A DNA stretch of 64,000 bases from a virus, in IMG/VR virus record IMGVR_UViG_3300025701_000007, positions 1 to 64,000 of that record. One strand, 5' to 3'. The notes beneath the pieces are model-generated. The model saw only the letters and a program-made list of their open reading frames with translations. It was not told the origin of the DNA and ran no database searches. Below are positions 1-64,000 of this stretch, piece by piece (position 1 is the stretch's first letter; every line of letters starts with the position of its first letter). The translations under genes were made by a program, and so were the position numbers.

Positions 1-1
1 A

Positions 2-3000
2 CCTTTAGTAACTGACAGCAAGAACGTACAGACTAACGTAACTAAAAGAGAGATAGCACAAAGAATATTAGGTAAATTATTAACTGAATGTGATTATTTC
101 GAGTTCCTATCAGAAGAAGCTCCAATAGTTTACGATAGTCTTAAACAGAAATTAAAGTATTTCACACCAGCTTTCCACTCTATGACACCAGAAGGTCTAA
201 ACGCCAGGTTAACATTCTTACAACAATGTATGAGACCAGGTGAGACTATACAAAAGATGCAAGGTGAATATAGTTGTGATGCTAAAAATACTAGTTTCGG
301 TAGACCACCAATATGTGTACTTAGAATAGGTGATTTTTATCACACTAAAATAGTTTTAAATAACTTAAATATAAGTTATGACCCACTTGTGTTTGACTTA
401 AACCCAGAAGGTATAGGTGTACAACCTATGTTAGCTAAAGTTAATGTTAATTTCAAATACATAGGTGGTCAAGGCCTAAGAAGACATGTTGATGAATTAC
501 AAACAGCGTTGTCTTTCAACTATTATGCTAACACAGACGTATATGACGAAAGAACGTTTGCTAATACAGATCAAAGGGAAAGAGATTTAATAAACTTAGA
601 ACAAGATTTCTTTGCTCAGAATACATTAGACTTAATCCCTATTGTAAAACAAGCTGAATTAATAACACCTTCAACAGAAAACCTTGAGATACCAGTAGGT
701 ACTATAGGTGTAATAAGTAAAAGGTTGTTACCTAAACTAGCTGGTGGTACTTACTACAATGAACTACTTAATGCTAAAACGTACAACCCAGCCGTAACAT
801 CTTACCAAACAGAAACATGCGTTATATGGCAAGGTCAATATTATGTTAGGAATAGTAAAAAAACTACACAACCACCTCTAAACCCAGAACCTACTAATTC
901 AGAATATTGGACAAAAGTAGATCATTCGAATTTTGGTGAACTAGCGTTTAGAGAAGAATACGGTAGAACCTACATGGAAAGGTATGAAATAAAGTACGAT
1001 GGTATATTTAATGAATTATACCAAACTTTTGGGGAATACACTAATAAACTAGTTAACGGTTCCAGTACAGATATAGGTATATCAGAATCAGGTTTTGAGT
1101 TAATTAAATTAGATGAAGAAGTAGCACCTGTTAGCGTAAACTACACATACAGAATTGTCTCTGAAATATTAAAAAATAAGAATTATCAAAAACCTCTAGT
1201 AGAAGTACCTTTCGCTATAACACCAGACACGATAACTGGAGCCACAAATAATACCGTAAATGGTTATGACATTAACAGTATTTCTGGTACAACATACGCT
1301 GAAGTATTTAATAACGTAGCTGACAGTAAAAGATATACCGAATTAGGTAACGTATTTAAGACAAATGAAATATTCTTAGGTACCACTAAAGGTAGTGCTA
1401 CTAAATTTGAAGCTATAAAACTGCACTTACACCCACAAGAATATATGTTCAAAGTTGGTGACGGTTTAGGGATAACCTATAAATTTGAAGCGAAAGACAG
1501 TGACTCGTTAGGTGACAACGGTATGAGTTCTAAATTCTTCCCTGGTAACTTAACTAATGGTTATACTAATAATAGACCCGATGCTTACTCAGAAACTGGT
1601 GGTATATTCTTAAAGGAAACCACAAAATCTAATGCTATCTATAGCGATATAATATACAACTTAGCACAAGAGTTTAAAACTAAAATAGCTTTAAACACTT
1701 TAGCTATATGGGATGAAAAATTAGACCCATCACTAAATACGTTTAATAACTTTTATACTGATTTAGATGATGCTCATAGAATAATATTCAAAACTTACCT
1801 GAATGAAAAATTCAATAATTACTATTCTGTTTTAGAACAATACAACGAAGAAACTAATAAAGAGTTAAGTGATAAAGTAAGTAAAATAAGCGTATTACTA
1901 GCTGGAATTTCTTTACCTACATATGGTTATGATGCTAGAAAAACAAAAGACGGTAAGACACAATTATATGAAGTGATACCAAACGGTAAAGAGTTGAAAT
2001 CCGATGTTGAATCGGATAGTCTATTCGGTTACAACCCTTACACTACTTATAAGACACTAGGTTATACTGGTGGTAATAAAATAGAATTTAGAGACGTAGA
2101 TAAGATATTTGAAAATGCGCAATTTAATAATGTAAGTCTAGAAGATTACATTTCTCTAGGTAACGGATTATATTTCTTTAAACAACAAACAAACTCCTAC
2201 TCAGGTCCAGGTCAATGGGATGATAACTCATGGACTAAAAACGAATACGAGAGAAACATGTCTTATATAAGCAAGGAATTTGGTTACTCAGATAGAACTG
2301 ACCTACCATTCCAATACGACTTTAAAAATATGTTACCAAAATCAGTAGAATTAGCTGATTCTAGTATAAATCTATATACTAATAAAAACTATTATTTTGA
2401 TACGGAATTCTCATTCAATCCTGGCCAATACGGTTCAAACACATCGTTAGAAACTACTGCCAATAACTTAGTAATGAGATCACCACAAGGCTCTATAGTC
2501 AACCAGAGTGACAATATATTCGAAGAATCGGATTACAAAATGAAATATGTTTGGGAAAAACTAAATTACGAGCTTTTTGATTTCAGTAATAAAACCTTAG
2601 ATTTAATGTTATCTGATGGTCTGGAAAGTAAGTTAAATGATTTAGATTTAACTTATAACATAGATTACGAGTTCGACAAACAATTAGAGGATTTAGTGAT
2701 AACAGGATCGACAACAGGGTCGACTACTGGAATAACAAACATGCCAGATTTATTATTTTATTACGGTGATAATAAAAGACCTAACTCTAGGATAACCAAG
2801 ACTAATTACTACATGTTCCATGATGAGAACGAAAATATAACAGGTACCGAACTAGAGAGTATACTAATTAAGTTTAACGAGGTTTTACCTTATAAATTCC
2901 CTATAAATGACGCTTTCGTTTCAGCTTTACCTACAGCTAATAAGAATAAAATATATTTAGATATTGTTGGTGAAATAGGTAATGAAACTAACGTTGAAAT

Positions 3001-3595
3001 GTCTGGGATGTTAGAGTTAATATTCTTAGAATTTATCTTAGAGTTATATATTAATAAAGCTGCACACATAGAAAGTTTAGATAAAATGTTCTCCGAATCT
3101 ATAGCAGTACCAGCTAATATAAAAAGTAACGAAAAAAAGAATGGTGCTTATATACTTAGAAAAAAGAAAAGGATTAAAAAGAATCTAAATGATGTCTTCA
3201 ATCTATTCGGTAAATTAATTGATTCTTACGAATCGGGTATAATAGAATTATACGATCATAACGAAGGTATTAAACTGGATACCGTTAAGAGCGTCAATAA
3301 AAATTTATTTGAAAAAGAATCTGATACATTATTATCACCAGATGAAATAAAGAGTGAATTAATAAAAGGTGAGGTAGAAGACTATACTTTATTGATGAGA
3401 GAGACTGGAAGTTTAGATCCTAACATGGTTAAAAACCTAGATATCTTTACAAATTACAAAAGTAACCCTATTATTAACTTAAGTTCTGCATTAGAACCAA
3501 AAACAGAACCAAAAGAATTGGTAACTAAATTAGCTCAAGAGTATCCAGAAGTGTATGGTATAGAAACCGAAACACCTACTGTACCAGAAGCTTAA
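2..3595 (+). CDS. Large baseplate/tail-tube-initiator-like structural protein, 5' truncated by window edge
   Basis: Frame is open from nt 2 (PLVTDSKNVQ...FHSM) into the tracked ORF at 182. Segment FGRPPICVLRIGDFYHTKIV...ISYD...QPMLAKVNVNFKYIG resembles gp48/gp54-type tube-initiator domains. Directly followed by a gp53/LysM-like gene. Confidence 0.55.
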   Translation, partial: PLVTDSKNVQTNVTKREIAQRILGKLLTECDYFEFLSEEAPIVYDSLKQKLKYFTPAFHSMTPEGLNARLTFLQQCMRPGETIQKMQGEYSCDAKNTSFGRPPICVLRIGDFYHTKIVLNNLNISYDPLVFDLNPEGIGVQPMLAKVNVNFKYIGGQGLRRHVDELQTALSFNYYANTDVYDERTFANTDQRERDLINLEQDFFAQNTLDLIPIVKQAELITPSTENLEIPVGTIGVISKRLLPKLAGGTYYNELLNAKTYNPAVTSYQTETCVIWQGQYYVRNSKKTTQPPLNPEPTNSEYWTKVDHSNFGELAFREEYGRTYMERYEIKYDGIFNELYQTFGEYTNKLVNGSSTDIGISESGFELIKLDEEVAPVSVNYTYRIVSEILKNKNYQKPLVEVPFAITPDTITGATNNTVNGYDINSISGTTYAEVFNNVADSKRYTELGNVFKTNEIFLGTTKGSATKFEAIKLHLHPQEYMFKVGDGLGITYKFEAKDSDSLGDNGMSSKFFPGNLTNGYTNNRPDAYSETGGIFLKETTKSNAIYSDIIYNLAQEFKTKIALNTLAIWDEKLDPSLNTFNNFYTDLDDAHRIIFKTYLNEKFNNYYSVLEQYNEETNKELSDKVSKISVLLAGISLPTYGYDARKTKDGKTQLYEVIPNGKELKSDVESDSLFGYNPYTTYKTLGYTGGNKIEFRDVDKIFENAQFNNVSLEDYISLGNGLYFFKQQTNSYSGPGQWDDNSWTKNEYERNMSYISKEFGYSDRTDLPFQYDFKNMLPKSVELADSSINLYTNKNYYFDTEFSFNPGQYGSNTSLETTANNLVMRSPQGSIVNQSDNIFEESDYKMKYVWEKLNYELFDFSNKTLDLMLSDGLESKLNDLDLTYNIDYEFDKQLEDLVITGSTTGSTTGITNMPDLLFYYGDNKRPNSRITKTNYYMFHDENENITGTELESILIKFNEVLPYKFPINDAFVSALPTANKNKIYLDIVGEIGNETNVEMSGMLELIFLEFILELYINKAAHIESLDKMFSESIAVPANIKSNEKKNGAYILRKKKRIKKNLNDVFNLFGKLIDSYESGIIELYDHNEGIKLDTVKSVNKNLFEKESDTLLSPDEIKSELIKGEVEDYTLLMRETGSLDPNMVKNLDIFTNYKSNPIINLSSALEPKTEPKELVTKLAQEYPEVYGIETETPTVPEA

Positions 3596-3611
3596 ACTAA
3601 AAGATATAATT

Positions 3612-3935
3612 ATGGCATTAAACTACTTTAATAGATACAAGACGTTAAGTTCTGATGAAAAGCAAACTTCAGCACCCTTCGTTAAATTAACAGAAAAATC
3701 TACAGATTTATTCACCGTTTACGAAGTAGGTAAGTCTAGACTAGATAAACTAAGTCAGGAGTACTATTCAGCACCATACTACGGATGGTTAATATTGATG
3801 GCTAATCCAGACGTAGCCTCTTCTGAATGGGAGATACCTAACAATACTAGTATAAGGATACCTTACCCACTAACACAGACTTTAAACGAGTATGAAACTA
3901 AATTACAAAACAGAATAGATTATTATGGCGAGTAA
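3612..3935 (+). CDS. Baseplate wedge protein, gp53/LysM (tail X)-like
   Basis: SRLDKLSQEYYSAPYYGWLILMANP...IRIPYP is the LysM-like signature of T4 gp53/P2 gpX proteins; baseplate context. Confidence 0.75.
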   Translation: MALNYFNRYKTLSSDEKQTSAPFVKLTEKSTDLFTVYEVGKSRLDKLSQEYYSAPYYGWLILMANPDVASSEWEIPNNTSIRIPYPLTQTLNEYETKLQNRIDYYGE

Positions 3936-6783
3936 TTACGATGAAAAAATATTAGCAACATTTGGAAAAAGAGACAAAAGGTCTATAGATCCATCTCAAC
4001 CAGACGAATCTGTTAATGGTGTTTTCGTTGTAGATCCGAATAAAGTCATTGACTCAGAGGACAACATAAAACCCAGGTATATAAAACAGGAAGACCTTGT
4101 TATGTACGCTAATATCACAGCTAGGTTAAACCCAGACAGTACAATAATTGAGGGTACCGATAATAACGATACTAACTTTATAACAATAGGTAGAGTGGGT
4201 GTTAACGCACTAAACCCTCTAAAGACAACTACAAAGGATTCTAACGGAAACACAAATTTTAATGGGTACAAAAACTCTTTCACTACTGATTGGTCAGATT
4301 ACTTTACGTCAAACGAAAGTGAAGGTTCTTTTTTCGATCCAGAGACTTTTGGTATATCAAATATAGATGTTACACATAACGCTAGCTTAGTACCCATTAT
4401 AAAAGTTGATTTCATAGATGTACAAGGACGAACCTTATTAGAGAGAGGTGATGACGAAACGAACCCTTACAATATATTTTATAGGTTTCCATATCCGTTG
4501 TTTACATTAACCATTAAAGGTTATTATGGTAAAGCTATAGAATACCCGTTATCGATGATAAAGACGAGTACAACATTCGATAGTACAACAGGTAACTACA
4601 TAATTAAAGCCGAATTCTTATCCAGAACATTTTCAATATACAATAACTTCTTAATGGCATATGCTGCGGTGGCACCATATATGTACAAAGTAGAAGGTAC
4701 TAACGATTTTTTAGGGAAAAGGTTATTAAAAGGTTTATACCAAAAACAAAACTTAAAATATAAAGAATTATATGGTGAGAATAGTAACGAATACAAGAAG
4801 TTAGAGTTTACTAAATACCCGAGTATACAAGATCTAAGTAGAGCCGAAAATGTATTGGGTTACGATAACCTAAGTGTAACTCAAGAGTTAGAAGTTATTA
4901 AAAATAAAAAATCTGATGCTTATAAAGCATTGGCGGACATAAACAATGGTTTCAGTTTTACTGATTACGAAATAGACCAAGAAATAGGAAGTTATTACAA
5001 CCAGAGAAACGATGAATGGTATTTAAACAATGATGCTATAAACGATAAATATATACCATCATCTAACGATGGGTTTTACCTAGAGGATACATTGAGGGGG
5101 TATAGAGAAGCCCTAGAATTAGGTAACGACTTACTACTTGAAGAATTAAAAACTGATATAAAAAATAAGATAAGTGAACCTGTATACGGCTTACCAAATA
5201 CTTATTTGGGGTACATAAATAATCTAAATTCTGATTATAATTTATCCGAATTGATTAGTGATGATTTATTAATAATTAATAAAACTACTAAAACCGATAA
5301 AGAAAGTTTAAGTAAGGTATATGTAACATATAAACACGTAAGAACATTAAACGACATAATAACAAGAAGTATAAGTGAGTTTTACGAAAAACAGAGTAAT
5401 AATGTAACAGATAACTTCACATATGATTTAAAAAAGAAAATAGGTTATGTACCTAATATGGGTAACGTCGTTCGTATACTAATGAATAACATGCAGGTAT
5501 TCCTATCCATGTTAAACTTAGTAGGTTTAAATGCGGCGAATCAATTGAACAACGATTACGATAGACAAGGTAACCAAAAAAGTTTTGGTGAAACTATCAA
5601 CGATAATTATTACCCATTCCCTAATTATTATGAAAAAAAATATGATGAAAATATAGACGATACCACGATACAAAAAACATACCCTGGAAACGAATATACT
5701 AAAGATTGGTTCGAAGTACAGTTTGTGGAAGAAATTTTTAGGGCGTTAAAAGAATTAGATTATATTCCTGATAAAACTATAGATAGTGATAGTGAAACCA
5801 CTTACGAATACAAAAATACAAGTAAACCCGTTAATAACATAACATCAGACAGAAAATTTGGTCTTCTATCAACATTATTAGTTGAAAATAATTTAGATTA
5901 TTATAATATAGAACAAACGTCATTTGAATCGTTTGAAGAGTTTATAAGTAAAATATTATCATTTTCAACCCTAGGATTTTTAAATATAAATGGTGATAAA
6001 AGTAAAATAGGTGAGATAACCAAATTAATGGTTGATCATGAATACGATCTTATACAGAGACGACTAAGTGGTTTATCCGAAAATGATAGACTAGAGTACA
6101 CTAACAATATGATGTATTACTACGATCTATCTGGTACCCCTAATTACGAGGCTATATGTTCGAACAGAGTTACTTTAGGTGCGTATAACAATAATTATGA
6201 AGCTGTAATAAGTCAAGTAAGACCTCAGATATTTAAAATGAGGGAATTAATTAATAGTGACTACAGTATAGCCGAGTTCAATAAGGTATATGAAGATATT
6301 GAGAACTTAATAGATAAAGCTGTAGATATAAACCAATTTAAATCAATATACGATTACGAACCACTTAGGTATAAAAATAAAAGGAATCAAAACGGGTTAA
6401 TTGGTATAAAGTCTTTATTTTTTAAAGGATTAGACTATCATGATGAGTATGAGGGTTACTCTGTATCACTAAACAAATTTAGTGACGAACTGAATAATTA
6501 TAGAGCGGAAGGTGGTGACACCATAGACGTACCCACATTAGGTATGTATTCTTATTATATAACAGATTCAACTAGAGATGTAATTTTCGACGATAAAAAT
6601 GTTGGTAAACACAAACCTAAATATTTAGATAAAAGAGTTAATTATAAGATAGATAATAAAGTATCGTCGAATAATAGGTACTCTAACGCATTAGCACTAT
6701 CCAATAAAACAGATAATTTATTTGGTATGGATCCAGATAAAAAGGAATCTAGTAATATTAAGTATAGTAAAATAAATTTATAA
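3925..6783 (+). CDS. Baseplate hub-like structural protein (N-terminal hub-type module)
   Basis: 952 aa; FGISNIDV...PIIKVDFIDVQGRTL...YPLFTLTIKGYYG resembles hub N-terminal beta domains; lies between the gp53-like gene and the hub C-terminal-like gene. Confidence 0.5.
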   Translation: MASNYDEKILATFGKRDKRSIDPSQPDESVNGVFVVDPNKVIDSEDNIKPRYIKQEDLVMYANITARLNPDSTIIEGTDNNDTNFITIGRVGVNALNPLKTTTKDSNGNTNFNGYKNSFTTDWSDYFTSNESEGSFFDPETFGISNIDVTHNASLVPIIKVDFIDVQGRTLLERGDDETNPYNIFYRFPYPLFTLTIKGYYGKAIEYPLSMIKTSTTFDSTTGNYIIKAEFLSRTFSIYNNFLMAYAAVAPYMYKVEGTNDFLGKRLLKGLYQKQNLKYKELYGENSNEYKKLEFTKYPSIQDLSRAENVLGYDNLSVTQELEVIKNKKSDAYKALADINNGFSFTDYEIDQEIGSYYNQRNDEWYLNNDAINDKYIPSSNDGFYLEDTLRGYREALELGNDLLLEELKTDIKNKISEPVYGLPNTYLGYINNLNSDYNLSELISDDLLIINKTTKTDKESLSKVYVTYKHVRTLNDIITRSISEFYEKQSNNVTDNFTYDLKKKIGYVPNMGNVVRILMNNMQVFLSMLNLVGLNAANQLNNDYDRQGNQKSFGETINDNYYPFPNYYEKKYDENIDDTTIQKTYPGNEYTKDWFEVQFVEEIFRALKELDYIPDKTIDSDSETTYEYKNTSKPVNNITSDRKFGLLSTLLVENNLDYYNIEQTSFESFEEFISKILSFSTLGFLNINGDKSKIGEITKLMVDHEYDLIQRRLSGLSENDRLEYTNNMMYYYDLSGTPNYEAICSNRVTLGAYNNNYEAVISQVRPQIFKMRELINSDYSIAEFNKVYEDIENLIDKAVDINQFKSIYDYEPLRYKNKRNQNGLIGIKSLFFKGLDYHDEYEGYSVSLNKFSDELNNYRAEGGDTIDVPTLGMYSYYITDSTRDVIFDDKNVGKHKPKYLDKRVNYKIDNKVSSNNRYSNALALSNKTDNLFGMDPDKKESSNIKYSKINL

Positions 6784-9700
6784 TGAGTACATTAGAAACG
6801 TTTTTAAAGGACAGGTACCTAAACCTAAAACACGATGATATAGACGCTTTAATAAAGTCTGATGATAACGGTTTTGCTATAAGTATAGTTGAATACACTA
6901 AAAATACTCTACGTAATTATACAGAAGGGTTAAACGAAGAATGTTTATTAAAAAACGATCAGATATATACCTGGTTGGATGGTACTATAAAAGACTACCC
7001 AGTCGGAACTAATTTCAGTAAAAATTTAAGTGCAGCTACACCAAATCATGCCATATTTGCACAAGCTACTGTTGAGGGTTTAAAAAGAGGTAATTTCGAA
7101 AAAAGTGCTCAACTACTAGTAAGTTCATTACACACTAAATCTAACCCAGACGATCTATCTGACAGATGGGTTATAGACGACCTAATAAACACATTCAAAA
7201 AATCGCAAGGTTTAGTCGAATTACCGATAAGTACTGTCCTTAAAATAGGAGCTCTTTACGACTCGTATTATTATAAAGAAAAGGATGGACCAATAAATTT
7301 CAGTACGATAAATGGGTTGTCAACTAAAGAAGGTATTGATCTACTTAACAGTGATGACGTATTATATAAACATTACGGTACTTACGGTTTCAGTGAAAAA
7401 GATCTAGCTATAGTAACATCACCATTCATAAGACCTATAACACCAAAATCTATAGACGATAAAATGTTAAACGGTTTTGAAAATTATAGTAACACCAATA
7501 TAACTAAAAATTATAGAACTAGTTTTTATAATTTCGATAACGGTAGATACGAAAGCATTAGTAATAACATATCCTCACACATACCATTTTCTGGTTACGG
7601 GGTTTTAAATAATTACCTAAACACTATGTCTAAGATATTCTTTAAAGAAGGTCTAGATGGTGGTGAAGTTAACGCAAGTATTAACGATGATAAAATACCA
7701 TACCATATAATAGGTAATTACAACGGTAGACTTAAAACTATAAAAACTTATAATGACCAGCATATAAATCTAATGACTTCGTACAACAGTTACGGTGTAA
7801 ATGTAGAGTTTGAGTTAGAAGATATTGTAGAAGAGTTTAGTGCGTTAACCTCCTCGATCACATTAGATGATGATTTTATATTCACAAACAAATATAGTAA
7901 AGAAAAGATCGAGTTCTTTTTAATCCTATCTAAGATTAAAGTTAACTACCTTAATGGTACATATACCCTACCAGAAGTCTATAATAAGATGAGAGATTTA
8001 TGTGAAATAAATAACTTAGGTGCCAAAGAGAATGACGAATACGAACTACCAGATTTAGTGGCATTATTATTATACTCTATGTACCCACCAGACGGTCCAG
8101 AGCCTAGTGAGGGTTTAAATAGACCTAACAAGAAATATAAAATACTATCTAAATACCTTGTTGATGAAAATTCTTTCATAGGTATATCTACAGAAGAACC
8201 AAGCCCAAATAACCAAGGTTTATCTTTACAAAAAGAGATAATTAAACTGGAGGGTAATTACGTAGAAATTTTTAGGGTTGTATCTAAATTACTTATAGAG
8301 ATATGGTCTAAAGAGTTAGTTAACGATAAGACTAGAAAATTAAATAAATTAGATAAAAAAGGTACTTTTGTTCTATATCCAGGTGCTGGTGGCGCTATAG
8401 ATCTAGACACACTATTTTCAAAGAAAAGGGTTGATAAAAGGGTTAATTCAAAGAAAAGTGTTAAGAGTGGTATAAGAAGTTTAAAAAAGAGTAACGTTGT
8501 TGCTTCGACTATAACCGAGAACGACTTATCCACATCAGGGTTTATAAGTGTAGAGGCTAAACATTATAAGTTAAACGGACCATCTCCATGGTACGATAAA
8601 ACTTATATTAATGATATACTAATGTATCAAAACGAGTCTTTCTATACTAGATATGAAGAAATTGTTGACGCAATAAATAGACCGAGTACAGAACTCGATA
8701 AAATTAAATTTTTCCAACGCAACCCTTCAGAGGACGATAACGATTTTAGTATTTTAGACAACACGTTAGATTATCTAGGTAAATTTGAGGTAGAATACTT
8801 CAAACCACAATCATACCCATCTAATGCTACAACAATAAACTATTTAGATAGATACGATGACGTACATTTAATTGGTAACAAGATAGATATAGCTAACAGT
8901 TCTTTTGATAATAAATTATTAGTATTAAACACACCTAGGTTACTATGGTTTGAACACCCTAACAACAGACCATCAATAGGTGGTGTTGAAGAAAACAGAC
9001 CATCACTAGGTTATGTTGAAGAAAACAAGTTCTTAAAAAGTGATGGTGTTAATTTTATGCGAGGGTTGTACGACATCAAAGAAAGGGTACACAACTCTTT
9101 TAATATGGTTGGTTTAGAATCTAAAGAAATAGAGGATTTAACTAACAACACGATATTACACACTGGATACTATTTTAACGGTAGTCTCAAAGACTTTACC
9201 TTCAAAGACTACCCAGTCGGAAAAGGGTTATACAATTCTTATCAAAGAATTGTTAACAATCCTTATGATTGGTCAAATCCCGCAGACATAGACACTTATA
9301 GTAATGATTCGGTTAAAGCATATGACACTTATTCAGCCAAATCTTTAATCGATATATTCGATGTGGATAAACTAGAAGATTTTAGGTTATTGTACAAACA
9401 ATTTAGTGGTGATGACACCAGTGAGTATTTTACTAAAACTTTCAATACATTTAACTTCAAAAGTTTGGTAAGACATTTAAACACTGTTGGTTATAGCGAT
9501 ATAAGCGAAAATTTAACTTTAAATGGTAGGAGTTTCAGTAGGGACGAGATATCAGCATTACTTTGCGGGTACACGGGTCACTTCATAGAATTTGGTTCTA
9601 GAAACGGCTTAAGTAGATTAATAAATACTAGCTTAACGATAGCACAGGAGAGTAAGGCTAAGTTCGTTATAGACGAGTTCATGAATGATAAGATAACCGT

Positions 9701-11831
9701 AAATAATTATTCTACAGCAGGACCTCTAAGTATATCTAATACAGAAAACAACCCCAACGGCATAAGAATAAATACCTTCCCGTTTAATCCTATAATAGCA
9801 TACTCTTACGCTACCGATGATGACAAGAGTAAAACATACGAAGGTATAAGTGAAGTTACTGGTGATCCTTTATTATTTAGGACAATATTATTCGGCGACC
9901 AAAAAATTAGACCTTATAACCCATCAGCACTTGATGGTTTAGATGATCTGATAGATAAGTATGTGTATTTCGCGGACACCTCAAACTTAGGTTACTATGA
10001 TGTAAGTATAAACCCAAAAATTGGTAATAAAATAGTTATAACAGAATTAACTAAAAACTTTTTTAAGAATTTAAATATAGAATTAAATCTAGGTAATTTA
10101 CAGTTATTAATATCTTATTTAAGAGCTTACATAAATTACACACTAAAGTTTAGTCCTACTGAACTTAATAGATTATTCCCTAAAATAAATACTGGTTGGG
10201 ATTCTACAGATAGGGCAGCCAGTATTGCTGACAAATTAGGTGATAAGTTCAAACTAGAAGGTCTGGGTGACTACTTATATGTCGGTGGTAACGTTAATAG
10301 CCCACAAAAATCTATTTTCACTAACGGAAACATTAAGACAGCAGAAATAATAGATGGAGAGTTTACTGTTTTAGAATATGAAGCCGAATATATGGTTAAC
10401 GATTTAGAAGACCTTAATATGGTTGAAAAATTTAACGAATGGGTTAAGGATTTTAACAAAAGAACTGTAGATAGAACCATAGAGGTTATAGATAAATCAG
10501 TAGAAAGGTTAAGAGATGTCTCAAGTAATTATGATTCAGGTAGTGCAGATATAGGTAACGCTAAAAATGAGATTAGCTCAGAAGTAGATTCGGAGGTAAA
10601 ATCCAGTACCTACTACAGAATAAAAACCCTGTACGATAAAAACGTATCTTTTAAAAATATAGATTTAACCAGAACTACTTTACTAACTGAAGACTTAGCT
10701 AATGTAGATCCTAACGATGTATTAAACACACCTTTATTCTATAACTTCAATGTACAAAACTCCGACTTCTGTGACGAAGATTCTTCTGGGTCCTATAAAG
10801 AAGATAGGGTGGGTAAAGATAATGTACTTAAAGATTTATATAGTTACTCAAGTATTTTAGATAGAGGTAACAATGATTACGGTAGTAAAGTCCTGGTAGA
10901 TTTAATAGCTTTATCCGCATCTTTAGGTAAGGACATTAATAGTAATCAAGATGTTAAAAAAGCTACGGACAGGACTATGTGGAGTGTGTTATCGCAATTA
11001 GCCTCAGAACACGAATTTCTATTACTACCATTAACCTCTTATATAAACTTAAGTAGTAGCACCAGAAACGAACAATCTCCCTATGAGTTAGCTCACGACA
11101 TGTTCGGTGTTTTCAAAGAATTAACGATGTGGGACTCGAACCCCGCATTCGTATTCCAATTAGGATCTCTAACATCAGATATATCTGGTAAGGGTAAGAA
11201 AAAGAAAGGTTTTAACCAAGCATTCGACCCAAGTAATACATTTTGTTTGGATTTAGACCCTAATGAATTAGATGTTGACGGCAAAGCCAGGCTATTAAAC
11301 GAAGATACACCAGCTGATATAAAGAACTCAGAAATCACATCATTTATAGTAGACTTCGCTAACACTAACCAAAGTATGTTTAAGAACATACAAATATCAA
11401 CAGAAGAGTTCACAAATACAGAAGAGAGTATTAAAACAGTCGTATCTTTATCAGATAAAAATTCTGGGGTAGTACTATCCTCAGGTAAACTATTTAGCGC
11501 CATGGAAAGTAGATCATACTCCTGTACAGTAACTAGTTTAGGTAACGCTACAATACAACCTTTATCATATTTCTACCTAAGAAACGTACCATTATTTTAT
11601 GGTACCTACTGGATAACAAACGTTAGTCATAAAATAACGGGTAATAATATGGTAACAACATTTAAAGGTGTTAGACAACCAGTAGCTAAAAAACCCACAG
11701 CCAATAAAATAGTACTAAATAAATTATTGACTAGCGCGAAAAATAGATCACAACAAACAGGTTTTACTGATAGAAACGATAGGACGCCTATACAAAGTAG
11801 TGGTATAATTTACTCAGATAGAGGTATATAA
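6783..11831 (+). CDS. Baseplate hub-like protein with gp27/gpD-type C-terminal module
   Basis: C-terminal CTVTSLGNATIQP...FYGTYWITNVSHKITGNNMVTTFKG matches the G-x-Y-x-I-x-x-V-x-H hub pattern; TAATG stop/start overlap with the upstream gene. Confidence 0.6.
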   Translation: MSTLETFLKDRYLNLKHDDIDALIKSDDNGFAISIVEYTKNTLRNYTEGLNEECLLKNDQIYTWLDGTIKDYPVGTNFSKNLSAATPNHAIFAQATVEGLKRGNFEKSAQLLVSSLHTKSNPDDLSDRWVIDDLINTFKKSQGLVELPISTVLKIGALYDSYYYKEKDGPINFSTINGLSTKEGIDLLNSDDVLYKHYGTYGFSEKDLAIVTSPFIRPITPKSIDDKMLNGFENYSNTNITKNYRTSFYNFDNGRYESISNNISSHIPFSGYGVLNNYLNTMSKIFFKEGLDGGEVNASINDDKIPYHIIGNYNGRLKTIKTYNDQHINLMTSYNSYGVNVEFELEDIVEEFSALTSSITLDDDFIFTNKYSKEKIEFFLILSKIKVNYLNGTYTLPEVYNKMRDLCEINNLGAKENDEYELPDLVALLLYSMYPPDGPEPSEGLNRPNKKYKILSKYLVDENSFIGISTEEPSPNNQGLSLQKEIIKLEGNYVEIFRVVSKLLIEIWSKELVNDKTRKLNKLDKKGTFVLYPGAGGAIDLDTLFSKKRVDKRVNSKKSVKSGIRSLKKSNVVASTITENDLSTSGFISVEAKHYKLNGPSPWYDKTYINDILMYQNESFYTRYEEIVDAINRPSTELDKIKFFQRNPSEDDNDFSILDNTLDYLGKFEVEYFKPQSYPSNATTINYLDRYDDVHLIGNKIDIANSSFDNKLLVLNTPRLLWFEHPNNRPSIGGVEENRPSLGYVEENKFLKSDGVNFMRGLYDIKERVHNSFNMVGLESKEIEDLTNNTILHTGYYFNGSLKDFTFKDYPVGKGLYNSYQRIVNNPYDWSNPADIDTYSNDSVKAYDTYSAKSLIDIFDVDKLEDFRLLYKQFSGDDTSEYFTKTFNTFNFKSLVRHLNTVGYSDISENLTLNGRSFSRDEISALLCGYTGHFIEFGSRNGLSRLINTSLTIAQESKAKFVIDEFMNDKITVNNYSTAGPLSISNTENNPNGIRINTFPFNPIIAYSYATDDDKSKTYEGISEVTGDPLLFRTILFGDQKIRPYNPSALDGLDDLIDKYVYFADTSNLGYYDVSINPKIGNKIVITELTKNFFKNLNIELNLGNLQLLISYLRAYINYTLKFSPTELNRLFPKINTGWDSTDRAASIADKLGDKFKLEGLGDYLYVGGNVNSPQKSIFTNGNIKTAEIIDGEFTVLEYEAEYMVNDLEDLNMVEKFNEWVKDFNKRTVDRTIEVIDKSVERLRDVSSNYDSGSADIGNAKNEISSEVDSEVKSSTYYRIKTLYDKNVSFKNIDLTRTTLLTEDLANVDPNDVLNTPLFYNFNVQNSDFCDEDSSGSYKEDRVGKDNVLKDLYSYSSILDRGNNDYGSKVLVDLIALSASLGKDINSNQDVKKATDRTMWSVLSQLASEHEFLLLPLTSYINLSSSTRNEQSPYELAHDMFGVFKELTMWDSNPAFVFQLGSLTSDISGKGKKKKGFNQAFDPSNTFCLDLDPNELDVDGKARLLNEDTPADIKNSEITSFIVDFANTNQSMFKNIQISTEEFTNTEESIKTVVSLSDKNSGVVLSSGKLFSAMESRSYSCTVTSLGNATIQPLSYFYLRNVPLFYGTYWITNVSHKITGNNMVTTFKGVRQPVAKKPTANKIVLNKLLTSAKNRSQQTGFTDRNDRTPIQSSGIIYSDRGI
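8964..9023 (+). repeat. In-frame 30-bp tandem duplication (NRPSIGGVEE / NRPSLGYVEE)
   Basis: aacagaccatcaataggtggtgttgaagaa followed by aacagaccatcactaggttatgttgaagaa, 27/30 identical. Confidence 0.9.
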
Positions 11832-11843
11832 AATATATATAAA

Positions 11844-14453
11844 ATGGCAGAAGAAACAAAAGACCCTTTCGGTACCATATACCAGGGAGTTGATACAGAG
11901 ATAAATCCAGACCAAGAAGGTAAATACGTAACGTATAGAGGTAGTTGGATTATAACGGCATACATTAATTTAATGATAGGTCTTGATCATAGTGATACAC
12001 TTAAAATAAAAACATTAATATCGTATCTACATAATAATGCTTGCGCTTTAAATAACGTAAGCGGATGGGACCTACAAAAATCGGCACCATATTTTATAGA
12101 TGTTGTTACAATAGATTTATATAAAAAACTAGGTTACGGTGAAGCCAGTTCTGGAGAAAAATTATTACCATTAAATGAGTTAATAGACGGGTATTACATA
12201 CCCAGCTGTAAAGCAGAAGAGATGCTTTTAGAATCGTACAGAGTAGGTAGCGAACCAGATGAATTAATAAAATATTTAACACCGACAGAAGAAGAATTCT
12301 ACAGACCTAAAACAACACTTTTTACTGACCAAACAGGTAATAATCTACCAGCTAAAGATGCGTCCACACCTAAAATATCTTTTCCTGGTGAATTGAGCGT
12401 TACTTATGAGGAGTATAAAAATGAGTTCACTAAAACTAATATGTTTGTTAGTGATAAAACACCCAACGATTCTAGATTTGGTCAACTACTTACTATACAC
12501 TCATTAACAAACAAGTGGTTTGCTCAGCAATCGAGTGGTTTAGATACAATAAAAACACCCGAAAAGTTAGACGGTAAAGTTATAGACAACAAAGTATACG
12601 AAGGACCATTTATACCATTTGGTGATCAGGGTGATACTAGACTAGCTACCTTCCAAGAAGCCTTAACCTCTGGGGTAGCAACATTTACAGCACTCCAAAA
12701 AACAGAATTATCTGTAAGCGAGGAGGTTACAATTAAAGTTGTTTTTGACAGAGAAGTCCTAGTAGATGATAATTTAGTTATAACCGCTAAGACACAATTT
12801 ATTACCCCCATCAATAAGATTCAGATTATAAACAGTGTTACTAAAAAATCGAGTTTATATATCAAGATACAAAATAACACTAGCACGGTACTTAAAATTA
12901 GTGATATAAAGGTTACTTCGGTAACAGAGGGTTTTTTGGAAGTAAATCCCATAACTACTGAAATAGATAATACCTATGTAGCACCAATAAACTATACTAT
13001 ACCGAATGAAACGGAAAATTATACTATACCCACCGAAACAGAGAACTCTAATTATAACCCTCCAGTAAACAACACGATAGAAAGTAGTGTACCACCAGAA
13101 CCCAGCATCATAGGTCATCCAGAAGGTACTAGCTTCGATTTAAGTTTAGCTAGATCAAAAAATCTAACTCTTAATGGTACTAAACACACGATAACATCTT
13201 TAGGTGGTATAGGTAAAACCAGTACACATGCATTTTATTATATGCTACCTACAGATCAAATAACTGGTAGTACACTTCAAATAAGTTCTCATGGTTTTAT
13301 ATCAGAAGAAAACTATGGTAAAGATAACGGTAAACCAGAAGAGGATACATTATATGATTGGACCGTAAGAAATGAAAGTGGTCAAAATGACCTTAAAAAC
13401 ATATATATACCACCTGCAAGAACTCAGAACTTATCATCTTCTGGTGAAATAAGTATGGGTAGAAGTATGTCTATACCCGTTAGGGCTGGTGAGCAAATAG
13501 GTGAAGTTGGTAACACTGGAGTTAGTACTGGACCTCATTTACATTTTGAACTATCCAACCAAAGCGCCGATACTTACGGTAAAGCGGTTAATTTAGACAC
13601 AGTTGACCCAGAACCCTATTTTGATAACGGAAAAGGTGATGGGTTCGTAAACCCTCTCCCAGCAAAAAATATGAATGTGACCAATGGATTTGGTCCCAGA
13701 AATTTAAGTAATAAAGATGCTTCAAAACAACATGAAGGAGTAGATTTAGGTGCACCTATAGGGACACCAATATTTGCCGTTTATGATGGGGTAATAACAA
13801 CAAGAACCGTAGGTAAGGGTTACGGAAATGTTACTGTAGTAAAACACAATAACGGAAAAACCACGGTATACGGACACCTAAGTGCTTTCACTGCTGTTGA
13901 ATCAGAGTGGTATGATAATAAATCGGAAACAGAATCATCCTCTAACGTTGTTTATAGAACAGGAGAAAGAATTAGTAACTCTGAGGAGGTTAAAAAAGGT
14001 GCTGGAATAGCGAATAAGTTAATGATTGACCTAGGGTTAACAAACTTTCAAGCGGCAGGTATAGTCGGTAATATAAGAGCAGAAAGTTCTATAACACCTA
14101 ACAGAATACAAGGTAGCGGTTTCCGTGTTGGTAAATTAACTATAAACGGTAAGACTGGTTATGGTTACGCCCAATGGACATCTAAAGGTAGACAAGAAAA
14201 CTTAGCTAACTTTGCTAAAACCAAAGGGGTTGATTATAAAAATTCGGAATTAACTGATGACATAAACTACGGGTTCTTAAAAGAAGAATTAAATGGTCGA
14301 TACAATAACGCTCTTAAAAACTTGAAAGCTACTACCGACGTAAGGCAAGCCACTGATACTATATTAAAACAATACGAAAAACCAGCGGATAAGAGTGAAA
14401 CCGCTTTAGACAAGAGAACTAATTACGCTAAAGAGGTTATGGATGCGATGTAG
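11844..14453 (+). CDS. Tail-associated peptidoglycan hydrolase: circularly permuted M23 peptidase plus phage tail lysozyme domain
   Basis: M23 motifs GNTGVSTGPHLHFE, HEGVD and YGHL are present. C-terminal QAAGIVGNIRAES...GYGYAQWT...YEKPA matches the Phage_lysozyme2-type domain. Follows the hub genes. Confidence 0.85.
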   Translation: MAEETKDPFGTIYQGVDTEINPDQEGKYVTYRGSWIITAYINLMIGLDHSDTLKIKTLISYLHNNACALNNVSGWDLQKSAPYFIDVVTIDLYKKLGYGEASSGEKLLPLNELIDGYYIPSCKAEEMLLESYRVGSEPDELIKYLTPTEEEFYRPKTTLFTDQTGNNLPAKDASTPKISFPGELSVTYEEYKNEFTKTNMFVSDKTPNDSRFGQLLTIHSLTNKWFAQQSSGLDTIKTPEKLDGKVIDNKVYEGPFIPFGDQGDTRLATFQEALTSGVATFTALQKTELSVSEEVTIKVVFDREVLVDDNLVITAKTQFITPINKIQIINSVTKKSSLYIKIQNNTSTVLKISDIKVTSVTEGFLEVNPITTEIDNTYVAPINYTIPNETENYTIPTETENSNYNPPVNNTIESSVPPEPSIIGHPEGTSFDLSLARSKNLTLNGTKHTITSLGGIGKTSTHAFYYMLPTDQITGSTLQISSHGFISEENYGKDNGKPEEDTLYDWTVRNESGQNDLKNIYIPPARTQNLSSSGEISMGRSMSIPVRAGEQIGEVGNTGVSTGPHLHFELSNQSADTYGKAVNLDTVDPEPYFDNGKGDGFVNPLPAKNMNVTNGFGPRNLSNKDASKQHEGVDLGAPIGTPIFAVYDGVITTRTVGKGYGNVTVVKHNNGKTTVYGHLSAFTAVESEWYDNKSETESSSNVVYRTGERISNSEEVKKGAGIANKLMIDLGLTNFQAAGIVGNIRAESSITPNRIQGSGFRVGKLTINGKTGYGYAQWTSKGRQENLANFAKTKGVDYKNSELTDDINYGFLKEELNGRYNNALKNLKATTDVRQATDTILKQYEKPADKSETALDKRTNYAKEVMDAM

Positions 14454-14503
14454 GGTATTTCTCTATAATTCATAAACCTATAAACTTTTAATAAAAAATT
14501 AAG

Positions 14504-14511
14504 TATTTATA
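14504..14511 (+). promoter_or_regulatory. Putative late promoter TATTTATA
   Basis: Intergenic, 14 nt before the ATG at 14526; the same octamer recurs before several other structural operons. Confidence 0.6.
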
Positions 14512-14525
14512 ATAAAATAGCTAAT

Positions 14526-14747
14526 ATGAACAACATTAACAACGGTTTAGATAAATTTTTAGGTAAACAGAATAACGCACAACTAGGTGAGGAAGTTTGT
14601 GACCTAAATGGGGTTTGTTACATTAAAACAAAAGATGGTTTAATAGAAAAGACCTTGATAGAAAAAAAATTAGTATTAGAGGATGGTAGGGAACTACTTA
14701 GAGAAGAAACTCCTATAAGTAACTCAAATAAAAGATTTTTAAGATGA
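14526..14747 (+). CDS. Small hypothetical protein (C-x4-C)
   Basis: 73 aa ORF directly after the TATTTATA motif; ATGA overlap with the next gene. Confidence 0.7.
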   Translation: MNNINNGLDKFLGKQNNAQLGEEVCDLNGVCYIKTKDGLIEKTLIEKKLVLEDGRELLREETPISNSNKRFLR

Positions 14748-15451
14748 ACATAAATAAGAAAAATATATTATCAGAAGAAATTTCTAGGTTTAACGATATA
14801 CTATCATATACCTTAGAAGAAGGTAATCACTATAAATTCTATGAAGCTGAAGAAAACGAAGTGGTTGAAGAACCAGAAGAATCAGCTGAAGAGGAATTGG
14901 TTGATGATACTGAATTAGATACAGAACCAGCTGAAGAAGAGTTAGTGGACGATGCTGAAGGTTTAGAAGAACCAGAAGGTGATGTTGAAGCTACCACCAA
15001 TGATGAGGGTGATATAGAGATAGATGTTACTGAATTAGTTAACTCAACCAAAGAGATGAACACTAAGACAGATGACGTTGTTAGTAAGATAACAGATACA
15101 GCATCTAAAATAGAATCTATGATATCCAGAGTTGATGGAGTCGAGAAGAGCTTGAATAAGATGGATTCATTAATCCAACAAATGCAGAGTTTAACTAAAC
15201 AAGTTGAATTAATGAGACCTCATACAGAAGAAGAAAGAAGAAAAGTTTTAGCAAAAGACTCTTACCCTTTTAGCGTCACTCAAGATGAGTACCTAGAAAA
15301 TATGGGGCCAAAAACTCAAACCGATCTAGAAGGTAGACCAGATAAATTATCTATGATGGATAATTTAGTTAACGACTATAATGAGGTTGATATTAAACAC
15401 AGCTTCTATAACGTTGAAGATAAAGAAGAAAGAAAGATAAGTAATTATTGA
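14744..15451 (+). CDS. Acidic coiled-coil protein, putative prohead core/internal head protein
   Basis: N-terminal LSEEISRFNDILSY helix shared with 60646..63096, a Glu-rich linker and a heptad coiled coil; function inferred. Confidence 0.45.
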   Translation: MNINKKNILSEEISRFNDILSYTLEEGNHYKFYEAEENEVVEEPEESAEEELVDDTELDTEPAEEELVDDAEGLEEPEGDVEATTNDEGDIEIDVTELVNSTKEMNTKTDDVVSKITDTASKIESMISRVDGVEKSLNKMDSLIQQMQSLTKQVELMRPHTEEERRKVLAKDSYPFSVTQDEYLENMGPKTQTDLEGRPDKLSMMDNLVNDYNEVDIKHSFYNVEDKEERKISNY

Positions 15452-15452
15452 T

Positions 15453-15755
15453 ATGAGAAATAACGGAATACAACAGGAAATAGTAACTGAATACATAACA
15501 ACTGGCGATGCGGCCTTAGTGGAAGTGGATAACTCAGAGTATAATATAAGATACTTCTCTATACTACCTTGTGGCCATATCAACGATACGGTAACGGTTA
15601 CGTTAAACGGTATGAGTGATATCGTACTATCAATGATTGGTAAAACAGAATTACCTATAAAATCTATAGAAGTTACATCCGTACAGGATGGTGGTGCTGG
15701 TGTTAAAAAAGGTTTGATGGTATATGGACTAAAAGTTTATAAGACCATCTTTTAA
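15453..15755 (+). CDS. Hypothetical protein
   Basis: 100 aa ORF tightly packed in the operon and followed by a terminator. Confidence 0.7.
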   Translation: MRNNGIQQEIVTEYITTGDAALVEVDNSEYNIRYFSILPCGHINDTVTVTLNGMSDIVLSMIGKTELPIKSIEVTSVQDGGAGVKKGLMVYGLKVYKTIF

Positions 15756-15776
15756 ACTAAAGAAATTAAGACTTAG

Positions 15777-15804
15777 AAACCTCTGTATACGCAGGGGTTT
15801 TTTT
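15777..15804 (+). terminator. Intrinsic terminator
   Basis: aaacctctgt-atac-gcaggggttt stem with GU pairs, followed by a T-run. Confidence 0.8.
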
Positions 15805-15831
15805 ATTTTTATTCATTTTTTATTACACTTG

Positions 15832-15863
15832 CTTGTTTATAGATATTTTTTTTACTAGGTTTG
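15832..15863 (+). promoter_or_regulatory. Bacteroidota-type -33/-7 promoter upstream of ssb
   Basis: CTTG (15832-35), N20, TAGGTTTG (15856-63); matches the TTTG-N19-21-TAnnTTTG consensus. Confidence 0.7.
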
Positions 15864-15888
15864 TACTATAATTTTAAAAAATATAAAT

Positions 15889-16842
15889 ATGATTGATTAC
15901 AAAAAGATTGATTGGAGCAAGGCCGCAACAGACACTCTGGCCGATTACGAACAAGCAAAGGCAAAAGCAGCCACAAACTCACAAAAGCGCACTGGCGTTG
16001 ATTTAACTAAGTATTTCAATATAATGCTTAAAGATGGTGAAAACCAAGGAGAAAAGTCTATTAGGATTCTACCTAACCAAGACGATCCAACTAAATGGTA
16101 TAAAGTTGGTTATTTCCACAACGTAAAAATTGGTAGTAGATATACTAAACTATACGATCCAGCTCAAGACAACGAACCTTCACCGTTAAACGAGGCTTAC
16201 AAATACCTTATGAATACTGGTGATAGTGACGACAGAAAAACAGCTAACAGCTATAGATCTAGACAATACTTTATTGTACGTTGTATTGAAAGAGGTAAAG
16301 AACATGAAGGTGTTAAATTCTGGAGATTCCCAGCAGTACAAGACGGTTCAGGTATCATGGATAAAATCGCACCACTAGTTAAAAAATACGGAGCTTTCTG
16401 GAATCCATTCGAGGGTTATGATCTTACTATCTCTATCATTAGAGACAAGTCTGGACCTAACAAAGCTGGTTACAGTAAAGCGGCTTCTATTATTCCAGAC
16501 AGAGAATCTAAATTGTTTGAAGATGAAAATCAAGCAATTCAAACGCTAGAAGACCCTATGGTATGGACTGATGTGTTCAGAAAAAAACCACAAGACTACT
16601 TATTATTGGTTGCTGAAGGTTTAGAACCTATGTGGGATGCTGAGGCTAAGAAATTCGTTGGCAAAGTTGAAGATGGTATTACTACTTATAGTAATGAAAA
16701 ACCAGCAGAAAGAACTAATTACGAAACTCCGACACAGAGTAATACGGCTAGTGAGACAACAACTACATCTGAAGATACTGCTACAGCTCCACAACAACCA
16801 GAAGCTACGACAGAACTAAAGATTGACGACTTACCTTTTTAA
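15889..16842 (+). CDS. ssb: T4 gp32-like single-stranded DNA-binding protein
   Basis: IRILP, RCIERGKEHEGVKFWRF and FWNPFEGYDLTI resemble gp32-family motifs; acidic/Thr-rich tail ending DDLPF; precedes recA. Confidence 0.8.
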   Translation: MIDYKKIDWSKAATDTLADYEQAKAKAATNSQKRTGVDLTKYFNIMLKDGENQGEKSIRILPNQDDPTKWYKVGYFHNVKIGSRYTKLYDPAQDNEPSPLNEAYKYLMNTGDSDDRKTANSYRSRQYFIVRCIERGKEHEGVKFWRFPAVQDGSGIMDKIAPLVKKYGAFWNPFEGYDLTISIIRDKSGPNKAGYSKAASIIPDRESKLFEDENQAIQTLEDPMVWTDVFRKKPQDYLLLVAEGLEPMWDAEAKKFVGKVEDGITTYSNEKPAERTNYETPTQSNTASETTTTSEDTATAPQQPEATTELKIDDLPF

Positions 16843-16859
16843 TAGGTTATAATATATAT

Positions 16860-16912
16860 TGTGTGAGTGTTATATAGTTTATTATAACTTATACACTCAC
16901 ACATTTTTTTTT
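16860..16912 (+). terminator. Long hairpin plus T9 between ssb and recA
   Basis: tgtgtgagtgt (16860-70) pairs perfectly with acactcacaca (16893-903); T-run at 16904-12. Confidence 0.7.
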
Positions 16913-16934
16913 AATTAAATAAATAAATAAAAAC

Positions 16935-17924
16935 ATGGCAGTAAAAAAAAAGGAATTCTCATTTGACGATATTAAGAAGAAATATAGTTCGTCGACAAAT
17001 TATAAACCAGACGTATTCTTAAATTGTGGACCAACATTTTTAGAAATGACTGGTGTACCTGGACCAGCCACTGGACACATAAATATGTTCCTAGGTCATT
17101 CAGATACTGGTAAAACCACAGCTCTAATTCTAGCAGCTATAGATGCTCAAAAGAAAGGTGCTGTACCAGTATTCTTAATTACAGAAAAGAAATGGGATTT
17201 TAATCACGCTAAACTAATGGGTTTAGATTGTGAACAAGATCCAGAGACTGGTGAATGGGGTGGTAGATTCTTCTATAGAGATGATTTTTTCTATGTAGAA
17301 CAAATAACGGACTACATGAATAAGTTATTAGACGACCAAGCTAAAGGTGAACTACCTTTTGACTTAGTTTTCTTCTGGGATTCAGTAGGTTCTGTACCTT
17401 GTCAGATGACATTCGAAGGGAAAGGCGGTAAACAACACACAGCTGGAGTATTAGCAGATAAAATCGGTATGGGTTTAAACCAAAGGATTAATAGTACAAG
17501 GAAAGAAACTTCTGAATATACTAATACTTTGGTAATTATAAACCAACCATGGGTAGAGAGACCCGATAACCCATTTGGTCAACCCAGAATAAAAGCTAAG
17601 GGTGGTGAAGCGGTATGGTTAAACTCTACCATAATATTCTTATTCGGTAATCAGAAAAACGCTGGTACTAGTAAAATAGATGCTACTAAGAACGGTCGTA
17701 AGGTTAGGTTCGCTACTAGAACCAAAATAGGTGTAACTAAGAATCACGTAAACGGGTTAGGTTATAGTGATGGTAAAATAATCGCCACACCTCATGGCTT
17801 CATTATGGATTCAAAAGACGCTATTGCTGAGTATAAGAAAGAATATTCCGAATACTGGGTTAATACATTAGGTTCTGATGATTATGATATTCACATTAAT
17901 GAACCTGAGGAAGATGAAGATTAA
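16935..17924 (+). CDS. uvsX: RecA/UvsX-like recombinase
   Basis: Walker A GHSDTGKTT, Walker B-like VFFWDSVGS, IINQ and KGGEA motifs. Confidence 0.9.
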   Translation: MAVKKKEFSFDDIKKKYSSSTNYKPDVFLNCGPTFLEMTGVPGPATGHINMFLGHSDTGKTTALILAAIDAQKKGAVPVFLITEKKWDFNHAKLMGLDCEQDPETGEWGGRFFYRDDFFYVEQITDYMNKLLDDQAKGELPFDLVFFWDSVGSVPCQMTFEGKGGKQHTAGVLADKIGMGLNQRINSTRKETSEYTNTLVIINQPWVERPDNPFGQPRIKAKGGEAVWLNSTIIFLFGNQKNAGTSKIDATKNGRKVRFATRTKIGVTKNHVNGLGYSDGKIIATPHGFIMDSKDAIAEYKKEYSEYWVNTLGSDDYDIHINEPEEDED

Positions 17925-18966
17925 TAAACCAGTTAGAAACAGACGTACCACCATCAATTCATTACTTATTGATGGTGAGTACTTATTAAAACAAGGATTT
18001 CACGGGGCTAAACACACTCAAGGTAAACACGGTAGTGTTGGTGCTATATATCATTTCATAAATACCATAAAAAGGTTTTACCAAGACTACGCTATAACTA
18101 AAGTAGTCGTATTCTGGGAAGGTGAGAATTCTAAAGATTATAGAAAAGGTTTCTACCCTTACTATAAGATGAATAGAAATGATAAATACGATGATGGTGA
18201 AAGACATGACCTAGACAGACAGAGGATAAGGATAAAACAATACTTAGAAGAGTTATCTATACGACAAGTAGAAGTTAGTGGTTGTGAAGCTGATGATGGG
18301 ATAGCTTATTATTCAATGAACTCCCCTAACGAAGATAAAGTCATATACACTAATGATAGAGATTTACTACAACTACTTGACGACAAAACAAAGGTTCAGT
18401 TAACCATAAGCAAAGCTAGAGTTATGATAAATAAGGATAATTTTAAGTCTTATTTTGACTACCACCACACTAATGTGGGTATCATAAAAATGATTGCTGG
18501 TGATTCTAGTGATAATATATCTGGTGTTAAAAATATTGGTGAAAAAAAGGTATTAAAGTACTTTCCAGAGATAAAAAACAGAACTGTTGATTACGATTGG
18601 GTCATTAATAGAACAAAAGAGTTATTAGTCGAAAAACCTAACGACAATGGTTTAAAGGCTATTTTAAATGGTGAGACTAAATGGGGTACTTATGGGAATG
18701 ATTATTTTTCGGTTATGAATAAGATTATAAACCTAAAAGAACCCAATATAACTGAAGAATTAAAATCATCGGTTAAAGAGATGGTTGATGAAACTTTATC
18801 ACCAGAAGGTAGAGGGGGTATAAAGAAAGTGATGGAAATGATGAAAGAAGATGAATTATTAAACTTTTTACCTAAAAATGATGACAATTTTTTTGTTTTC
18901 TGGTCTAGTTTTATTACTATTATAAAAAAGGAAGAAAATGCATACAACACAACAAAAAAAATCTAA
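17914..18966 (+). CDS. 5'-3' exonuclease / flap endonuclease (T4 RNase H, PolI 5' domain-like)
   Basis: LLIDG, YKMNR, EADD, NDRDLLQL and GDSSDNISGVKNIGEK motifs; start placed at the ATG at 17914 overlapping the recA end. Confidence 0.9.
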   Translation: MKINKPVRNRRTTINSLLIDGEYLLKQGFHGAKHTQGKHGSVGAIYHFINTIKRFYQDYAITKVVVFWEGENSKDYRKGFYPYYKMNRNDKYDDGERHDLDRQRIRIKQYLEELSIRQVEVSGCEADDGIAYYSMNSPNEDKVIYTNDRDLLQLLDDKTKVQLTISKARVMINKDNFKSYFDYHHTNVGIIKMIAGDSSDNISGVKNIGEKKVLKYFPEIKNRTVDYDWVINRTKELLVEKPNDNGLKAILNGETKWGTYGNDYFSVMNKIINLKEPNITEELKSSVKEMVDETLSPEGRGGIKKVMEMMKEDELLNFLPKNDDNFFVFWSSFITIIKKEENAYNTTKKI

Positions 18967-18970
18967 AAAA

Positions 18971-19435
18971 ATGGATAGAAAAAATGATCAGAGAAAGTTT
19001 GAGTTTACGTTATACTTAAACGATAATATTATTGTGCAAAGGTATTTTAATATCATTGGTTTCAATAAAAGAGCCATAAACTCAATCAACTTCAAAGAAG
19101 CTGTAGATGATAACATGGAGTTAATAAAGGATGTTCTAAAAGAAAGAGCTGTTGATTTCATAAACAAATATCAGTACAGATTTTACGATACCCCTGGATA
19201 TGAACAAAACGATTCAGAAGACAAATTAAAAATAGTTGTTAAAAGAGAAGGTAAGGTCATAGCTTATAGAGAATGGGATGCAACCGTATACCCAGTTAAA
19301 ATTAGATACACTGTAGATGTAAGAGAGTATATATATGAGCTAATCACTAGAATACAGAAATGTCTATGTACTCAGGACAAATATCTGGAAACAGAATACA
19401 TGGGTTACAATTTAGAAATGGATTTAGAACAATAA
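18971..19435 (+). CDS. Hypothetical protein in replication operon
   Basis: ORF between the nuclease and helicase; the in-frame ATG at 18971 after an A-rich stretch is preferred over 18938. Confidence 0.7.
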   Translation: MDRKNDQRKFEFTLYLNDNIIVQRYFNIIGFNKRAINSINFKEAVDDNMELIKDVLKERAVDFINKYQYRFYDTPGYEQNDSEDKLKIVVKREGKVIAYREWDATVYPVKIRYTVDVREYIYELITRIQKCLCTQDKYLETEYMGYNLEMDLEQ

Positions 19436-19450
19436 AATAAAAATAAAATA

Positions 19451-20842
19451 ATGAATCATACTATAAGTAGTTTCGAAGACCTAGGTAAAGACTTTCAAAT
19501 ACAATTAATAAATGAGATAATTACAGATCATAAATTTGGTAAATCCATTATAGAGATAATGAAACCAGATTTCTTCCCAGCCGAGGCTTTTAGAAAGATA
19601 ATACACATCATAAAGAATTATCATGAAACTGGTGATGTGTTACCTAACTTTAAAAGTTTAGGTATAGCCATTAATGAAGAAATACCACAAGAACACGAAG
19701 CTTTAAGAGCTCAGCTAACAGATACTTTAAGTGTAATAGAATCGTGTAACATTGGTAATATAAACGTACAGAGTAACGCTATAAAATTCTGTAGGTTACA
19801 ATCTATAAGAAATGCTATAAACGAGGTTAAAACCAAGTTAGATAGAGGTATTATATCTGATTACGATGAGATAGAAAAGAAGATAAAAGATGCTATTACC
19901 TTTAGAGACGAAAAAGACCCTATATTACTTTTCGATAACCTAGACAATGTATTATCAGAAGACTTCAGGTTACCAATACCAACTGGTATAAAAGGTATCG
20001 ATGATATAACTAAAGGGGGTTTATCCAAAGGGGAGTTAGCTATGGTTATAGCACCATTAGGGGTAGGTAAAACAACTTTTCTAACCAAGGTAGCTAACAC
20101 AGGTTTCTTGGAAGGTAAGACAGTGTTACAGATATTTTTTGAAGATAAAGAAGAGGCTATTCAAAGAAAACACTTTTCAGCATTAACTGGTATACCACTA
20201 AGTGAACTACACTTGAATAAGGAGTTGATAACGACTAAGGTAAACGCGATTAAATCCGAACACAAAAACGAGTTATATCTACAAAAACTACCATCAGATG
20301 GTACAACGATCACTAAGATAAAGAATGTGATAAAAAAGATAAACTCAAAAGGTACCAAAGTAGACTTACTAGTTTTAGATTATATCGATTGTTTATCAAT
20401 GGATAAAGGTAATTCTGGTTCTGAAGAATGGTCTAACGAGGGTAAGATAATGCGTAAGTTTGAGACCATGGTTGAGGAGATGAACGTAGCCGCCTGGACC
20501 GCAACACAAGGTAATAGAAGTGCTACTAGTGTTGAAGTTGTTAAAACAGAAAACATGGGTGGTAATCTTAAAAAGGCTCAGATAGCTCACTTTATAATGA
20601 GTATAGGTAAAACTTTGGAACAAAAAGAGCAAAAAGTGGCCACTATATCTATTTTAAAGAACAGAATGGGTGATGATGGTATGATATTCAAGGATTGTCT
20701 TTTCGATAATTCTACGATCAATATCGACACAGACGACCTATTGACTGAGAACGGATTTGAATCCCAAAAGAAGGCTAAAAAAATGGAGGGATTAAGAAAT
20801 TATTTAAACAAAGAAATTACTAATATTTCTAGTGAAATGTAA
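19451..20842 (+). CDS. dnaB: Replicative DNA helicase (DnaB/T4 gp41 family)
   Basis: IPTGIKGID, Walker [24 protein letters not shown] and KNRMG motifs. Confidence 0.92.
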
Positions 20843-20863
20843 AAGTATTAGTATATTTACACA

Positions 20864-20871
20864 TATTTATT
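20864..20871 (+). promoter_or_regulatory. Late-promoter-like TATTTATT upstream of nrdB
   Basis: 7/8 match to the recurrent TATTTATA, 15 nt before the ATG at 20887. Confidence 0.4.
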
Positions 20872-20886
20872 TACAAAACAAAAATT

Positions 20887-21837
20887 ATGAAAGAACCAAT
20901 TTTAGAAGAGAACCCAAATAGATTCGTTATATTCCCAATAGAACATGACGATATATGGGAATATTACCAACAACACCAAGCAGCGTTCTGGACGGCAGAA
21001 GAAGTTGATTTATCTAACGACATTAGAGACTGGGAAAGTTTAACCGATAACGAAAGGTACTTCATAAAAAATATATTATCATTCTTTGCATCATCTGATG
21101 GTATCGTTAATGAAAATTTAGCAGAAAACTTCTTAAAGGAAGTACAATACCCAGAAGCTAAGTTCTTTTACGGTATTCAGATAGCTATGGAGAACATACA
21201 TAGTCTAATGTACTCTCTATTGATTGATACATACATATCTGATTCAAAAGAAAAGATGGACAGCTTCAATGCATTAGAGAAACTACCAGCAGTACAAAAG
21301 AAAGCTAAATGGGCTTTAGACTGGATAGAAAACGCTTCTTTCCAAGAAAGGTTAGTAGCATTTGCAGCGGTTGAAGGTATATTCTTTTCAGGATCATTCG
21401 CATCAATATTCTGGTTGAAATCTAGAGGTTTAATGCAGGGACTATGTAACGCTAATACGTTAATCTTTAAGGACGAAAACTTACATTGCGATTTCGCTAT
21501 ACACTTAAGTAATAAACATGTTGTTAATAAGTTATCAGAAGAAAGAATCAAAGAAATACTATTATCAGCACTAGAAATAGAAAAGGAGTTTATCACGGAA
21601 TCACTACCAGTATCTTTAATTGGTATGAACTCCAATATGATGAAACAGTACCTAGAGTTCGTTACAGATGGTCTTCTATCTAAGTTTGGTTGTAAGAAAG
21701 AGTTTAATGTGGAGCAACCATTTAAATTCATGGAGCAGATAGCGGTTGAAACTAAGGGTAACTTCTTCGAGTCAAGAACCGTAGAATACCAAAAAGCCAA
21801 ACTTAACGAAAAACTAAGTTTTACTGACGACTTCTAA
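20887..21837 (+). CDS. nrdB: Ribonucleotide reductase class Ia beta subunit
   Basis: [48 protein letters not shown] and NFFESR motifs. Confidence 0.97.
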
Positions 21838-21885
21838 ACCAACACCACTAACATTAACAAATAACGAACAATTAATAAAATTTAA

Positions 21886-24297
21886 ATGATAATAAAAAAG
21901 AGAAATGGGAGTGAGGTTTCATTTAACCCAACAAAAATTCTATCCAGAATAAAAAAAGCTACTAAAGGTTTAAAGGTTAACTCTGATGAGATATTCATAA
22001 AGGGTATAACCTCACTACCTAATGAAGGTACTGTTACCACTAGCGAGATTGATAAATTATTAGCTGAAATATGTGCGTCATATACTGGTAGTCACTATGA
22101 TTATAGCAGAATGGCGGCCAATATAGCTATATCTTCTTATCATAAAGAAAGTAACCCTTCGTTCTCAGAAACAATGAAGTTACTTCACGAAGACGGTGTT
22201 ATAAACAAATATTTTATGGATACTCTAGATGAGTATGGTCATGAAAAGGTTGATGCTATAATAGATCACGACAGAGATTTCAGGTTCGATTATTTTGCGT
22301 GGAGATCTTTAAGTGAGATGTACTTAACTAAAACTTCAAACGGGGTTAGGGTAGAAAGACCTCAACACATGTATATGCGTGTAGCTATATGGGTTACTAA
22401 GTCTTTTGAGGAAGCTGTAGAATACTACGAATCTCTATCAAAACAATTAATATCACCAGCCACACCTATTATGATTAACTCGGGTACTAAAATACCTCAG
22501 TTAGCTTCTTGTGTATTACACTACAACAATGAAGACTCTAGAGAAGGTCTATTAGGTACCTTAAGAGATGTATCCGTATACTCTGCTGATGCTGCTGGTA
22601 TCGGGTTATGTATGTCTAACATAAGAAGTAAAGAAAGTAGAATAAGTAGTTCAGGTGGTTTCTCTGGAGGTTTGCTGAAATACCTAAAGATAGTCAACGA
22701 ATCACTTAGATTCTTTAACCAACAAGGTCGTAGACCAGGTAGTGCTGCTATATACATAGAACCATGGCATAAAGACATCGTTGATCTATTAGATATTAAA
22801 AAGAATACTGGTGCAGAGGAATTAAGAGCCAGAGATTTATTCACATCATTATGGATACCAGACAACTTCATGGAAGCAGTACAAAACGATTCCGATTGGC
22901 ACCTATTCTGTCCTAACGATATTAAGAAAGCTGGTATTAAACCACTACAAGAATGTTTCGGTCAGGAATATGAAGATAACTACAATAAAGCTGTTGATTT
23001 AGGTATCGGTAAAAAGGTTAAAGCTCAAGACATCTGGAGTAAAGTCATAGAATCTCAAGTAGAAACTGGTGTACCTTATCTATGTTCAAAAGACAACGCT
23101 AACAAGAAGACTAATCACCAGAACCTAGGTGTTATAAAGCAATCTAACCTATGTAATGAAATATATCAATACACAGATGAAGAAACCACAGCGATATGTA
23201 CACTATCATCAATAGTTATTAAGAATTACGTGTCTAACAAGAGTTTTGATTTCGAGTTATTAAAAACCGAGGTAAGAAAAATAGTTAGAGCGTTAAATAA
23301 GGTTATTGATATAAATGCTTACTCAACAGAGAAAGGTAGAAAAGGTGGGTTAGAACAAAGAGCCATCGCCATAGGTGTACAAGGTTTAGCTGATACATTC
23401 TTTTTAATGGATTACATCTTCACATCAGAAGAAGCTAAAGAATTAAACAAACGTATATTCGAAACTATATACTTCGCTGCGATAACAGAGAGTAATGAGT
23501 TATGTAAAAGCGGTGAATATGAACCTTACTCTAGATTTGAGGGTTCACCTATGTCTAAGTCTGTATTCCAATTTGATATGTGGGGTGTTGATCAAAACGA
23601 TTTAATGTGGGACTGGTCAGAACTTAAAGAGTCTGTTAGAGAACATGGTGTATCTAATAGTTTATTTACAGCACAAATGCCAGTAGCATCATCTGCTAAG
23701 ATAACTGGTTCTTACGAGATGACAGAAGTTATATCATCTAACCTATTCAACAGAAGAGTTGTTGGTGGTGAATTTTTGATCGCTAACAAGTATCTAATAG
23801 AAGACCTAGAAGATTTAAATATTTGGTCAGAAGAATTTAAGAATGATATCATTATGAATGAAGGTTCTATACAAGGAATTAATTTCAATAAATACTTAAA
23901 TCCTAATAAAAGAGGTTACGAAAAGAAAGTAGCTAGAGTGGAGCATTTAATACTTAAATACAAAACTATATGGGAGGTTTCCCAAAAAGAGTTGATAAAT
24001 ATGGCTGCCGATAGAGCACCATTCATAGACCAGTCACAATCAATGAATGTTTATTTCCAAAACCCTAGCATACAAAAACTATCCTCTAGTCATTTCCATG
24101 CGTGGAAAATGGGGTTAAAATCTCTTTGCTACTACGTTAGAACAAAAGCTATATCCACTGGGGCTAAACACTTAGCTATAAGTGTGGAAAACAACGAAGT
24201 GAAAGCCGTAGAGAACAAACCTATGGAACCTAAATTAACCGAAATGTCTGGAACTCAAGACAACAGTGATTTCGAATGCTTCGGGTGTAGCTCTTAA
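21886..24297 (+). CDS. nrdA: Ribonucleotide reductase class Ia alpha subunit with ATP cone
   Basis: N-terminal IKKRNG ATP cone, QLASC, SNLCNEI, ICTLSS, YYVRT and C-terminal CFGCSS. Confidence 0.97.
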   Translation: MIIKKRNGSEVSFNPTKILSRIKKATKGLKVNSDEIFIKGITSLPNEGTVTTSEIDKLLAEICASYTGSHYDYSRMAANIAISSYHKESNPSFSETMKLLHEDGVINKYFMDTLDEYGHEKVDAIIDHDRDFRFDYFAWRSLSEMYLTKTSNGVRVERPQHMYMRVAIWVTKSFEEAVEYYESLSKQLISPATPIMINSGTKIPQLASCVLHYNNEDSREGLLGTLRDVSVYSADAAGIGLCMSNIRSKESRISSSGGFSGGLLKYLKIVNESLRFFNQQGRRPGSAAIYIEPWHKDIVDLLDIKKNTGAEELRARDLFTSLWIPDNFMEAVQNDSDWHLFCPNDIKKAGIKPLQECFGQEYEDNYNKAVDLGIGKKVKAQDIWSKVIESQVETGVPYLCSKDNANKKTNHQNLGVIKQSNLCNEIYQYTDEETTAICTLSSIVIKNYVSNKSFDFELLKTEVRKIVRALNKVIDINAYSTEKGRKGGLEQRAIAIGVQGLADTFFLMDYIFTSEEAKELNKRIFETIYFAAITESNELCKSGEYEPYSRFEGSPMSKSVFQFDMWGVDQNDLMWDWSELKESVREHGVSNSLFTAQMPVASSAKITGSYEMTEVISSNLFNRRVVGGEFLIANKYLIEDLEDLNIWSEEFKNDIIMNEGSIQGINFNKYLNPNKRGYEKKVARVEHLILKYKTIWEVSQKELINMAADRAPFIDQSQSMNVYFQNPSIQKLSSSHFHAWKMGLKSLCYYVRTKAISTGAKHLAISVENNEVKAVENKPMEPKLTEMSGTQDNSDFECFGCSS

Positions 24298-24319
24298 AGT
24301 CTACTACAACAACTAAACT

Positions 24320-24355
24320 AAATCCCATCATTATTGATATAATGATGGGATTTTT
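24320..24355 (+). terminator. Intrinsic terminator after nrdA
   Basis: Perfect 15-bp inverted repeat aaatcccatcattat / ataatgatgggattt with 4-nt loop and T-run. Confidence 0.88.
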
Positions 24356-24380
24356 ATTTACAAAAAATATTTTATTACGA

Positions 24381-24388
24381 TATTTATA
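24381..24388 (+). promoter_or_regulatory. Putative late promoter TATTTATA heading the baseplate operon
   Basis: Located just after a terminator and 11 nt before the gp25-like ATG. Confidence 0.65.
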
Positions 24389-24399
24389 ATAAAATATTT

Positions 24400-24816
24400 A
24401 TGGCCTTAAAGAAACAAACATTTGGAATTGACTTCCCTTTCACTTTCTCGGAAAACGGAGACTACCTTAGATTGACATCTGTACCAGAATCTGAAGTTAA
24501 AGCTATGTTGATACATTTGTTGTTAACTAGAAAGGGTACCAGGTATTATCTACCAGACTTTGGTACGAATATATACCAATACATATTTGAACCTTTAGAT
24601 GATATAACTATAGGTAAAATCGAATCAGAGATAAGTGATGCGGTTGAGAAATATATACCTAACTTAAAATTAAATAACGTTATAATCTCTAGAGTTGGTG
24701 ACGACCCAAAACACCTTAACGATACCGAAAAAGAGCATCAGGTTAGGATAAATCTAGATTATACTATAACAACTAAAACATTCCAATCAAACGGATCTTT
24801 AGCAATAACTATATAA
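24400..24816 (+). CDS. Baseplate wedge/sheath initiator, gp25-like
   Basis: LIHLLLTRKGTRYYLPDFGTNIYQYIFEP...AVEKYIP is the GPW_gp25 signature. Confidence 0.92.
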   Translation: MALKKQTFGIDFPFTFSENGDYLRLTSVPESEVKAMLIHLLLTRKGTRYYLPDFGTNIYQYIFEPLDDITIGKIESEISDAVEKYIPNLKLNNVIISRVGDDPKHLNDTEKEHQVRINLDYTITTKTFQSNGSLAITI

Positions 24817-24820
24817 CAAA

Positions 24821-26641
24821 ATGGCAAGACAAATAAATTACAGTAAAAGAGATTTTGCATCATTAAAAAATGAGCAAATAAATTATATAAAACAGTACTA
24901 CCCAGAAGTTGCACAAAACTTTAATGATGCATCGATACTATCGGTATTTTTAGATTTAAATGCGGCTATAGCGGATAACTTAAACTTCCAAATAGATAGA
25001 GCACTACAGGAGACGGTACTGGATTATGCTCAAGAGAGACAATCATTATATAATATAGCGAAAACTTATGGGTTAAAACTACCAACAAAATCAGCTTCTG
25101 TAGGTGTAGTTGAGTTTAGTGCTCAGGTACCAGTATATGGTGACCAAGAAGATACTAGATACCTACCTATAGTTAGATCTGGTACTCAGGTAACAAATGG
25201 TACTAATACTTACGAAGTTTTATATGATATAGACTTTAACTCAGCTGTTAATAGTTCAGGTAAATCTGATAGAACAAAATTACCTATATTTACTAACGGT
25301 AAATTAACTGGTTATACCATAACCAAGACTGGGTTGATCGTGGCAGGTGTAACTAAAACATTTACTCAAGTATTTGCTAAAAGTAACCCTTTTCAAATGA
25401 TAACCCTACCAGAAAACAATGTATTATCAGTAGATTCTGTTATACATAAAACTGGTACTAGCTATACAGCGATACCAACATTAAACGAATTTAATAACAG
25501 TCCAAACAAGTGGTATGAAGTACCATCGTTGGCCGAAGATAATGTGTTTGTAGAAGACCCAAATTCACCAAGAATAGACGGTATAGCGAAAGGTATTTAT
25601 GAAAAAATAGATCAAAGGTATATAGTAGAATACACACCTAATGGTTTCTGTCAACTAACATTTGGGTCACAAACCGATTCATCTATGGATATTCTAGATG
25701 ATTTCATGGATTCTGGTGGTTTTGATTTAAAAAGTTTCTTAAGAAACGGCAGTTTAGGTATGGCACCTATAGCCAATACAACTATGTATATAAAATATAG
25801 AATAGGTGGTGGTGTTGATTCAAATGCTGGTACAGGAACTATAACAGAAATATCTAGACCCATAATTGATATATCTGGACCAGACCAGACAATAGTTAAT
25901 AGCGTTATAGCGAGTATGGAAGTGACTAACACTACGCCAGCCCTAGGTGGTTCAGACGAACCTAGTATAGAAGAATTAAGACAATATATTGCTTATAACT
26001 TCTCAGCTCAAAATAGAGCTGTAACACTTAACGACTACAAAGCGTTAATTATGTCTATGCCTAGTACATTCGGGACTCCAGCTAAAACTAGTATAACACA
26101 AAGATCTAATAAAATAGAGATAGGTGTATTAAGTTACGATAACGACGGAAATATATCGAATTCGGTTACATCACTTTTGATGGAAAATGTGGCTGCATAC
26201 TTATCCAAGTACAGAATGATAAATGATTACGTAATAGTTAAACCAGCAGAAATAATTAATATAGGTTTTGAGATATCCGTTATAGTGGAAACTGGTCAGA
26301 ATACTCAAGTATCTAGTAGGATAAGTAATTTAGTTAACTCTGAATTTACTAACGACAAAACAAATCTGGGTAAACACTACAGCGTAGGTAGTCTAGCTAG
26401 TAAGATAACACAGGTAGACGGTGTTATTAACGTTAACTATATAAAAGTATTCAACAAAACGGGTGCTGGATACTCAAGTAACAGAACTAAACAAAGATTA
26501 AGTGATGTTAGTACGGGTGAAATAGATATATCAGGTAACGTAGTCCTGGTAGAGGAACACCAAATGTTAAGTATTAAAAACCCAGACGTTGACATTAAGA
26601 CTGTGACGTTAACAACCAACATAATAAATCAAAATGGATAG
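24821..26641 (+). CDS. Baseplate wedge subunit, T4 gp6/baseplate J-like
   Basis: RDFASLK, AQERQSLYNIAKTYG, LTFG, GGSDEPSIEELR and QNRAVTLNDY motifs. Confidence 0.9.
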   Translation: MARQINYSKRDFASLKNEQINYIKQYYPEVAQNFNDASILSVFLDLNAAIADNLNFQIDRALQETVLDYAQERQSLYNIAKTYGLKLPTKSASVGVVEFSAQVPVYGDQEDTRYLPIVRSGTQVTNGTNTYEVLYDIDFNSAVNSSGKSDRTKLPIFTNGKLTGYTITKTGLIVAGVTKTFTQVFAKSNPFQMITLPENNVLSVDSVIHKTGTSYTAIPTLNEFNNSPNKWYEVPSLAEDNVFVEDPNSPRIDGIAKGIYEKIDQRYIVEYTPNGFCQLTFGSQTDSSMDILDDFMDSGGFDLKSFLRNGSLGMAPIANTTMYIKYRIGGGVDSNAGTGTITEISRPIIDISGPDQTIVNSVIASMEVTNTTPALGGSDEPSIEELRQYIAYNFSAQNRAVTLNDYKALIMSMPSTFGTPAKTSITQRSNKIEIGVLSYDNDGNISNSVTSLLMENVAAYLSKYRMINDYVIVKPAEIINIGFEISVIVETGQNTQVSSRISNLVNSEFTNDKTNLGKHYSVGSLASKITQVDGVINVNYIKVFNKTGAGYSSNRTKQRLSDVSTGEIDISGNVVLVEEHQMLSIKNPDVDIKTVTLTTNIINQNG

Positions 26642-28847
26642 AAATATTAGGATAGTTTTAAATGAAGAAGGTGGAAATGAAAGGGTATTAATTAATTTAG
26701 AAGAAGAATTCGATAATTTAGAAATCTTAAGTCTAAAGATTAGTAGTGACGATGTGTACGCCAGATCATCTTCAGACTTCGGAACCATAGTAGGTAGAGT
26801 ACAAACCTCAAACGGTTACGGTCTAGAGAACGCTAAAGTCTCTATATTCGTACCAATAGAAGTGGGTGACAAAGAAAGACCTGAGATAACGGAGTTATAT
26901 CCATTTGAAACGATAAATGATCAATTCCCTAACGGGGTTAGATATAATTTATTACCTAGAGTAAGAAACCAAAACCCTAGCCACAGAGCAGTAGGTAATC
27001 TACCGACTATCAACGATTTAACACATTACCCTCAGTATTTAGAGATAATGGAGAAATATTACAAGTATACTGTAACAACCAATAAATCTGGTGATTACAT
27101 GATATTTGGTGTACCAGTAGGCTCACATAATATTATAATGGACTTTGATATATTCGATACTAATAGTATGGAAGTTACGGCAAACGATTTAGTTGACAAC
27201 CAATCAGAATATCAAAATATTAAAAACTTATCTGAAGCTGTAAACGCTGAAGATGATAACAACCCAAACAAAGTACCTAACTTTATATACACTGGTAACG
27301 ATACTTTCAATGTAGAAGTTAAAACGGATATAAACTCGATGCCTAATATATTTAACGAGGTTAAACAAGTTACAGTTTCACCTTTTTGGGGTGACGATGA
27401 AGAACATGATGTAGGTATAACTAGATGTGACTTTAAAGTTGATTATGATTATACACCCACAGCTATATTTTTCGGTTGGTTAGGGTCACCTTCAGCAGGT
27501 TATAAAGTTAAACCAGACTACACTATGGGTGGAGACTTAAGTAAACTAGAGGTAGCAGGTTACAACAAAGAATTAGAAAAAAATACTGGGGAGATATGGC
27601 CACTACAAGAACTTATAGTCGTGGTTTACAAATTAGATGACAACTTAACTCCTGGAAGTAGAGTCAGAGTGGGTGCTTTTAGGTCAGAAAGAGGTACAGG
27701 TGTTTTTAGAATATCACTACCGATGTACATGGATTACGTAAAAGTAAACCAGTTTGGTGACATGGTACCTACCGACGATAAAGAAAATAGTATACCCACA
27801 AAAGGGTATTACGCATTCGAGATGTTTGAACAAAACGAAGCCTGGAATGATAGAGTACCATGGGGTAGTTATAACCACTCTAAAGTACCTGGTATAAGAG
27901 TACCTTCGTCAACAAAAGGCGAAGTATTAACAGGTGGATGGGAAGGCACCAACTCGGGTTTATTTGAGTATGACATAGTGAACAGAATTAGAAAATTCTA
28001 CACTATAAAAAGTAAATACAATAGACATTTAAACACTAACATGAGCCAACCTGGTTCCTCCATAAACTTTTTTCCAGAAGAAAATGAAAATCTAGACGTA
28101 GCGTGGAACTTCCCTATAAACAGAAGTCAAGTCGACAAAATTGACACAGAAATCTCTGTGTTAGGTTCAGCTATTATACCTAGATACGAAATGTCCGCAA
28201 ATGTGGACCCAAATAAGATAAGTAATGATGATTACGACCCAAACGTATCATCTCCAGAAAATATAATAAATTTAATAACGGTACCACCTGAGATATCATA
28301 CGGTAGAGTTAAGAGTTATGAGTATCATAAAGGTATTGGTGTAAGGTTAGACGGTAAAAATAGTGGAGAGATTTATTCTGAGATATTCAGACCAGATCAA
28401 TTCATTAGCTGGGATCAACCATTTAAAAATTGGTACGGGGATAATAATACCTTTAATTATGGTGATAACGGACCCGCTATACCCACTTTATTCGCAATAG
28501 AGTTAGCTAAAAACGAAGATTCTACTGATAGAAATAAAATACATAGACCCTTTAACCAAGCGTATAGTAAGAGATACAGTTTAGGTCCTTTTTTATCGTC
28601 AAATGATAACCAAAACAAATTTCCTTTAATAGAATTTGGTATAGAGGATGTTACTGAAGATTTAGACGGGTTAATAGGTAATGGTATTTACACATCTTAC
28701 GGTTTCTATACTGGTAGTATTAAACCTACTGAGTTCGAACCAGAAATATCTAATAGATATAGAGGTAAATACTATTATTTCGGAATGTGGGACAGTCTAA
28801 ATGCTTTAAAATCAATAGAAAAAAATTATTTTACTAAATATGAGTGA
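26634..28847 (+). CDS. Baseplate/tail structural protein with carboxypeptidase-regulatory-like beta domain
   Basis: GTIVGRV...GLENAKVSIF and TTNKSGDYMIFGVPVG motifs; operon context. Confidence 0.55.
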   Translation: MDRNIRIVLNEEGGNERVLINLEEEFDNLEILSLKISSDDVYARSSSDFGTIVGRVQTSNGYGLENAKVSIFVPIEVGDKERPEITELYPFETINDQFPNGVRYNLLPRVRNQNPSHRAVGNLPTINDLTHYPQYLEIMEKYYKYTVTTNKSGDYMIFGVPVGSHNIIMDFDIFDTNSMEVTANDLVDNQSEYQNIKNLSEAVNAEDDNNPNKVPNFIYTGNDTFNVEVKTDINSMPNIFNEVKQVTVSPFWGDDEEHDVGITRCDFKVDYDYTPTAIFFGWLGSPSAGYKVKPDYTMGGDLSKLEVAGYNKELEKNTGEIWPLQELIVVVYKLDDNLTPGSRVRVGAFRSERGTGVFRISLPMYMDYVKVNQFGDMVPTDDKENSIPTKGYYAFEMFEQNEAWNDRVPWGSYNHSKVPGIRVPSSTKGEVLTGGWEGTNSGLFEYDIVNRIRKFYTIKSKYNRHLNTNMSQPGSSINFFPEENENLDVAWNFPINRSQVDKIDTEISVLGSAIIPRYEMSANVDPNKISNDDYDPNVSSPENIINLITVPPEISYGRVKSYEYHKGIGVRLDGKNSGEIYSEIFRPDQFISWDQPFKNWYGDNNTFNYGDNGPAIPTLFAIELAKNEDSTDRNKIHRPFNQAYSKRYSLGPFLSSNDNQNKFPLIEFGIEDVTEDLDGLIGNGIYTSYGFYTGSIKPTEFEPEISNRYRGKYYYFGMWDSLNALKSIEKNYFTKYE

Positions 28848-30537
28848 TATTATAGAGATATTGGGTGAGAATAAATTTGTTGGTGGTGAAAACCAGAGTC
28901 TTAAAAGTAGAATAATACTAGAAGAACCATCTAAAATAAAAAACGAATATAATTTATTTAATAGCGTTTCGGAGTACAACCAGTTTATAACCGAAAAGCA
29001 AGAAAATGACGTTTATAAGGTTTATGGTACTATAACCCCATCAATAATGAAAGACGCATTTTTCCGTAACGTAAAATTAAATATAGATACCAATCCACTA
29101 GATTTTAATAAGGAGAACTGGTCCTTAGTTATGTGTAAACCAGTTAAATATTCCAATACGGAAAAGGGTAAAAAGGTATTTAATATAAGGTATAATGATA
29201 TAATCACTAAACAAGATGAGTTTTTTGATCTGGATTTATCTAATGGGTTACCAGCATCACTATCATCACTATCACCATTTCAAGCAAGAAATAGTCGTAA
29301 GTCAACGGTTAACACAACCCTATACATGAATCTAGGTCACAATTTAAATATAGGTGATCAAATCTATATAAAATCAGAAGACCCTAGAGTACCAACTGGC
29401 TTATGTTTCATTAAAAACATTAATGGTAATCAAATTACCACCGACTTAAACATAAGCGTGACTTCACTCATAGCACCAGAAAAAGCAAATCTTAAGGCTA
29501 ATAATGACCTAAAATTTGGTTCTATGATAACACCACCATCCTCATCCCCATCATCATCTAATAGATATACTGGTGTTGTTAGAGGTATACAAACAACTGA
29601 AAACTCCAGCACTTTAGTAAATCAACTTAAAGCAGAGAGACCTACACCATACTCTTTGATAAACCCTAAAATGGCGGTTTCAAAAGTTATAGACAACGAA
29701 GTATTAGAATATTACGTAAAACAAGTGGAGGCTATAGAAGTATTGGAAAGTTTTGATGAATGTGCTTTTTCAAAAAACTTATATGGTGACAAAATATTTA
29801 ATTTTTATTTTAATAAAAATTATGATATAACCGATACCTTAGATAATAAGGATGAACCCCTAACAAAGTGTTACGTAGGTATCATAAAAAACGGTTGTAC
29901 TGAAGGAAAAGAATTTAGTGAAGTTGAGTCTAATTTTAGTAATTTAATTGAATATACTAATCCAGGTGAAGGCATCAAAACTATCGCCAATACGTCAACA
30001 ACTACCGTAAGTAACAAACCTAAAGTAGGCGATACCTATGATATAGGTATTTTCGAATACTCTAAAGAAAATCTAACAGAAGAACCTGTTAGTCACATAG
30101 AACATAATTTTCTACTAAGTAATACGATATTCAAATACAAACCTTTCACAGAGATAACTCTAAAGAACATGTCTAGTTACCTAGAGGACTCAGAATCTAA
30201 TAACTTTATACCAACATACGCTAAATACAGTAAAAATAGAGATAAATATATATGGAGAGATGTGATAGATATAGGGGTTTCAGATGAAGATGGTACTATA
30301 CTAGATTTCCCGTTTTTAAACGGTTGTAGGTATAGTTATACTAGGTTACCCTTTAACGTACTAATCGAAAAAAACAAGGTTAAAAAATACAAACTAAATG
30401 TAAACGACATAAGCAACATAGATTCGGTAAATTCTATTGATGATTACGTAAGAAGTATTACAGAAGATTTATTTGGTGATAACCAGAATGATAATAAAGA
30501 CAAACCTTACCAACCATACACCAACGAACAATGCTAA
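28840..30537 (+). CDS. Putative virion structural protein
   Basis: 565 aa ORF overlapping its neighbours in the baseplate operon. Confidence 0.5.
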   Translation: MSDIIEILGENKFVGGENQSLKSRIILEEPSKIKNEYNLFNSVSEYNQFITEKQENDVYKVYGTITPSIMKDAFFRNVKLNIDTNPLDFNKENWSLVMCKPVKYSNTEKGKKVFNIRYNDIITKQDEFFDLDLSNGLPASLSSLSPFQARNSRKSTVNTTLYMNLGHNLNIGDQIYIKSEDPRVPTGLCFIKNINGNQITTDLNISVTSLIAPEKANLKANNDLKFGSMITPPSSSPSSSNRYTGVVRGIQTTENSSTLVNQLKAERPTPYSLINPKMAVSKVIDNEVLEYYVKQVEAIEVLESFDECAFSKNLYGDKIFNFYFNKNYDITDTLDNKDEPLTKCYVGIIKNGCTEGKEFSEVESNFSNLIEYTNPGEGIKTIANTSTTTVSNKPKVGDTYDIGIFEYSKENLTEEPVSHIEHNFLLSNTIFKYKPFTEITLKNMSSYLEDSESNNFIPTYAKYSKNRDKYIWRDVIDIGVSDEDGTILDFPFLNGCRYSYTRLPFNVLIEKNKVKKYKLNVNDISNIDSVNSIDDYVRSITEDLFGDNQNDNKDKPYQPYTNEQC

Positions 30538-32735
30538 AGAAAAAGTTTACAGAAGGTAGAACACTATCTAGCAACATATTTCTAAATAATGAGGATCACA
30601 CTTCAGATAGAGATTTCGCCTTTCAGAATACATTAGATTTTGAAACTTTGGTGAACATAAACCCTATAATAGATCTAGAAAGTGTTGAATATTTACCAGA
30701 AACCCAAAACATAGAAATAGATTTATTCTTTCTTAAGTATTTAACTAATGAAGATATTTCTGAAATATCACTTTTTATCGAACCTGATTTTGGTGATTAC
30801 ACCAGTAATTACGTATCATTTAATCAACCTAAAAGTGAGTTATTCGAAATTACGACAGCGGATGGACTAATAAAACCATTATTAAATAATGAAGTTAGTT
30901 TATCACCCACAGAAATAAGTAGCCTTAAACCTCAGAAATTATTAAACGTTTTATCTGAGATAAATAAAGACTATCCTACCAAAGAAGGGTACCCCCATTT
31001 TTACAATTCATTCACCCTACCATTTTGGGATAAAAAAGATGAATGGGTAAACGCTAACTTCGGTTTTAACAACAAACTATATACATACAACTCTTTTTTA
31101 TTAATCGAGATTTATGATGACTTTAATATAGAGACACAAAGGTTAATAACAACTATACCCGTATATGTTTCTGATAGATACATGTATAATGAGAATCCGA
31201 GTATAGATAGTATAAGTAAACAGAAAAGACCAGTATTCAATATAAGTGAAGGTGTAGATGGTTTCTCATTCTTTTTTCTAAAAGAGTATCAAACTAGTGA
31301 ATTTTACGCTAAGTTTTATTTTTGGGACGCCTTAAATGGTAAGAAGATACAATTCGTACCATCCTCTAAAGATAACCTACCTAAAAAATGGTTACAGTCA
31401 ACTAAGGATTTTGATCAAAAGGATTTATATTTAAAATATGTTATAGATTACGAAAAAAGGAGTTATAAAATATATGACTTAAATAAAAATACGGGTTTTT
31501 TTAATATAGATAGCACTAAGCACATAGATTTATACGAACTGGGTTATGATGATTATTGGGTTAAACATCAAATAAATAATGAGCAACCCACAAATTTATC
31601 AACACCAACTGAAAACAGGGAGTACGGTGATTTACGTTTATCTGAGTTGGAAATAAGTAATTCAATAGTATATAACGGTGTTAAAATAAAGGCGCAGGAT
31701 TTAAAAAAAGGAATTAACCAATTATACCCCGAAGAGTACTCAAGAGAATTAACATCCAATTATTATATTAACCAAGAAGGTTATCAAACCAACTCTTCAT
31801 TTAACGCCATATCTAGAATATGGAATTACAGTATTCAAGGTGGTGCGAATGGTTATTTTAAAAAGATAGCTAATACCTACTTAGGAACCAAAACTATAAG
31901 TTTGTTAAATACAGAAAACAATTACTGTGTTAATACCGATATAGAATCACATAAATTTACGTTAGGTTCTTTACTAATACGAAACACTAGTGGTATAAAT
32001 ACTTATGTTATAAGTGATATTAATGTGTCTGACTTAACTATAGCATCTAACGAAAAAGAAATAGATTTAAGTATAAACGGTCAATTAACACACAAAACAA
32101 AATTGTCGATAAATAGCGAACCCTCTGTGTACAACGAGAATACTATTTTACCAAAGTTTAATCTTGGATCAGATTTTGAAGAATCCATATCAACCAGTAA
32201 TCTTATGGAGAAATTAGGTTCAGCATATAACAAATTCTTGGAAGACAATCAAACTATAGAGACTGAAGTTTACGACTACTCCCCATCGGAAATACAAAAC
32301 ACCAAAATTTACGATGTGATTAAACCAGAAATTAAAGTTAAAGTTCTGGCCAGCGATATAATAAATGAGTTTAATAGATCTTTCACCCCACCAGAAAGTT
32401 CATCCGAATCCACCCCCACCGTACAAGACTACGATTTAATTAAAAACGTCACTAGTGGTGAAGATGTGGTTAGTTTACTAAAAACAGATCCTAAGTTAAT
32501 TAAAAATGAAGGTATAACTCTTTTAGTGGAGTCATTAGATAGTAAAATAGATACCAACGAAGAAATCATAATAACCACTGAATTATTTTTAGGTTCTGGT
32601 TTTATAAAAAGATTTGGTTTAATGGATAGTTTAAAGATGGTTGGTATCATCAATATCAATTTATATGATAATAATGAAGGTATTGACTCAGAACATATAA
32701 CGATAAAAATACCTATTAAAGTAAATATAGTATAA
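30531..32735 (+). CDS. Putative virion structural protein
   Basis: 734 aa ORF translationally coupled within the baseplate operon. Confidence 0.5.
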   Translation: MLKKKFTEGRTLSSNIFLNNEDHTSDRDFAFQNTLDFETLVNINPIIDLESVEYLPETQNIEIDLFFLKYLTNEDISEISLFIEPDFGDYTSNYVSFNQPKSELFEITTADGLIKPLLNNEVSLSPTEISSLKPQKLLNVLSEINKDYPTKEGYPHFYNSFTLPFWDKKDEWVNANFGFNNKLYTYNSFLLIEIYDDFNIETQRLITTIPVYVSDRYMYNENPSIDSISKQKRPVFNISEGVDGFSFFFLKEYQTSEFYAKFYFWDALNGKKIQFVPSSKDNLPKKWLQSTKDFDQKDLYLKYVIDYEKRSYKIYDLNKNTGFFNIDSTKHIDLYELGYDDYWVKHQINNEQPTNLSTPTENREYGDLRLSELEISNSIVYNGVKIKAQDLKKGINQLYPEEYSRELTSNYYINQEGYQTNSSFNAISRIWNYSIQGGANGYFKKIANTYLGTKTISLLNTENNYCVNTDIESHKFTLGSLLIRNTSGINTYVISDINVSDLTIASNEKEIDLSINGQLTHKTKLSINSEPSVYNENTILPKFNLGSDFEESISTSNLMEKLGSAYNKFLEDNQTIETEVYDYSPSEIQNTKIYDVIKPEIKVKVLASDIINEFNRSFTPPESSSESTPTVQDYDLIKNVTSGEDVVSLLKTDPKLIKNEGITLLVESLDSKIDTNEEIIITTELFLGSGFIKRFGLMDSLKMVGIININLYDNNEGIDSEHITIKIPIKVNIV

Positions 32736-33577
32736 TGAAGAGTATTAATATAAATAATAGTTTTGAGGGTTATAATGTTGTTATAAATCTAGAATCACAC
32801 ATAGATGGTAACGGTACGGTTATAGCACCCTACCAGAACAATCCAGATATAGATCAGATAGAAAATATTATTAACGAAATAGATAGCTTTAAAGAAATCA
32901 CTAAACCAGCCAAAAAATATAAAACTAACACTAAAATAATATCCACAAAAGAGGATATTGAGGAACACTTTAAAGAGTCCGAAGAAAAATATTTTGTAAA
33001 AGGGTTTACTGATAGTAAGTTTTCTTTATTAGACCTGTCTTTCCCTATGGAAAGAGCTATAGCTATAGAAAAAGAAACCTCTAATGACCTACCTAAAACA
33101 CTGATTAAATCAGTTAACACTTCCACTAACGAAGAAGAGGTTGTTAGCGTAACACCAACTACACCAACAAAAGAAATAAGGTGTGGTAAAAAGATAGAAA
33201 TAAGTGGTACAAACGTTACTGGTATGATACTATCTGAGACTGAAAACTCTGTCACATATGTGTTGTACTTAGATACAGAGAATCCAATACTTTATAAAGA
33301 AAGTACATCAACGGATATTGACAATAATAATAATATTGCTACATTTAAATATATGAGGAATAATATTGATGACGAAGTAAAACCAGTATTAAATTATTAT
33401 TCTGATACAATAGATGAACCAAAAGTTTTATCCGAAGTATTTATTGATAGAGGTGTTAATAACGCATTCGAACCAATAAAAAAACTTAAAAATATTAAAG
33501 ATTTAAATGAGTTAACTAAAAGTGGTTTTGGTTATTACAAAATAAACAGAAAAGGATACAATTTTAAAGATAGATAA
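32735..33577 (+). CDS. Putative virion structural protein
   Basis: 280 aa ORF with TAATG coupling. Confidence 0.5.
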   Translation: MKSININNSFEGYNVVINLESHIDGNGTVIAPYQNNPDIDQIENIINEIDSFKEITKPAKKYKTNTKIISTKEDIEEHFKESEEKYFVKGFTDSKFSLLDLSFPMERAIAIEKETSNDLPKTLIKSVNTSTNEEEVVSVTPTTPTKEIRCGKKIEISGTNVTGMILSETENSVTYVLYLDTENPILYKESTSTDIDNNNNIATFKYMRNNIDDEVKPVLNYYSDTIDEPKVLSEVFIDRGVNNAFEPIKKLKNIKDLNELTKSGFGYYKINRKGYNFKDR

Positions 33578-33579
33578 TT

Positions 33580-34476
33580 ATGGCAATAGGTGTATATGGT
33601 GTTAAAAGACCAGCAGACGTAGATCCTTCCGATATAGAAGTGATCGTTTTATATAGCAGAAATAGAAATGCTACCGAAACACAAAAAGTAACGAAATTAA
33701 GTGGTACAGATGTTATGAAACCAGTACTAGACCCTACAAATACAGTAGAGGTTTTAGGTGGTATGTATAACATGGAATTACCCAAATCAGTATTTAACGC
33801 AAAAGGGTATTATACTGTTTATATACGACCAGCCCAGATAAGGGTAAATATAGAGGACTGTGGTGACTTAGCTACATTCCCAGACATAAAAGGTTTAGTA
33901 TTTAACACAGAATCAGTCCCAACGGCCTTTAGAAGCAAATTCACTAATAACGGATTGGATGGTTATAGAGTAGAATATTTAAATGAGAACGGTAGTAAGA
34001 TACCTAATTTATATAGAATCATAACCTCATCTTTTATTGTAGAACCAGTACAGGTTAATACAGCTAACAGTTCGGTTAAATCTATAAAGTACACTTACAA
34101 TAATTCAGGTTCGCTCATATTCTCAACAGTAACACCAAATGCAGCACCTAGTTTTAAACCTACGGCAGCACCATTTATAGGATTCAAAGGTCAAAGTGTT
34201 ATATTAACCAATACTAATTTTACACCTCAAGTAATGGAAGTAGAGTTAGTTAACTATGATGTAGAGAGTTTAGCCATAGCATTGTATTCAGACCAAACAA
34301 AATCTGTTGACGACGGTATATACACTCTATACGATTTTGATGGTAATATTTACGCACAACACGATCTATATGAGATTAAAGATTCTGTTGATAATAAATT
34401 GTATGAAGTTAGGACTAGAAGAAGTACTATAGACACTACTAAAACATTAAATAACATAACAGGAAACAATGGCTAA
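33580..34476 (+). CDS. Putative baseplate structural protein
   Basis: 298 aa beta-rich ORF immediately before the gp7/gpI-like gene. Confidence 0.5.
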   Translation: MAIGVYGVKRPADVDPSDIEVIVLYSRNRNATETQKVTKLSGTDVMKPVLDPTNTVEVLGGMYNMELPKSVFNAKGYYTVYIRPAQIRVNIEDCGDLATFPDIKGLVFNTESVPTAFRSKFTNNGLDGYRVEYLNENGSKIPNLYRIITSSFIVEPVQVNTANSSVKSIKYTYNNSGSLIFSTVTPNAAPSFKPTAAPFIGFKGQSVILTNTNFTPQVMEVELVNYDVESLAIALYSDQTKSVDDGIYTLYDFDGNIYAQHDLYEIKDSVDNKLYEVRTRRSTIDTTKTLNNITGNNG

Positions 34477-37400
34477 TCTAGGTTACACAAATACACCGTT
34501 AATAGCTCACTTATACGATACTAGTGAAGCTGCCTTGATAGCTGCCTCAGAATTAGGTTGTAACGGTTATAGGACATACAATATAAATGGCCAGAACAAA
34601 TATGTTCCCTGCTCATCATTTATGGCTTATGAGAGAGCTATAAAGTTATACAAAATACAAGGGGTTGAGAATCCAGTAAGTGGTGATGGTACATTAGGTG
34701 ATAAAGCAGTTGGTTTACAGTTTGCTAGTACTAAAGACGAGATAGGTGGTAATCCGTATTTTACTTTAGGTAACTTCTCTATAAGTAGCTCTGTTACTAA
34801 GAAAGATGCTAGTGATGGTAGGGTTGTAGATTTAGTTGGTGATGAAAACGGTAAAACAGCCGCAAGTATAAATGAGAATAACCCCTCTAAGAACGACCAA
34901 TCAACCGCTATTGAGCAGGTAAACAAAAAGATTGAAGATAATGTAACCGTAAAGGTACTATTTGATAGAAAAAAATTAGAAAATTACGTTTCATATTCAC
35001 CTTTAAAAGATACTATAAAGAATACCATTATAGAGATAACTCAAAGTTACCCAGCAGCCTTAAGGTTGAACGTTATAGGTTTACAGTCACCAACTATATC
35101 AGAATACAGTTACTCGGACAAAACAGATACAGCTCAATTAAAATTAAATTTAGCTAACATTTCTAACCCTTTCGAATTAGAATATACTTCTACTGGTACC
35201 ACTATAAATGATCCAGTCAATGTAAACCCTATAAGGAATTTCTCTAAAAATTATAGAGACTATACGATTTATTACAAAGGTATTGAATACCCTATTATAA
35301 ACGCTACTTTACCAGATTCTTATACGGACAATGATACTGGTATATACTTAACAATAGAAGGTGACCCGTTTTCAACTGAAGTTAATACAGATCTAACGGT
35401 TAATAGAACTTTTTGGGTTAAACCCAAATATCAGAAATACGACGAATTTCAAAGCGGTCTATCTGATATGGGTAAATTTTTGTTAGATTATAATTACGAT
35501 AAGAAAGAATATATAAGTACAATAAGGTACTCAAAAGTAGATGATAATGGGGTTGAGTTGAATGTAAATGAAACGCTGATATTCCCTAAGATAGATGATG
35601 TCAATTTAGATTTATTCAGTAACAAGTTTGATCTTTATTTAACTAAATTAAATAATATATCCGATGATTTTGATTCAACAAAGACTAACCTAATATCCAG
35701 GTTTTTAACCACTGATTCTTTAAAAGAATTTGATACGGAAGATAGAAGGTTAGATATATTGTTAAACCTAATGGGTAAAAATCTGGACAATGTAAGGAAG
35801 TACATTGATGGTATAACATACATGACTAGATTATCTTATGATAAGATAGAAAACATACCAGACCTTCTAACAAAGAACTACGGTAATATGTTAGGGTTCG
35901 AGACCTATAACGTAGAGGACGAAAGTACTATAATGGAGTCTATTTTCAACCTAGAAGACCTAAACGTAGAACCTGGACTAACTCCAGCAGAGATAGATAT
36001 AGAATTATGGAGAAGAATCTTCATAAACTCATATCACTTATGGAAATCAAAAGGGACTAGAAAATCTATAGAATTTATATTGAACTTAGTTGGTTTACCT
36101 GACTCTATATTTGAAGTTAATGAACACGTATACGTAGCTAGAGAAAAACTAAACTTCAATAATAAAGCCAGAGAAATATACGGATATCAATATTCAGATG
36201 AAAACTTACTTAAGTTATTACCTATGGATATAGACGGGTACCCAACAGTACCCTCCCAAGTACAATACCAAGAAAGTGGTTTTAACTTAAACTTAGACAA
36301 CAGAAATCGAGGTCCTTATGATTTCGGTAATGCTTATATAAAGGGTTATGAATATGAAGGTAAAACACCATTATTCAAATTAGATAGGACTACAGACAAC
36401 GTTAAATCATGGGTTTACTCAGAAAACAAAGTGCTACGTCTATCCGAAGACTCTGTTGGTTACACAGAATACTATGAAGATGATTCTAGGTTGGTTATCA
36501 ACTCTAAAGAGCTAGAGGTTTACTTATCTTCTGACAAGATATTTGACTTCACTTTATACAGGTTCTTAAACAGAAACAATATTAATGTAAATGAGGATTT
36601 AATATTCCCTCAAGACAAAACCGTTAACGCTAGAGAATTAAGTTTTAATCAGTTCATGCAGAAATGTCTGGATGACTTTATAAATGTTAGTAACAGAAAA
36701 ACCATAAAATCATACCCAACATTAACTAAAATATATTACGACTATATTAAACTAACAGGTACACCAGTAACGAATACCAAATCCTTAGATTTTTTAAATA
36801 AGTTTGACGGGTCCTGGGTTAAATTAGTACAACAATTCACACCAGCAACAACTATACTAAATGCTGGTAAGAAAATAGAGAACAGTAAGTTATTTGATAA
36901 CAAATATGTCTATAAGCACGGACTTAATAATGACTTAGATTGGTTAGGTAATGACGGGTCTGAATTTCAGAACAAAGCGAAAAGACCAGTTAACACTGGT
37001 TTAACAAACCCATTTGATACATCTGGTTTAACTAAAAACGCTATAGTGGGTGACACCCCAACATTTAATGTAAAAGGCGTTAAAGGCAAAAACTATATCG
37101 GTTACGACCCATCAATAAACGAATATTTCGGTTTCTATTTAGGGATACAAGACGCTTGCAATACTCAAGTAGAAGTGTATGAGTGGGACGGTACTAAAAA
37201 TTACGGTGACGATTCGATATATGGAGGTAATATAAATGTATCTGGTGACACTAAAGGTATATTCGTCAAACATGATGGTTCTTTATTTAGGTTAAATACT
37301 AACAGAATGTTCACAGGTATACTACCTACTATAAACACTAAAGTAGTTCATACCGAAAATTACATACATCTAGATAATACTAATCCGATAGAAGTAATAA

Positions 37401-40400
37401 CATTACCTAACGGACCAGGTGAATATATAGTAGAATTTACTTACAATAATCTGGATACCCTAAAAATATATGATGGTCAGACTTTCGGGGTACCAAACCT
37501 ATTATTAGATACAGTAACCCAGGACTCTGGTATTGAAAAAGGAGGGGTGTTTAAATACTATAAGTATCTAAACTTCACTACAAGTGAACTTGTTATAAGT
37601 AGAGAGAGTAACCTTAACTTAAGTACGGAAATTACTAGACTTAACGTTGAATTAAAACATGGAACACCAGTAAACTTCACGGTAAATGGTGAGTTAGTTT
37701 ATCAGTTAATAACCTACGGTGTAGATGCTAACGAAGTTTTATTTTACGATTCACCAATCACTATTAACAATGATGAAAGAAATTATTATATCGAAGGTAT
37801 AAGTGTGGGTCACTCAACCATAGCGACTGAATCTAATTACATATGCCCAGTACCAGAACCTCACGTTTGTTACTTTGATTATTCAGGTAATACGATAAAC
37901 ATGAGTGCTCTTGGTTACACAACAACAAATTACGCAACTTATTTAGATGAAACGGATAAAGAGTTATCAGTAAGACAACCTATGAACTACGGTTACTCAA
38001 AAGATACATCTACAACAGAACCAGAAGATGCTATAAGCGGTTCTTCTGGTGATTGGGTTATACCATTCAGAAAAGATAACAACTGGTTATCTGGAGAGAT
38101 ATACTACAAGAATGATATAGTTAAATTCAGTGGTACTTATTATGAGGTTGAAGACCCAGTAGTGACAGGAACAACCACTACTCCAACAGGAACAACAACC
38201 ACCACTATAGTACCAGGTATGTATGAGACATTTATGAACAGAAGTAAGACTGATCCATATATGCACATAAAACCAGCTCTAATAGGTAAAAAGAATATAG
38301 ACGCATTAAATGATATAGTTTCATTCAATCTAACAAAAGACCTATATCTTTATCAAGTATTTAGCGGGTCAACTAATAATGAAACGTATAAGGTTGTTGA
38401 TAACATATTAAACGATGAGTTATATATAAGTGATTCCAGTACCATAGAATTCGATGGTTTTTATTCGATAGATGATACTAAAGTAGGTCCTTTCTATTTG
38501 GCTAATGATGAAGAGATAACAACTCAGACATTAGAAGAAGAAATATCTCTAACACCTGATAAAATTAACTTCATTAACATAAAGTCGCTCAACACTAATT
38601 TCGACTCAGATAACGATAAAATTGGTTTAGCCGAAGGGTTCTATTTGGTAAAAAGAAACTCTTACCTTAAGTTTGATTCTTATTTATATTTCGAGTCAGA
38701 CCAAACAACTACACAAAATATAGTCATAAGACTACAAGATCAATTTGATAACCTAATACATGAACAAGTATTCTCGTTCAACGGTTCAGACGAAGCTCAA
38801 GACAGAGTAGTAAACGTTAGTCACGAATCCCTATTCAGTGTGGATACTAAGATATATTTAACGATAGAACCAGAATTGGTAGGTTGTAAACTGTCTAGAT
38901 ACGAAAAGATAGAGATAGATTACAATGAACCAACTACTTATAGCGCGATTAACGACCCTAGGTTTAGAGTAACATTTAACGGAGGTAGAACCCTAATAGA
39001 AGGTCATTATGTTGACGATGTTTTATCTATAGAACCTGTAGGTGACGATAATAATTATGATGTTGATCATTATATGTTTAAAATTGATGACATATCTAAC
39101 AAACATAATTTCAAAACAAAACTTAAAACCACATTTAACTACGATGAGACGAATGATTTCGGGTTAATATTTGGTAAGTTTTTTAATAAATATAAATCAA
39201 CTAGCGATATAGGTGATGTAACTGTTTATGAAAAGAACCTAAACAACGATAAATTTAATTTTGAGGTTAAGGTTAGGAGTAAGAATATAGGTACTTTTTC
39301 TGGACCCAAGTATTCTTCACCAGGTATAGACTTCGAAGATACTGTTATCTCAAACAATAATTACTTAGGTAACACACCGCAAGAAATAGAAAATACAGGT
39401 CTATCTAAAAGTATTATTTTTGGTAAAACACCTAAACCTAAAACAATTAAACTTAAAAAGACGAACTCACAGTTCTTAAGCTCCTACCTTAACGGTAATG
39501 TTTTAAGTGCAACCCCATCGACTATAGATTTTATAGGTAAAGATGAAGGTTTTGCTGATTATGATTTAATAGACTTCTCAGACAACCTAAAATCTAGTTT
39601 CTTATCTAAAGCTAGGTATGAAAATGCGACTGGATACTGGAAAAAAGAAAACCGAATATATGCAACTGAGTTATACCAAGACATATTAAGTGTTGTACCA
39701 GAATTCTCACCAAATATAAATAATTATGAGATAAATGATATAGTTAAAGTAATCCTACCTAACACAGACGTAGTTGTTGAGCTTGAGGATACTACTATAG
39801 AAAATAGAAACGTAGAAAGGTTATATGTCTGTATAGAAGATATAACGTTTTCTCACTTAACAAAAGAGTATAGTGTTTCAAGTACAACTCCACTAACAAT
39901 ACACCCATTCTACAGACCAAATGGACCAAGAGCTTCGTTTATACCTATAGAGAAATATGATACTAAACATTTTACACCTATCGGTTACGATAAATACGAA
40001 AGAAAAGGTATAATCAAAACTAACCAAAAATCCTATACATATGAAAACCCTAAGCTACTAACTGGCTCAATTACGGATACTTTAGATTTAGGTGATGTGG
40101 TTAAAGTTGTTGGTACTGGTAGTACGTATAACCTGTATAAGTATGTATATAATAAACCTTTGATTTACGAATCAGGTAAATCATATAAAGTAGGTAGTTA
40201 CGTGTACCATCAAACTTCTGGTACAACTAACGGCGCTAAGTTCTGGTTAAAAGTGTCCGAACCTGATCACGAACCAGGTGCTACATCAACAACACCATCC
40301 TGGGTTGAATTAAGTAATGATTATATAGACCACAAAGTTACTTTTACTAACCAAGTATTCAATCAATACAATTATGATAGGATAGAAACCAGCTCATTTA

Positions 40401-41893
40401 CTGGTACTTCCTCTATTCCAGATTCTAATTGGAGTACATTAAACATATCAGGCGGATCTAGTCTAAGAATACCTAATTTAATACCAACGAGCCAGACTTT
40501 TTTACTAGGTTACCCAATGACTAACCCTAGAGGTAAAAATACCTTATTTTCGGATATGGTACCTAATAACATTAATGATGATGACTCGATTCTAGATGTG
40601 GTGGACAATGTCGGGGACTTAATGTTTGCGACCATGTCAGTTTCTAGTATATATTCTGGTACTACGAAATCGGTATACAGTGGGTACACAAAAAACACTA
40701 ATTTAATACAAAACGATTATACGGACCTAACATCAAATACCTTAACATACGTAACTTTAAGTGAGGAGAGGTCTGACCGTAATATATCACCATTATTCGA
40801 GTTCTTATGTAACGAAATAGAAGATAATAGTATATACGAGCATGACGCAACAGGTACAACTTATAACCCTACCTCGCAATATAATAGAGATAAATACGCT
40901 GTGGATAGAGGGTTGTTGTACAAAACAAAAAGTACTGGTGTACTAGCCAATAACCCTCATAGTGATACAACCAACTGGGAAGAGAGAGATTTTATGGTTG
41001 TTAAAAAATACACACTATATAAAGATAGGACTAGTATTAAGATTTACGATGGTAACATCTCATCTCTAGATGAGGTGACTAAAAATAACTTATACTTTTT
41101 TGACTCTAATTTAATATTAAAAGACGATTTTAAATCAGATTCTTTTAACGGGTCCACGCATGATACTAAATTAATTAATGGTTTAAATAAATTAGATGAA
41201 GCTAAAGACACAAACATAAGAGACTCTTTTGCTTATGGTTTAACTGGTTTCAGAAAATCGGGTGGTGATTTAATAATGGATTATTATTACGAAAGAGATG
41301 ATAATGATTTACCTAAAACTGGTGAATTCTTAGGTGGTCTTACGATAAAAAACCCTTGTGGGCATAATGCAAAAGTTATATTCGGTACGTTATTCCAGTT
41401 TGATGAAAATCAGGTTGATGATATATTTAATAGATTACAAAGCGCTTTACCGACACCAAAAATATTATCGGCAGATGAAGGTAAGTCAGTAAGGTTACTA
41501 ATAAACCAGAACGGTGCCTCAAACGTGACGCTTAACATAACCGATAATAACGGTACAACAACGACTAAAAACCTACAAAGTAATAGTAGTGTTGATGATG
41601 TTGTGGTAGTTGAAGTTAATGGTGAACTTAATATATCCGTTCAATACGACACATTCAAAAACTCAACCAGATACAAAGAAGGTTTCTTAGATGAGTATGT
41701 ATTATTTAACGACATAGACGAGGGTATAGAAAATACTTTCGTTAAAGCCAATAAAACCTCAATAGGTAATATAGAAACCAGAGTTATAACGGTAAGAGAT
41801 ATACAAGAGGATAGAGTAGTTAGACTAGACTTTGAAGGTGCTAACTTTATAGAGTTAGGAACTGTAGACCCTAAAGACTACATAGTATTATAA
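34469..41893 (+). CDS. Giant baseplate wedge protein, T4 gp7/P2 gpI-like core with CBM-like inserts
   Basis: IPDLLTKNYGNMLGF and ELWRRIFINSYHLWKSKGTRKSIEFILNLVG match the Tail_P2_I/gp7 pattern; 2474 aa. Confidence 0.7.
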   Translation: MANLGYTNTPLIAHLYDTSEAALIAASELGCNGYRTYNINGQNKYVPCSSFMAYERAIKLYKIQGVENPVSGDGTLGDKAVGLQFASTKDEIGGNPYFTLGNFSISSSVTKKDASDGRVVDLVGDENGKTAASINENNPSKNDQSTAIEQVNKKIEDNVTVKVLFDRKKLENYVSYSPLKDTIKNTIIEITQSYPAALRLNVIGLQSPTISEYSYSDKTDTAQLKLNLANISNPFELEYTSTGTTINDPVNVNPIRNFSKNYRDYTIYYKGIEYPIINATLPDSYTDNDTGIYLTIEGDPFSTEVNTDLTVNRTFWVKPKYQKYDEFQSGLSDMGKFLLDYNYDKKEYISTIRYSKVDDNGVELNVNETLIFPKIDDVNLDLFSNKFDLYLTKLNNISDDFDSTKTNLISRFLTTDSLKEFDTEDRRLDILLNLMGKNLDNVRKYIDGITYMTRLSYDKIENIPDLLTKNYGNMLGFETYNVEDESTIMESIFNLEDLNVEPGLTPAEIDIELWRRIFINSYHLWKSKGTRKSIEFILNLVGLPDSIFEVNEHVYVAREKLNFNNKAREIYGYQYSDENLLKLLPMDIDGYPTVPSQVQYQESGFNLNLDNRNRGPYDFGNAYIKGYEYEGKTPLFKLDRTTDNVKSWVYSENKVLRLSEDSVGYTEYYEDDSRLVINSKELEVYLSSDKIFDFTLYRFLNRNNINVNEDLIFPQDKTVNARELSFNQFMQKCLDDFINVSNRKTIKSYPTLTKIYYDYIKLTGTPVTNTKSLDFLNKFDGSWVKLVQQFTPATTILNAGKKIENSKLFDNKYVYKHGLNNDLDWLGNDGSEFQNKAKRPVNTGLTNPFDTSGLTKNAIVGDTPTFNVKGVKGKNYIGYDPSINEYFGFYLGIQDACNTQVEVYEWDGTKNYGDDSIYGGNINVSGDTKGIFVKHDGSLFRLNTNRMFTGILPTINTKVVHTENYIHLDNTNPIEVITLPNGPGEYIVEFTYNNLDTLKIYDGQTFGVPNLLLDTVTQDSGIEKGGVFKYYKYLNFTTSELVISRESNLNLSTEITRLNVELKHGTPVNFTVNGELVYQLITYGVDANEVLFYDSPITINNDERNYYIEGISVGHSTIATESNYICPVPEPHVCYFDYSGNTINMSALGYTTTNYATYLDETDKELSVRQPMNYGYSKDTSTTEPEDAISGSSGDWVIPFRKDNNWLSGEIYYKNDIVKFSGTYYEVEDPVVTGTTTTPTGTTTTTIVPGMYETFMNRSKTDPYMHIKPALIGKKNIDALNDIVSFNLTKDLYLYQVFSGSTNNETYKVVDNILNDELYISDSSTIEFDGFYSIDDTKVGPFYLANDEEITTQTLEEEISLTPDKINFINIKSLNTNFDSDNDKIGLAEGFYLVKRNSYLKFDSYLYFESDQTTTQNIVIRLQDQFDNLIHEQVFSFNGSDEAQDRVVNVSHESLFSVDTKIYLTIEPELVGCKLSRYEKIEIDYNEPTTYSAINDPRFRVTFNGGRTLIEGHYVDDVLSIEPVGDDNNYDVDHYMFKIDDISNKHNFKTKLKTTFNYDETNDFGLIFGKFFNKYKSTSDIGDVTVYEKNLNNDKFNFEVKVRSKNIGTFSGPKYSSPGIDFEDTVISNNNYLGNTPQEIENTGLSKSIIFGKTPKPKTIKLKKTNSQFLSSYLNGNVLSATPSTIDFIGKDEGFADYDLIDFSDNLKSSFLSKARYENATGYWKKENRIYATELYQDILSVVPEFSPNINNYEINDIVKVILPNTDVVVELEDTTIENRNVERLYVCIEDITFSHLTKEYSVSSTTPLTIHPFYRPNGPRASFIPIEKYDTKHFTPIGYDKYERKGIIKTNQKSYTYENPKLLTGSITDTLDLGDVVKVVGTGSTYNLYKYVYNKPLIYESGKSYKVGSYVYHQTSGTTNGAKFWLKVSEPDHEPGATSTTPSWVELSNDYIDHKVTFTNQVFNQYNYDRIETSSFTGTSSIPDSNWSTLNISGGSSLRIPNLIPTSQTFLLGYPMTNPRGKNTLFSDMVPNNINDDDSILDVVDNVGDLMFATMSVSSIYSGTTKSVYSGYTKNTNLIQNDYTDLTSNTLTYVTLSEERSDRNISPLFEFLCNEIEDNSIYEHDATGTTYNPTSQYNRDKYAVDRGLLYKTKSTGVLANNPHSDTTNWEERDFMVVKKYTLYKDRTSIKIYDGNISSLDEVTKNNLYFFDSNLILKDDFKSDSFNGSTHDTKLINGLNKLDEAKDTNIRDSFAYGLTGFRKSGGDLIMDYYYERDDNDLPKTGEFLGGLTIKNPCGHNAKVIFGTLFQFDENQVDDIFNRLQSALPTPKILSADEGKSVRLLINQNGASNVTLNITDNNGTTTTKNLQSNSSVDDVVVVEVNGELNISVQYDTFKNSTRYKEGFLDEYVLFNDIDEGIENTFVKANKTSIGNIETRVITVRDIQEDRVVRLDFEGANFIELGTVDPKDYIVL

Positions 41894-41902
41894 AAATTAA
41901 TG

Positions 41903-41910
41903 TATTTATA
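41903..41910 (+). promoter_or_regulatory. Putative late promoter TATTTATA
   Basis: Within a 31-nt intergenic gap, 14 nt before the ATG at 41925. Confidence 0.6.
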
Positions 41911-41924
41911 TAAAATAGAAAAAA

Positions 41925-44645
41925 ATGAGCTATATAATTAAAAAGAATGATCCCTTAGTGAACGTTAAATTAACAAACCAGGGTAGAAGAAATTTGGCTG
42001 CTGGTAATCTAACATTTACTAACTTCATTTTAGGTGATAGCGAGATGGACTACTCTAGCGACAACAAGCAAGACGTTAATATACTTAGACCTTCAGACAA
42101 TCAACTAGGTTTAAACTACCCTATAGGTGTTAATAGTGACACCGACTACGTTAAACCCATAACTGTAATAAACTCAATACCAAATGAAGTTTATTCGACA
42201 GCAAAAGAAAGAGGGTTTTTTAATTACTCTGGTACTACAGAACCTTCAGACGTACTATGTAGCTTACATAACATAACCGCATCAACTAGTGGGGATGATA
42301 AAAAAGTGACTTTTAGTTTTACAACTGGGTCGACTAAAAATGAAGAGTATATAGACTTAAAACCAGGAGATTTTGTTTTCATTAAATATGAAAACGAGTC
42401 ATACGTAAGTGGTAGTACTTATAGTCAATCCAAAGAGATTACAACAGCGGCCACACAGTATTTATGGTATACGATAGATGATATATTAACAGCTGACTCT
42501 GGCGTTAACCAAAGCATAACTGGTATAACCTCAGGATCCAATATAACCCTAAACTTAGATAGAAAATTACCTAAAGGGTCCGCTAACCTAACTGCGTTTA
42601 TATATCCTGGTAAAAACACTATAAAGGATTATTATGACGAAGATACACCAGTAGCTTACTGGCAGGGTGGGTTATTAGATTTTTCTAATAACAATACGCA
42701 ATCAGATTTAGATGTCCCTGTATGGAATATGAATATAGTTCACGTTGAAGATGTAATAGGTTTAGATTCTATAGATGATAAATCAAAATACGATACAGTA
42801 TCTAACAATTACTTAGGTGCTGCTATAAACTTCAACCATTACGAATCATCGTCTAAAATAGGTTTAATACATTATACAAACAATACAGTATCAAACTTTT
42901 ACGGGGAAGGTTTCAAACAATCGACGATGAAGCTAAAGATACCTTACATAATGTGGCACAAGAAACAATATAGTGGCACTACATTTAATGAGATAGGTTA
43001 CACTTTTGTTACTGATACTGAATTAAAAACGATGACATCTGGGGATCAAACTAATAGTACATTCAGTTATTATGACTTAATAGATCAGGAGAGTGATAAA
43101 AATGTAGTTGGTAAGGTATTGATAGATGAAAAAGTTATTATAATAGAAGACCCTGAATTACTTTCAGTTTTATCTTATAAAGCTAATAGGAATTGGACTC
43201 TACCTAAGCCTTTGTTGACTCTAACTGAGCCAGGTATATGTGGTAACACTAGTACATTAGGTGTTCTACAACCAGGTGAATACTTCTATGCGAGTTACAT
43301 GATGACAGACACTAACGGTATAACTGGTATGCACTGTGAGGATTATACTACTATAGTTAATAACACAGACACCCCAAAAGACGTTAGTTTTGAGTTTAAT
43401 AAGAAGAAATCAGACCCTAACTATAACGAGTTTTCGTACTTAACGGATTATGACGATACAACTGGGTTAGGTTTCAAAGTAAATCAGATAACACTACTTT
43501 GGCAAAAATCAGAGACTGCTATAAAACCAGATTCTGGTAACTGGGCTTACACCGATATAAGTAATTACTTAGGTACAAATGGTTGTGTTACAGGTGTAAT
43601 GAATGTAGATGGTACTAATTTTGAATTACACGCCGATATATTAGATTACACCACTAGTTTATTAACCACTCATAGTGTTATAGATACTAGTTTATTTGAT
43701 GTATTCGAATTAGGTGAAGAGCCTATAGGTGAGATTATAGTTATATATCAGGGTGGAATACAAAAAGAAGCATCTGACGATACGTTATCAGACGGTGATT
43801 ATTATAGATATAGTAAAGGTTATGCTACGGGACCAAATAATAAAGAGGTTATCGTATTTAATAAAGGTTATGGGTCAACTAACGATTTATTACAATTTTA
43901 TTACTTGATAGGTAAAAGTAATACCGCTAAGACCATAAAAACTGTTATATCGGTACCTGATTTAGCTACTATAAATTCTAATACTAATTTAGACCCTATA
44001 TACAGATCAACAATAAGCCCTAATAGAATATCGCTTAAGTTAGATAAACAACCCAACAACTCAACGGTATGGTTATTCTACAAAGGTATGTTATTATCAT
44101 CTAATACTTACGGAGTGTTTGTAACTAACGAAGGTATAGATGACAGAAGGGTTGAATTAAATTTCACACCAACAGACGGTAGTGAGATAACAATGTTTTA
44201 TTTAGACAACTCTGGGCTAGGTCAAACTGTTACGACTAATTTATTAACAAAAGAAACCATATCCGCATTAAGAGTTAATATAGATAAAAATATACTTGAC
44301 AATAGTGAGTTAGATATCTATACTTTATCTGACCACATAGAAATACCAACGGTAAACGAACCCACCAAACATACATTTGGTGACGAAGTATTCTTTTATG
44401 GTAATATTGAAACCGATATTAAAGCTACGATATACAAAACACAGTTAACCTGTAATGTATTACCGAACCAGTTTACAGTTACTAAGAATCCAACGTTCAA
44501 TTCTGACCAGGACAAAGTAGCTTTCACTGAGATAGCTATAACGGGTGAAGATAATTCGGTGGTAGCTATTGGTAAATTTTCAGAACCAATAACTAGAAAA
44601 TATAATTCTGATATGTTAGTACTACAAGTAACAATAGATTTCTAA
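41925..44645 (+). CDS. Tail fibre/collar-like protein
   Basis: N-terminal KLTNQGRRNLAAG...FILGDSEMDY and C-terminal TEIAITGEDNSVVAIGK...IDF resemble the two halves of a tail-collar (DUF3751-like) domain. Confidence 0.55.
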   Translation: MSYIIKKNDPLVNVKLTNQGRRNLAAGNLTFTNFILGDSEMDYSSDNKQDVNILRPSDNQLGLNYPIGVNSDTDYVKPITVINSIPNEVYSTAKERGFFNYSGTTEPSDVLCSLHNITASTSGDDKKVTFSFTTGSTKNEEYIDLKPGDFVFIKYENESYVSGSTYSQSKEITTAATQYLWYTIDDILTADSGVNQSITGITSGSNITLNLDRKLPKGSANLTAFIYPGKNTIKDYYDEDTPVAYWQGGLLDFSNNNTQSDLDVPVWNMNIVHVEDVIGLDSIDDKSKYDTVSNNYLGAAINFNHYESSSKIGLIHYTNNTVSNFYGEGFKQSTMKLKIPYIMWHKKQYSGTTFNEIGYTFVTDTELKTMTSGDQTNSTFSYYDLIDQESDKNVVGKVLIDEKVIIIEDPELLSVLSYKANRNWTLPKPLLTLTEPGICGNTSTLGVLQPGEYFYASYMMTDTNGITGMHCEDYTTIVNNTDTPKDVSFEFNKKKSDPNYNEFSYLTDYDDTTGLGFKVNQITLLWQKSETAIKPDSGNWAYTDISNYLGTNGCVTGVMNVDGTNFELHADILDYTTSLLTTHSVIDTSLFDVFELGEEPIGEIIVIYQGGIQKEASDDTLSDGDYYRYSKGYATGPNNKEVIVFNKGYGSTNDLLQFYYLIGKSNTAKTIKTVISVPDLATINSNTNLDPIYRSTISPNRISLKLDKQPNNSTVWLFYKGMLLSSNTYGVFVTNEGIDDRRVELNFTPTDGSEITMFYLDNSGLGQTVTTNLLTKETISALRVNIDKNILDNSELDIYTLSDHIEIPTVNEPTKHTFGDEVFFYGNIETDIKATIYKTQLTCNVLPNQFTVTKNPTFNSDQDKVAFTEIAITGEDNSVVAIGKFSEPITRKYNSDMLVLQVTIDF

Positions 44646-45025
44646 TGGGATTTTTTAAAAGAAATAAATATAGTTTTGAGATATATCTAACTGACAAGGG
44701 TAGAGAAACATTCGTCAATAACGGATTAAGGAATGAAATTAAATTCTTTTCTCTAATAGACAACTCTAATTACCAACAATTAGAAGACTTCGACCCAACA
44801 GTAATAACCGAACAAACAATACCTACGGTAAAATACGTGGGTAGTGTAGAGGTTAACGATAGTGACGATGTGTATACCCAAAACTCTAACAGAGGGTCTG
44901 TTGATAACAACATAGTTTTTAAAAACGGCTTTTTAGGGGTACGACAATCTGCCGAAAATAATTATATCGCTTACGACCCAGATTTACAGGTTGACGATTT
45001 AAAAATAACAACATTTAAAGAGTAA
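44645..45025 (+). CDS. Small structural protein paralogous to N-terminus of 41925
   Basis: YLTDKGRETFVNNG...FFSLIDNSNY motif. Confidence 0.55.
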   Translation: MGFFKRNKYSFEIYLTDKGRETFVNNGLRNEIKFFSLIDNSNYQQLEDFDPTVITEQTIPTVKYVGSVEVNDSDDVYTQNSNRGSVDNNIVFKNGFLGVRQSAENNYIAYDPDLQVDDLKITTFKE

Positions 45026-46068
45026 TGGTTAAGCAATATAATCTTAAAAATATTAACGGTTTACATCTTAAATCACCTTATAGTTACGACACTTATAATA
45101 CAAAGGGTTTAGATGCTTTGATAGAAAACTTTGATTTTTACCCAGTAAAAGGTGATGATACCAGTAAATTTAAGTTTATTAATGGTACCTACAGAAGCGT
45201 ACCACCAGTATCAGAATTCCACAATAAAATAATGGGAGATGCTTTTATTGGGGATAACTCATATACAAACAGAACACACGATCAAACCTACACTCAGATT
45301 AAGAAAGTTAACGAATTGGTTAAAGGCGAAATTTACTACACTAAATTCGATTTTTATTTCAATTATGACGGTGACGCTTACGGGTTTGAGGTTGGTGATG
45401 CTGGTTACCAAATATCAACTAGTTTATATGCTGTGTTGGGTAATACAAAAAGGAAATTGAAGTTAAGTAACTTACTTATATACGACTTCAATAACCCTAT
45501 ATATGAGAACACTACAGACAATCCAGTTGACGAAGGTTATGTAACGATAACAGACCCCATATACTCGAATAACGTTAGTATTTCTGGTGATGATATAACC
45601 ATGTCCTATATACCTAATTTTAAAACGTATTCGATATATTATAAAGTAGGGGTATCTGGATTACCAAACCCACCAGTAACATCAAACGTTTCTTATATTG
45701 AAGCGGATTCGAACTCGATTAATTACGGTAACCAAACAACCTTAATTGTTAATTCTGATCAAGCCTTCGCAATAAAATCATTTAACACACCTACATTCTC
45801 AACCCCATCTAACGGTATGGTTATAGATTTACTTAGTGATGAATTTAAAGGTAGTCCTTTTTCAGTGATGAATGGGGGTTACTTATTTAAAGTTACCGCT
45901 GAATTGGACGCATCTTCTTTATCAGAATTTAACAACAATATATGTAAGGGTAATAAAGATTTTAAGATAATAGCCGATTATAACGGTACTTTTTCTAAGA
46001 CAATAATAACTTACGAACCGATATACGAAGCTGTATCGGCAGTACAAGCAGCACCACCATCCGCTTAA
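45025..46068 (+). CDS. Putative virion structural protein
   Basis: 347 aa beta-rich ORF, TAATG-coupled. Confidence 0.5.
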   Translation: MVKQYNLKNINGLHLKSPYSYDTYNTKGLDALIENFDFYPVKGDDTSKFKFINGTYRSVPPVSEFHNKIMGDAFIGDNSYTNRTHDQTYTQIKKVNELVKGEIYYTKFDFYFNYDGDAYGFEVGDAGYQISTSLYAVLGNTKRKLKLSNLLIYDFNNPIYENTTDNPVDEGYVTITDPIYSNNVSISGDDITMSYIPNFKTYSIYYKVGVSGLPNPPVTSNVSYIEADSNSINYGNQTTLIVNSDQAFAIKSFNTPTFSTPSNGMVIDLLSDEFKGSPFSVMNGGYLFKVTAELDASSLSEFNNNICKGNKDFKIIADYNGTFSKTIITYEPIYEAVSAVQAAPPSA

Positions 46069-46083
46069 AATCAACTATAAGAT

Positions 46084-46698
46084 ATGGGATCGATACCACT
46101 ATATGAGATAGCACAAAAAAAGGTTACAAAAGTAATGCCTACATTTAGTTTCGCTATACCTAAAATAAATTTTTATGTAAACACACCTTCTGTGAGCGTT
46201 ACTAGTAATAACGATAAATTTCAAACTGAAGAAAAAGAAGGTAAGTTCAACATATTAAACCCTAATACTAAACCTGTATACTTTAACGATATAATTTTTA
46301 AAAACGCTAGGGTTAGAGATATGGATACTAGATCCGTAAGACTTAACACTACTTTAAGCTTGACAGATAGTTATGATTTAAACGATAAGTTTTATCAAGA
46401 ATATACAGTAAGAATTAACGGATTTACCACTGGATTATTAACAATAGTTAGCGAATCTGGCCTTATAGGGTCAAATAAAATAATACCCCCTTTAAATAAA
46501 TTAGAATTTTATGCTTTTTATGAAGTCAAAAATTTAGGGGTTTTAAATAAACATTATTACGGTAAGAGTTCTATTACACCTAACAAACGAGTTGGTATAA
46601 TAGACTTTAATTTTAATATAAAAGCATACTCTAAACCAGTTAATGGTACTGAGATAAACGAAGAGATTGTCATTTCAACAATTTTGGTTAATACTTAA
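46084..46698 (+). CDS. Putative virion structural protein
   Basis: 204 aa ORF in the tail operon. Confidence 0.5.
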   Translation: MGSIPLYEIAQKKVTKVMPTFSFAIPKINFYVNTPSVSVTSNNDKFQTEEKEGKFNILNPNTKPVYFNDIIFKNARVRDMDTRSVRLNTTLSLTDSYDLNDKFYQEYTVRINGFTTGLLTIVSESGLIGSNKIIPPLNKLEFYAFYEVKNLGVLNKHYYGKSSITPNKRVGIIDFNFNIKAYSKPVNGTEINEEIVISTILVNT

Positions 46699-46717
46699 AA
46701 AAATTTGATGATAGTTA

Positions 46718-46772
46718 TATTTATATAATAAAGGATAATAACTTGACTTATAAAATAAAATTAATACTTTTA
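46718..46772 (+). promoter_or_regulatory. Tandem promoter region: TATTTATA plus CTTG-N19-TACTTTTA
   Basis: TATTTATA at 46718-25; CTTG at 46742-45 and TACTTTTA at 46765-72. Confidence 0.5.
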
Positions 46773-46785
46773 AATAAAAAACAAT

Positions 46786-47031
46786 ATGGGGTTTGTACCA
46801 CAAAACGGAGATAGCGAGGAAATCAAAGTTTACTTAACAGAATTAGGTAGAAGAAAACTTTTAGAACAAGGTTTTATACCTGCATCATTTTCAATTTCAG
46901 ATGAAGATGGTAATTATAATGCACTAACAACTGTAGATCAGATTGTAACTGACGTTACTGGTGATTATAACGACAACGTTTACGCAATATCAAAGAACGT
47001 CACAATAAAAAATCAAATCCTTATAAAATAA
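46786..47031 (+). CDS. Small structural protein paralogous to N-terminus of 41925
   Basis: YLTELGRRKLLEQG...FSISDEDGNY motif. Confidence 0.6.
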   Translation: MGFVPQNGDSEEIKVYLTELGRRKLLEQGFIPASFSISDEDGNYNALTTVDQIVTDVTGDYNDNVYAISKNVTIKNQILIK

Positions 47032-47038
47032 TATAAAA

Positions 47039-48898
47039 ATGAGTGCAATACTAAAAGTTAGACTACCATATTACGCTAGAACTATATCTACGGGTACTAA
47101 TGGTGTGGCAGAATTTTTCTTTCTAGAAAAACCTAAATACATACCATCTTTAAACCAACAAGTAATTATAACCCACACAGAGGTTTCACCTAACAGTGGA
47201 TTAAACACAAAATTAACGAATGTGGCTACAAATACCGTAACAGGTAGATTCCAAGCCGCACCAGATTTGACCAACCAACCAGAAGCTGTTTCAGCCAACG
47301 GCGGGTATTCATTTCTTTTTTCTTTAGCGTATAACGATTCAGAATTCTCACAACCACAGTTTGGGGGTACCTGTAGAGGTTATATAGAGTACGATTACAA
47401 TCCTACTAACTATAATATATTAAAACCTGTAGAAAGTGTGGTAGTTGTAAACGAAACCATACCATTTGATTTAAACGATGGTTACCAACAACTAACTCAC
47501 GAATTCCAGGATCCAGATTTAAATATCAGTGATATTTTACCAGGTTTCTTTGTGGGTAGACAGGATAATAACACTATATTTGCGAATCTACTTAAATCAT
47601 TAAACTTACCAGTAACCAACGAAGAGTATAAAAAATATTCTAGATCAGCTTATGGGGTATTAACTCCAGCTACATCAACTGATGTTGTCGCTGTTAAACA
47701 AAACGGGGTTGATTACAAGTGGACAGAGATAACATCCTCTTATACTGGTACTACCGAAGCTCTAGTTACACACCCAGTAACGGGTTACACAGGCGAACAT
47801 TACGGTACAGTTATGCAAACTATAGGGTCGAATGAATTTGAAGACGATAAACCATGGAACCTTCCAGTACCAAACGATATGTTTTTAGTGCTAGAAATAC
47901 CTAACAATAAGTATGGTGAGATAATAGATGGTAAGACCATGAAATTGACACTACCTTACTTTGACGGTGCTGATAGTACAAACGCTGATGAAAAAAGGTT
48001 AGGTCTAAAAGACTATACTGGAGTATCACCAACATCAATAGAATTATATAGTACGTACAGTGAAGCACACCTTAACAATAATTTAGATAAGAAATTATCT
48101 GACACCAGTATAAGTGTTAGTTCTTTAGGTGTTAGACCAGATCTAGAAACTACTACTGAAACTACTTACGAAAGTAACGTAGCTCTATTGTTTTCAGACG
48201 ATATAGCTCCACCATCAGTAAACTTCAACAACTGGGGTGACGGTTACACTGAAGTAATTAACGGTACTAAAGTATTTTCACCTTCAGGGCAAGAAAAACC
48301 AACGTACAACTATAAAAACGACAAAGCTGTAGGTGTTGCCTACTTAGACAAAGGTTTTATCGTTATAACGCACCCACTTATTGTAGATTCTTACTTTAAG
48401 AACGTATTTGATGGTGATATAGTAACAGCTGGATCTACAACCGTATTTAAAAACTATGATTTAGTTAACGGTATAACTGGACCAACTAGAGGAGATGTTA
48501 GAACAACAACTACTGGTGATACTAATCAATTGATAGTAACTAAAGATGGGTCCGATATATTATGGGATAGTACTCAATTTGTTTATACTGATAGCATTGT
48601 ATCTACATTAGAATATAATAGTTATAATACAGAGAAATCTTTAAATGTAGTATGTTTAGCATCATCAGATGAGTTTTTTAAATCATCTAATGACACAGCT
48701 AAAGATTTGCAAAGTGTTGAACAAACAGAGGATCATGCATCCTTTAAAACTACTGACGGTGACCTATATCCTGTTATCATAACACAATTAGGTATACATG
48801 ACTCTGATGGTAATCTATTAGCGATATGCAAACCAACACAACCAATAAAAAAGTATTGGTACGACGTGGTTTCTTTTAATATAAAAATAAGGTTATAA
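47039..48898 (+). CDS. Tail structural protein with C-terminus paralogous to 41925
   Basis: ITQLGIHDSDGNLLAICKPTQPIKK...FNIKIRL aligns with the 41925 C-terminus. Confidence 0.55.
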   Translation: MSAILKVRLPYYARTISTGTNGVAEFFFLEKPKYIPSLNQQVIITHTEVSPNSGLNTKLTNVATNTVTGRFQAAPDLTNQPEAVSANGGYSFLFSLAYNDSEFSQPQFGGTCRGYIEYDYNPTNYNILKPVESVVVVNETIPFDLNDGYQQLTHEFQDPDLNISDILPGFFVGRQDNNTIFANLLKSLNLPVTNEEYKKYSRSAYGVLTPATSTDVVAVKQNGVDYKWTEITSSYTGTTEALVTHPVTGYTGEHYGTVMQTIGSNEFEDDKPWNLPVPNDMFLVLEIPNNKYGEIIDGKTMKLTLPYFDGADSTNADEKRLGLKDYTGVSPTSIELYSTYSEAHLNNNLDKKLSDTSISVSSLGVRPDLETTTETTYESNVALLFSDDIAPPSVNFNNWGDGYTEVINGTKVFSPSGQEKPTYNYKNDKAVGVAYLDKGFIVITHPLIVDSYFKNVFDGDIVTAGSTTVFKNYDLVNGITGPTRGDVRTTTTGDTNQLIVTKDGSDILWDSTQFVYTDSIVSTLEYNSYNTEKSLNVVCLASSDEFFKSSNDTAKDLQSVEQTEDHASFKTTDGDLYPVIITQLGIHDSDGNLLAICKPTQPIKKYWYDVVSFNIKIRL

Positions 48899-48908
48899 AA
48901 AAAAATAC

Positions 48909-49513
48909 ATGGGATCAAAAGAGATACAAGAAGAATATTACTTACTTGGACTAGATGTGTCGACTAAAACTATAGGAGTCTCACTATTCAACAATAAGGG
49001 TGAATTACTAGAATTAACACACAATCACCAAAAGCTAAACCTGTACCTGAGAGTAAAACCGAGGAATTACTAAAGAAGGCCGACCTATTTTCTGATTTTA
49101 TACAGAAATACGCTAAAATGAACATTAAACACGTCCTAATCGAAGAGCCTCTATTAAGGTCTAATAACGTTAGAACTGTAGGGACCTTATTAAGGTTTAA
49201 TGGTATGGTTACCAAAATATGTTACGATACACTCGGCATTACACCAGAATACATAAGTACGTATGAAGCTAGAAAAAATGCTTTCCCTGAACTAATGCAA
49301 GTTGGTAGTACTAAAAAATTAGTACTTTTCGGTGGGTTACCAAAGAACATAGATAAAAAACAAATAATATGGGATCTGGTTAACGCTAGAGAACCACAAA
49401 TAAATTGGTTTTACAACAAAAAGGGTGCTCTAAGAAAAGAAAATTACGACATGTCAGATAGTTATGTTGTGGCACTAGCATACATGAAAATGAATGGTTT
49501 AGTGGATGAATAA
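48909..49513 (+). pseudogene. ruvC: RuvC-like Holliday junction resolvase split by a 1-nt deletion near 49023 (possibly sequence error)
   Basis: ATG 48909 frame gives LLGLDVSTKTIG (first catalytic D) and stops at 49071. The -1 frame from 49025 (SPKAKP...) carries IEEP and DMSDS. Confidence 0.8.
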
Positions 49514-49538
49514 TTGTAAATTAATTAAATAGATAATT

Positions 49539-49570
49539 AAAAACCTTGACTTATGTTAAGGTTTTTTTTT
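49539..49570 (+). terminator. Intrinsic terminator ending tail operon
   Basis: aaaaaccttgac-ttat-gttaaggttttt stem followed by a T-run. Confidence 0.8.
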
Positions 49571-49576
49571 GTTATA

Positions 49577-49608
49577 TTTGTTTTTACTAAAATCATTTAC
49601 TATATTTG
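49577..49608 (+). promoter_or_regulatory. Consensus Bacteroidota -33/-7 promoter upstream of primase
   Basis: TTTG (49577-80), N20, TATATTTG (49601-08); the ATG at 49615 is only 6 nt downstream. Confidence 0.8.
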
Positions 49609-49614
49609 CGGGGT

Positions 49615-50578
49615 ATGACAACATTTGAACAAGAATTAGAAGTCGATAAATTACTTTTCTTATTAGAAAACTTCCTGGGTGAACCTAAGGAAACACTCTA
49701 GAAGTAACGGTCAGGTTAGTTACGATTGTCCGAATTGTTCGGCTATGAAAGGTGTTGAGTACGACGGTAAAGGTAACCTAGAAATAACTTATATAAACGG
49801 ATTGTATAATTGCTGGTCTTGCGGTGAGATAGATGAAACAAAGGGTAGGTTATCTAAATTATTTAAAGACTATTCGGACAAAAAAACTTTAAGGGATTTT
49901 TATAACCTAAAGTTTAAATTTAACGAGTTTAAGACCGTTAAAGAAAAAAAAGATGACTTAGTATTACCAGAGGAATATATTAAGTTACACGGTAAGTTAG
50001 AGACTAATAGGTATAACAATGCGTTTCATTATCTTTACAACAGAGGTATCACCAATAAACAAATAGAGAAATACGATATAGGTTTCTGTGCACAAGGCAA
50101 GTATCAGAATAGAGTAGTCATACCATCTTACGACTTGGAAGGTAAGTTAAATTTTTTCGTAACCAGATCGATAAACCCAAGAACCAAAAAGTTTAAATAT
50201 CTAAACCCTAAAGCTGATAAACAAACAATAATATTTAACGAGAAGTTTATCGATTGGGATAAACCAGTGTTTATAGTAGAAGGCCCATTCGATCATTTAG
50301 TTATACCGAATAGTATACCCCTTCTCGGTAAGAAGTTATCCGAAAAACTATTCAATGAATTATACTTCAAAAGTAATAACTTTATAATCATAGCTTTAGA
50401 CCCTGACGCTATTAATGATAGTATCAAAATATACAACAAATTAGATGCGGGTAGGTTATATAAAAAGGTTCTAATTACTGAAATGCCAGAAGGTTTAGAT
50501 GTATCCTCTTATAATGAGAAGTATGGACCAGAGAATCTAAAAAAAGTATTACAAGCAAGTAAAAGATTACAAGAATGA
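49615..50578 (+). CDS. dnaG: DNA primase (zinc finger + TOPRIM) with apparent 1-nt insertion near 49687-49690
   Basis: CPNC...CWSC zinc finger, RVVIP, KYLN, IVEGPFD and ALDPD motifs. The likely N-terminus MTTFEQ...NFLGEP lies in a different frame (stop 49699-701) from the catalytic ORF 49679..50578. Confidence 0.85.
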
Positions 50579-51291
50579 TGGATTTAAATAACCCTGCCAG
50601 CGGTAGTACAAATATTAATTACGACTCCGTAAATACCGTACTAAAGGTATTCAAAAACGAGTTCAATGAAGATTTTTATGCGTCCAGGTTAGCAGAAAGG
50701 AAAGGTGTACATAAAGACGATATTATAGCTGAATGGAGGGAGATCAGTAAAGCCTCCACCGAATATAGTGAAGCGTTCCAAAGTATATTCACTAGGTACC
50801 TATCGGCACCAAACAGACTTTATTCACCAAGAGATAGTTTTGAGAAAATGGTCGTAACTGAATTAAAAGATATATGTGATGCAGAAGACTTAAGTTTCAT
50901 AGATAGTAAAAATCTAAAACCAAACCACTCGGTTTCGATGGACCTTAATAACGGCAAAGGCATTTCTGCTGAATCCAACGTAACAGAAGAGTTGGTAGGT
51001 AACGACCTGTTTAACGTATGGTACGTAAAGACTGGTAGGAAATTTAGTTATGATAATAAATATGGTGAGTTCTTTCACTTCCCGTTAGATCACCTATCTG
51101 ACTCTAACTACAACGATTACTGTATAAGATTGTCGGTCTACACGTTAATACAAGAAAGATTAACTGGTAAGAAATTTAATAGAGGTGGTATACTGTATTG
51201 GGATAAAAATATAAACACTTTTAAATTGATACCATTAAGTTACATGAAAAAAGATGCAGAGATGTTAATAGAATTTTATAAAATTAAATAA
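50575..51291 (+). CDS. PD-(D/E)XK (RecB/Cas4-like) nuclease-fold protein, catalytic residues apparently lost
   Basis: IIAEW, NVWYVKT, PLDHL..SNYNDYCIRLSVY and ERLTG pattern resembles phage PD-(D/E)XK exonucleases. Confidence 0.6.
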   Translation: MMDLNNPASGSTNINYDSVNTVLKVFKNEFNEDFYASRLAERKGVHKDDIIAEWREISKASTEYSEAFQSIFTRYLSAPNRLYSPRDSFEKMVVTELKDICDAEDLSFIDSKNLKPNHSVSMDLNNGKGISAESNVTEELVGNDLFNVWYVKTGRKFSYDNKYGEFFHFPLDHLSDSNYNDYCIRLSVYTLIQERLTGKKFNRGGILYWDKNINTFKLIPLSYMKKDAEMLIEFYKIK

Positions 51292-51300
51292 AAATATAAT

Positions 51301-52098
51301 ATGATAAAAAAAATAGCCCATATAGCTGATATTCATTTTAGGAATATACAAAGACATGACGAGTTTAGAGCGGTGTGTGAGAACTTCATAGCTCAAATGA
51401 GGATTATGGAACCAGATAGAATTGTTATAGCTGGGGACATAGTACATTCTAGAAACCAGATAAGTCCAGAGTTAGTGAATGAAGTTTCGTGGTTTTTAAG
51501 TGAATGTTCTGAAGTTACTGGTAAAGTTATTATAATACCAGGTAACCACGATATCGTTGAACAAAATAAAGAGCGTATGGATGCTCTAACACCGATTATA
51601 AAAACACTAAGAGTAGATAACATAGAGTATTACACCAAATCAGGTTTATACAAAGATGAAAATGTTGTTTGGTCAGTTTTCAGTATATTCGACAACCATA
51701 TGACACCAGAACACATCGAATCTAGACCACATGAAGGTACATACATAGGTCTTTACCATGGTACCATTGTTGGTGCCGTAAACGAAATGGGTTTTAAATT
51801 CACTCACGGTGTTGAATTGAGTAAGTTTAGATACTGTGACCTAGTACTTTGTGGTGATATACACAAAAGGCAAGAATTCAAAGTTAGCGAAACACCCGTT
51901 ATAATGGTAGGTTCGTTAGTACAACAAAATTATGGTGAAACTATTAGCAAACATGGGTTTAATATTGTACATTTGTCCGAAGACGGTAAGATAACAAATG
52001 ATTTTCATGATATAGAGAATCCCATAAAATATTTAACCTTTAAGATAACTGATATAACAGATATTGATGAGGATAGAGAATTTTTAGTTAATGGTTAA
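51301..52098 (+). CDS. sbcD: Mre11/SbcD/T4 gp47-like nuclease
   Basis: ADIH, AGD, GNHD, YHG and GDIHKRQ metallophosphoesterase motifs. Confidence 0.92.
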   Translation: MIKKIAHIADIHFRNIQRHDEFRAVCENFIAQMRIMEPDRIVIAGDIVHSRNQISPELVNEVSWFLSECSEVTGKVIIIPGNHDIVEQNKERMDALTPIIKTLRVDNIEYYTKSGLYKDENVVWSVFSIFDNHMTPEHIESRPHEGTYIGLYHGTIVGAVNEMGFKFTHGVELSKFRYCDLVLCGDIHKRQEFKVSETPVIMVGSLVQQNYGETISKHGFNIVHLSEDGKITNDFHDIENPIKYLTFKITDITDIDEDREFLVNG

Positions 52099-52525
52099 CA
52101 TAGAAATAGATAATAAATTACACGAAGAGATGAAACTCTTCTGTGAGCTGAACGAAATCGAGGATGTGAATGTTTTTATATCCGAATGTCTCGTAAAGGG
52201 TTTTGATATGGAGAAATATGGTGACTCATTTGCCTTATTTTTCAATAAAGAAGGTTCAGACATAGTTCGTGTGGAAGAATCTATAGAAGAAATAGTAGAA
52301 GTAGTAGAAGAGTCGCTAGACGAACCAGTAGAGGAAATTAGTGTAGAAGAATCTATAGAAGCTTCAGTGGAACAACCAGTAGAGGTGTCAGTTGATACAC
52401 CCATAGAAGAACCCATAGAAGAACCTAAGTACGAAATAAAAAAAGAGGTTAAAAAAGAAACAATTAAAAGACCTGTCACTATAATAAAAAAATCACCAAA
52501 AGATAATTACGACGTATATGATTAA
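52091..52525 (+). CDS. Hypothetical protein, possible ribbon-helix-helix N-terminus with acidic low-complexity tail
   Basis: VNIEIDNKLHEEMKLFC...NVFISECL strand-helix-helix pattern; E/V/P-rich repeats. Confidence 0.5.
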   Translation: MVNIEIDNKLHEEMKLFCELNEIEDVNVFISECLVKGFDMEKYGDSFALFFNKEGSDIVRVEESIEEIVEVVEESLDEPVEEISVEESIEASVEQPVEVSVDTPIEEPIEEPKYEIKKEVKKETIKRPVTIIKKSPKDNYDVYD

Positions 52526-54875
52526 AGAAGAGATAAACGGTTTATATGACCCTAAAAACTATATTAAGGTTATATGGGAAGATACACTGGATAACCACTC
52601 AACCCATAGGGAGAAGCAGGTTGAAAAGTATTTCCAAAAAAAGTATAAAACTAATAAGGTTAAGGTTATATTTAAACCCATAGCCACTAAGAATAGTGAT
52701 GTTGTTGCAGAAGGTACGGCTGATGCTTCTGAAGTAATATTAGACGAGAACTACCAGAAGCAATTGATTGAGAGTTACCTATCAGACAAAGGTTTATCGG
52801 TCAATATGGACTACTTAATGAAATTAGATAACACGGTTAACGTTGAATTAGAAGACTATAAGGATCAAACGAACCGATATAAGAAATTCAAAATAAAACA
52901 AGTAGAGTTTTCTAATTTCTTATCTTTCGGGGATGACAATAAAATTAATTTTAGTGATAATATGGGTATCACCTCGGTGATGTCGAACCCAGCTAATTTT
53001 GGTGGTAAGACCACTATGACTGTGGACTTACTATTATTCTTGTTTTTTGGTGTTACCACAAAGACGGATAAAATGATTGACGTGTTTAATAGGTATTCCG
53101 ATGAAGACGCTGTGGTTGTTAAAGGTCTAGTGGAAATAGAAGGTGATTCATACGTCATAAAAAGAACTATAAAAAGAAAAGAAGATAAATCAGGTGAATA
53201 TGCTGCTAAGAGTTCCCTAGACTTCTACCAGGTTTTACCAAACGGTGGTGCTAAGCAATTAAATGGTGAACAAAGAAAATTCACTGACGACCTTATTAAG
53301 ACATACGTAGGTTCTTATGACGACTTCTTAATAACGATACTAACTACTGGTGATAATCTAGATGATTTAATAAAAACTAAACCAACCGAAAGAGGTAGGA
53401 TTTTAACTAAATTCATAGGGTTAGAATTTTTTAGAGAGAAAGAAAAAATAGCTAAGAAAAAACATCAAGAATGGAAGGAAAAGTCTAAGTTATACCACAA
53501 TAATAGTCAGGATATTTTAGGTAAGATTGAGGTTGAAGATGATAAGATAAAGAATAATAATAAGTTGGTAGAGTCTTTAGACGTGAAACTAAAAGAAAAA
53601 ACTGATATATTATCCAATTACGATGAAGAGAGAGATAGATTAAACTCCATAAGGATAAATAATATCGATACTGAGTTATATAAAGTTGTTGAGAGTGATA
53701 TTACTTCTGGGATAGATAAAGTTGTTAAAATGATCTCGGACAAAGAGAATGAAATCGAGGAATTAAAAGAAGAGAACCCAAAACCAAGTGCACCTTTTGA
53801 TGTCGATAGATATTCCACCAACGTAAAAGAGCTTAGAGAATTAAAAGATAAGCAGATAGAGGTTAAGATAGAGAGTACTCAGGTACAGAAAACAATAACT
53901 AATCTAAAAGATGGTGAAATATGTCAATCCTGTCAAAGACCATTGGAAGGTGTTGATCATAAAAGTGAGATAAAAGATAATGAAAACAAGTTACTTAAAT
54001 TAAACGAACTTAGTGATGAGTTATCTACAAAATCAGATGAATTAACTAAATCTATTGATGATGATCAAACTCTAAAAGATTCTTGGGATAAATACCATAA
54101 AGTTGAGTTACTACTAGACAATAAGGGTATGGAGTTATCTAACCTAAAAGAAACATTGGTTAGGGGTGAAAATAAACTTAATGAATATAGATTAGCTAAA
54201 GAAGCTCTGGAGAAGAATAAAGATATAGACACCGAACTACAGAAACTTAAGTTTAAGATAAAAGAAGAGACTGACCAGAAAAACTATATAATGTTACAGA
54301 TTAATAGTTTAAATAAGGATATAGAGTTATCTAAAACTAAAATAGGTGAATTTAATGACCTAATAAAAGAACTTAAGAACGAAGAGGTGTTAGATAAGAT
54401 ATTCAGGGTTTATCTAGAGATTTATGGTAAAAACGGGATATCAAAGATGGTTCTAGGTACAATGATACCACTAATAAACAGTCACCTAAGGATATTACTA
54501 TCAGACACTTCCGACTTCGATCTAGAAATGAATATGAACCCAAAAGGTGAAATAGAGTTTCTAATGGTTGACAATGAGACTGGTGTGAACAAACCTTTAT
54601 CATCTGGTTCTGGTTATGAAAAAACTGTTAGCTCATTAGCGTTAAGATGTGTATTAAGTAAAATATGTTCCCTACCTAAACCAAATATCATTATATTTGA
54701 CGAGGTTACTGGTAAAGTATCTAATGATAATTTAGATAAATTAGGGGTATTCTTTGACAAACTAAAAACCTTATTTGACCACATATGGATTATTAGTCAC
54801 AACCCATACATACAAGATTGGGCAGACAATGTAGTCAAAGTAGAAAAAAATGATAATATTTCTCAAGTCGTTTAA
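52518..54875 (+). CDS. sbcC: Rad50/SbcC/T4 gp46-like SMC ATPase with N-terminal extension
   Basis: FSNFLSFG, Walker A NFGGKTT, zinc hook CQSC within the coiled coil, signature SGSGYEK, IIFDE and ISH. Confidence 0.92.
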   Translation: MIKEEINGLYDPKNYIKVIWEDTLDNHSTHREKQVEKYFQKKYKTNKVKVIFKPIATKNSDVVAEGTADASEVILDENYQKQLIESYLSDKGLSVNMDYLMKLDNTVNVELEDYKDQTNRYKKFKIKQVEFSNFLSFGDDNKINFSDNMGITSVMSNPANFGGKTTMTVDLLLFLFFGVTTKTDKMIDVFNRYSDEDAVVVKGLVEIEGDSYVIKRTIKRKEDKSGEYAAKSSLDFYQVLPNGGAKQLNGEQRKFTDDLIKTYVGSYDDFLITILTTGDNLDDLIKTKPTERGRILTKFIGLEFFREKEKIAKKKHQEWKEKSKLYHNNSQDILGKIEVEDDKIKNNNKLVESLDVKLKEKTDILSNYDEERDRLNSIRINNIDTELYKVVESDITSGIDKVVKMISDKENEIEELKEENPKPSAPFDVDRYSTNVKELRELKDKQIEVKIESTQVQKTITNLKDGEICQSCQRPLEGVDHKSEIKDNENKLLKLNELSDELSTKSDELTKSIDDDQTLKDSWDKYHKVELLLDNKGMELSNLKETLVRGENKLNEYRLAKEALEKNKDIDTELQKLKFKIKEETDQKNYIMLQINSLNKDIELSKTKIGEFNDLIKELKNEEVLDKIFRVYLEIYGKNGISKMVLGTMIPLINSHLRILLSDTSDFDLEMNMNPKGEIEFLMVDNETGVNKPLSSGSGYEKTVSSLALRCVLSKICSLPKPNIIIFDEVTGKVSNDNLDKLGVFFDKLKTLFDHIWIISHNPYIQDWADNVVKVEKNDNISQVV

Positions 54876-54878
54876 TAT

Positions 54879-55511
54879 ATGGATAAGATGATAAATTTAA
54901 TCGTATTTAAAATAAGGTATTATCTGTACAATTTATTCGTCAGAATTTTCACCAAAAAATCCAGGAAATATATAATGTTTTTTGTGGGGACCTATCCAGA
55001 TAATTTTAAACATGGTTTAAAACCTATACTAGACAACGATCATCAGATAAAATGGGTTTTTGGCCCAGCATCTATAATACTGATATTCAACTCAAAGGAG
55101 AAGATAAAATATTTGGATAAGTTCTTTAAACGCATGTATTCCGAATATGCAGAATCCTTTTTTCTTTTTGACGTCACAAAAGGCAGATACTCCAAACATG
55201 TCGTCGAGGAATATTATAAACACCTATACTCAGAAGGACCTAAGCAACATAATGACTTAACACTAAATAAGGTACAGTACTTCATAGATATGGTGTCTAA
55301 AGCTAGGGAACAATATATAGACATTTTAAATGAAGAAATAAAATTCGCTAAAGATGTTGAGAACGAGGAAGATGTTGGTGAGGGTAAAAATTTTGATGTA
55401 GATATGAACTTAATAGATGAGATTCTAGATAAGATAATAGAACACGGGTACGACACCCTAACCAATGAAGAAAAAATAATATTAAAAAAATATAGATCTA
55501 ATAATGAATAA
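54879..55511 (+). CDS. Hypothetical protein with C-terminal DUF6576-like motif
   Basis: IDEILDKIIEHGYDTLTNEEKIILKKY at the C-terminus. Confidence 0.55.
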   Translation: MDKMINLIVFKIRYYLYNLFVRIFTKKSRKYIMFFVGTYPDNFKHGLKPILDNDHQIKWVFGPASIILIFNSKEKIKYLDKFFKRMYSEYAESFFLFDVTKGRYSKHVVEEYYKHLYSEGPKQHNDLTLNKVQYFIDMVSKAREQYIDILNEEIKFAKDVENEEDVGEGKNFDVDMNLIDEILDKIIEHGYDTLTNEEKIILKKYRSNNE

Positions 55512-56310
55512 CAAGATAGACACAACACACTGGATTGACCAAAAAGAGATTAGTCATTACCTACACGAAGTAAGAAAACATCAACCCCTAACTAGACTAG
55601 AGGAACACCTACTATTAAAAGAGATTAGAGCTGGTAAACCAGGATCTAAAGAAAAGTTAATATACTCCAACCTAAGGTTCGTAATAAGTATAGCCAAGAA
55701 ATATCAGAACAACGGTTTGAGTCTAAGCGACTTAATATCAGAAGGTAATTTAGGTTTATTAAAAGCGGCTGAGAGATTTAACTACGACCAGGATGAGGTT
55801 AGGTTCTTATCATACGCTGTATGGTGGGTCAAACAAACTATAATACAATCATTAAACGATAACTCTAGAGTAATAAGATTACCTATAAACGTTATAAATG
55901 ATGTTAGGAAAACGAATAGAGAAATGACTCTAAACTTGACTGAAGAGAAACAAGCTATGGGTAACCATAAATACTCGAACTTACCATCTGTCGATAATTT
56001 AGATAATAAATACGATGAGGATGGGTTAAGTATTTATGATAAAACAGAGGACGTAACCTCATTAAGACCAGACGATATATATGACAATGAACAAGCCAAT
56101 TTAAATCACGCATTAAATAAAGTTTTATTAGAACTTAGTGAGACCGAAAGAATGGTTATAAGTAGGTATTTTGGGTTAGATTGTGATGAGTCGACCCTAC
56201 AAGATATATCGGTTGATTTAAACATAACAAAAGAAAGAGTTAGACAGATAAAAGAGAAGGCTATAAAGAAGATAAGGTTCTATTCGAGTAGTATTTTCGA
56301 ATTATTGTAA
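55504..56310 (+). CDS. Sigma-70 family RNA polymerase sigma factor (RpoD-like, no region 1.1)
   Basis: Region 1.2 YLHEV...LT..EE; region 2 NLRFVISIAKKY...DLISEGNLGLLKAAERF...SYAVWW; region 4 TKERVRQIKEKA. Confidence 0.93.
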   Translation: MNNKIDTTHWIDQKEISHYLHEVRKHQPLTRLEEHLLLKEIRAGKPGSKEKLIYSNLRFVISIAKKYQNNGLSLSDLISEGNLGLLKAAERFNYDQDEVRFLSYAVWWVKQTIIQSLNDNSRVIRLPINVINDVRKTNREMTLNLTEEKQAMGNHKYSNLPSVDNLDNKYDEDGLSIYDKTEDVTSLRPDDIYDNEQANLNHALNKVLLELSETERMVISRYFGLDCDESTLQDISVDLNITKERVRQIKEKAIKKIRFYSSSIFELL

Positions 56311-56328
56311 TTTTAATTAAAAGTTAAA

Positions 56329-56336
56329 TATTTATA
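56329..56336 (+). promoter_or_regulatory. Putative late promoter TATTTATA
   Basis: Within a 30-nt gap, only 4 nt before the ATG at 56341. Confidence 0.5.
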
Positions 56337-56340
56337 AGAT

Positions 56341-56706
56341 ATGGAAAAGATAAAAAAATTTTTTAGTAAATACGGTTTAATGGCTTTCATAGGATTATTA
56401 TTTATAATGATGATAAGAGGTTGTAGTAAAAACGGTAAAATAAATAAATTAGAGAAAGAGAATACTACCTTAGTTCACACTATTAATGATTTAACTGAAA
56501 CTGTTGATAGTGTATCTAATTCTAGATTAACTGATGAACAGATTAAATTGATTGAGTTAAAGGGTAAATCGGAGGTATTGGATTTTGTTAACAACGAAAT
56601 TTCTAAATACGATAGAAATAAAAGTATGATGGAATTACAATTCGAAGTGATAGGTAGGAAAAAGAATATTGATTCTAAAATAAAAAGTATAGAAAAAAAT
56701 AGGTAA
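56341..56706 (+). CDS. Membrane-anchored coiled-coil protein (spanin-like or lipoprotein)
   Basis: Basic N-terminus, hydrophobic helix ending IRGC, then a coiled coil. Confidence 0.5.
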   Translation: MEKIKKFFSKYGLMAFIGLLFIMMIRGCSKNGKINKLEKENTTLVHTINDLTETVDSVSNSRLTDEQIKLIELKGKSEVLDFVNNEISKYDRNKSMMELQFEVIGRKKNIDSKIKSIEKNR

Positions 56707-56707
56707 A

Positions 56708-58219
56708 ATGTTAAAATTTGAGCACACTAATAGTATTAATGAGGCTTTGACGCTATCAAAAGTCGTTAAAGATCAATTCAACTCTAATAGAGTCGTGATA
56801 GTATCCGACTTAAACGATTCGAACAAAGCCACGTCCGAAGTAATATCTGTAAAGGATATATTAAAAAAACATGGTTTCATGTGGGATGGTAAGAATAAAC
56901 AATGGTGGCTTAATGATAAATTTAAACCGATTGAACAAGTTATAGATATAGCTAAAAAAGCTGTAGCTGAAGCTAATGATAAATTAAACCAATCTAACGA
57001 GGTTAATGAAATTATATCTAAATTAGAGGATATAAAAGAGTTCATTAAGACTGCACCAGTAGCGGAAGTATCTGACGTTACTAAAGACGATCTTACTGAA
57101 AAGTTACAAGGATTCATAACCGAATTAGCTGAAGAAGTTGACAGTGTTAGGTTGACATCGAAAGTAAAAGATTACTTTGACTTTTTAAGTAAATTCCCTA
57201 ATTATTCGTTTACCAATCAGATACTAATCTACATACAAAATGAAAACGCCACTAAAGTGAACTCCAAAACTGGTTGGTCCAAGTTAGGTTTAAAACCTAA
57301 AGAAGGGGCTAACCAAATATTGATATGGAGACCAACACTTAAACCACCAACAAAAGGTGTGAAAGAAGCTAGGAAAAAAGATTTCATGACTAAGTTAAAA
57401 GGTCCTTTCAATGACGAAAAGAAAGAGCAATTAGCTAAACTATTGAAACAACCAGTGGCATCTATGCCGTTTGTTTTATACCCAGTTTATGATACAACGG
57501 ACGTTGTAAAAGAAGATGGGTCTGAATACTCAGAACCAGAAAAAGTAGATTTAGAATGGCAAGACAGTACTGAAAATGAGGTTGCTGATAAGATATTTGA
57601 AGCTATGGTTAAGGTTTACGATGATTACGGTATTGACTTTGCTATAGAAGACTCTAAGAATGGAGAAGGAGGTTACTCAGCTGGTGGTAAAATAAGGATC
57701 TCAACCAGTACAACAGGTATAAGTAGAGCCTCTGTAGCTATACATGAATTTGCTCACGAGCTAATGCATCAAAGTTTCCTAAAAACTAAAGCCGAAAGTG
57801 GTAAAGATAATAATAAACTAGGTGATAAATCACAACATATATTAGATGCATATGTTGGTAGAGATATATCTGAGGTATTAGAGCTGCAAGCCGAGTCGGT
57901 TGCTTACGTGGTACTTAAGTCTTTTGATGTACCAGGTTTGAAGTACGCTGTAAATTACATAGCGCTATGGAAAGGTACTAAAGATAGTATAATAGGTAAT
58001 CTAGATGTGATAACTACCACAGCCAATCTTGTTATCAAATCTCTAAATAAACATATCGATAGTATGAACGAGATTGAATCAGAATCTGATTTACACGGTG
58101 ATACCGTGACGATGTCAAGTGTGGCTAAATTACTTAAAGCCCCTATAAATAAATCTATAGATGAGATATTTGGTGATATAAACGAAAATAAAAGTATATT
58201 CAAAAACATTATAAAGTGA
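56708..58219 (+). CDS. ArdC-like ssDNA-binding/antirestriction protein with zincin metallopeptidase domain
   Basis: FLSKFPNYSFTNQILI..Q...AT.V.....W..LG..PKEGA..I.IWRP and VYDTTDV (ArdC-N); HEFAHE...ELQAESVAY...YIALW (metallopeptidase); also a KKHGFMWDGKNKQWW module. Confidence 0.8.
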   Translation: MLKFEHTNSINEALTLSKVVKDQFNSNRVVIVSDLNDSNKATSEVISVKDILKKHGFMWDGKNKQWWLNDKFKPIEQVIDIAKKAVAEANDKLNQSNEVNEIISKLEDIKEFIKTAPVAEVSDVTKDDLTEKLQGFITELAEEVDSVRLTSKVKDYFDFLSKFPNYSFTNQILIYIQNENATKVNSKTGWSKLGLKPKEGANQILIWRPTLKPPTKGVKEARKKDFMTKLKGPFNDEKKEQLAKLLKQPVASMPFVLYPVYDTTDVVKEDGSEYSEPEKVDLEWQDSTENEVADKIFEAMVKVYDDYGIDFAIEDSKNGEGGYSAGGKIRISTSTTGISRASVAIHEFAHELMHQSFLKTKAESGKDNNKLGDKSQHILDAYVGRDISEVLELQAESVAYVVLKSFDVPGLKYAVNYIALWKGTKDSIIGNLDVITTTANLVIKSLNKHIDSMNEIESESDLHGDTVTMSSVAKLLKAPINKSIDEIFGDINENKSIFKNIIK

Positions 58220-59136
58220 TGGGTGAAAAAGTGAGTAAGAATTTTATAATAGGTACATTCGTTACCCTATATATAATGGTATCGATTATATCAACTATAC
58301 ACGTAGTAGACTTCTTTCAATTATCCAACCCAAAGTGGTTAGCGATAACATTAGCAATAGCCTTTGAGATAGGTGCGGCCGCTTCTTTAGCATCAATAAT
58401 AGCACTAAAGAAAATGAACAAAAGTATAGTATGGGCATTATTCTTCATACTAACTGCTATGCAAGCCATGGGTAATACCTACTACGCATATAAGAATCTA
58501 GAAGATTTTCAGATGTGGTCAGAACTATTTGGTTTGGTTGATTACGAACCTATTTTCCAAAAAAGAGTTATGTCGATAGTTAGTGGTGCTATATTACCAT
58601 TAGTAGCGTTAGGTTTTATTAAATCGTTAGTTGATTATATAAGACCAGAGTCTGAAGCGACTGAATCCGACGTAAAAGAAGAGGTTGCTGAGGAAGTTAC
58701 AAACCAAGAACCTACTAAAGAAGACGATTATTTTGAACCATGGGACAGATATCACAATGAAACAATGGGTCGAGAAGAACCTATAGATGAGTTTTACGAA
58801 CCAATCAACACTGTAGAGTCCAACGAGGAAGATGATTATTGGGATGAAGATCATGCATTAGATATGGTTATGAATGATATGGTATCTGAATTAGACGACC
58901 AAAATCTATCAGATATTATGGACGAAACAATTGACCAAACACATGATTTGGATTGGGTTTATGATTATAATGAAATAGACGAAGAATCTAAAGAAATTGG
59001 GTTTGAATCTGAAGTAGAGGAAGTTGAACCCGAAGTAGAAGAAACTGAACCTGAAGTAGAGGAAGTTGAAACTAAGAAAAAAAATTATAATAAAATTGAT
59101 GATACTATAATGGTCTTTAAAAAAGATGAAAATTAA
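58219..59136 (+). CDS. Four-TM membrane protein with acidic C-terminal tail
   Basis: Four hydrophobic segments in the first ~140 aa, then a D/E-rich region. Start is GTG 58216 or ATG 58219. Confidence 0.7.
   Translation: MGEKVSKNFIIGTFVTLYIMVSIISTIHVVDFFQLSNPKWLAITLAIAFEIGAAASLASIIALKKMNKSIVWALFFILTAMQAMGNTYYAYKNLEDFQMWSELFGLVDYEPIFQKRVMSIVSGAILPLVALGFIKSLVDYIRPESEATESDVKEEVAEEVTNQEPTKEDDYFEPWDRYHNETMGREEPIDEFYEPINTVESNEEDDYWDEDHALDMVMNDMVSELDDQNLSDIMDETIDQTHDLDWVYDYNEIDEESKEIGFESEVEEVEPEVEETEPEVEEVETKKKNYNKIDDTIMVFKKDEN
59011..59070 (+). repeat. 21-bp coding tandem repeat (EVEEVEP-like), about 3 copies
   Basis: gaagtagaggaagttgaaccc / gaagtagaagaaactgaacct / gaagtagaggaagttgaa. Confidence 0.8.
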
Positions 59137-59737
59137 TAACGAACATTATTTTGACGATAAAGATCATGTAACTAAAACTAAAGCGAAGAAAAAACAAATA
59201 GTTTTAACAAATACTGACTGTACTTTCAACGAGTACTTAACTAAGATAAAAACACGTTACAATGGTAAATACACCAGGGTACCGTGTTTTTCTATTTCTA
59301 AAGAAGGTGATGTATACCAACACTACCCAGTAAACTCTTATAACGAACTGATGTCTGAATACGGTATGGAAAAAAACGTTATAGTTGTAGCCATAGAAAA
59401 TCATGGGTGGTTGAAGAAAGATATGTTAACTGGCGAGTTAGTTAATTGGAAGGGTTCACACTACGAGGGTGATTTAGTTGAAAAACCATGGAGAGGTAAA
59501 AAGATATGGTCTACATATAATGATATACAATACACTAAACTTGCAGAATTAATAGACTATTTATGTTTAAAGCACGGTATTGAAAAAGACTTCGTGGGTA
59601 CAAATACTATAATAGATAAACCTAATTACCATAGAGGTATACTTAATAGGAGTAATTATAGTAAGAATTATTACGATTTATCCCCCGCATTCAATTTTAA
59701 AAAACTAAGCGAATTAATAAATGAAAATTATGGATAG
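59126..59737 (+). CDS. N-acetylmuramoyl-L-alanine amidase (Amidase_2)-fold protein, zinc ligands apparently lost
   Basis: QIVLTNT, FSISKEGDVYQ, VVAIEN, YNDIQYTKLAELIDYL and DLSP follow the amidase-2 pattern but lack the His/His/Cys ligands. Confidence 0.65.
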   Translation: MKINNEHYFDDKDHVTKTKAKKKQIVLTNTDCTFNEYLTKIKTRYNGKYTRVPCFSISKEGDVYQHYPVNSYNELMSEYGMEKNVIVVAIENHGWLKKDMLTGELVNWKGSHYEGDLVEKPWRGKKIWSTYNDIQYTKLAELIDYLCLKHGIEKDFVGTNTIIDKPNYHRGILNRSNYSKNYYDLSPAFNFKKLSELINENYG

Positions 59738-60242
59738 GAGTTTTAATCACGACAAAAATTACGATGATATAAAATCGTTAATAGGTAAAATTAGAAGTGT
59801 CACTTTAAACGAAGAAGAGGAGATTGTAAAAACGACCCCAGAAGAGGTTGGTGACAAGTCTGGTGAGAAAATAAAATTTGATTCGATTAACACAATAGGT
59901 TATTTAAGTAAATCAGATGACGTTAATCTAGATATGAATGCTTTAGAAGAATCTGTAGGTGAATTTATTAAATCTAGTGGTTTACTATTATCATACGTAA
60001 ATATAAGAGTTGAAATGGGTAGAATCATATTAACATCAGATGTTATAAAAAACCCTTCACTTGAAATGGTTAAAGAAATAATCATAGATACCAACGAAGA
60101 AGATGTTACTATAGAATTAATATCAGGACCATTGACTTTAAGCGGGGATTTACTAAACTTATTAAAGTTAGTTACTAGAACTTATGACGACCCTCAAATA
60201 GGTAGATCTAATTTGATAAAGGTTAGTCAATCAATTGATTAA
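59730..60242 (+). CDS. Hypothetical protein, possible head-associated (TLNEEEE motif)
   Basis: ORF overlaps the amidase-like gene; start at 59721 or 59730. Confidence 0.6.
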   Translation: MDRSFNHDKNYDDIKSLIGKIRSVTLNEEEEIVKTTPEEVGDKSGEKIKFDSINTIGYLSKSDDVNLDMNALEESVGEFIKSSGLLLSYVNIRVEMGRIILTSDVIKNPSLEMVKEIIIDTNEEDVTIELISGPLTLSGDLLNLLKLVTRTYDDPQIGRSNLIKVSQSID

Positions 60243-60271
60243 GTTAAAAGTGATATTTAAAAAAAACTAAC

Positions 60272-60279
60272 TATTTATA
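60272..60279 (+). promoter_or_regulatory. Putative late promoter TATTTATA
   Basis: Intergenic, 16 nt before the ATG at 60296. Confidence 0.6.
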
Positions 60280-60295
60280 TTAATAAACACTAACA

Positions 60296-60646
60296 ATGAA
60301 AGTAAAAATAACAGATTCCGAATTAGAAAAATATCTTAAAGAATCATTAATGGAGTTTGAAGGTAAACCATTAGTTAATGAATCTTTAACGGCTACCGAT
60401 AAAAGTGATGTTAAATCTATGATTAAGAAGGAGATAAAAGACTTCCTTGAAATAAATCGTAGCTCTCAATTCGAAACCAGAGTAAAAAACATTGTTAAAG
60501 ATACTTTTAAAGATACGATTAAGTCTGATAGAGACTTAGAGAATAAAATGGTTGAAGTAAGCAGAAATGTTTTAGTTCAACTATACAAGCAATTATGGAC
60601 CAGAAGAGCTTTCTGGGCAAATGATTTGAAAAACGCAGCTAACTAA
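60296..60646 (+). CDS. Small helical protein, putative internal head protein
   Basis: MKVKITDSELEKYLKES...LVNES leader with xxE motifs; follows the TATTTATA motif. Confidence 0.5.
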   Translation: MKVKITDSELEKYLKESLMEFEGKPLVNESLTATDKSDVKSMIKKEIKDFLEINRSSQFETRVKNIVKDTFKDTIKSDRDLENKMVEVSRNVLVQLYKQLWTRRAFWANDLKNAAN

Positions 60647-63096
60647 TGAAAAAAGAAGATTTATTGAATAAAATTAAAGAGACTATTAAACTTAATGAAT
60701 CTGTTTCAGTTGCATCAACATTAGGGGTACCAGGTAGTCCTACATACGGTGGGTTCATAGGACCTTTAAGTATGATAAACAAAAAGAAATTAAATAGTAG
60801 ATTATTTTACACTTGGGCCGACAAGAATGTTAAAAATTCTGACGGTGTGGGTACTGTAGTTGAACCACCACAAGGTTACGTTAGTGAACACATATACAAT
60901 GCTGAAGGTGGTATGGTTACCGAAGGTGATTTAATTGAATGGTTTGGTGGTGATTTAAAACAAGGTACTGCCTTTAATGGTGGTAAGATTGTTAGTATCG
61001 AACCAAAATGTATGGCATTCCCATATTGCTCACAAGGTGCCACGGATAAACCAATAAAACTTATAGGTGAAACCAAAGAAGATATGTGTGATAGTTGCTA
61101 TGATTATTGTAAACACATAGGTGATCAAAGCGACAATACACCAGAGCATATAGCTAAATTAATTAGAGAAAATTATTTAGGTGAAGCAAAAGAATTAGGT
61201 TTAGATGAAGAATCTAAAGAAAATGTAAAAGAATTAGATGAGTCGATAGAACTCAAAGACACTTTAATAGAAGAGTCAAAAGATATCAATAATAATATAT
61301 TAGAAAATACCGATAAAATGGAGAATGTAAAATTAACGGCTGAAATGGCATCTAAATGCATGGAAAGCATAATGGAAAATAAAGAGTTGGCCGAATGTAT
61401 GTATGAAACTCTTATAAAAGAAGGGTTCTTACCAGAAACCATAGAAGAAGGTGAAACTTACGAAAGTGAGTGTAAAAACATGATGGAGGATTCTGATATA
61501 TGTTTAGAGATGGTTAAATCTTGTATGACTAGTGTTGACGAGAGTGAGTGTACTAATGAGATGCAGGGTTATATAACAGAATACTGTAAGGGTACATCTG
61601 AAGGACCTATTGAAGATAACGCTAAAGCTGTTATTAATGAAAAGGGTGAAGATAGATATACATTCTTTGGTAACTTAGAGCAAATGAGAAGACAATCTGA
61701 TATATTATTAGCTCTTGACGAATCAAAAATACAAGAGTTATTAGATAACGGGCATGATTGGGCTCAAGACCACATCGCTACATCTAAAGAGAGTATGGAC
61801 CAGGTATTTGATTTCATCATGAATGAAATGGAAACTCCAGAGACTACTGAACCAGAAATGGATAAAATGGATCTTGAAGAATTATCACCATCGGATATAG
61901 TAAACTCTATGAGAGAGGAAAATGAGGAAGTTAGTGTTAAATCAGATTCGCAGCAATATGAAACTGAATTGAGACAATTTAACCAATTTATGAACACTGT
62001 TGAGGGTAACCTTAATACGGTTGGTAAAATTTTATCACCAGACACTATTAAAGATATGTTCAACAACTACTTTAGAGGTTTTGAGTCTAGCAAAGAAGCT
62101 AACGCTGATGAGTTTATAGACTTCATACAAAAAGGTGGTGAAGAGAATCACTTAGAGTATTATGATAGAATTTTCTCTAAGGGACCTAACCAAAGTATCT
62201 TAATGTTATTAACTTCTCCAGCAAAAAGAGGTTTCTTAGATAAGAGTGGTTTAGATAGAGAAGATAAATTATTAGATGCATTAGACTCATTAGATAGCCT
62301 AGAATCTAGAATCTCAAAGAAGCGAAATTTCATATCCGATTACATGGATAGAAAAGATAGTAAAGAGATGGATAAATCTGATACTGATACTGATTTTTCT
62401 GATGAAAAAGAACCTTCTATGAAAGATCTAAAGAATATCGAAAAAATGGGTAACCTAGATATCGATAGCGATGAAGACTTTCTATCAGAAGCTGAGTTAG
62501 CGAAGTTTACACCTATAAAAGGTAAATTCGTTGATTCTGAAAATGATACTAATTCTAAAAAAGAAAATACTGAAGGTATTGAAGACGCTGAAGATTCTCA
62601 AGAATCTACAGAAGAGAAAGTAGATGATTTAAAAAATCAGAAATTTTCACCTAACATGGAAACCGAATCTGAAAAAGAGGCTAAAGAATCATCTTTAGGT
62701 TATAAAAACGCTTTGAATTTAGATTACGATAACGAACCTAGTGAGGAATACAAAGATAGAGTTGAAATGGAGGTTAAAACTGGACACTCTTTAAAAAGAG
62801 ATGAAAAGACCTTAGGAGCCGAAGCTAACATAGATAATGAAAGTGAGGCTGGTGAAAAAATATGGGACGCATCTAAAGAAAACCAAGAGAACGCTGATAA
62901 AGATTACACTTCTAAACCTGTATCTGTAGAAGACGAGGAAGAAAAAGAGGGTAGTAATAAAATCAATGAGGAATTGGATAAGATGAAGAAAATGTTTTCT
63001 TACGACCAAAGCGTTATCGATGTAGAGAGAAAAACTAGATTAGTTAACGAAAACGATATATTCATTACTAATGTTAGTAAGAAGAAAATGTTATAA
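60646..63096 (+). CDS. Large acidic multi-module protein, putative prohead core/internal polyprotein
   Basis: 816 aa, D/E-rich, Cys-rich segments, many (I/L/V)xE sites, C-terminal INEELDKMKKMFSY helix. Confidence 0.5.
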   Translation: MKKEDLLNKIKETIKLNESVSVASTLGVPGSPTYGGFIGPLSMINKKKLNSRLFYTWADKNVKNSDGVGTVVEPPQGYVSEHIYNAEGGMVTEGDLIEWFGGDLKQGTAFNGGKIVSIEPKCMAFPYCSQGATDKPIKLIGETKEDMCDSCYDYCKHIGDQSDNTPEHIAKLIRENYLGEAKELGLDEESKENVKELDESIELKDTLIEESKDINNNILENTDKMENVKLTAEMASKCMESIMENKELAECMYETLIKEGFLPETIEEGETYESECKNMMEDSDICLEMVKSCMTSVDESECTNEMQGYITEYCKGTSEGPIEDNAKAVINEKGEDRYTFFGNLEQMRRQSDILLALDESKIQELLDNGHDWAQDHIATSKESMDQVFDFIMNEMETPETTEPEMDKMDLEELSPSDIVNSMREENEEVSVKSDSQQYETELRQFNQFMNTVEGNLNTVGKILSPDTIKDMFNNYFRGFESSKEANADEFIDFIQKGGEENHLEYYDRIFSKGPNQSILMLLTSPAKRGFLDKSGLDREDKLLDALDSLDSLESRISKKRNFISDYMDRKDSKEMDKSDTDTDFSDEKEPSMKDLKNIEKMGNLDIDSDEDFLSEAELAKFTPIKGKFVDSENDTNSKKENTEGIEDAEDSQESTEEKVDDLKNQKFSPNMETESEKEAKESSLGYKNALNLDYDNEPSEEYKDRVEMEVKTGHSLKRDEKTLGAEANIDNESEAGEKIWDASKENQENADKDYTSKPVSVEDEEEKEGSNKINEELDKMKKMFSYDQSVIDVERKTRLVNENDIFITNVSKKKML

Positions 63097-63120
63097 ATAA
63101 TAATTTAAATATAAACATTA

Positions 63121-63154
63121 AAATAAGGACTTCTTACTAAAGAGGTCCTTATTT
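63121..63154. terminator. Hairpin, possible bidirectional terminator
   Basis: aaataaggac (63121-30) pairs with gtccttattt (63145-54), extended by ttct/agag. Confidence 0.65.
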
Positions 63155-63161
63155 ATTATAT

Positions 63162-63635
63162 ATGAACAATAACAGGTTACATAAACTAATGGATTACTTC
63201 TCCAAAGAACTTAGCTCGGAACAAATAAGTTATTTAAACGCTATCAACAATATAACCTCCGATAGATCCGACCTGTTTAAAGAATTTGCAACTTCTCTAA
63301 CGTATATAATTACCGACACTTACTTAGGTGATGACACCATATTCGATGAAGAAACTAAGTTAGTCCACTTCAACTGGTGCTGGGATACCAACATAAAGAA
63401 TTTTAAGGAAGAAAATATTTGTATACAATCCAAGGGTGAGCATTACTATTATTTTTTAAATTATTTTGATGATGTATTTTATGACAACCCTAAAAAGAAT
63501 GGCGAATTAACTGAGAGATTAATATATTCCTGGGAAGAATCTATAAATATAGATAGACCAAAGACCAAATCTGATTACGATCTATTCTGTGAGATATTTA
63601 AGACTATAGACAAATATTTTTTGAAGAATCATTGA
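63162..63635 (+). CDS. Hypothetical protein
   Basis: 157 aa ORF, aromatic-rich and predicted helical. Confidence 0.7.
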   Translation: MNNNRLHKLMDYFSKELSSEQISYLNAINNITSDRSDLFKEFATSLTYIITDTYLGDDTIFDEETKLVHFNWCWDTNIKNFKEENICIQSKGEHYYYFLNYFDDVFYDNPKKNGELTERLIYSWEESINIDRPKTKSDYDLFCEIFKTIDKYFLKNH

Positions 63636-63662
63636 TAATACGAGATATTATCACTACTTTTA
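63631..63662 (+). promoter_or_regulatory. ATTG-N20-TACTTTTA promoter-like element
   Basis: Same -7-like octamer and spacing as at 46742-46772; 12 nt before the ATG at 63675. Confidence 0.45.
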
Positions 63663-63674
63663 TAAAAAAAACAT

Positions 63675-63884
63675 ATGGAAGTAGTTATATCATTATTAAA
63701 TAAGTTAACCTTACTATTATTAATACTATCAGTATTAGTGGTAATTAGACATGTATTCCTTTTATTTAGGAATGTCATTAGTTCCGAACCAAAAAAGTAC
63801 ACTTTAACTAAATCAGAGTTAATCTATTTAGGTTTATCGATTTCCTACACAATAACATGTGTTATAAAAGGTATTATATTATGA
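63675..63884 (+). CDS. Small two-TM membrane protein
   Basis: 69 aa with two hydrophobic helices. Confidence 0.65.
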   Translation: MEVVISLLNKLTLLLLILSVLVVIRHVFLLFRNVISSEPKKYTLTKSELIYLGLSISYTITCVIKGIIL

Positions 63885-64000
63885 GATTAGATCAAATGTT
63901 CGAAAAGTACCCAGAGAACCTTATAGGTTTTAGGGTAAACAAAGGGGTTAAAATTATTGATTATTGGTTAAACCCGAAATGGAATATACTAGATGAGTAT
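63881..64000 (+). CDS. Hypothetical protein, 3' truncated
   Basis: ATGA overlap; reads MRLDQMFEKYPENLIGFRVNKG... open to the window end. Confidence 0.6.
   Translation, partial: MRLDQMFEKYPENLIGFRVNKGVKIIDYWLNPKWNILDEY

Follow-up and report, generated by a model that had tools for sequence, protein, structure and literature searches.

Gene content and layout of the locus

The DNA analysed here is a 64,000-nt stretch of viral sequence (IMGVR_UViG_3300025701_000007:1-64000), referred to below as the window. The features of interest are listed in Table 1. The window contains an ORF for a putative virion-associated peptidoglycan hydrolase (lysin), laid out from the N-terminus to the C-terminus as an N-terminal domain, a variable region, a module designated U, an M23 peptidase domain with its two halves in permuted order, and a tail lysozyme domain. 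Comparison of the N-terminal domain with Pfam assigned it to no family. The C-half of the M23 domain contains the V.AGE.IG hairpin, the GNTG.STGP loop, HLHFE, a family-specific insertion and DPEPY; the N-half contains FGPR, HEGVD, GYGN and YGHLS.

Table 1. Positions of the lysin gene, its constituent parts and neighbouring genes in the window
Feature	Residues	Position (nt)	Strand	Basis or remarks
Whole ORF	869 aa	11844..14453	+	Putative virion-associated peptidoglycan hydrolase
Conserved N-terminal domain	1-225	11844..12518	+	Alignments; common to permuted and normal-order relatives
U module	441-525	13164..13418	+	Family-specific, conserved; precedes the M23 domain in either half order
M23 C-half, placed first	538-593	13455..13622	+	Pfam profile positions 63-91; pLDDT 76-97
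DNGKGDG linker, from C-half end to N-half start		13623..13643	+	pLDDT >90 in model
M23 N-half, placed second	601-685	13644..13898	+	Pfam profile positions 2-57; superposes on solved M23 chains
Possible hairpin remnant, NVVYRTGERISNS	701-713	13944..13982	+	MAFFT alignment, 5/13 identical
Phage tail lysozyme domain (PF18013)	722-869	14007..14450	+	102.2 bits
Giant ORF	1137+ aa	182..3595		
Giant ORF	952 aa	3925..6783		
Giant ORF	1682 aa	6783..11831		
Phage SSB		15889..16842		phrog_1192
UvsX-like recombinase		16935..17924		phrog_97

The PF18013 match greatly exceeded the cut-off of 28.2 bits and covered positions 6-140 of the 140 in the profile, and phage tail lysins and endolysins were matched by tblastn. 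The initial annotation, which was made from the sequence without database searches, had described a tail lysin in which a tail-lysozyme domain follows the M23 domain. The lysozyme domain does occupy that position, and a virion-associated enzyme is supported, but the word 'tail' applies only loosely: some relatives are fused to a giant upstream protein, and a role as an ejection or internal protein would fit equally well.

The three consecutive giant ORFs matched no family in Pfam or PHROGs. Their products presumably belong to the virion, the tail or the ejection apparatus in an uncharacterised lineage of phages, the host of which is possibly a member of the Bacteroidota. In the window the 1682-aa ORF and the lysin ORF are separate genes, 12 nt apart. 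In a 2339-aa relative (P0135), the lysin is fused in frame to an orthologue of the 1682-aa protein (45% identity over the full length), and the same fusion is apparently present in three others (L163, L165 and L166); P0394 is also listed among the relatives in which the lysin is fused to the giant upstream protein. Gene split or fusion links the lysin physically to the giant virion protein, and the fusion in the relatives suggests that the lysin probably travels with it. The genes for the SSB and the UvsX-like recombinase lie immediately downstream of the structural/lysin block and mark the switch to a replication/recombination module.

Order of the M23 half-domains

The M23 family profile, PF01551, matched the ORF with 78.5 bits (cut-off, 28.7), as two stretches in reversed order. 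Nucleotides 13479-13565 correspond to profile positions 63-91 (E value 8.1e-10) and nucleotides 13728-13898 to profile positions 2-57 (E value 7.8e-16). The swap was apparent again when PDB M23 chains were compared using phmmer: residues 13-96 of the StM23 chain (9gy1) matched query positions 140-232, and residues 98-132 of that chain matched query positions 90-124. The matches of the M23 halves to Pfam and to PDB chains are far beyond chance. The motifs are found in the order HxH (565), HxxxD (630), YxHL (678), rather than the canonical HxxxD, YxHL, HxH. On the basis of homology and motifs, the M23 domain of the ORF is assigned to PF01551, with a permuted topology. The reversal of the halves had been noted in the initial annotation, which also anticipated the two partial PF01551 matches and the coordinates of which proved exact (V546-F593 at 13479-13622, HEGVD at 13731-13745 and the end of YGHLSAF at 13889).

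The same order, C-half and then N-half, was found in P0004 (80% identity) and in P0005/P0390 (49% identity), which together with the query are referred to here as the permuted clade. It had been claimed at the outset that all of the zinc and catalytic residues are present exactly once, and this is the case. HxGxD (H630 and D634), YxHLS (H678) and HLHxE (H565 and H567) each occur in one copy. By M23 motif, H630, D634 and H567 are assigned as zinc ligands, and H565 and H678 as catalytic histidines. One HxGxD, one YxHLS and one HLHxE were also found in 12 of 12 family proteins checked. The five residues are unchanged across the permuted clade, which spans approximately 50% sequence divergence, and such invariance points to selection that has been maintained on one active site to which both halves contribute. 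The argument is a modest one, because only three diverged permuted lineages exist.

Predicted folding of the reordered domain

The C-half and N-half were modelled alone with AlphaFold2, using a construct (residues 527-692) from which U and the downstream remnant were left out. The mean pLDDT was 87.2 and the pTM was 0.83; the pLDDT of all five models was at least 83.9, and only the first 11 residues fell below 50. The alignment supplied for this prediction contained 106 rows, with P0004, P0005, P0170, 32 tandem M23 proteins and 70 N-half slices from genome loci. In the tandem rows, the first C-half and the second N-half are colinear with the query, so that the depth of the alignment over the C-half derives from proteins whose first C-half and second N-half are parts of separate domains. 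When half-only slices from 80 genome loci were aligned, MAFFT stacked them on each other or on the wrong half. A longer construct that included U and the remnant (residues 430-725), with a six-row alignment, gave a pLDDT of 32.6, too low to be of use.

A pTM of 0.83 for segments of approximately 60 and 90 residues means that their mutual placement is confidently predicted as that of one domain. The co-folding of the two halves is a prediction that draws on pTM and pLDDT. Two structural searches using VIA-align placed M23/LytM structures at the top of the list (among them 2gu1, 3slu, 6muk, 9gy1, 4bh5, 7qrl, 4lxc and 2b0p). These matches cover only model residues of about 70-162, with approximately 83-90 residues aligned at an rmsd of 2.4-3 Å and Z scores of up to 8.0; the best superposition of the N-half on solved M23 chains had a Z score of 8.0 and an rmsd of 2.4 Å over 90 residues. 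Coverage of one half is the expected signature with aligners that follow sequence order, because a circular permutant matches non-sequentially. A Foldseek search with the model gave no match at an E value of 0.001 or below. The initial annotation had foreseen a single M23 fold with an intact zinc site. The model is a compact domain, the N-half of which matches M23 chains; the C-half may occupy its canonical three-dimensional place, in which case H630, D634 and H567 would converge on one site.

If the halves do fold together, the zinc site (H630, D634 and H567) and the catalytic H678 and H565 would be assembled from the swapped pieces. It is conceivable, as an alternative, that the domain is permuted and yet catalytically dead or repurposed, serving as a peptidoglycan-binding or structural module like those of EnvC and NlpD and leaving the cleavage of the wall to the lysozyme. 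LytM domains that lack catalytic activity are familiar, and structures of this kind (4bh5 and 7qrl) are among the structural matches listed above. In P0005, moreover, substitutions are present in the conserved GNTG and STGP loops, which are somewhat relaxed. Degenerate LytM domains such as those of EnvC and NlpD typically lose zinc ligands, however, whereas H630, D634, H567, H565 and H678 have all been kept in the permuted clade, and the loss of catalysis is considered improbable. Zinc binding and peptidase activity are putative properties of the permuted domain.

Normal-order relatives and the U module

Relatives of the lysin were recovered using an exhaustive HMMER search, which gave about 73,000 M23 matches at E values of up to 0.001, and a scan of IMG/VR. 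At least 10 of them (P0124, P0391, P0125, P0135, P0394 and L163-L169) have the M23 halves in normal order, and these share with the query both the N-terminal domain and the U module of approximately 85 residues. PF18013 was also found in P0124 and L165. In P0124 and P0125, PF01551 matched as a single stretch (profile positions 2-90). A scan for the half-domains revealed the order U-N-C in all of the normal-order relatives and U-C-N in the query clade; a third order was not seen within the family. A pattern scan of IMG/VR with U yielded seven relatives, all in normal order, and a similar scan with the N-terminal domain yielded none; a word-based search with U yielded the permuted clade only.

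Further differences among the family members were observed. The C-halves of P0124, P0125, P0135, L165 and L168 have a Gly-rich insertion of 6-7 residues in the otherwise highly conserved G.TG.STGP loop, just before HLH, and this insertion is absent from the permuted clade. The C-terminus of P0125 and L167 is also of note: in P0125, PF18013 is replaced by a different region, for which Hydrolase_2 scored weakly and short of the cut-off. Within the family, the second lytic module has apparently been exchanged.

The U module is of particular relevance to another explanation of the data, namely that the region represents two degenerate tandem M23 domains. One would consist of U, as a decayed N-half, and the intact C-half; the other would consist of the intact N-half and a decayed C-half downstream; in neither would the active site be complete. 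In favour of this reading, a plausible register of N-halves over U can be obtained by eye and in a forced MAFFT alignment, a short hairpin-like remnant does follow the N-half, and M23 proteins of the type N-C-N-C are common. When U was compared, using hhalign, with profiles of the M23 N-half, the C-half and the whole domain, the probability did not exceed 1.6%, either with 6 or with 10 U sequences, and U was rejected on these grounds as a degenerate N-half; a search of the ESM Atlas with U returned nothing usable. Furthermore, U is equally conserved in the permuted proteins and in the 10 or more normal-order relatives, in which the N-C domain is complete and no additional C-half exists. Since the relatives carry U without a spare C-half, U needs no such partner, nor is there any ground for supposing that it captures the C-half in the query. 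The remnant downstream of the N-half, for its part, is no longer than about 13-30 residues and contains no HxH motif. The predicted co-folding of the C-half and N-half, in a construct from which both supposed partners were omitted, and the invariance of the catalytic residues of both halves across the clade also argue against the decay of two tandem domains, which is judged to be quite unlikely. The initial annotation had stated that its interpretation would fail if each half paired with a divergent flanking partner; no support for such pairing was found, given that U has no detectable similarity to M23 and also occurs in the normal-order relatives.

Authenticity of the swapped order

An identical 869-aa protein is encoded on 5 contigs from three sources (JGI/IMG, Logan and ENA), and further contigs carry variants that differ from it by 1-5 residues. 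The reading frame is open, and the junctions around the swapped halves are conserved. A local misassembly, which the initial annotation had named as a reason to abandon its interpretation, is excluded by the 5 contigs and by the homologues at 80 and 49% identity. These data effectively refute an artefact of assembly or annotation, for example a misjoined region or a repeat that was collapsed, as the source of the swapped order. Artefacts do occur, as in L083, a stuttered duplicate with stop codons, and P0170, the lone additional protein with the C-N order, is represented by one 2.9-kb contig only.

Outside the permuted clade, a C-half that precedes an N-half was encountered solely in P0170 (384 aa; Logan contig of 2935 bp). 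It consists of an EnvC-like coiled coil, a C-half and an N-half, and it ends inside YxH. P0170 was not accepted as a second independent permutant, as it is a singleton on a short contig, it is incomplete in the manner just described, and its relatives are all of normal order; it may result from truncation or chimerism in the assembly, or may have been permuted independently. L083 (Gemmatimonadetes MAG contig QHUY01000006.1) was similarly rejected as a tandem M23 gene. Part of an M23 gene is present there as an exact tandem repeat, the copies being separated by in-frame stops, and the arrangement resembles stutter in the assembly more than a gene for tandem domains.

Origin of the permuted order

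An insertion of approximately 10 residues is situated between HLH[FY]E and DPEPY in the C-half of the permuted and the normal-order members, and it is absent from generic and tandem M23 proteins. Because this family-specific insertion is shared, the C-half of the query can be considered orthologous to that of the relatives, and not derived from another M23 gene. Homologues in the other cyclic order, as expected for a circular permutant, thus exist: at least 10 proteins with U-N-C, as against the clade with U-C-N. In a maximum-likelihood tree, the four permuted proteins form one clade with support of 100/100. P0124, P0391 and P0125 constitute its sister group, and P0135 and P0394 fall outside at the midpoint root. 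The permuted order has a single origin. Of the two arrangements, it is the derived one, given that the canonical order is found everywhere else.

Between the N-half and the lysozyme domain of the query there are approximately 30 residues, at the place where the relatives have the C-half. Within them, NVVYRTGERISNS was aligned by MAFFT to the V-K-A-G-E-L-I-G hairpin that opens the C-half of the relatives, with 5 of 13 residues identical. This segment is possibly a fossil of the hairpin with which the original downstream C-half began; the remainder of that half would have been deleted. Two near-repeats of 12 nt, each with one mismatch, were also observed. One pairs nucleotides 13323-13334 with 13623-13634 (DNGK in U and the DNGKGDG linker), and the other pairs nucleotides 13631-13642 with 13994-14005 (the DNGKGDG linker and KKGAG, where the lysozyme linker begins). 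These repeats may be traces of rearrangement joints, or may have arisen by chance.

Duplication followed by deletion is the most likely route to the permuted order. The ancestral order would have been U-N-C-lysozyme, and duplication of the N-C unit would have converted it to U-N-C-N-C-lysozyme. Loss of the first N-half and of most of the last C-half would then have yielded the present arrangement, with a short degenerate hairpin left before the lysozyme. An intermediate of the form U-N-C-N-C was not found within the family. Such an architecture is viable in principle, because bacteria commonly encode M23 proteins of the tandem N-C-N-C type; examples include P0126-P0131, P0134 and P0136-P0142. 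Among the bacterial matches, at least 45 tandem proteins, some of them triple, were observed, with linkers of 11-55 residues between the domains. A scan of genomes for tandem M23 loci returned almost exclusively genes with a single domain.

Interpretation and significance

Taken together, the conservation of the order in diverged homologues and in independent assemblies, the existence of canonical orthologues, the shared insertion and the predicted co-folding support the circular permutation proposed in the initial annotation. The M23 domain of the permuted clade is probably a genuine circular permutant, with a zinc site formed from swapped pieces. The segment that normally ends the domain (the hairpin, HxH and DPEPY) would be encoded before the segment that normally starts it (FG.R, HxxxD, GYGN and YxHL), the two would be joined by a 7-residue linker, and the swapped halves would fold together into one M23-like domain. 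Considered jointly with the permutation, the product of the ORF is likewise probably a virion-associated enzyme that degrades the cell wall by means of two lytic modules, one of them an M23 zinc endopeptidase and the other a PF18013 lysozyme. We are slightly inclined to go further, and to suggest that the domain represents the first circular permutant of the M23/LytM metallopeptidase fold that is both natural and catalytically active, and that it arose once, by duplication and deletion, in a phage virion lysin. The initial annotation was aware of no described permuted M23, and a search of the open-access literature for a permuted M23 or LytM domain likewise found none; only the NlpC/P60 precedent discussed below was found, and such an absence is of course no proof.

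It is rare for a natural circular permutation to be observed while both topologies still exist in proteins that are clearly orthologous. In the present family, a permuted clade, sister proteins in normal order, a marker insertion and a possible leftover hairpin document both the event and its likely route of duplication and deletion. If the interpretation is correct, the two forms constitute a matched natural pair with which the tolerance of a zinc-peptidase fold to rewiring might be studied, and the new termini, situated beside U and the lysozyme, might alter the presentation or gating of the active-site groove. For the enzymology of M23 proteins, including antibacterials of the lysostaphin type, the finding would demonstrate that the fold tolerates opening after YxHL and closure across its termini by a linker of 7 residues, which would be useful in the engineering of fusions and sensors. 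For annotation, a pattern of two partial M23 hits can represent a complete enzyme. The functional consequence for the phage is probably small, as the protein would still be a dual peptidase and glycosidase that acts in entry.

Comparison with known systems

Canonical M23/LytM domains, such as those of LytM (2b0p), lysostaphin (4lxc), ShyA (6ue4) and StM23 (9gy1), contain the same motifs as the domain described here (FG.R, HxxxD, GYGN, YxHL, G.TG.STGPHLHFE and vDP), and the N-half of the model superposes on them with an rmsd of 2.4-2.6 Å over 83-90 residues. In contrast to those domains, the order of the halves is reversed, the old termini are joined by the linker, and the chain termini are located in the loop after YxHLS, where the initial annotation had put the break. 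It is because of this topology that sequential aligners match only half of the domain.

The normal-order orthologues (P0124, P0125, P0135 and L163-L169) share with the query the N-terminal domain, U and the insertion after HLH[FY]E. They differ from the U-C-N clade in their U-N-C order and in the Gly-rich insertion before HLH, and several are fused to the giant upstream protein.

Phage virion hydrolases with M23 domains include phi29 gp13 (3csq), an internal protein of the cyanophage A4 pre-ejectosome (9k2v) and Gp16 (9m7n). These are large virion proteins in which M23, often accompanied by a second muralytic domain, digests the wall locally during DNA entry. Their M23 domains are in canonical order, and outside the M23 and lysozyme modules they have no sequence kinship to the query.

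A precedent for the rewiring of a peptidoglycan-peptidase fold by circular permutation is provided by the NlpC/P60 family. Its permuted members (YaeF/poxvirus G6R, LRAT-like; Anantharaman and Aravind 2003, cited in PMC6403190) have the catalytic residues swapped in sequence order. NlpC/P60 proteins are papain-like cysteine peptidases, with another fold and another chemistry, and their permutations are ancient and at the level of families, whereas the permutation described here affects an M23 domain and is confined to one young clade within an orthologous phage protein.

Follow-up and report, generated by a model that had tools for sequence, protein, structure and literature searches.

A divergent ArdC-family protein with candidate cleavage sites at both termini in an uncultured T4-like jumbo phage: possible cargo of the virion

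Gene neighbourhood of the ArdC-like protein

We analysed a stretch of 64,000 nucleotides of viral DNA (the window; positions 1 to 64,000 of IMG/VR record IMGVR_UViG_3300025701_000007), about a quarter of the genome of a roughly 300-kb T4-like jumbo phage whose own contig is 75.7 kb long and about 25% complete. The phage belongs to an abundant, uncultured lineage of T4-like jumbo phages, known only from metagenomes. On the plus strand, at 56708-58219, lies an open reading frame (ATG to TGA) for a protein of 503 amino acids, 56.5 kDa and pI 5.5. A preliminary description made from the sequence had given exactly this frame, as well as the N-terminal start MLKFEHTNSINE-ALTLSK, and had called the product ArdC-like. 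The gene and its surroundings are listed in Table 1.

Table 1 Features of the ArdC-like gene and of its neighbourhood in the window.
Feature	Position	Strand	Remarks
Phage sigma-70-family factor	55504..56310	+	Directly upstream of the operon; profile matches
TATTTATA element, candidate late-gene promoter element	56329..56336	+	4 nt before the operon's first ATG
121-aa basic lipoprotein-like protein	56341..56706	+	Opens the operon; hydrophobic N-terminal segment with ...MMIRGC at its end
ArdC-like protein, predicted disordered leader MLKFEHTNSINE, residues 1-12	56708..56743	+	Ends at candidate prohead-protease site I-N-E, then A
ArdC-like protein, small basic alpha/beta domain, residues 13-72	56744..56923	+	K..LK..GF.WD....W; weakly DUF5710-like; pI 9.5
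ArdC-like protein, acidic helical linker/hairpin, residues 73-160	56924..57187	+	Helices 75-93, 98-115, 126-142, 146-160; pI 4.5
ArdC-like protein, predicted ArdC-N type ssDNA-binding domain, residues ~161-275	57188..57532	+	YSFTNQILIYIQ...W; pI 9.6
ArdC-like protein, gluzincin metallopeptidase domain (MPTase / M78-like), residues ~290-456	57575..58075	+	HEFAHELMH at nt 57743-57769
ArdC-like protein, low-confidence C-terminal tail, residues 457-503	58076..58216	+	I-N-E, then amphipathic helix NKSIFKNIIK
Membrane protein, 3-4 hydrophobic segments and acidic tail	58219..59136	+	ATG overlaps the stop of the ArdC-like gene (TGATG)
203-aa Amidase_2-like protein	59126..59737	+	Weak PF01510 match, E 8.5e-5, 23.3 bits vs 26-bit cut-off
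173-aa acidic protein	59721..60242	+	Last gene of the operon; TLNE then E, ~residue 31
Second TATTTATA (60272-60279), 116-aa and 816-aa genes	60272..63096	+
Terminator-like hairpin	63121-63154		Closes the unit of the 116-aa and 816-aa genes

The lipoprotein-like protein that opens the operon has a hydrophobic segment at residues 7-29 and a pI of 9.4; it has orthologs in L001, L005 and L006 and matches no Pfam or PHROG profile. Its stop codon lies 1 nt before the ATG of the ArdC-like gene. Orthologs of the membrane protein that follows start with MGEK.../MKEN... Such tight coupling to lipoprotein-like, membrane-protein and Amidase_2-like genes would suit a lysis or superinfection-exclusion cassette, in which the ArdC-like protein would act at the cell envelope. 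We hold this to be very improbable: neither a hydrophobic segment nor a signal peptide was found in the ArdC-like protein, its predicted domains bind DNA and cleave protein, and the amidase match is below threshold.

Immediately upstream of the operon are genes for a primase, a nuclease-like protein, SbcD, SbcC and the sigma factor (Sigma70_r2, 1.5e-16; Sigma70_r4, 1.7e-12; phrog_351, 3e-52). A terminator scan found none between 49566 and 63121, and thus none between the sigma gene and the operon. The ArdC-like gene had been said to sit among head-type genes rather than early genes. We reject this location in view of the upstream replication and sigma genes and of the profile scan: the scan covered part of the window and showed no head gene, nor did the gp21-protease profile search of the 75.7-kb contig, the last 11.7 kb of which was read only as ORF translations.

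The TATTTATA element that had been noted upstream of the ArdC-like gene is present as an exact copy, but it precedes the small lipoprotein-like gene and not the ArdC-like gene directly. An overall enrichment of the element was considered and discarded, with 15 copies against 21.4 ± 5.1 expected. Its placement is non-random: six of the eight plus-strand copies fall in the 1.7 kb that is intergenic, and 7/8 relatives have the element at 2-4 nt from the orthologous ATG, on its upstream side. The relative G001 and the window are collinear, with gene starts offset by 77.9-79.3 kb, and the G001 ortholog of the ArdC-like protein is 79% identical; in G001 the element is found 3-36 nt upstream of the prohead protease gene, the large terminase gene, head-module genes and giant tail genes, that is to say upstream of structural genes and not of replication genes. 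Ending only 4 nt before the ATG, it is awkwardly placed for a -10 element. The late expression claimed in the preliminary description is supported by association only, through the element shared with the structural genes of G001; because no terminator separates 49566 from 63121, earlier transcription by read-through is possible.

Identity and domain architecture

Scans of the protein itself against Pfam, PHROG and NCBIfam returned nothing above threshold, and phmmer found no match among PDB sequences. The direct match to Pfam ArdcN, over residues 156-215, is below threshold (E 0.015; 16.0 vs 22.6 bits). A profile of the family aligned the correct domain of the PDB sequence of ArdC (6i89) at a non-significant E of 0.3, and no significant sequence similarity to the prototype ArdC was found. 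Because the direct ArdcN match is below threshold, the ArdC assignment is one of transitive homology and fold.

Of the 61 homologs that we collected, the ones with E values from 1e-45 to 1e-8 contain PF08401, with scores of 25-45 bits. ArdcN (PF08401) is matched by 20 of 39 aligned family members (best E 6.6e-12), Peptidase_M78 (IrrE-like), the second commonest Pfam match, by 11, MPTase-PolyVal by 5 at sub-threshold level, DUF6782 by 3 and LPD25 by a single one. The AlphaFold2 model of the protein (mean pLDDT 78.6) has significant Foldseek matches in the PDB only to ArdC: 6i89 (E 3.4e-5, over 299 alignment columns) and 6sna (E 2.4e-4). IrrE (3dti) and Spartan (6mdw) come next, not significant at E 0.14-0.24; the order ArdC, IrrE, Spartan is the one reported for ArdC itself. 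Searched against viral models, the structure gave only non-significant matches, to small IrrE/SprT-like peptidases and to polyvalent proteins.

The HEFAH motif is retained, as previously noted, at residues 346-350 (nt 57743-57757). Across 39 sequences, residues H346, E347, H350, H354, E392 and Y417 do not vary; all but H354 have listed equivalents in R388 ArdC (H201, E202, H205, E229 and Y255, respectively), with an E-to-Y spacing of 25 against 26. The arrangement is that of a gluzincin: HExxH on the active-site helix, a glutamate ligand on the next helix and a conserved tyrosine. In the ArdC-N domain, S167, N170 and W190 are invariant across the family alignment. Homologs with PF08401, the top structural matches and the conserved catalytic residues bear out the ArdC-like identity first proposed, and make it well supported that the protein is a divergent member of the ArdC family, with a predicted ArdC-N domain followed by an HExxH...E gluzincin peptidase.

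These data also bear on whether the protein might be a DNA-dependent protease of the Spartan, IrrE or ImmA type, resembling ArdC through a shared fold and not through anti-restriction; its task would then be to clear phage DNA of bound or cross-linked proteins, or to cut a regulator of the repressor-like kind. The rank of Peptidase_M78 among the family matches, the place of IrrE and Spartan right after ArdC in Foldseek and the adjoining recombination and repair genes all fit such a role, and the fully conserved catalytic residues would imply an active peptidase. We nevertheless consider it unlikely, as the IrrE and Spartan matches are not significant and those to ArdC are, the ssDNA-binding domain is of the ArdC-N type in the same domain order as in ArdC, and no cognate XRE-type repressor gene is adjacent.

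The ArdC core has acquired a ~160-aa N-terminal module and a 45-aa C-terminal tail. The module consists of a short leader, the small basic DUF5710-like domain and the helical linker; the secondary structure of residues 13-160 was taken from the AlphaFold2 model, and an ESM Atlas search with the N-terminal 160 residues gave no usable match. The equivalent of residues 13-72 in homolog P0036 matches PF18974 at E 0.001, below threshold. This small domain is missing in the short, ArdC-length homologs P0058-P0061, and the C-terminal tail in the 394-410-aa homologs P0038-P0043. A C-terminus similar to this tail is found in the 816-aa protein at 60646.

A cleavage-site consensus in the lineage

A gp21-protease profile found no match in the 75.7-kb contig. 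Because neither the protease nor head genes were recognised in this contig, which covers about 25% of the genome, their presence in the phage is deduced from the collinear relative G001, in which the ArdC-like protein is 79% identical. G001 encodes a Peptidase_S77/gp21 prohead protease (E 6e-20) and a Gp23 capsid protein (E 4e-73); the complete, distant genome G004 also encodes a gp21-family protease (E 2e-23).

The capsid protein marks its own propeptide boundary: (M/L)(L/I)-N-E followed by S/A stands at residues 57-61 in 52/52 distinct orthologs, and downstream of it the linker is hypervariable and the core beyond the linker conserved. Among capsid proteins of the phage collection, the best matches share only 39-41% identity. 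In the proteins of G001, [LIV]NE[SA] occurs 18 times, against 5.4 ± 2.4 expected. Near protein termini it occurs 11 times against 1.7 ± 1.4 expected, a count exceeded in 0/500 shuffles, and sibling motifs show no comparable excess. Its carriers include the capsid protein, the scaffold, the portal and a head-module protein. From these sequences, (L/I)-N-E then S/A seems to be the motif that this lineage uses to trim head proteins.

On its own, the generic (L/I)xE rule of T4 carries no weight, and we discarded it as evidence: such a site is present within residues 1-35 of about 40% of all proteins.

Candidate sites at both termini

The N-terminal INE-A of the ArdC-like protein matches the site consensus of the lineage's capsid protein and closes a 12-aa leader, as a short propeptide would. 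The same position holds [IV]NE followed by A/S in all eight orthologs fetched from viral contigs; their leaders are 11-14 aa long, and vary in length and in their middle residues while the terminal site is conserved. In the AlphaFold2 model, pLDDT is below 50 at residues 1-12 and the first strand begins at residue 14. The further C-terminal sites of the preliminary description are there as well: SMNE at about residue 458 and INE at residues 491-493 (nt 58178-58186), 10 aa from the C-terminus. In 7/8 orthologs this last INE is retained, with N, S, T or A as the next residue. Because both ends carry the apparent trimming motif of the lineage, the protein may be carried in the virion and reach the host along with the DNA.

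Similar sites occur in the neighbouring genes. In orthologs of the 173-aa protein an N-proximal (L/I)xE site is conserved as LNE-S, LQE-S, INE-S or LKE-D; the 116-aa protein has LVNE-S at residue 29 and the acidic 816-aa protein KLNE-S at residue 18, which makes both of the latter candidate processed proteins. The leaders of these three and of the ArdC-like protein share only the terminal (L/I/V)xE, and this lack of a common leader among the candidate cargo argues against packaging; in T4, by contrast, the internal proteins have leaders that are the same or alike (PMC9026906). The likeness to a T4 internal-protein leader that was first claimed stands in part: the gp21-family protease of the lineage, the matching INE-A consensus, the predicted disorder of the leader and the conservation of the site in 8/8 orthologs support it, but the leader is unlike those of the other candidate cargo.

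Other properties also weigh against packaging. The protein is acidic and large, compared with the small basic T4 internal proteins, and its lipoprotein-like, membrane and amidase-like operon partners are not head cargo. The glutamate of its N-terminal site aligns with that of an F-x-E-W-L motif in a second subfamily, and this segment is internal in member P0044, downstream of a PAP2 domain; the glutamate may for that reason be structural. We also looked for the (I/L)xE-AL element in homologs from small phages expected to lack a gp21-type protease; the homologs from Enterococcus phage and from faecal phages are primase- and JAB-fused polyvalent proteins and, as they do not have the N-domain, say nothing on this element.

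The alternative is an unpackaged protein of the same ArdC family, cytoplasmic in the producing cell during the middle to late period, the (I/V)NE sites being structural or coincidental; the glutamate shared with the F-x-E-W-L subfamily, internal in P0044, speaks for it. It could coat or protect ssDNA in recombination-dependent replication and packaging intermediates, or else degrade a host defence or DNA-bound protein. Its gene follows those for the primase, the nuclease-like protein, SbcD, SbcC and the sigma factor without a terminator, and the other proteins of its operon belong to the envelope and not to the head. The G004 homolog is surrounded by small accessory ORFs and has a DEDD exonuclease gene as a neighbour, and P0041 is itself fused to an exonuclease. 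R388 ArdC, too, acts when expressed in the recipient cell. Chance, on the other hand, does not explain the four-residue consensus at both termini (expected at ~1e-4 per position), nor the conservation of the sites across orthologs beside variable residues, nor the position of the N-terminal site exactly at the junction of the disordered leader with the first folded domain; the upstream TATTTATA element, moreover, is common to structural genes. We regard the unpackaged protein as a serious possibility, somewhat below an even chance.

Comparison with known systems

The closest structural match is ArdC of the IncW plasmids R388 and pSa (6i89, 6sna), with the same order of an ArdC-N domain and a metallopeptidase of HExxH and Glu-helix type; the metal-binding and catalytic residues and the substrate-stabilising tyrosine are all conserved. 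Identity in the Foldseek alignment is about 13%, and both the Pfam and the profile-vs-PDB matches are sub-threshold. Besides its terminal additions, the phage protein has an insertion of ~18 residues that separates HExxH from the Glu helix. Its gene is carried by a lytic-type jumbo phage instead of a plasmid leading region, and its proposed delivery is by the capsid instead of conjugation. The requirement for R388 ArdC is for protein made in the recipient, and anti-restriction by R388 ArdC does not depend on its protease, which counts against the role proposed for the phage protein.

That phage proteins combining ArdC-N and MPTase domains are packaged and delivered with the DNA was predicted by Iyer et al. 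2017 (PMC5512222), so that the concept of a packaged phage ArdC is not new. Like the polyvalent proteins of that work, the phage protein combines a predicted ArdC-N domain with an MPTase-like one, and its relatives are fused, like them, to primase/Toprim, JAB/RadC, RNase_T, PAP2 or LPD25 modules. True multidomain relatives thus exist; the protein itself is short, with only two recognisable effector domains (ArdC-N and the zincin) besides the small DUF5710-like one. Its proposed processing is by the prohead protease at the termini and not by MPTase autoproteolysis between domains.

In T4, capsid targeting sequences are 10-19-aa propeptides, Alt is cut at both termini, and IPI* is an injected anti-restriction protein (PMC9026906). 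The lineage studied here also has a gp21-family protease, as used with T4 IPI/II/III and Alt. The 12-aa leader ending in (I)-x-E falls within the T4 range, and the orthologs have a hydrophobic or aromatic residue (F, H, Y or V) at position 4. The ArdC-like protein has candidate sites at both termini, like Alt, and its proposed role is that of IPI*. It is unrelated in sequence to the T4 internal proteins and to Alt, and its candidate site has N fixed at P2.

A preprint counts 102 ArdC genes across 101 genomes of huge phages, sampled in many habitats, and finds the key residues conserved (bioRxiv 10.1101/2025.02.27.640493). The protein described here belongs to that general phenomenon; the passages of the preprint consulted describe no terminal processing sites, N-terminal add-on module or late-gene association.

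Proposed role and significance

We propose that the ArdC-like gene would be expressed along with the structural genes, from a late element of the TATTTATA type, and that its product would enter the next host with the phage DNA. In the new host it would bind exposed DNA or act through its peptidase, and would blunt restriction or another defence before any phage gene is expressed. Family, fold, catalytic residues, the protease gene of the relatives, the site consensus and the shared upstream element are the directly supported basis on which we infer late timing, cleavage, packaging, ejection and anti-restriction activity.

Late expression, packaging and injection of the ArdC-like protein are plausible, at somewhat less than even odds. 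As a whole, a packaged, processed and ejected anti-restriction protein of the ArdC family is our best explanation of the locus, with a likelihood that we put slightly under even. The wider proposal, that the lineage marks otherwise unrelated late proteins for prohead processing through (L/I)-N-E-S/A and that the ArdC-type protein is trimmed at both ends and injected, is possible but less likely than not on these data.

ArdC is usually regarded as belonging to plasmids. A capsid-loaded phage ArdC would join two known strategies of anti-restriction, the DNA-escort proteins of conjugative elements and the injected internal proteins of T4, and would give a concrete case for the polyvalent-protein packaging hypothesis. 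If true, the phage protein would be the first virion-delivered ArdC and a natural counterpart of T4 IPI* that uses a plasmid anti-restriction scaffold. The (L/I)NE-S/A rule near protein termini, a by-product of this analysis, may prove more useful than the ArdC-like gene itself: validated on the capsid protein across 52 orthologs and directly checkable by viral-fraction metaproteomics, it predicts the head-cargo set of a widespread lineage.

Identity and domain organisation of the ArdC-like protein

The gene runs on the plus strand from ATG to TGA and encodes 503 amino acids, starting with MLKFEHTNSINEALTLSK. The preliminary description was right about its position, the preserved HEFAH (residues 346-350), the SMNE and INE sites within the last 50 residues and an exact TATTTATA upstream. 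It had also made its case depend on an ArdC-N profile match, which turned out borderline: the best Pfam match is indeed ArdcN (E 0.015, residues 156-215), but at 16.0 bits it falls below the 22.6-bit cut-off. Searches of PHROGs, NCBIfam and PDB sequences returned no match. As the direct match was borderline, the assignment was tested by other routes.

A search of a large protein collection yielded 61 homologs, the top ~25 being full-length orthologs with 57-80% identity, and matches from E 1e-45 downward carry PF08401. Scanned individually, 20 of the 39 aligned members contain ArdcN (best E 6.6e-12), 11 Peptidase_M78, five MPTase-PolyVal and two DUF5710. Invariant columns are H346, E347, H350, H354, E392 and Y417, together with S167, N170 and W190. 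The metal ligands and catalytic residues of R388 ArdC are H201, E202, H205, E229 and Y255 (PMC7213743); the spacing from Glu to Tyr is 25 here and 26 in R388 ArdC. The family profile reaches only E 0.3 against ArdC 6i89; similarity to the prototype can be shown through intermediate homologs and the fold, not directly by sequence. With this caveat, we accept the protein as ArdC-like.

The N-terminal module, whose small basic domain has an equivalent in the homolog P0036 that weakly matches DUF5710, is missing from the short, ArdC-length homologs P0058-P0061, and a clade of 394-410 residues lacks the C-terminal tail. Other relatives join the ArdC core to RNase_T, PAP2, primase/Toprim or JAB modules, as polyvalent proteins do (PMC5512222). 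One of them, P0044 (659 aa; contigs up to 289 kb), fuses a PAP2-superfamily phosphatase domain to the N-domain and an ArdC-like core. In a distant complete genome, an ArdC-like gene of a distant subfamily adjoins a DEDD-type exonuclease-like gene, recognised by eye from a motif at its N-terminus; in P0041 an ArdC-like protein is fused to an RNase_T exonuclease (Pfam). Adjacency and fusion suggest a functional link between the two activities.

Features of the ArdC-like protein, its locus and related contigs
Feature	Position	Description
TATTTATA(a)TAAAATA-type element	14504, 24381, 41903, 46718, 56329 (to 56336), 60272	Intergenic gaps, ahead of structural/late-type genes
Sigma-70-family factor gene	55504-56310	Directly 5' of one TATTTATA copy
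Coupled unit	56341-60242	ArdC-like gene second
Operon gene 1 (121 aa)	56341-56706, +	Lipoprotein-precursor-like: basic N-terminus, hydrophobic core, then ...MMIRG-C; kept in relatives
ArdC-like gene	56708-58219, +	
Membrane-protein gene	58216 or 58219	GTG 58216 in ORF list; orthologs point to ATG 58219 as true start
p173, p116, p816, consecutive	59721-63096	Sites TLNE-E, LVNE-S, KLNE-S
ArdC-like tail end	58178-58216	INE-NKSIFKNIIK
p816 tail	63040-63093	VNE-NDIFITNVSKKKML
Leader	Residues 1-12	Disordered, pLDDT ~29
Small basic alpha/beta domain	Residues 13-72	Signature K..LK..GF.WD....W
Linker	Residues 73-160	Acidic, helical
ArdC-N domain	Residues ~161-275	pI 9.6
Zincin domain	Residues ~290-456	
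Tail	Residues 457-503	Low confidence; ends in amphipathic helix
ORF with ClpP-like motifs (244 aa)	G000:C1:69128-69862	Window's own contig, past the window; canonical active-site motifs GLAASMG, MIHQP
ArdC-like gene, distant subfamily	G004:C1:113893-116055	Adjoins exonuclease-like gene

Phage lineage and its head module

The assembly is one 75.7-kb contig, ~25% complete (CheckV). All genes of the window lie on the plus strand (GC ~32%); they include an M23 tail lysin, SSB, a UvsX-like recombinase, DnaB, ribonucleotide reductase, a gp6-like baseplate wedge, several giant proteins, primase, SbcD, SbcC and a sigma-70-family factor. The head-type neighbours proposed earlier find no support: primase, SbcCD and sigma genes lie upstream, and no head gene was recognised in the profile-scanned part of the window. 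Past the window, the ORF with ClpP-like motifs is followed by a 933-aa protein of collagen-like G-x-x repeats with its own TATTTATA element.

The window aligns collinearly with G001, a 154-kb IMG/VR contig in which the starts of orthologous genes are shifted by 77.9-79.3 kb and a 79%-identical ortholog of the ArdC-like protein lies in the same gene order. The T4-type head module of G001 is complete: large terminase, portal, protease (Peptidase_S77/gp21, E 6e-20), acidic scaffold and capsid protein (Gp23 family, E 4e-73). T4-type head-module genes also occur in a complete genome of 317 kb whose homolog is 34% identical. The nearest capsid proteins in a phage collection, the top two from a huge-phage metagenome record and a Microcystis phage, are only 39-41% identical, so the lineage is uncultured; it is also abundant, its capsid gene having at least 599 matches in IMG/VR.

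A candidate lineage-specific protease-site consensus

In gp21 homologs, cleavage follows a Glu that is preceded by a brief motif specific to the lineage (PMC9026906, PMC5694885). The T4 rule in its generic form, (L/I)xE, was dropped as evidence, being present in the first 35 residues of ~40% of all proteins. Residues 57-61 of the capsid protein read (M/L)(L/I)-N-E-(S/A) without exception across 52 distinct orthologs, with identities as low as 53%. Directly after (L/I)NE-(S/A) come 7-8 hypervariable residues between two strongly conserved blocks (L019 of G001, 9325-10902; loci L043-L122), and the conserved core that follows, ...SFETVVFPIVRRV, is where the Pfam Gp23 model starts. A site of maturation cleavage would be expected to look like this.

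In G001, [LIV]NE[SA] occurs 18 times, versus 5.4 +/- 2.4 in shuffled proteins. Near termini (at most 65 residues from the N-terminus or 45 from the C-terminus) there are 11, versus 1.7 +/- 1.4, a count reached by none of 500 shuffles. When P2 and P1 were varied as a control, the terminal excess appeared only for N with E, sibling motifs giving at most 6 and at most 4. The capsid protein, scaffold (22 residues from the C-terminus), portal (17 from it) and a head-module protein are among the carriers in G001; among recognisable enzymes there, none has the motif close to a terminus.

Terminal sites of the ArdC-like protein

INE-A (residues 10-12) sits where the disordered leader meets the first strand. 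Each of the eight orthologs retrieved from viral contigs ends its leader of 11-14 residues with [IV]NE and continues with A or S; within the leader, position 2 is L throughout, position 4 is occupied by F, H, Y or V, and residues 5-9 vary in sequence and length. A second INE, 10 residues from the C-terminus, is found in seven of eight. Work on T4 internal proteins, Alt and gp21 homologs supports the premises of reading this as a cleaved leader: internal-protein propeptides have 10-19 residues, targeting by the 10-residue capsid targeting sequence of IPIII depends most on residues 4 and 7 and processing on 8 and 10, and Alt is cut at both ends (PMC9026906, PMC5694885).

Downstream, p173, p116 and p816 (173, 116 and 816 aa) each carry an (L/I/V)xE site whose position is conserved, 16-31 residues in from the N-terminus. 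Annotated without function, two of them acidic and p116 with a pI of 9.1, they are candidate prohead-processed cargo or core proteins. The tails of p816 and the ArdC-like protein resemble each other, and the two may have a common C-terminal module after a cleavage-type site.

Several observations go against a cleaved leader. Its Glu aligns with that of a second N-domain subfamily (motif F-x-E-W-L), and the F-x-E-W-L segment, N-terminal in other members, is internal in P0044, after the PAP2 domain; a structural role for this Glu is thus possible. Moreover, the candidate cargo proteins have no common leader, and the ArdC-like protein is acidic and large (56 kDa).

Association with a putative late-gene element

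TATTTATA is not over-represented overall; its placement stands out. Six of the eight plus-strand copies in the window fall within its 1.7 kb of intergenic DNA, and G001 has 20 copies in the right orientation, 3-36 nt 5' of gene starts. The genes behind them include prohead protease, large terminase, head-module and giant tail genes and the first gene of the ArdC-like operon; none is a replication gene. Before this operon, the element is kept in seven of eight relatives. Placement before structural genes and this conservation make a late-gene element credible. We infer promoter function, with the 4 nt to the ATG of the 121-aa gene short for a -10 box; a -35 partner is not obvious.

The stop codon of the 121-aa gene lies one base before the ArdC-like ATG and the ArdC-like stop overlaps the next ATG (TGATG), so the ArdC-like gene comes second in a closely coupled unit. 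Late expression, as first proposed, is plausible, since the element is common to structural genes. Exclusively late expression does not follow: no convincing terminator was found between 49566 and 63121, and primase-SbcCD-sigma transcription could therefore also reach the gene.

Possible roles

We tentatively favour an ArdC-type DNA-binding peptidase that would be expressed alongside the structural genes, processed by the prohead protease and carried into the host with the DNA, because an anti-restriction protein made late and left unpackaged would come too late for incoming DNA. Nearly as likely, the same protein would stay in the cytoplasm, where its targets would be intermediates of replication or packaging, or a host protein; R388 ArdC works when the recipient expresses it (PMC7213743). 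A DNA-dependent protease role like that of Spartan or IrrE appears improbable, even with the zincin residues invariant. Least likely, and very much so, is an envelope role, although the first operon gene looks like a lipoprotein precursor. The mechanism of the ArdC family is itself unsettled: in R388, the peptidase is dispensable for overcoming HsdRMS (PMC7213743).

ArdC genes of huge phages have already been reported, one preprint giving 102 in 101 genomes (bioRxiv 10.1101/2025.02.27.640493), and packaging of phage ArdC-N + MPTase proteins was predicted in 2017 (PMC5512222). New here are the module added at the N-terminus, the link to a putative late-gene element, and terminal sites that fit a lineage-specific protease consensus itself derived independently from the capsid protein.
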